From: an uncultured virus (IMG/VR IMGVR_UViG_3300041411_000304)
Taxonomy: Duplodnaviria > Heunggongvirae > Uroviricota > Caudoviricetes
DNA: 20,000 nucleotides
Reading direction: 5' to 3' (one strand)
Virus record (IMG/VR): IMGVR_UViG_3300041411_000304
Part shown: positions 1-20,000 of the stretch, piece after piece
Position numbering within the stretch: position 1 is the first letter of the stretch
Layout of the letters: every line of letters begins with the position of its first letter
Notes under the pieces: model-generated
Databases searched by the model: none
What the model was told of the DNA's origin: nothing
Seen by the model: only the letters and a program-made list of their open reading frames with translations
Translations under genes and position numbers: made by a program

Positions 1-2
1 GG

Positions 3-404
3 ATGTTGGCGACAACCGAGGCTTGGCACGATGGCGCCTGGCACTCGTTGGCGACCCCGGAGAATATCAACCGTTACGTCTATGACGGTGCGCGCTGCGT
101 CTCGCCGCTGATGGTTCTGCGCGGCATCGTCAGCGTCATCCGGGAGTTCAATTTCTCTTTCATCGGCACCTGGAAGGGCGTCAGGGTTCCGTCCAGATTC
201 TTGACTGACGTGGATGGCGTGGCCTCCCAGAACGTCCTGCCGATGATCAGCGCCTTGATCCAGCAGGAGGCCGCCAGCCTCAAGGAGTTGGAAGAGTATT
301 ATTCTCTGGAGGACGCCTTCAAGATGTTTGATGTGATGACTTCCAAGGGCGTGAACGAGGCCCTTGCCAATGAGCGGGCAATGAAGAAGGCCGAGCGACG
401 CTGA
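3..404 (+). CDS. Phage hypothetical protein of the tail/baseplate module, probably 5'-truncated by the window edge
   Basis: Open frame from the window edge to TGA at 402-404, in the same orientation as the baseplate genes. The C-terminal 'ASLKELEEYYSLEDAFKMFDV' resembles helical segments of myophage tail-assembly proteins. Confidence 0.6.
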   Translation: MLATTEAWHDGAWHSLATPENINRYVYDGARCVSPLMVLRGIVSVIREFNFSFIGTWKGVRVPSRFLTDVDGVASQNVLPMISALIQQEAASLKELEEYYSLEDAFKMFDVMTSKGVNEALANERAMKKAERR

Positions 405-433
405 TTTACCTGGGCGTTGCACCCGCTTATAAT
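405..433 (+). promoter_or_regulatory. Sigma70-like promoter for the baseplate/fibre genes
   Basis: TTTACC (405-410), 17-nt spacer, then a perfect TATAAT (428-433) in the intergenic gap. Confidence 0.7.
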
Positions 434-455
434 TGGGACTTGAATCAGCGGGTGC
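419..455. repeat. Perfect 9-bp inverted repeat enclosing the -10 box
   Basis: GCACCCGCT (419-427) and AGCGGGTGC (447-455), with a 19-nt loop containing TATAAT. Confidence 0.8.
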
Positions 456-462
456 CATCAGA

Positions 463-1158
463 ATGTCCAATCAACAATCGATCCTCTCAGCATCACAGCC
501 GGACAAGTCCAAGCAGCTCGCGGCGATAAAGGAGCTGCTTCGCAAAGCCGTCATCTTTGATGATAACGTGCTACCGGCGCAAATCCTTCAGTATGACCGC
601 GAGTCCAACCTGGCCACGATCAAGCCGCTGATTGCTTGGGTCGGGACCGACGATAAATTGCATTCTCGGCACGAGATTGACAACGTACCGGTCATATCTC
701 TGGGCGCTGGTGGATTCCACATCAACTTCCCGATCAAGGCCGGCGACCTGGGCTGGATTTACGCTTCCGACCGCGACATCTCCCAGTTCAAAGAGACGTT
801 GGCCGAGTCGCAGCCTAACTCTGGCCGCCTGCACACGTTCGAAGATTGCATGTTCATTCCTGACGTCTTCCGCCAGTATGTTATTCACGCAGAAGATGCC
901 GATGCCATGGTCATCCAGTCGACCGATAGCGCAACCCGGATCAGCATTCGCGGCGACAACATCAAAATAACGACGCCCAGCAAGATAACGCTGGACACTC
1001 CGTTGACCGATATCACCGGAAACGTCAACATTCAGCAAAACTTGACGGTGCTTGGGATTTCAACTCTGAAGAACACCACTGTCAACGACATTAACGTGTC
1101 CTCTCACGGACACCAAGAGACTAACAGCGGAAGGACCGCAGGGGGCATGGTATCGTGA
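463..1158 (+). CDS. Baseplate central spike, Gp138-family membrane-puncturing protein
   Basis: N-terminal OB-like 'NVPVISLGAGGFHINFPIKAGDLGWIYASDRDIS' and 'RLHTFEDCMFIP', a beta-helix-like C-terminal half, and a terminal HxH (SHGH) metal site. ATG at 463 is preferred over TTG at 433, which overlaps the -10 box. Confidence 0.85.
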   Translation: MSNQQSILSASQPDKSKQLAAIKELLRKAVIFDDNVLPAQILQYDRESNLATIKPLIAWVGTDDKLHSRHEIDNVPVISLGAGGFHINFPIKAGDLGWIYASDRDISQFKETLAESQPNSGRLHTFEDCMFIPDVFRQYVIHAEDADAMVIQSTDSATRISIRGDNIKITTPSKITLDTPLTDITGNVNIQQNLTVLGISTLKNTTVNDINVSSHGHQETNSGRTAGGMVS

Positions 1159-2414
1159 CCGAGTATATTTATTCACGCGAAACGGGCGCAATTTCTGTCG
1201 ATACGGCAGACATGCTGGAAGAGGTCCAAAACGAGTTCAAGACGGCCCTTGGCCAGAGCCTCAACACACAATCCAACACGCCGCAAGGCAGCCTCATCAC
1301 TGCCGAAGCAATCGCGCGTAACGATGTTATGCGCAACAACGCAGAATACGCAAACCTGCTCAATCCGGACCTGTCATATGGGCGGTTTCTGGATGCCATC
1401 TGCGCCTTCAACGCCATCGGTCGCGGCGAGAACCAGGCAACCATCGTCCGCAAGGTTCTGCTTGGCGGAAACCAGGCCACCGTTATCCCGGCAGGTTCGC
1501 GTTTGCAGGACCAAGACGGCGTGATATTCACGACCATTGACCAGGTCACCATCCCGGCTTCCAAAGCCATAGTCGTGGACATCATTGCGTCGGAGCCGGG
1601 CGCCCTGGAAGTCCCGGAGCAAGACCTGACCATCATCGACGGCGTCATTGGCTGGGGCTCGGCAGAGGTCACCCTGACTTCCGTGGTTGAGCCTGGTTCG
1701 ACGGCGCTGAAGGATGGCGCGCTGAAGAACGTCCGGCGCCGCCGCCTGGCCGCCCTCGGCATAGGCTCTTCCGGGGCAATCCTGGCATCGGTCCTGGCCG
1801 TGCCCAACGTCCGGTCGGCGCTGGTGGTGGAGAACAATACCGGGGCCACCGGGCTGGTCAAGGGCGTTACCTTTACCCTGCCCAACGCCGTGTGGGTTTG
1901 CGTGGCCGGCGAGGCCGTGGTGGACGACGTCGCGGCTGCCCTCTATCGCACCCACCATATGGGCATTCCGTGGGACTACGGCAACACCGGCAACGGCACC
2001 CCGGTCCAGTCGCCCAACGGCGTATCAACCCCGGACCCGTCCAGCGGGATTTTCTACAACGTCAAGTTCACACAAGCGGTGGAATATGACGCATATTTCA
2101 AGATCAAGGTCCGTCGCCAACCGGGCGCGTCGACCCCGACCGAAACCGTGAAAGAGGCAGTGGTGGCCTATGGCAACGGCGAGATTGACGGTGAAGACGG
2201 ATTCGTGGTCGGTGCCTCCATCTACGCCTTCGACGTGGCAGGGGCCATATCGGCGCAAATGCCCGGTCTTTCCATCGTTGAGATCAAGGTCGCGTGCGTC
2301 CTGAAGGGCCTGTCGCCACCGGTGGACGGCGCGTATGCCTTTGAGTTCGCGATGGCGGCCTGGGGTATCGCCTCCACCAACGTCGGTAGCGTTCTTGTGG
2401 AGATTCTGCCATGA
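1155..2414 (+). CDS. Baseplate J-like wedge protein
   Basis: 419 aa, with a GTGA overlap with the spike stop. Motifs 'TPQGSLI', 'NPDLSYGRFLDAI', 'VIPAGSRL' and 'VPNVRSALVVEN' are typical of baseplate J/gp47 proteins. Confidence 0.85.
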   Translation: MTEYIYSRETGAISVDTADMLEEVQNEFKTALGQSLNTQSNTPQGSLITAEAIARNDVMRNNAEYANLLNPDLSYGRFLDAICAFNAIGRGENQATIVRKVLLGGNQATVIPAGSRLQDQDGVIFTTIDQVTIPASKAIVVDIIASEPGALEVPEQDLTIIDGVIGWGSAEVTLTSVVEPGSTALKDGALKNVRRRRLAALGIGSSGAILASVLAVPNVRSALVVENNTGATGLVKGVTFTLPNAVWVCVAGEAVVDDVAAALYRTHHMGIPWDYGNTGNGTPVQSPNGVSTPDPSSGIFYNVKFTQAVEYDAYFKIKVRRQPGASTPTETVKEAVVAYGNGEIDGEDGFVVGASIYAFDVAGAISAQMPGLSIVEIKVACVLKGLSPPVDGAYAFEFAMAAWGIASTNVGSVLVEILP

Positions 2415-3874
2415 TGACGCCCCACAATACGGACATCATGCAGGCGCTCAAGTGGCTGCAGAACGAAGCCCCGAACATCCAGTCAATCATCTCCCAGAAG
2501 GCCGAGTGGTATGAACGGAACCACTTCCAATTCTGGGATGACTGGTATCAAACAGTGTTCAACATAGACACCGCCAGCGACTTCGGCTTGATCGTCTGGT
2601 GCATCATCCTTGGCGTCAACACCGAACCGTTCAGCTTCGATCCGATTGAGAATGCATGGGGTTACGGCGCAAACCGTGAGAACTTCATATTCAGCGGCAC
2701 GCCGGGAAGCCTCACCGACCCCAACCTGATCGGCGGCAACTTCATCGGCGGCGGCGCCGGTTCCATTGTTAACTTGGATGAGATTCGCCGCCTGCTGAAG
2801 CTGCGTTATGTCGCGTTGACCCACAACGGCACTCTGGCGCACATCAACTACATGCTGCGCGAAATCTTCAACGATGGTGAGCCTTGGGACTTCGCCAACG
2901 GCAACTATTTCTATGCCATGGACGTGACTGGTGCTGGCAATACCAGCAGCGCTGCCATAAAGCGCCTCTATGAGAAGACGGCTGCTGAGGGCGAGGTGAC
3001 GCTGCAAGAGGTCACCAGAAACCAAGGCCTGGCCGACTCCGGCTGGACCGGCGTGCAGACGACCGTGGACATTCAGGCTGCCGTTCCGGAATTTCCGTCC
3101 ACCTACAGCGTCATCCGGATGACGGCCCAGTCGATATCCTCTGGCGCTCAATTCATGGGCAACCAGACAAATGCCGTGGCCGGTCGCCATGTCTTCCAAG
3201 CGCTGCTGAAGACGTCCGGCGTCAACCAAGTCGTGATGCAGGTAACGAACACCGCAAGCTTGGCATCGCAGATCGTCATCGATATCGGCGCGGCATCTAT
3301 CATTTCCGTGGAAGGTGAATATGTCGATTTTGGCATAGAGCAGCTGGCCAACGGCTATGTGAAGGTCTGGTTATGCGTTGACATCGCCGCAATCAACCCA
3401 ATTGCCCGATTCTGGATGGCGGATAGCGGTCGCACCGGGATTCCCATCCCGGCTGGCGCCTACGTCACCGTGGTCGCGCCAATGCTTGCCCTTGGAAGTG
3501 ACTACGGCAAATATGTTAAGCGCCCGACCAGCTCTGTCGTGACACAGAAGGACTACACGCTGACGGCATCGACCGGGGCGCTGGCCATGGGGTATACTAT
3601 GGCGAGCAACGCGGAGCTGTTCTGGTCCGGTGGATTCAAGGGCGCTGACACCATCTTTGATGTCAAAGTTGGACAAGGGGATGGCTCCACAACGGCCTTC
3701 ATCATCCCTACTCCGCCGAACTCCACCACCAAGACCGCGACGCCGATGTTGATAGAATACCGACTGGGCCAAAATGCCGGCGTGTCGGACCAGAGCCTGG
3801 TGATCTTAGCCGATCCAGAATCTGGAATCACCCCGGCTCCTGCTGGCGTTCGATATACCATGACCAAGGTGTAA
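2411..3874 (+). CDS. DUF2612-like baseplate wedge/fibre-attachment protein with an inserted beta-rich domain
   Basis: ATGA overlap with the J-like gene. N-terminal 'FNIDTASDFGLIVWCIILGV' and 'LLKLRYVALTHNGTLAHINYMLREIF' are typical of the gene following J in such myophages. Confidence 0.75.
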   Translation: MMTPHNTDIMQALKWLQNEAPNIQSIISQKAEWYERNHFQFWDDWYQTVFNIDTASDFGLIVWCIILGVNTEPFSFDPIENAWGYGANRENFIFSGTPGSLTDPNLIGGNFIGGGAGSIVNLDEIRRLLKLRYVALTHNGTLAHINYMLREIFNDGEPWDFANGNYFYAMDVTGAGNTSSAAIKRLYEKTAAEGEVTLQEVTRNQGLADSGWTGVQTTVDIQAAVPEFPSTYSVIRMTAQSISSGAQFMGNQTNAVAGRHVFQALLKTSGVNQVVMQVTNTASLASQIVIDIGAASIISVEGEYVDFGIEQLANGYVKVWLCVDIAAINPIARFWMADSGRTGIPIPAGAYVTVVAPMLALGSDYGKYVKRPTSSVVTQKDYTLTASTGALAMGYTMASNAELFWSGGFKGADTIFDVKVGQGDGSTTAFIIPTPPNSTTKTATPMLIEYRLGQNAGVSDQSLVILADPESGITPAPAGVRYTMTKV

Positions 3875-3877
3875 ATA

Positions 3878-6295
3878 ATGGCACTCCTGACTCCTGATCT
3901 GATCCAAGCAACATTCGCATCTGGCGGCGAGAAAGACACGCCGCCGCAACTCTCCCCGCAAGGCTTCGTGAACTTCACCGAAGGATACACGCCATTCTAT
4001 GAGATGCGACTGGATGCCGGCCAGCCGCAAGCCAAGGCGGTTGAGCGGAAGGTCCAGAACTACATGTTCAACCAGGCCACCCTGCATGCCAAAGCTTGGC
4101 AATCGGCCTGCATTCCGCCGTGGTACGCCGGAATGCCCGGAGGCTACGCCAAGAATGCCATTGTCATCCACGAGATTGCCGGTGTGGCCACCCCGTTTCG
4201 TTCGTTGGTCGCCGGCAACGTTACCACTCCCGGCTCAGCTCCGACTCAGTGGGAATATGTTCAGACCGTCTCGGAGATGATTCAAAACATCCCGATGCCG
4301 TCTGGCGGCGCGACTACTGCTATGGCATCGGCAGGCATCATTGCCACCGGAGGGGCGGCATACGATCCTCTGACGCTCCCTCGCGGAACATACATGTACT
4401 CCAACAATGCCGCTGCCGCTGCCACGCCGAATTTGCCAAAGGACATTCACACCGCTGCACCATCGGCGCTCGCTGGCATTCTGGAGGTGTGCACAGCAAG
4501 CGCCGTCGCAGGCGTCAAAATACTTCGATACGTGGACATGCTTGGCAACGTATACATCCTGCCGAGCGGCTCAACAACTTGGGTGCAATACACCAACTAT
4601 GGAATCCTTCAGGCGCAGAAACCGACTTTTGCATTGACGGCATCGACCACTACCAACAACTATCTGGCCAACTTGACGCCAGCCCCTGCTGCCCTGACAG
4701 ATGGCATGGAAGTTCGACTGCGGATGCACGCAAGCAACACCGGCGCATCGACACTTAATTTGAATAACCTTGGTGCCAAGACAATTCTGGGGCAGGCCTT
4801 CCAGGCACTCTCCGGTTCCGAGATGCTGATTGGACGCAACGTGACTCTGCGTTGGACGCCGACGTCTGATGCCTGGGTCATCATCAATGCGACGTCTCGT
4901 CTCCAGGTTAACGATGCCATTGCCGATAACCATGTACCGAGCTGGAAGCAAGTCAAGGACTATGTCGCTACAGAAGTGGTCATCGACTGGGACGAAGTCC
5001 AGAACAAGCCGGACGTCGTCATCAACAAGAACGCGGCCACCTTGTCCACTCTTTTGTTGAACCGGAATCCTGGTGGCGCCAACCCGGCCATATCTTGGCG
5101 CAACACTGATGGCGGATTAACCAGGTTTTCCGAGTCTCTGATTGACGACAACACCATTCGTCTTGCAACACAAGCTGTGGTCCTGCGAGAGTACACGCAA
5201 ACCACAGTAGACTACAAGGCGATAACGTTTTTTCAACAAGGAATCCGCTGCACACAAACCACAAACGGCATGATCCGTTTCCTGGCAAGCGATGGACAGA
5301 CAGCCAGGTACTTGTTTACCAGCAACGACACCGCCATGTACTTCTATGGCTATGATGATGCTGCCGCTGCTCAATTGATATATACGGCAAACAGACACAC
5401 CCAAGTGATGGCGTTCTCCAAACGCCCGACCTTTGAAGGGGTCGTTCCTTGGGACGAGAACAACCTGGCCATGACTGGCGCTATCTCGGCGTTTAGCCAC
5501 AGCTCGCCAGGCGGCGGCTGGTTGTTCTGTGATGGTTCTGCAGTTTCGCGAACCACCTACGCGGCATTGTTTGCGAAGATTGGCACGACCTTTGGTGCCG
5601 GCAACGGATCAACAACGTTCAACGTGCCTGACCTGCGTGGCCAGTTCGTGCGAGGTGTAGATGCCGGCAGAGGGCTTGATCCGAGTCGCGTACTCGGCTC
5701 CTCGCAAAGTTTCGCGATGCAATCGCACAGCCACACGGCGACGGCCTCCAATGCTGGCACGCACGACCACACGGCGACGGCGCTTGCCGCTGGCAGCCAC
5801 ACCCATACTACAACGGTTTCCACGGACGGAATCCACACCCACACTGCAAGCACCGGCGATGCCGGCGCACACACCCACACCGTCTCCGGCACTTCCGGAA
5901 CAACTAACACTTCTCGGTTCTCTTCTGCCATCCAGCAAGGTGGTTCTGCGGCGAGCATCACCGTTCCTGCCAGCGGCCAGTCCACCACAGGCGTTATGTG
6001 CGACGGCCAGTCCGTATCTGGTCCTTTCGGTATCTACTTCACCAACACGCTGGAAGGTCACGCGCACTCCATAAGCGCCACTGCTGCTTCGAACGGCACC
6101 CACGACCACACTGTGTCCATTGCAAACAGCACCGGCCACACCCATACCGTCACCAACTCGACCATTGGCAACCACCAACACACGGTCGATGTAGACGTTG
6201 GCGGCGACCACGCCCACACCATCGTAGTCAATGCCAACGGCTCCACCGAGACGCGCCCGACCAACGTGGCCCTTCACTACTTCATCCACATCTAA
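3878..6295 (+). CDS. Tail fibre (receptor-binding protein) with tail-collar domain and HxH needle
   Basis: 805 aa. N-terminal baseplate anchor 'VNFTEGYTPFYE...VERKVQNYMFNQAT', collar 'GWLFCDGSAVSRTTYAALFAKIGTTFGAGNGSTTFNVPDLRGQFVRG', ten HxH motifs and C-terminal 'ETRPTNVALHYFI'. Confidence 0.92.
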   Translation: MALLTPDLIQATFASGGEKDTPPQLSPQGFVNFTEGYTPFYEMRLDAGQPQAKAVERKVQNYMFNQATLHAKAWQSACIPPWYAGMPGGYAKNAIVIHEIAGVATPFRSLVAGNVTTPGSAPTQWEYVQTVSEMIQNIPMPSGGATTAMASAGIIATGGAAYDPLTLPRGTYMYSNNAAAAATPNLPKDIHTAAPSALAGILEVCTASAVAGVKILRYVDMLGNVYILPSGSTTWVQYTNYGILQAQKPTFALTASTTTNNYLANLTPAPAALTDGMEVRLRMHASNTGASTLNLNNLGAKTILGQAFQALSGSEMLIGRNVTLRWTPTSDAWVIINATSRLQVNDAIADNHVPSWKQVKDYVATEVVIDWDEVQNKPDVVINKNAATLSTLLLNRNPGGANPAISWRNTDGGLTRFSESLIDDNTIRLATQAVVLREYTQTTVDYKAITFFQQGIRCTQTTNGMIRFLASDGQTARYLFTSNDTAMYFYGYDDAAAAQLIYTANRHTQVMAFSKRPTFEGVVPWDENNLAMTGAISAFSHSSPGGGWLFCDGSAVSRTTYAALFAKIGTTFGAGNGSTTFNVPDLRGQFVRGVDAGRGLDPSRVLGSSQSFAMQSHSHTATASNAGTHDHTATALAAGSHTHTTTVSTDGIHTHTASTGDAGAHTHTVSGTSGTTNTSRFSSAIQQGGSAASITVPASGQSTTGVMCDGQSVSGPFGIYFTNTLEGHAHSISATAASNGTHDHTVSIANSTGHTHTVTNSTIGNHQHTVDVDVGGDHAHTIVVNANGSTETRPTNVALHYFIHI

Positions 6296-6303
6296 GGTTG
6301 AAT

Positions 6304-6966
6304 ATGGCAAAGTTAACGCAAAACATCATAGTGGTCGGCTGTGGCGCTACGGCGCTGCTAGCCGGCAAGTGGCTGGAGCCCTTACAGGTTGCCTGCGATG
6401 AGTTCAAAATCGTTACGGCGAACCGCGTTGGGGCCTTCCTGGCCAACGTTGGGGTGGAGTCCGGCGGCCTGGTATCTCTGGTTGAATCGTTGTACTATAC
6501 CGACCCGGTGCGAGTGGCCAAGATTTTCCGGTCGTCTATGGATATCAACAACAACAAGGTCGTGGATGAGGCTGACATTGAGTTCGCCAAACAATACATC
6601 CGCAACAGCGAGAAGATGGCCAACCGGGTCTATGCGAACCGGATGGGCAACGGCAACGAGGCCAGCGGTGATGGGTTCCGCTATCGTGGGCGCGGCGCGA
6701 TGCAGACGACCGGTCGCGAGAACTACGCCAAAGCGGGAAAAGCCCTGGGCGTGGACCTCATTGGAAACCCGGACCTGCTGACGCGACCGGACGTCGCCGC
6801 CAGATCAGCTGCGTACTTCTTCCAGAGCAACGGCTGCAACGAGATGGCAGACGGCAACCAAATCTCCCGGATCGTCCAGACCATCAATGGTGCGCTGCCC
6901 AACGCCAACAACCACGGCCCGCTTCGTTTGGAGCGGTATCACAAAGTAAGGCAGATGCTTGCCTGA
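6304..6966 (+). CDS. Endolysin, glycoside hydrolase family 19 (chitinase-like muramidase)
   Basis: Motifs 'FLANVGVESGG', 'ANRVYANRMGNG', 'GDGFRYRGRGAMQTTGRENY' and 'ING'. ATG at 6304 follows AAGG; 220 aa. Confidence 0.92.
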   Translation: MAKLTQNIIVVGCGATALLAGKWLEPLQVACDEFKIVTANRVGAFLANVGVESGGLVSLVESLYYTDPVRVAKIFRSSMDINNNKVVDEADIEFAKQYIRNSEKMANRVYANRMGNGNEASGDGFRYRGRGAMQTTGRENYAKAGKALGVDLIGNPDLLTRPDVAARSAAYFFQSNGCNEMADGNQISRIVQTINGALPNANNHGPLRLERYHKVRQMLA

Positions 6967-6969
6967 CCC

Positions 6970-6999
6970 AAAAGAAAGGGGCCTGAATGGCCCCTTTCT
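6970..6999. terminator. Bidirectional rho-independent terminator between the convergent modules
   Basis: 11-bp stem AGAAAGGGGCC (6973-6983) / GGCCCCTTTCT (6989-6999), 5-nt loop, and an A-tract on the left that gives a U-tract on the - strand. Confidence 0.85.
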
Positions 7000-7011
7000 G
7001 CTGCTTCATGG

Positions 7012-7218
7012 TTATTCAGTGATTCCTTTCAGAACCTCTCCGGCAACATCCCCAATGCCAAAGTAGTTCGCGGCGATAGTCCCTAGTCCTACCAGTGCCG
7101 CCCTGAACACCTTGTCTTTTACCGTTTCCCCCGCCAGCTTGACCAAGACCGCGACGACTTCCCTTTTCAGCACAGTCTTGACGACGCGAACAACGCGCAG
7201 CACGTCCTTTCTTTTCAT
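7012..7218 (-). CDS. Small cationic amphipathic hypothetical protein (68 aa)
   Basis: Good SD (GAGAGG) before the ATG, and it ends just before the bidirectional terminator. 13 K/R versus 7 D/E, with a hydrophobic C-terminal segment. Confidence 0.7.
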   Translation of the reverse strand: MKRKDVLRVVRVVKTVLKREVVAVLVKLAGETVKDKVFRAALVGLGTIAANYFGIGDVAGEVLKGITE

Positions 7219-7406
7219 GGTCTACCTCTCGATGCTATAGACTTCCCCCTCAGCCGTAATGGACGGCCACCAGCTGGTTTGGTTGTTGTATTGTTGGCGA
7301 CCCGGAAGTCCGGACACGTATAGTATACCTGGAAGTGGATGGCGGAACTATGGCGCCTGTCGGCGGTCTAATGCCGTCCGTATCCGGACACTAGGAAGGC
7401 GCAGAC

Positions 7407-7448
7407 AAGAAAAAGGCCGGGCAACCGCTCGTGTGGATTGCCCGGCCT
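7407..7448 (-). terminator. Rho-independent terminator downstream of the ligase
   Basis: 11-bp stem AGGCCGGGCAA (7414-7424) / TTGCCCGGCCT (7438-7448), followed by a U-rich tract on the - strand. Confidence 0.8.
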
Positions 7449-7460
7449 AATGTCCGCTAA

Positions 7461-8363
7461 TTAGAGGTCGAAAGCCTCGCGGTATCCATCGAAGACGGCA
7501 TGGCGCGGCACGTCCTTCATCCCATGCGCAAAGAACTTATAGCGACACAAACGGCCACGATTCTTGGCACGCTCTTCCCAGGCTTTGCGGCGTTGATCGT
7601 GATCCATGGAGCCGCAGCTAACGCGGAACGGCTTTGGATAGTCCGGGTGCGCAACGACATAGCTGCCGATCATTCCGGACGGCACGAGGCCATCGGCATG
7701 GTCCGAGCGCTTGGTGTGACCAAGTTCATCGACATAAGCCGGGTTCTCGTTGTGCATCAATTCGACTTCATCGATGATCTTGGCCTCGCCGTGGCTCATC
7801 CGCTTCACCTTCAGCAGAATGCCTTCTTTGACGGTAGAGCGCCCGAACTTGTAACGGCCATTCGGGTCGCGAATCATCACACCCTCATATCCTTCCGCCA
7901 ACTTGATGGATTCGAACTCGTCAAGCTCATCCATGTTGCGGATCAACTTGTGCTCCACCAGTCGTAGGCGCGGCACGTCGATGATATCATTGAGCCGTTC
8001 AACGCGACGGGCCGCGCTGTCCAGACGCTTCTCAAAAGGATCGTTTGGGTTGGTGATATCATCGAAGATGTGCCAGGAGAAATCCGGCTCACCATCGATG
8101 GAGCGAAGCGCGCCAGAGGTGCCCTGGAACACCTTCGGATCGGTCGGACTTCCCACGGTCAACTCGCCATCGAGGCGGTCGAAGAGCGAGTTGGCGAGAG
8201 TCGCGCGCACGAAGTTGTTCTGCATCGGCTTCCGGCTGCGACTCAACATCATCTGGTCGTGGAAGGAGCGGAAGCCGTCGATTTTACCGGAGCCCAGAAC
8301 CGGGAATCGGATTTCTTCTTGAACGGCATCGGAGGCCAGCAGCGGCTTGATCAGGACGGTCAT
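7461..8363 (-). CDS. ATP-dependent DNA ligase
   Basis: Motif I KIDG, III LDGEL, IIIa IFDD, IV EGVM and V LKVK, plus a C-terminal OB domain. SD AGGAGG. Confidence 0.95.
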   Translation of the reverse strand: MTVLIKPLLASDAVQEEIRFPVLGSGKIDGFRSFHDQMMLSRSRKPMQNNFVRATLANSLFDRLDGELTVGSPTDPKVFQGTSGALRSIDGEPDFSWHIFDDITNPNDPFEKRLDSAARRVERLNDIIDVPRLRLVEHKLIRNMDELDEFESIKLAEGYEGVMIRDPNGRYKFGRSTVKEGILLKVKRMSHGEAKIIDEVELMHNENPAYVDELGHTKRSDHADGLVPSGMIGSYVVAHPDYPKPFRVSCGSMDHDQRRKAWEERAKNRGRLCRYKFFAHGMKDVPRHAVFDGYREAFDL

Positions 8364-8941
8364 GCTTTGGCCTCCTGCTGGTTGACTTCTTCGCTCTGGT
8401 ACAGGCCGATGATCGACTCATACAGAGGATCGTCCGTCTTCACGAACGCGCCATTGTGCATGATGCCGCGACGGTCTTTAATTTCGTTGTACGCCGATTC
8501 GAACGCCTCCAGCACATCGATGCTGTAGAGATTCGCGACTTGCTCCAGGGAGGCGACGATGATGCCCAGTTGAACGGCCAGCTTTTCATTCTGCCCTTTG
8601 ACGGCGAAACGCGCGCCACGACCGATGGCGATGCACAGGCCGTTGACGGCGCCATGGCCAGGACGGCTAGCCAGCGCGACTTCTATGTGCGGCTTCAGCA
8701 GAGAACCGATCTGCTCCGAGATGACCGTGGCCACAACGATACCGTCGCCAATGGCATCGATGATAAGCGCTCGGTCGCTGGTTTCCATGCCCAAAAACAG
8801 CTCTTCCATCACCTCTTCGACCAGCTTCAAATACTGGTCCTTGGGGGTGGCACCCTTGATCAGATTGCGCGCGTGCGCCCAGCCGACGGTATTGTTGTAG
8901 GCGATTGCGAAGCGTGAGGGTCGTTCAGCGATCTGGTTCAT
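8360..8941 (-). CDS. MazG-like nucleotide pyrophosphohydrolase
   Basis: 'QYLKLVEEVMEEL...IIDAIGD' and the C-terminal 'AYNEIKDRRGIMHNGAFVK' match the phage MazG-like family. Confidence 0.85.
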   Translation of the reverse strand: MNQIAERPSRFAIAYNNTVGWAHARNLIKGATPKDQYLKLVEEVMEELFLGMETSDRALIIDAIGDGIVVATVISEQIGSLLKPHIEVALASRPGHGAVNGLCIAIGRGARFAVKGQNEKLAVQLGIIVASLEQVANLYSIDVLEAFESAYNEIKDRRGIMHNGAFVKTDDPLYESIIGLYQSEEVNQQEAKA

Positions 8942-9516
8942 TGCACATTCCTGTTTGCGGCGTCAAGGGCCGAGTTCATGTTGATTTGGTTCTGGCGGGA
9001 GGTTTCGCGAGTGGCGCCGAAGTAGAAGGCCATGGCCTGCTTCAACTCGTTAAACCAGAAGCCTATGATGGTGCCGAGGGTGACGGACGCGGTCGGGTCT
9101 TTCAACATCTCGCGACCGAAGGTGAAGATGGCAATGAAGACGAACACGGACCCGGCAAGCAACACAAAGGTGATGGCCGGGCGTACCATATCCTTGTCCA
9201 GCGCAGCCAGACGTCGGGCCGAGTCGCGGTCTTGGACTTCCAACTTGTGGGTCTGGTTCTCCGTGTTGGCTACCATGGCCGCGTGCTGGTAGGAGAGTTC
9301 CGCGAGCTTGGTCCGCTCGTTTGACTGGAGTTCTTCCAGCCGTATACGGGCCTGCGGGTCGGTTTCTAGCGCTGCTGCGACGGCTGCAGGGGTTGACCCC
9401 ACCCCAAGCGCGCCTGCAACCAGCAGGCCAACGGCGCCACCAGCCGGGCCGCCGATCAGGGTGCCAAGCGCCGGGGCGAACGCGCCGACCTTGGACGCGA
9501 TGTCCTTCCATTCCAT
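8938..9516 (-). CDS. Putative holin (3TM/GTA-type)
   Basis: N-terminal 'APALGTLIGGPAGGAVG', 'QDRDSARR', then two hydrophobic helices ending 'AFYFG'. SD GAGG. Confidence 0.75.
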   Translation of the reverse strand: MEWKDIASKVGAFAPALGTLIGGPAGGAVGLLVAGALGVGSTPAAVAAALETDPQARIRLEELQSNERTKLAELSYQHAAMVANTENQTHKLEVQDRDSARRLAALDKDMVRPAITFVLLAGSVFVFIAIFTFGREMLKDPTASVTLGTIIGFWFNELKQAMAFYFGATRETSRQNQINMNSALDAANRNVQ

Positions 9517-9530
9517 GTCAATTTCCTCGC

Positions 9531-9562
9531 AAAAATAAGGCGCCCATTAGGACGCCTTATTT
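9531..9562 (-). terminator. Rho-independent terminator between the SSB-like gene and the holin
   Basis: AAATAAGGCG (9533-9542) / CGCCTTATTT (9553-9562), extendable inward by a U-G pair and CC/GG pairs, ending in a U5 run on the - strand. Confidence 0.75.
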
Positions 9563-9576
9563 GGTTGGTTGGCGGG

Positions 9577-10473
9577 TTAGAATCCTTCGGCCTCGGTGGC
9601 CTCACCAACGCCATCGCCACCGCTGCTGGCTGCATCGGCCTTGTTGTAGTCCACGTTGGCTTCGCCAGCGATGATGGTGCTGTAGAAAGCTTTCGCGGAT
9701 TCGTACATGCCCTTGTCCGATACCAGGCCTTCCAGTTCGAAGCCGGCGCCAGACCAAGTGCCCTGGTCATTGGACTGGGCGATGGTGGACAGGCGGACCA
9801 GGTTGGCGAAGGTCGGAGGAGTCTTCATGCCTTGCGGCGTCTGGACCTTCTTCTGGCTCAGCGAGGTCATCAACTTCTTGGAAGCCTTGATTTGGCTGGA
9901 GGCCAGGGAGAGGATGGCATTGCCAAACTCGCCGGTTTCCGGATCGATGACGATGACGAAGTGCTCGCGAGTGTCGGCATAGTAGTCGTTTTTCTTCTCG
10001 TTCACACTGCCATCTTCGTTCGGCACGAAGTAGCGGCGGTCAACTTCCTTGACCTTGGTGGGGTCTTGCACGATGGCGCGGAATTGCTCAACGGTGAGCA
10101 CGCCCTTGAAGCCCTTGTTTTCAGCCTCGCGACCGCCCCAGCGGATGAAGCTGCGGCGATAGGCACAGGGGATGATCAGGATGCCGGCTTTGCCATCGTA
10201 GAGACGACCGGTGACGGTGTTGTAGATCATGCCGGCCTTGGCGCCTTGAACGTACTTGGCACTGTCTTCGTCCACCAGCGGGGACATCTTCTGCAGAATC
10301 TGCAGGAAGGGAATGGCATACGACTCGGCATCAGCGCCTTCGAAGCCGGAGTGGCCGCCGAAGTCGCTCATGTCCATGAATTCAGCGACCGCGCCGCCCT
10401 GGGTGGCCAGAGCCACGTCCTTCACTTCTTCTTCTTTTCCCTTGGTCGCATCTTTCACATTGGTACCGGCCAT
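9577..10473 (-). CDS. Putative single-stranded DNA-binding/recombination protein (298 aa)
   Basis: Strong SD AAAGGAG before ATG at 10473. The motif 'IPFLQILQKMSP' and an acidic tail ending in Phe (EATEAEGF) are typical of phage SSBs. Confidence 0.7.
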   Translation of the reverse strand: MAGTNVKDATKGKEEEVKDVALATQGGAVAEFMDMSDFGGHSGFEGADAESYAIPFLQILQKMSPLVDEDSAKYVQGAKAGMIYNTVTGRLYDGKAGILIIPCAYRRSFIRWGGREAENKGFKGVLTVEQFRAIVQDPTKVKEVDRRYFVPNEDGSVNEKKNDYYADTREHFVIVIDPETGEFGNAILSLASSQIKASKKLMTSLSQKKVQTPQGMKTPPTFANLVRLSTIAQSNDQGTWSGAGFELEGLVSDKGMYESAKAFYSTIIAGEANVDYNKADAASSGGDGVGEATEAEGF

Positions 10474-10520
10474 GTTTGGCTCCTTTCTGGTTTGGTTTTC
10501 AGCGTTCAAGCTGTGGTAGT

Positions 10521-10549
10521 ATCGTATGGTTTTTGGTGCGGAAAAGCAA
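10521..10549 (-). promoter_or_regulatory. Sigma70-like promoter for the SSB-like gene
   Basis: TTGCTT (10549-10544), 17-nt spacer, TACGAT (10526-10521) in an AT-rich intergenic gap. Confidence 0.6.
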
Positions 10550-11158
10550 TCACTTTTTCTTGGCTTTGGGTGTCTTAATTTCTGCCTCGGTGAACTCGAA
10601 CACGTTGACCTGCTCAGGCAGCTGGGTGCCCTTCTCTTGCTGCTCCTTGCAGAAGCTTTGGAGGGTCTGGTAGTGGACACTTTGATTGAGGGACGGGAAG
10701 AAATCGGCTTGCTCAAGGATTTCGCGGGCCTTTTTGGCCTGCTCCATCTCGCCGCGCCCGAATTCGCACGCCACGTTGGTCTTGACGATGCCGTCATTTT
10801 CGGTTTCCTCCAGCCACTTGTAGAAGGCTTTGGCCTTCTCTTCCGGCACAGAATACTTGGCCTTCTTCTTGACGACCACTTTGCGACCATCGGTCAAAGT
10901 GGTTTCTTCCAGGCCGAGTTCCTTCATGATTTCCGGAATCAGCTCACGCTTGACCTTGGACAACTCTTCCTGCTTTTCCGCCAGCTCCTTCTCAAGCCGG
11001 GCGACGTCTGCGGCCAGGCCGTTGGCGGAGTTGACCTGGACCAGCAGGCGGGTGCCCGCAGGCAACTCTTCCACGTTGGCTTCCGGGAGGTCGGCCCAGT
11101 AGTCCAGCGGTGCCGATTCGTTCACGTGTTCGGGGATTTGGTCTTCAGGGGTGCTCAC
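10550..11158 (-). CDS. Conserved phage replication-module hypothetical protein (coiled-coil N-terminus)
   Basis: GTG at 11158 with SD GGAG overlaps the upstream TGA. 'ELIPEIMKELGLEETTLTDG...FYKWL...SVHYQTLQSF' resembles proteins usually found beside phage SSB genes. Confidence 0.7.
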   Translation of the reverse strand: MSTPEDQIPEHVNESAPLDYWADLPEANVEELPAGTRLLVQVNSANGLAADVARLEKELAEKQEELSKVKRELIPEIMKELGLEETTLTDGRKVVVKKKAKYSVPEEKAKAFYKWLEETENDGIVKTNVACEFGRGEMEQAKKAREILEQADFFPSLNQSVHYQTLQSFCKEQQEKGTQLPEQVNVFEFTEAEIKTPKAKKK

Positions 11159-11487
11159 AAAGAAATCTCCACTTCGATGTAGTCCTTCAGGATGCGATCC
11201 CACTTCAACATCTTGATGGAGTCGAAACGACGCAACAAGATGGCCGAGCAGGCCGCGATGATTGCCGGGTCGCCCACGGCCATGAGAAAGTCGCCAGTTT
11301 CAAAGTCGACCAGTTCGGCCTTGGCCTTGCTGATGACCGGCGCCATTAGTGCCGTCTCTTCATCCGAATCGATGACGGATCGAAGCGCGCCAAATCGCGC
11401 GGCCTTGGTGAAGTCCAGCTGCGGCCTCAGCTTGCCGCTGGACATGTCACGACGTTTTGTAAGATGGGGGATATACACGCGACTCAT
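11155..11487 (-). CDS. Hypothetical protein (110 aa)
   Basis: Strong SD AAAAGGAG before ATG at 11487, with a promoter-like site immediately upstream. Confidence 0.75.
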   Translation of the reverse strand: MSRVYIPHLTKRRDMSSGKLRPQLDFTKAARFGALRSVIDSDEETALMAPVISKAKAELVDFETGDFLMAVGDPAIIAACSAILLRRFDSIKMLKWDRILKDYIEVEISL

Positions 11488-11512
11488 TGGTGAATCTCCT
11501 TTTGCTGGGAGG

Positions 11513-11541
11513 ATTATGCCGGACTCAGAGGAGTCCGGCAA
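11513..11541 (-). promoter_or_regulatory. Sigma70-like promoter overlapped by a perfect 10-bp palindrome (candidate operator)
   Basis: TTGCCG (11541-11536), 17-nt spacer, CATAAT (11518-11513). TGCCGGACTC-AGAG-GAGTCCGGCA spans 11517-11540. Confidence 0.7.
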
Positions 11542-11550
11542 CCTCTTAAA

Positions 11551-13107
11551 TCAACTATTTACCAGCTTGTTGACAGTTCCGTCGATAACAAAACGGGCCA
11601 GCTGTGTCTTCATTTCCAGCGAGCGCTGGATGGCCAAATCAATCGTGTCCTCGGCAACCAAGTCCCAATAGGTCACAGTGGTCTTGGTGCCAATCCGGTG
11701 GTTGCGGTCCTCGGACTGCATCCGAAGCTCGTTGTCGAAGTTGACACTGTAGTAAATGGCCGTATCCGCAGCGGTGAGGGTGATACCGATTCCGGCTGCT
11801 GCTGCGTGTCCGATAAAGACCCGGTATTTGCCTGATTGGAAATCATCAATGTTCTCCTCACGGTCGCCCTTTTTGGTGTCGCCGTAATAGGTCCGACAAG
11901 AGATGCCCATCCCTTCCAGCGCTGCCTGGATTTGGAGGATTTCCTGCTCATAGACCGCCCAGACGATGATCTGGCGCTCAGGATCGTCATCGAGGAGGTC
12001 GCCCACCAGCTCCTTGAATTCCCTCATGCGCGGGTTGTCTTCAGGACCAAGCAGAACCGGCTCGCCATAGATGTTGATGAAGCCGGACGTCACCTGCTTC
12101 AACTTGGTCCGCGCGGCGATGGCCTCAAACGACACGTTCATCAGGAAGTCGTCGGCCTTCAGCAGAAATTCATAGTCCTCCTCAACGCGCTGGTAGACTT
12201 CGCGCTGCTTGGGCGTGAGCTCAAAGAACTTGACCTTGTAGACCTTGTCCGGCAGGTACGGCAGGGCATCCTTCTTGGTCACCCGGAAGGAGTGTGGCGC
12301 GATGAGGCGCTGAAGCTTCTCCAGGTTGCGGAACATCGGCATGCCGTTTTCGTCCTTCTTGACGACTTGCGGCGGAACCCTGGACTTGCCATCCAGACGC
12401 TTCATGATGGCGATCATCTCCGGGTCGTCCGGGTCCAGCAGCACGGCAAATTCCGAGGTGAATGCCCGGTACGATTTCGTGCCCAGAATGCCTTCGCGAA
12501 GGAATTGGTATTGCATGAAGAGGTCGGTGGGCGCTCGCGTCAGAGGCGTACCGGAGAGGATGCGGCGAGCCGTGGCCATAGTCCCAAGCTTGACGACCTT
12601 CTTGGAGCGTTGCGCTTGCGGGTTCTTGATTCGGGTCGATTCGTCCACCACCATGATGGTGCGCGGGAAGGCCGTCAGGAACTTCTCAACCTCCTCATAG
12701 CCAGAGGAGGCATTCACGGCATCGATGTTGATGGCGAATACGCGCAACGGCGCCTTGCCGGCTTCGTAGTGGTCCGCATAGAGCCGGTCCAGCCGGGCGC
12801 GTGCCTTCTTGGAGGTCGGGCGACCTCGCCATGCCTCGCATATCGTCGGGATGGCGAGGTGCTGCGGAATCTCGCGTAGAATCCAGTTGGTGTGAACGCC
12901 GTTCGGCGCCACGATCAACAGGCCGTCGATTTTGCCGGCCAGGAAGGCGCGCGCAACATCGGCCAGGGTGGTCCAGGTCTTGCCGCAGCCCTGCTCCATC
13001 AGGTACGCGAAATTGCGCTTGCCCTCCGAGGCCTGAAGGGCGTCAAACTGGTGCTTCATCGCCTCGGTCTTCATGCCGGGGACAGGATAGGTGGTCATGG
13101 CGTTCAT
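11551..13107 (-). CDS. SF2 SNF2-like DNA helicase
   Basis: Walker A MEQGCGKT, VVDEST, LSGTP, GIGITLT and QSEDRNHRIG. ATG at 13107 has SD GGAG and an ATGA overlap. Confidence 0.92.
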   Translation of the reverse strand: MNAMTTYPVPGMKTEAMKHQFDALQASEGKRNFAYLMEQGCGKTWTTLADVARAFLAGKIDGLLIVAPNGVHTNWILREIPQHLAIPTICEAWRGRPTSKKARARLDRLYADHYEAGKAPLRVFAINIDAVNASSGYEEVEKFLTAFPRTIMVVDESTRIKNPQAQRSKKVVKLGTMATARRILSGTPLTRAPTDLFMQYQFLREGILGTKSYRAFTSEFAVLLDPDDPEMIAIMKRLDGKSRVPPQVVKKDENGMPMFRNLEKLQRLIAPHSFRVTKKDALPYLPDKVYKVKFFELTPKQREVYQRVEEDYEFLLKADDFLMNVSFEAIAARTKLKQVTSGFINIYGEPVLLGPEDNPRMREFKELVGDLLDDDPERQIIVWAVYEQEILQIQAALEGMGISCRTYYGDTKKGDREENIDDFQSGKYRVFIGHAAAAGIGITLTAADTAIYYSVNFDNELRMQSEDRNHRIGTKTTVTYWDLVAEDTIDLAIQRSLEMKTQLARFVIDGTVNKLVNS

Positions 13108-13529
13108 CGCATGTTCTCCAGGTACTTGATGCACTCTTCCTTGCCAAAGGCGAATATGACGCCATCCGGCTCCTCAAACAGTTGCTGCTTAGTGACTTCC
13201 TCCAGCGGGACCATCGGATTCAGCAACAGCCAATCGCTTTCGATCTTGGCCAGCACGAAGGCCTTGCCTCCCCAGCTGATGCGCTCGCGGAGGAATGGCA
13301 GTTGCCCCTTCTCGAAAGCTCCGCGCAATGGGGCGGTATTTGGTCGCGCTGGCCAAGATTCCAGGGCCTTGGCTTCTACCCATGCGATGACTCCGGCCCG
13401 GTTCTGCATGGTGGTATCGGCCATGCTAGAGCGCTGGGAATTCTCGATGCGGTCGATAAGAAGACGCCCAAGCGAATCCTTCTTGAAGGCATTGACGGCA
13501 GCCAGTTCGCGGTCAGTCCGTTTGCTCAC
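13104..13529 (-). CDS. PD-(D/E)xK nuclease, VRR-NUC/Holliday junction resolvase-like
   Basis: 'DRIEN...MAD...WVEAK' followed by 'Q.PFLRERISWGGKAFVL', in the typical position beside an SNF2 helicase. Confidence 0.65.
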   Translation of the reverse strand: MSKRTDRELAAVNAFKKDSLGRLLIDRIENSQRSSMADTTMQNRAGVIAWVEAKALESWPARPNTAPLRGAFEKGQLPFLRERISWGGKAFVLAKIESDWLLLNPMVPLEEVTKQQLFEEPDGVIFAFGKEECIKYLENMR

Positions 13530-13756
13530 TGGGCCACCCCTTCTTCGCCAACGGCGAAGTCCAGCAAGCCAGTCTTGAAGTCCAACGGAACAAGAGCGCG
13601 AGCCTCATGACAGGCATAGTACATGGTGAATGCCATTTTATCATCCAGGACTGCGATTTGCGTGTACCCTGCCCATCCGCTGGCGCGACCATCACCTGCC
13701 ACCAGACGGAACCGGAACCCGTTGGCCTTTCCATTGTCTTGTGTTTCGACCTTCAT
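13526..13756 (-). CDS. Hypothetical protein (76 aa)
   Basis: 4-nt start/stop overlaps with both neighbours, filling the gap exactly. Confidence 0.65.
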   Translation of the reverse strand: MKVETQDNGKANGFRFRLVAGDGRASGWAGYTQIAVLDDKMAFTMYYACHEARALVPLDFKTGLLDFAVGEEGVAQ

Positions 13757-16700
13757 TGCTCTTCGCCCTCTTCTGCCAGCTTCATGAGCCTGTCTTCGTG
13801 CGCGGCCAGCTCTGCCTGGGTATATATGCGCTTGATGTTCTTAACGATGAACATGTCGATGTCGCTGATCTTCCAGCCTTTCACCAGGAACCAAGAGCCC
13901 ATGGTGGCGCCCTCTGCGATGGGCTTTCCGAGGGCCACGAACTTGTCCGGGCGGATGCGGAATCGCATGGGCGAGTCAGTGGAGTCGTCCACCATCATCA
14001 GGTCAAGGAACTGGGTCAGGCCTTCCTTGCGCTTTCCGCCACGTTTCTTGATCCTGATGGCCTCGTTTTCGTCGGCCAGAACCTTCTTCGTGAGCTTGCC
14101 GATGATCAGGCCATCGTCCCGGTCCTTGACGTCCTTCATGCCAATGATCGGGTTGCCGGAGACGACGCCTGCCAGGCGCGGGTCGGCGTAGTAGTGGCCG
14201 AACTTGGTGTGAGCCTCTGCCAAGTCGGCAAACTGGACCTCGGCACTGGCCAGCGCGGCTGCGGCCTTGTTCCAGTCGTTCACCAGCTTGATGTGCTCGC
14301 CGCCCATCTCCTTGTACTGGGCCTTGGAGTCCTTGAGGCGCCGTTTGACGTCCGCCAGATCGGCCTTCAGAATCTTCGCCAGCTCCTTGTCCGCCAGCTC
14401 TTTGGCGACCTCAAGACGTCCGGACAACTCGTCCACTTCGTCTTGCAAGTCCTCCAGCGTCTCCGGGGTGATCGGCAACGACGCCAGGAACGCGATGGAC
14501 TCCTTGACGCTGTCGCGCAGCTGGATGAACTTCTCGGCCTTGGACGGGCCGAAGCCCTTGGCGTTCATGATGCCGCCGATCAGACGTCCATCTGCCACGA
14601 CCCAGTTAAGGCCTGAGTGCTCAGGATCGATTGGCGTATAGTTCACGCCCTCCTTGGCCAGCTCGCGAAGGATGGCGATGGTCTGCTCATCGTCCTTGGC
14701 CGACCGTAGGCAGGCCGCAGCGAATTCCAGCTTGTGGTAGCACTTCAGCCAGCAGGTCCAATAGGTCACCACGGCATAGCTCACCGAGTGTGATTTGTTG
14801 AAGCCCCAGGAGCCGAATGTCACCATCTCGTTCCAGATTTTCTTGGCCTGGTCTTCCGGCACGCCCTGGGACATCGCTCCGGTCACGAAGTCGGCGCCCA
14901 TCTGGTTGAAATACTCCTCGCCCTTCCGGCCTGACATGGCCTTCCGGACGGCAGAGGTTTTGACCCAGTCAAACAGGCCGATTTCCTTCACCACGGACAT
15001 GATCTGTTCTTGGTAGAGGAACACGCCATATGTGTCTTTGAGATACTTCTCAAGGTGCGGCACATCATACGTGACGGCCTCGCGACCGTTGGAGCGTTCG
15101 ATGTACTTCTGCGCCATACCGGAGGCCAACGGACCCGGACGCGCCAGTGCCGTCAAGTTGTCGATCTTGGAGAATCGATCAACGTCCACCGAACGGGTAA
15201 CAGAGCGCACGGCATCGCCTTCAAACTGGAAGATGCCACTGACCTTGTCCTGGTTGATGATTTCGAACACCGCCGGGTCGTCCAGCTTCAAGCCATAAAG
15301 CTCTTCCGCGTTGGTGACACCGGCATCCTCGATGATGCCCAGAGTCCGCAGTCCGAGGGCGTCAATCTTCAGCAGGTCCAAATATTCGGAGTCCGGCTTG
15401 TCGATCTGTCCGACGCCATCGGCGTTGACCGTACAGAAATCAGAAATCGGCTCGTTACAAACCAGGATGCCTGCGGCGTGAACGCCAGTGTGGCTTGGGT
15501 GGATTTCCAGGTCGCCCATGCAGGCCGAAGCCTCTGGATAGTTGGCACGGAACTCCTTGCCAGGTTCCGTGCCGGCAAAGGTATCCTCCAGGCCCTTGCC
15601 ATAACGGGCGTCACCGGATGAATACTCGATGAGCGAGTTGCGGATTTGCTGCGCCTCTTGCTCTGGGATGTTGAACTTCTTGCGTACCTGCTGGATGACC
15701 GATGCCGCTTTGAGCGTGTTGATGTTACCCAGCTTGGCGACGTTCTGTGCGCCATACTTGTTCTGCAGATACTCGAATACCATCCAACGCTTGGTGTCGT
15801 TGAAGTCGATATCGATGTCAGGCAAGTCGGCGCGGCTGATATCGATGAAGCGCTGGAATAGCAGGTCATGCGGGATCGGGTCCACCTCGGTGATGCCGAG
15901 GACGTAACAGACCAGCGAGCCGGCAGCGGAGCCGCGAGCCGGGCCGACCAGCATGTGCTGCTTGGCGTAGGATACCAGGTCCGCCACCACCAGGAAGTAG
16001 CTGTCAAACTTCTTCAACTGGATTTGGTGAATTTCTTCGTTGAACCGGTCCTCATAAACCTGCGTCCACTCTTGGATGTGGCCGCGCGCCAGACGAGATG
16101 CTTGGCCTTCGCGCGCCAGGGCGATGAGGTCGCCATCCAGGTGGATCAGCGGGGCCTTCTGGAGCTTGATGCCGGCCAGCTGCTCTTCGATCAGGAAAGT
16201 GTTCTCCACTGCCTTGTCGAAATCGGCCTTGCCCATGACGTGGCGCAAATGGCCATAGAGCGCATCGACGCCCTCGATGGTACGGCAGCCCACCGAGTCA
16301 CGGACTTCCCACGCATACGCAAAATTAGAGTGCTTGCTGTGGGGCATATCGTTGTAGCTGGTAATGACCATCGGCTTGCCATGACGTTTGGCGTAGCAGA
16401 TGGACGAAGAGGCGTGAAGGAAAGAGGCCGGATTCACATCGACATAGTCATAGGCTTCCGGCTTCAAGCGCTGGAGGGCGCCGCCAGGGAAGCGGATGAC
16501 GCCCTCAAGAGCGGACATTGAGTCGCTGGAAAGCCCACCGCCCTGCACGCTAGCGGTCGTGGCCCGGTACAGGGACCGTGTATCCTTCCCCAGCATCCAG
16601 GCGCGCGGCGAGAACTTGGCCAACGGGGCGTCCTCTTCGACCTTGACCGGGAATTCCATGCCGAAGAGTGGCTGAATCTCGTGCTTGGCGGCTTCCTTCT

Positions 16701-16851
16701 CCCAACGAACGTGCCCCCAGGTGCCCATATCCACGATGGCAGCGGACTTGGCGCCCAACTCCTTCAACCTTTCAAACACCTCCGGCATACGTCCATAGAC
16801 GTCGCGATAGGTGTAACCGGTCCTAACGCGCAGCTGCGGAAAATGCATCAT
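13753..16851 (-). CDS. dnaE: DNA polymerase III alpha subunit-like (family C) polymerase
   Basis: GPARGSAAGSLVCYVLGIT, PDIDIDF, HAAGI, LLKIDALGL, YQEQIM, FNKSHSVSY and the HhH 'KGFGPSKA'; 1032 aa. Confidence 0.96.
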   Translation of the reverse strand: MMHFPQLRVRTGYTYRDVYGRMPEVFERLKELGAKSAAIVDMGTWGHVRWEKEAAKHEIQPLFGMEFPVKVEEDAPLAKFSPRAWMLGKDTRSLYRATTASVQGGGLSSDSMSALEGVIRFPGGALQRLKPEAYDYVDVNPASFLHASSSICYAKRHGKPMVITSYNDMPHSKHSNFAYAWEVRDSVGCRTIEGVDALYGHLRHVMGKADFDKAVENTFLIEEQLAGIKLQKAPLIHLDGDLIALAREGQASRLARGHIQEWTQVYEDRFNEEIHQIQLKKFDSYFLVVADLVSYAKQHMLVGPARGSAAGSLVCYVLGITEVDPIPHDLLFQRFIDISRADLPDIDIDFNDTKRWMVFEYLQNKYGAQNVAKLGNINTLKAASVIQQVRKKFNIPEQEAQQIRNSLIEYSSGDARYGKGLEDTFAGTEPGKEFRANYPEASACMGDLEIHPSHTGVHAAGILVCNEPISDFCTVNADGVGQIDKPDSEYLDLLKIDALGLRTLGIIEDAGVTNAEELYGLKLDDPAVFEIINQDKVSGIFQFEGDAVRSVTRSVDVDRFSKIDNLTALARPGPLASGMAQKYIERSNGREAVTYDVPHLEKYLKDTYGVFLYQEQIMSVVKEIGLFDWVKTSAVRKAMSGRKGEEYFNQMGADFVTGAMSQGVPEDQAKKIWNEMVTFGSWGFNKSHSVSYAVVTYWTCWLKCYHKLEFAAACLRSAKDDEQTIAILRELAKEGVNYTPIDPEHSGLNWVVADGRLIGGIMNAKGFGPSKAEKFIQLRDSVKESIAFLASLPITPETLEDLQDEVDELSGRLEVAKELADKELAKILKADLADVKRRLKDSKAQYKEMGGEHIKLVNDWNKAAAALASAEVQFADLAEAHTKFGHYYADPRLAGVVSGNPIIGMKDVKDRDDGLIIGKLTKKVLADENEAIRIKKRGGKRKEGLTQFLDLMMVDDSTDSPMRFRIRPDKFVALGKPIAEGATMGSWFLVKGWKISDIDMFIVKNIKRIYTQAELAAHEDRLMKLAEEGEEQ

Positions 16852-17374
16852 ACACCCCTGTTTCCTGACAAAGTTGATGGAGCTTCCGGACGTCGTCCAA
16901 TGCTCGGTGCTTCTGGACGAATTCGCCGCAGTACATTTGATAGAGGTCTTCCAACTTCATCCGGCGTCCGAACATAGGGAAGAACTGCTCAACGGTACAG
17001 CAGAGTATCTGCGGGAAGAAGATGTCAGCCAGAAACTGGTCTATGCGCTGGAGGTCATAGCGGAGCAACGACTGGTCGAAAGACAGGTTGTGAGCGATGG
17101 CGACGTCAGCGCGCTTGAAGAAGTCGGCCACGGTCGGCACGAACTCGGAGAACGGTGGCTTGTCTGCCAAGTCCTCATTCTTCAGGCCAGTGATCTTGGT
17201 GATGATTTCTTCGATGATGACGCCAGGATTGCAGATGAACTCAACTTCATCAATAATCGTATCGCCATCAGTGAGGATGCCGGCAAATTCGATGATTCGC
17301 GGCTGCTTGCGAAGGGGCGCCTGTGGATGCTGGGTGAGCCCTGTCGTTTCCGTATCGAATGGGGCGAATATCAT
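16823..17374 (-). CDS. dnaQ: DEDDh 3'-5' exonuclease, Pol III epsilon-like
   Basis: ExoI FDTETTGL, ExoII AHNLSFD and ExoIII HRALDD. It overlaps the polymerase start. Confidence 0.92.
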   Translation of the reverse strand: MIFAPFDTETTGLTQHPQAPLRKQPRIIEFAGILTDGDTIIDEVEFICNPGVIIEEIITKITGLKNEDLADKPPFSEFVPTVADFFKRADVAIAHNLSFDQSLLRYDLQRIDQFLADIFFPQILCCTVEQFFPMFGRRMKLEDLYQMYCGEFVQKHRALDDVRKLHQLCQETGVYDAFSAAAR

Positions 17375-17391
17375 TTCTTGACCTTTCTGAC

Positions 17392-17416
17392 AGAAAGACG
17401 GCCCGGAGGCCGTCTT
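17392..17416 (-). terminator. Hairpin/probable terminator between the VOC gene and the exonuclease
   Basis: 9-bp stem AAGACGGCC (17395-17403) / GGCCGTCTT (17408-17416), UCCG loop on the - strand, short U-rich tail. Confidence 0.6.
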
Positions 17417-17431
17417 GTTGGAGGGTGGAGG

Positions 17432-17971
17432 TTACACTGCTTCGTGCGAGGTCGGCGTGTACTCCTTGCGAACGATGAACTTCAGATCAACGCCCAGAAC
17501 TTTCTGGGTGTCGAAGATGGTGTAGTGGTAGCGGCGCGAATCCTTGATGGCAGGATTTTCATGCATCTCGGTGTAGACTTCCTGGGCGATAGCGAAGCCT
17601 TTGGCCTTGAAGTATTCCTTGAACTGCTCCAGCTCTTCAGCGGTGCAGTGCATGCCCAGATGGCTGACGACGCTGCCAAAGTTGTCGTTGTTCTGGCGGC
17701 TGTCAACCCAGTTCGGGCCGCTGGTGTAGTCCAGCACTTCGAACTCCAGCGGCTTGCCTACCGGGTCATTGCCATTGCCGGCTTGGTAGTTGAAGTTCAA
17801 ATTGGCGATGTTGACGCCTTCCTCACCGAACACTTCGCCACGTGCCATCACGCGGTCGCTGATCCACTCGGACAGGCCGAGGTCCGAAAGGATTTCCATG
17901 GCCAGCTTCGGGTTGTTCGGAGCGATGGCGACTTGTTCGATGCGGAACTTTGGGACGACTACTTGGTTCAC
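17432..17971 (-). CDS. VOC (glyoxalase/methylmalonyl-CoA epimerase-like) family enzyme, 179 aa
   Basis: GTG at 17971 with SD AAGGAG. The pattern 'RIEQVAIA...LEFEVLDY..GPNW...SHLGMHC...YTIFDT...LGVDLKFI' fits the paired beta-alpha-beta-beta-beta VOC fold. Confidence 0.72.
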   Translation of the reverse strand: MNQVVVPKFRIEQVAIAPNNPKLAMEILSDLGLSEWISDRVMARGEVFGEEGVNIANLNFNYQAGNGNDPVGKPLEFEVLDYTSGPNWVDSRQNNDNFGSVVSHLGMHCTAEELEQFKEYFKAKGFAIAQEVYTEMHENPAIKDSRRYHYTIFDTQKVLGVDLKFIVRKEYTPTSHEAV

Positions 17972-18002
17972 TGGTGAAACTCCTTGAAGTTGAGCGGGTA
18001 TT

Positions 18003-18203
18003 TTAGAGGTTGCTGGGATCAAAAGGAACGTTCACGCGGAAATCGCTGCGAACAGTCTTGCCTTGGATTTCCGCGCGCATCACCTGGCCGGTAGCCTCGA
18101 TGCGATGGTGTGCCTTCTCCACGGTCGCTTGGAGTTCTTGGCCATCATCAGTTACCACGGTGACTTGGGCGATCTCACCGACCATCTCAATGATCACTTT
18201 CAC
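18003..18203 (-). CDS. Hypothetical protein (66 aa)
   Basis: GTG start 3 nt after the SDR stop; fills the gap between the SDR and VOC genes. Confidence 0.55.
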   Translation of the reverse strand: MKVIIEMVGEIAQVTVVTDDGQELQATVEKAHHRIEATGQVMRAEIQGKTVRSDFRVNVPFDPSNL

Positions 18204-18206
18204 GGC

Positions 18207-18887
18207 TTACTTCCCGAAAGGCACATCGGTGCCGGACATGTATTTCCATGCGCCCGAATCAAGCAGACCGGCGATGAACTCGGCCAGGGTTTCGGGCGGC
18301 GATTCCAGACCGTGCATAAGCGCTTTCTTCTGGTATTCTGCGGCATATTCCGGAGTCCAGCCGCGAACTTTGCACACGTTGTCCTCGATTTGCTTGGACA
18401 TGCCGGTGCCCTTGAGCTTGTTCGGGGACACCGAGAAGACGGTGATACCGTGCTTGGGCGTCAGCTCGTGCGCCATCTGCTTGGTTATCATCAGGCCGGC
18501 TGCCTTGGAGGCGTTGTAGGCCAGCGAGCTGGTCATGGGGATGTGTGCAGCGTTGGAGACGATGTTGATGACGAAGCCTTTGGACTTGATCAGCTCTTCC
18601 AGACACCACTGCGTCATGTTGACGAAGCTGTAGGCGTTGACCTCCATAACGCGACGGAAAGCACCCAAGGTCACTTCCTCAAACCACTGGTTGAGGTTGA
18701 TACCGGCGCAGTTGATGAGACCGTCCAACCCTTCGATCTTGGCGGCCAAGTCGTCGCTATAGCTTGGGCGGCGAACATCATCGCCATACTCCTGGTCGAA
18801 TTCGACAACTTCATGGCCGTTCTGGCGCAGAACGAAAGCCAGAGCAGCACCCAGACCGGATGCGGAACCGGTGACGAGAATTTTCAT
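18207..18887 (-). CDS. Short-chain dehydrogenase/reductase (classical SDR), 226 aa
   Basis: Rossmann TGSASGLG, INCAG, catalytic Ser in 'IVSNAAH', YNASK (YxxxK) and 'VSP'. ATG at 18887 has SD AAGGA. Confidence 0.92.
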   Translation of the reverse strand: MKILVTGSASGLGAALAFVLRQNGHEVVEFDQEYGDDVRRPSYSDDLAAKIEGLDGLINCAGINLNQWFEEVTLGAFRRVMEVNAYSFVNMTQWCLEELIKSKGFVINIVSNAAHIPMTSSLAYNASKAAGLMITKQMAHELTPKHGITVFSVSPNKLKGTGMSKQIEDNVCKVRGWTPEYAAEYQKKALMHGLESPPETLAEFIAGLLDSGAWKYMSGTDVPFGK

Positions 18888-18900
18888 GAATTGCTTCCTT

Positions 18901-18924
18901 GAAGAAGGGCCGGCTAACCGGCCC
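18901..18924 (-). terminator. GC-rich hairpin (weak terminator or RNA-stabilising stem) before the SDR
   Basis: GGGCCGG (18907-18913) / CCGGCCC (18918-18924), 4-nt loop, followed by UUCUUC on the - strand. Confidence 0.5.
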
Positions 18925-18930
18925 GGATGA

Positions 18931-19998
18931 TCAGTTGATGGTGATGGTGTGGTCGTGACCAAGGGCGCCCAGCATGGCCAGATATACGGTCATGTCTTCC
19001 ATCGAGTCGACGTGGCGAAGGTCGCCCTTGACGAAGCGGGTGAGCTTGACCATGGCCAGCTCAAACAGGTGCCAGTAGTGGAAGTCTTGCGGGCCGTTCA
19101 ACGTCACGCCGTTGGGGAAGAGCACGGCCATCAACTGGCCGACCAGCACCGCATTGTCCTTGTAGACGGCATTGCGCTCGCGGAAGAGGTCGGCCTGGCC
19201 CTGGAGAATATCGGCGGCGGTGATGTCCTGGAAAGCGGCCTCCAAAACCTCTTCCGATTCGCCGTCCCAGGCCTTTGCTTCTGCGACCAGGTCAAATTCA
19301 TCCGATATAGGGATGTGCAGGACAGGCGCGCCACCAAGGGCAATCGCTTCGTCCAGGCTCAGCGGCACGTCCTCATGGCGCACGACTTCCACCAGGCCAC
19401 CGTCAGCAGCTTGGATGTGCTCATCCACGGTCTTGGCGAGGGTGCCGTCACGAAGGCAACTGGAGCCGGGCGCCTGGCCAGCGCGGGCCAATTCCTCGGC
19501 CTCTTCGTCGGAGATGGGCGAGTGGTCGGCGGCGAACTGATCCAGCGGGTCTTGCGGCGCGTTGGCCGGCTCCTGGCCAGCATCCGCGAGCAGAGGGGCC
19601 TGGCAGCCGGTCGCATCCAGAACGAAGGCAGCAATGCCAAGTGCCAGATAGGCCTGGATGACGTCGTTGCGATCATCGAAGGCTGCTGCGATGCCGGTGC
19701 CATTCTTCGCGGCCATCTCCAGCAGACGGGTGGCGATTTCGGTCTTCAGTTCGGGCGAACTGCGCATGTCATCGTCCGGGCGCATGTACAGCAGATAGTC
19801 GCGAACTGGATTCATGCCAAGGACTTGCCGCAGCCAGGCCTTGGTCTGGATGGCCCACTTCTTCGGGCGAGCGGTAACGAAGACCGGCAGGAGGTTCTGG
19901 GTGCGCGCGTCAGCCAGATACTTCAGAAAGACCGGATTGGCCGAGTCGCGGTGCAGTTGGCCGTGGTATTCGTCATAGACCGAGTGTCTGACTCCGCC
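18931..19998 (-). CDS. HAD phosphatase (T4 PNK 3'-phosphatase-like) fused to a C-terminal DUF6378/Nmad-like helical domain; 5'-truncated
   Basis: The frame is open from the window edge; hand translation gives '...VFVTARPKKWAIQTKAWL...LYMRPDDDMRSSPELK...AAFDDRNDVI', i.e. HAD motifs II-IV. C-terminal domain: 'AADILQGQADLFRERNAVYKDN...MVKLTRF...HVDSMEDMTVYLAML'. Confidence 0.78.
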   Translation of the reverse strand, partial: GGVRHSVYDEYHGQLHRDSANPVFLKYLADARTQNLLPVFVTARPKKWAIQTKAWLRQVLGMNPVRDYLLYMRPDDDMRSSPELKTEIATRLLEMAAKNGTGIAAAFDDRNDVIQAYLALGIAAFVLDATGCQAPLLADAGQEPANAPQDPLDQFAADHSPISDEEAEELARAGQAPGSSCLRDGTLAKTVDEHIQAADGGLVEVVRHEDVPLSLDEAIALGGAPVLHIPISDEFDLVAEAKAWDGESEEVLEAAFQDITAADILQGQADLFRERNAVYKDNAVLVGQLMAVLFPNGVTLNGPQDFHYWHLFELAMVKLTRFVKGDLRHVDSMEDMTVYLAMLGALGHDHTITIN

Positions 19999-20000
19999 AT

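Follow-up and report, generated by a model that had tools for sequence, protein, structure and literature searches.

Why would a phage carry a short-chain dehydrogenase (SDR) and a VOC-fold protein directly in front of the genes for its replicative DNA polymerase? The locus that raises this question lies in a window of 20,000 nucleotides (the whole stretch of DNA that was analysed) from an uncultured rhizosphere (soil) myovirus, whose sequence comes, as contigs, from 8 rhizosphere metagenome runs. The phage is kin of Pbunavirus, Wifcevirus and Myosmarvirus, and the locus belongs to its operon for nucleotide metabolism and replication. A preliminary description of the window had proposed that the genes form a cassette for the modification of DNA or nucleotides. 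We find that the SDR and VOC genes are a phage-restricted, co-inherited pair, an accessory cassette that is bounded by hairpins and stands between a HAD/DUF6378-like gene and dnaQ, and we discuss which chemistry this pair may perform.

Gene order and flanking hairpins

The preliminary description had reported four co-oriented, tightly packed genes upstream of dnaQ and dnaE, and all four are present on the minus strand (Table 1): a HAD phosphatase fusion, the SDR, a 66-aa ORF and the VOC-fold protein. The intergenic gaps are 43 nt between the HAD fusion and the SDR gene, 3 nt between the SDR gene and the 66-aa ORF, 31 nt between this ORF and the VOC gene and 57 nt between the VOC gene and dnaQ. 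Both enzyme genes have the strong Shine-Dalgarno sequences ascribed to them, AAGGAAG 7 nt upstream of the start codon of the SDR and AAGGAG upstream of the VOC gene. The hairpin on the HAD side of the pair has a minimum free energy (MFE) of -16.4 kcal/mol (z -2.1), and 6 of 200 shuffled sequences fold equally well or better; the hairpin on the dnaQ side has an MFE of -20 kcal/mol (z -3.4), none of 200 shuffles folds as well, and it is absent from the output of the consensus terminator scan.

Table 1. Features of the cassette and of the adjoining polymerase genes, with positions in the window
Feature	Position	Strand	Evidence or remark
DnaE-type DNA polymerase III alpha	13753..16851	-	Pfam DNA_pol3_alpha E 5.7e-63; phrog_405 E 6.7e-263
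DnaQ-like 3'-5' exonuclease, downstream neighbour	16823..17374	-	Pfam RNase_T E 7.6e-26
9-bp hairpin AAGACGGCC-UCCG-GGCCGUCUU then UCUGU, between VOC gene and dnaQ	17395..17416	-	
VOC-fold protein, 179 aa, two beta-alpha-beta-beta-beta modules, methylmalonyl-CoA-epimerase-like	17432..17971	-	GTG 17971
66-aa ORF, variable small protein	18003..18203	-	GTG start at 18203; phrog_5379 E 6.6e-4
Short classical SDR, 226 aa, predicted NAD(H) use	18207..18887	-	ATG 18887, stop 18207
Hairpin GGGCCGG-UUAG-CCGGCCC then UUCUUC, GC-rich, between HAD fusion and SDR gene	18907..18924	-	
C-terminal helical domain (CDOM), remote DUF6378 relative	18931..19260	-	alignments A2, A3
HAD phosphatase (PNKP/NT5C-like) with C-terminal DUF6378-like helical domain	18931..beyond 20000	-	355-aa fragment, 5' end outside window

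The 66-aa ORF had been listed as one of the four genes, and this part of the description needs correction: the ORF is not a conserved member of the cassette, since most relatives have no such ORF between their SDR and VOC genes. It resembles ORF058 of Pbunavirus F8 (35% identity across 48 aa; the E of 7.6e-4 comes from a search of a small database) and similar ORFs are present in TropicalSun, Hera and L031, while no counterpart was found in L033, L037 or most of the IMG/VR loci.

Motifs and folds of the cassette proteins

The SDR passes the gathering score of Pfam adh_short with a wide margin (E 1.1e-32, 113.5 bits at a cut-off of 26.6), and its motifs are intact, as had been stated: TGSASGLG (TGxxxGxG) at residues 6-13, YNASK (YxxxK) at residues 124-128 and the catalytic serine at S111. 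In an alignment of 18 rows, the catalytic residues N84, S111, Y124 and K128 are invariant, and so are the family-specific residues R175-G176-W177 and Y185 of the substrate region; strand beta2 has an acidic end in 18/18 rows, and NAD(H) is the cofactor predicted from the sequence. TGxxxGxG and the catalytic Asn-Ser-Tyr-Lys are common to the phage enzyme and to classical SDRs such as FabG and the acetoin/butanediol dehydrogenases, but the phage enzyme is shorter, with about 24 residues absent after beta2. The label FabG, which databases give to its relatives, does not fit: the best NCBIfam FabG model reaches 84.1 bits at a cut-off of 222, and the cut-off is reached by none of the best 25 of the 214 NCBIfam families matched. 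The closest solved SDRs in the PDB are butanediol, diacetyl and acetoin reductases and a carbonyl reductase (E 7e-13 to 1e-10); that these are generic enzymes counts against the reading that we prefer below. The SDR was also considered as a thymidylate-synthase partner of the FolM/pteridine-reductase type, but this role was dropped: the neighbouring synthase in relatives is ThyX, which is not known to make dihydrofolate, and no pterin reductase is prominent among the PDB and NCBIfam matches of the SDR.

For the VOC protein, the fold named in the preliminary description stands by structure prediction only, which gives paired modules forming a cup, and has, for the window protein, no support from sequence models: no Pfam Glyoxalase family matches the protein at E <= 0.01, leaving a weak match to DUF7862 alone, and a PDB sequence search returned nothing meaningful. 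Among the 120 homologues listed as matches, 7 have a precomputed PF13669 assignment. The closest folds are methylmalonyl-CoA epimerase and glyoxalase I, with 10-17% identity; in contrast to these, the phage VOC family is found in phages only. The usual metal ligands of VOC enzymes are His/Glu(Gln)/His/Glu on strands 1, 4, 5 and 8, and the equivalent positions appear to be Gln13, Glu78 (together with E76), His104 and Lys164, as read from the strand pattern of alignment A1 and the strands of the model rather than from coordinates. The pocket is polar, dense and non-canonical, and its residues are invariant or strongly conserved.

The gene upstream of the SDR had been described as a HAD-DUF6378 fusion. 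Its HAD part holds: HAD_PNKP is matched exactly at the Pfam cut-off (27.6 bits) and phrog_4889 with an E of 1.5e-58. DUF6378 (PF19905), on the other hand, stays below threshold (13.3 bits at a cut-off of 27.1, E 0.1). HAD motifs II-IV are present, with T42, K85 and D109/D112 invariant and D108 nearly so (alignment A6); motif I lies past the end of the window and reads DxDG(C/N) in the relatives, nearly invariant in A6. These relatives are 251-472 aa long. A sequence search of the PDB found nothing meaningful for the fusion. The HAD motifs are common to the phosphatase domain of T4 polynucleotide kinase and to the NT5C deoxynucleotidases, and actinophage counterparts match NT5C; unlike T4 polynucleotide kinase, the window protein has no kinase domain and carries the DUF6378-like helical domain instead, joined by an acidic, Ala/Pro-rich linker. 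In many relatives this helical domain, CDOM, has its own gene, with a product of about 105 aa. Its invariant residues are R29, Y33, H64, K72, R75, D85, S86 and D89 (alignments A2 and A3), and its AF2 model (pLDDT 86) has three long helices. The remote relationship to DUF6378 recurs across the family: 15 of 16 CDOM members match DUF6378 below threshold (E <= 10, best 1.5e-5), and the BFVD matches are DUF6378 proteins (E 0.05-1.1) and a 'Nucleotide modification associated domain 1' (E 0.13).

Distribution and linkage of the SDR and VOC genes

The VOC family, with 316 homologues, is confined to phages. The longest contig among the 120 matches listed is about 81 kb, and a search of 185,579 species genomes matched 2 tiny contigs and no others; 55 records of cultured phages carry the gene. 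In all 22 IMG/VR loci, which represent about 13 distinct lineages, the SDR is upstream of the VOC gene on the same strand, with CDOM immediately before the SDR. VOC is followed by DnaQ in 21 of the 22, and the contig of the 22nd ends there. The order CDOM-SDR-VOC-DnaQ is also kept in all four long metagenome loci (of 15 loci fetched) and in Pantoea phage Kyle, TropicalSun and Hera; the cassette is also carried by the cultured Wifceviruses Bas98-101, by MyoSmar and by Xanthomonas XcP1. A thymidylate-synthase-like gene, which had been suspected past position 20000, exists in the relatives: a ThyX-like gene is found upstream in 18/22 IMG/VR loci, the remaining four contigs ending before it, and the protein is a divergent ThyX (Pfam Thy1 E 2.5e-28) with R-T-R where R-H-R is expected.

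Actinophages have other arrangements. In the Microbacterium phage TinyMiny, SDR (gp57), VOC (gp58, HMM E 1.2e-28) and CDOM (in gp59, E 5.9e-27) are adjacent in a different order, and the trio adjoins an NT5C-like HAD, a flavoprotein and DnaE. In Gordonia and Mycobacterium phages the SDR adjoins DnaE and no VOC is detectable; in Gordonia Ranch and Mycobacterium Mopey, proteins of 155-161 aa are encoded upstream of the SDR, and their match to the VOC profile has a probability of 0.3%. An HMM of the gp63-like flavoprotein has no match at E < 10 in three actinophage loci, and against the PDB the GxGxxG end of this flavoprotein alone matches, to amine oxidases (E 0.45).

The preliminary description had made its proposal depend on conserved linkage, and in the relatives examined the SDR and VOC genes are indeed linked to each other and to genes of nucleotide metabolism. 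All bearers share one DnaE replication module, so that the conserved order may be largely the result of vertical inheritance. The operon of the Pbunaviruses F8 and 14-1 is collinear (helicase, flavoprotein-like ORF65, ThyX-like, HAD/DUF6378-like fusion, DnaQ, DnaE, helicases, MazG and ligase), and these two phages have neither an SDR nor a VOC gene.

A possible role in thymidine hypermodification

In F8 and 14-1, about a quarter of T is replaced, in TG context, by a sugar-alcohol or pentose derivative; the thymidine derivatives, of 362 and 390 Da, have been interpreted as an erythrose/threose sugar alcohol and as a cyclised aldopentose (PMC12191111). The available sections of this END nuclease preprint (bioRxiv 10.1101/2025.03.31.646159 = PMC12191111) assign no genes to the modification and report that EcoRI cuts F8 DNA. 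Native Nanopore sequencing fails on Pbunaviruses (10.64898/2026.07.08.737226). A sugar or sugar alcohol on thymidine is the kind of chemistry that would suit an SDR and an epimerase, the enzymes which F8 and 14-1 are without. Since both phages make their modified thymidine without SDR and VOC, the pair is not needed for it and would be at most an accessory tailoring device, not the core pathway.

Among the bearers of the cassette, the Wifceviruses Bas98-101 are insensitive to all restriction systems tested except EcoP1_I and also to every non-restriction defence system tested, according to the available part of the report (PMC11990801). Their genomes contain 30-38 EcoRI sites and 6-14 EcoRV sites. 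The restriction resistance could stem from an inhibitor protein, a possibility that speaks against our preferred reading. Term searches of the papers on FoX6/7, MATE2, KKP 3709 and WFC/WFH found no restriction or modification data on these phages.

The idea that the locus serves DNA modification is supported in part: the lineage modifies its DNA, in a manner close to the precedent named in the preliminary description, and the linkage is conserved, but nothing ties SDR and VOC themselves to DNA. That precedent, the 5-(4',5'-dihydroxypentyl)uracil of Bacillus phage SP-15, has a polyol side chain at the thymine position, as described in the accessible part of PMC5977210. SP-15 is an unrelated phage, and the tally of the VOC search contains no Bacillus phage. 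Known thymidine hypermodification starts from 5-hydroxymethyl-dU and proceeds via a ThyA-like hydroxymethylase, a DNA kinase and aGPT-Pplase-type transferases. None of the 23 ORFs of the window was recognised by Pfam or PHROGs as a ThyA-like dUMP hydroxymethylase, a 5-hmdU DNA kinase or an aGPT-Pplase-type transferase; neither SDR nor VOC enzymes are known from the established pathways, and we found no literature joining a short-chain dehydrogenase to phage hypermodification. The known systems are, as far as the available parts of two reports describe them (PMC5889632, PMC8989533), likewise multi-enzyme clusters of phages near replication genes that protect from nucleases.

We tentatively prefer the reading, plausible but far from secure, that SDR and VOC are candidate enzymes for tailoring a hypermodified thymidine, whose sugar or polyol moiety would undergo NAD-dependent oxidoreduction and epimerisation. 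With NAD(H), the SDR would carry out the oxidation or reduction of a hydroxyl or carbonyl group of a C4-C5 sugar unit; this unit may occur in free or phosphorylated form, as part of a nucleotide or already attached to DNA. Next, the VOC protein would epimerise or isomerise the neighbouring carbon via an enolate, in the style of methylmalonyl-CoA epimerase, and the HAD domain may strip phosphate from a precursor or a dNMP. Besides the points already named, the DnaE module common to all bearers, the lack of the known thymidine-hypermodification enzymes in the window and the Gordonia and Mycobacterium phages with an SDR but no detectable VOC weigh against this reading. A more specific form of this proposal is possible but doubtful: SDR and VOC may be new tailoring enzymes that start from the TG-limited sugar-alcohol thymidine of the Pbunavirus type, or from its donor, and yield a sugar-thymidine that is different or more extensive, with VOC as a metal-poor, Lys-bearing epimerase on a nucleotide- or DNA-linked sugar and with the flavoprotein, the ThyX-like protein, HAD and MazG as the core pathway. 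Such tailoring would account for Wifceviruses withstanding EcoRI, EcoRV and type I systems while EcoRI cuts F8. To our knowledge, an epimerase for sugars that are linked to nucleotides or to DNA would be chemistry unseen so far in DNA modification.

The pair may instead belong to an auxiliary metabolic or detoxifying module whose substrate is a small alpha-hydroxy-carbonyl or acyl metabolite or comes from the nucleotide or deoxyribose pool, and which aids fast replication while the bases stay untouched. The reductases nearest to the SDR and the epimerase and glyoxalase I folds nearest to VOC agree with this, as do the PHROGs category of the SDR ('moron, auxiliary metabolic gene') and the presence in the operon of ThyX, MazG and HAD, which are ordinary nucleotide-supply genes. 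We nevertheless consider such a module fairly unlikely: the VOC family has no cellular members, the apparent Gln13 and Lys164 at two of the four ligand positions would be unusual in a standard glyoxalase or epimerase, and the site between phosphatase gene and dnaQ, which stays the same across phyla, suggests a role linked to replication or nucleotides.

A counter-defence device, in which the pair binds up or chemically inactivates an immune signal or cofactor of the host, such as an NAD- or nucleotide-derived messenger, could explain the insensitivity of the cassette-bearing Wifceviruses to every non-restriction defence tested, and an accessory status relative to Pbunavirus and moron-like hairpins on both sides would be in line with it. 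It is improbable, as the defence-related models of PADLOC match none of the four cassette proteins, the site is an early replication operon and not an anti-defence island, and we know of no anti-defence family that uses SDR or VOC folds. Equally little can be said for enzymes that make a non-canonical dNTP before replication, incorporated genome-wide by the private DnaE/DnaQ in place of a normal base, a version of the original proposal for which no specific support emerged: the position immediately before dnaQ and dnaE, the presence of a MazG pyrophosphatase and a nucleotidase-like HAD enzyme that could remove the competing canonical nucleotide, and a Wifcevirus resistance to EcoRI and EcoRV that exceeds the TG-limited protection of F8 would suit it, but the cassette has no kinase or nucleotidyltransferase, short-read metagenomic assembly of the window phage was unproblematic, and the partial, TG-limited modification in Pbunavirus suggests that this lineage modifies its DNA once it has been replicated.

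Few therapeutic Pseudomonas phages are used as much as Pbunaviruses. Their relatives from E. coli, Serratia, Xanthomonas and soil have two extra enzymes, encoded exactly where the operon passes from nucleotide metabolism to the polymerase. Should SDR and VOC turn out not to be tailoring enzymes, the cassette remains a clean, phage-only enzyme pair that is testable in E. coli K-12 with the BASEL isolates. If they do tailor sugar-thymidine, the cassette would provide a genetic handle on the open pathway of thymidine hypermodification in Pbunavirus, would offer an explanation for the restriction resistance of the Wifceviruses and would add a new enzyme pair to the chemistry of DNA modification.

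Operon layout and origin of the window

The window belongs to the genome of a myovirus and is collinear with Pbunavirus. Its plus strand carries baseplate, tail-fibre and endolysin genes, and its minus strand a long operon that runs from the window end to the DNA ligase gene. Four genes stand at the transcribed 5' end of this operon, followed by dnaQ and dnaE; the preliminary description had called them tightly packed and co-oriented, and indeed all are on the minus strand, with intergenic gaps of 43, 3, 31 and 57 nt from the HAD fusion gene through dnaQ. The Shine-Dalgarno sequences claimed for two of them are present too: AAGGAAG precedes the SDR gene and AAGGAG the gene of the 179-aa VOC protein. 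The SDR-to-VOC block is flanked on either side by a GC-rich hairpin with a U-rich tract; neither hairpin is among the entries of a consensus terminator scan of the window.

Features of the upstream part of the minus-strand operon
Feature	Position	Strand	Details
HAD fusion gene, cut by window end	stop 18931 to beyond 20000	-	355-aa fragment
Hairpin, SDR-side flank	18924-18907	-	-16.4 kcal/mol, z -2.1, 6/200 shuffles at least as stable
SDR gene	18887-18207	-	226 aa
66-aa ORF	18203-18003	-	
VOC gene	17971-17432	-	179 aa
Hairpin, VOC-side flank	17416-17395	-	-20 kcal/mol, z -3.4, 0/200 shuffles at least as stable
dnaQ	17374-16823	-	
dnaE	16851-13753	-	

The phage comes from rhizosphere metagenomes, without an isolate: its sequence is present in eight runs from eight studies (shares 1.00 to 0.06). 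Among cultured phages, Pantoea phage Kyle is nearest in its SDR (71% identity) and its VOC protein (55%), and the G+C content of the window is 55-63%. Three proteins encoded at 9577-11541 (-) match the Pfam families Pam3 gp32-, gp33- and gp34-like (E 3.9e-26, 1.1e-32 and 9.2e-89). Of the mechanical ORFs here, 9577-10890 and 10550-11203 (-) share about 340 nt; as the gp34-like match begins at residue 164, the gene of that protein probably starts further downstream than listed. Likewise, the endolysin ORF (5998-6966 (+); Glyco_hydro_19, phrog_181) shares, as listed, about 300 nt with the tail-fibre gene (3878-6295) and probably starts later, since its family matches begin near residue 98-190.

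The 66-aa ORF, described as a cassette member, is present in the window, but most relatives lack it between their SDR and VOC genes. Its weak relatives are phrog_5379 and ORF058 of Pbunavirus F8, located between the ThyX gene and the HAD fusion gene (locus L029:18839-19030); the position of this small gene in the operon has shifted from lineage to lineage.

The SDR and the HAD fusion protein

By sequence, the 226-aa protein is a genuine member of the classical SDRs (adh_short, E 1.1e-32). Its motifs are intact, as had been claimed: TGSASGLG at residues 6-13 and YNASK at 124-128, with N84, S111, Y124 and K128 invariant in 18 relatives, as are the family-specific R175-G176-W177 and Y185. In classical SDRs, an acidic residue at the end of strand beta2 goes with NAD(H) use; this residue is acidic in all 18 rows (16 Asp, 2 Glu), which predicts NAD(H) as cofactor. 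Among solved structures, generic carbonyl, acetoin and butanediol reductases come closest. An assignment as FabG was rejected, since none of the NCBIfam models listed attains its own cut-off.

The cut gene carries HAD motifs II-IV, and motif I is found in relatives, past the window end; its Pfam HAD_PNKP score is exactly at the cut-off. Its last ~105 residues form a domain of three helices (AF2 pLDDT 86) that many relatives encode as a separate gene. The proposed HAD-DUF6378 fusion holds for the HAD part and the fused helical domain, but the DUF6378 match is sub-threshold (13.3 bits in the window copy; 15 of 16 relatives match, best E 1.5e-5). Similar proteins in BFVD are of the DUF6378 type (E 0.05-1.1), along with one labelled 'Nucleotide modification associated domain 1' (E 0.13); PDB fold searches with the domain were uninformative.

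Linkage and distribution of the genes

Searched by tblastn, the VOC protein is found in 55 of 50,697 phage records: in Wifcevirus-type Escherichia/Shigella, Serratia, Xanthomonas, Pantoea, Erwinia, Xylella, Aeromonas and Luteibacter phages and four Microbacterium phages. Among the matches listed, the SDR lies at adjoining coordinates in the same genera. The VOC family is confined to phage-sized contigs among 120 listed of 316 homologues and is nearly absent from 185,579 species genomes (2 tiny contigs matched).

Co-occurrence of SDR, VOC and DUF6378-like genes across phages, suggested earlier as a check, was found: the order helical domain-SDR-VOC is kept in all 22 IMG/VR loci (about 13 distinct, several being near-duplicates), with 0.9-1.7 kb inserted between SDR and VOC in three. 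DnaQ comes next in 21; the remaining contig ends. The thymidylate synthase-like gene sought past position 20000 has its counterpart in these relatives, where, on every contig that extends far enough upstream, a ThyX-like gene is found together with a gp63-like protein. The order RecD-gp64-gp63-ThyX-HAD/helical-SDR-VOC-DnaQ-DnaE is found in all four long loci among 15 metagenome loci fetched, and in Kyle, TropicalSun and Hera.

In Microbacterium phage TinyMiny (L025), the order is flavoprotein, NT5C-like HAD, SDR, VOC and a helical-domain-ending protein, then DnaE; a glycosyltransferase gene (12032-13108) lies directly downstream of the split DnaE genes. In Gordonia and Mycobacterium phages, DnaE is preceded by an SDR orthologue that has the RGW motif, accompanied by flavoprotein, NT5C-like HAD and methyltransferase; VOC is not detectable in them. 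In Ranch (Gordonia, L026) and Mopey (Mycobacterium, L027), this recurrent block comprises a flavoprotein-like oxidoreductase, the HAD, the methyltransferase, an uncharacterised 155-161-aa protein and the SDR, and MazG and ThyX-like genes follow DnaE.

In the ThyX-like proteins, R-(T/S/Q)-R replaces the R-H-R of the T. maritima ThyX signature in all 12 rows of alignment A8 (L031:8139-8990, L001:7026-7856, L029:19032-19949 and nine others, actinophage copies included), and other dUMP-site arginines align; the TropicalSun copy is under the NCBIfam thyX cut-off (72.7 vs 87.9 bits). The conserved gp63-like protein (~300 aa) is upstream of ThyX in all relatives, including Pbunavirus 14-1 (ORF65), and carries GxGxxG in its N-terminal part and the motif GRFATWRN in its C-terminal part (alignment A5, including L001:5723-6661, L028:15829-16791 and L030:23284-24285). 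Relatives label it 'oxidoreductase' or 'galactopyranose', and its amine oxidase match covers the dinucleotide-binding end only (E 0.45). It is a candidate for a core enzyme of the lineage's modification.

Modified DNA in relatives and the role of the cassette

The window is collinear with Pbunaviruses F8 and 14-1; in these, DnaQ comes directly after the HAD/helical fusion, and neither an SDR nor a VOC gene is present. According to the available parts of a 2025 preprint (PMC12191111), F8 DNA is resistant to five enzymes with TG-containing sites, is cut by EcoRI and has about a quarter of its T replaced. The modified nucleoside of F8 has a mass of 362 Da ('erythrose/threose sugar alcohol derivative'), that of 14-1 a mass of 390 Da ('circularized aldopentose derivative'), and the responsible genes are unassigned in these parts. 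A 2026 preprint (10.64898/2026.07.08.737226) reports several Pbunavirus genomes whose assembly from native Nanopore sequencing did not succeed. Wifceviruses Bas98-101, in the available parts of the BASEL paper (PMC11990801), are not affected by any of the defences tested, restriction systems among them, except EcoP1_I, and each genome has 30-38 EcoRI and 6-14 EcoRV sites according to its table. In the literature searched, neither SDR or VOC enzymes nor DUF6378 or ThyX-like proteins are connected with hypermodification in phages.

A role of the cassette in DNA hypermodification has points against it: the proven modifications occur without SDR and VOC genes, the conserved gene order may reflect inheritance of one replication module, and the restriction resistance may have another cause. 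That the cassette serves a DNA-unrelated metabolite or nucleotide-pool function is rather unlikely; counter-defence is improbable, and so is the synthesis of a non-canonical dNTP fully before replication. The best single explanation, which we put forward tentatively, is a tailoring role of the cassette in DNA hypermodification. It is favoured because the lineage puts sugar-type groups on thymidine, because the cassette-bearing branch has broader restriction resistance and because of the type of enzyme pair: an NAD-dependent SDR with an epimerase-like VOC enzyme would be of the type that reshapes a sugar or polyol.
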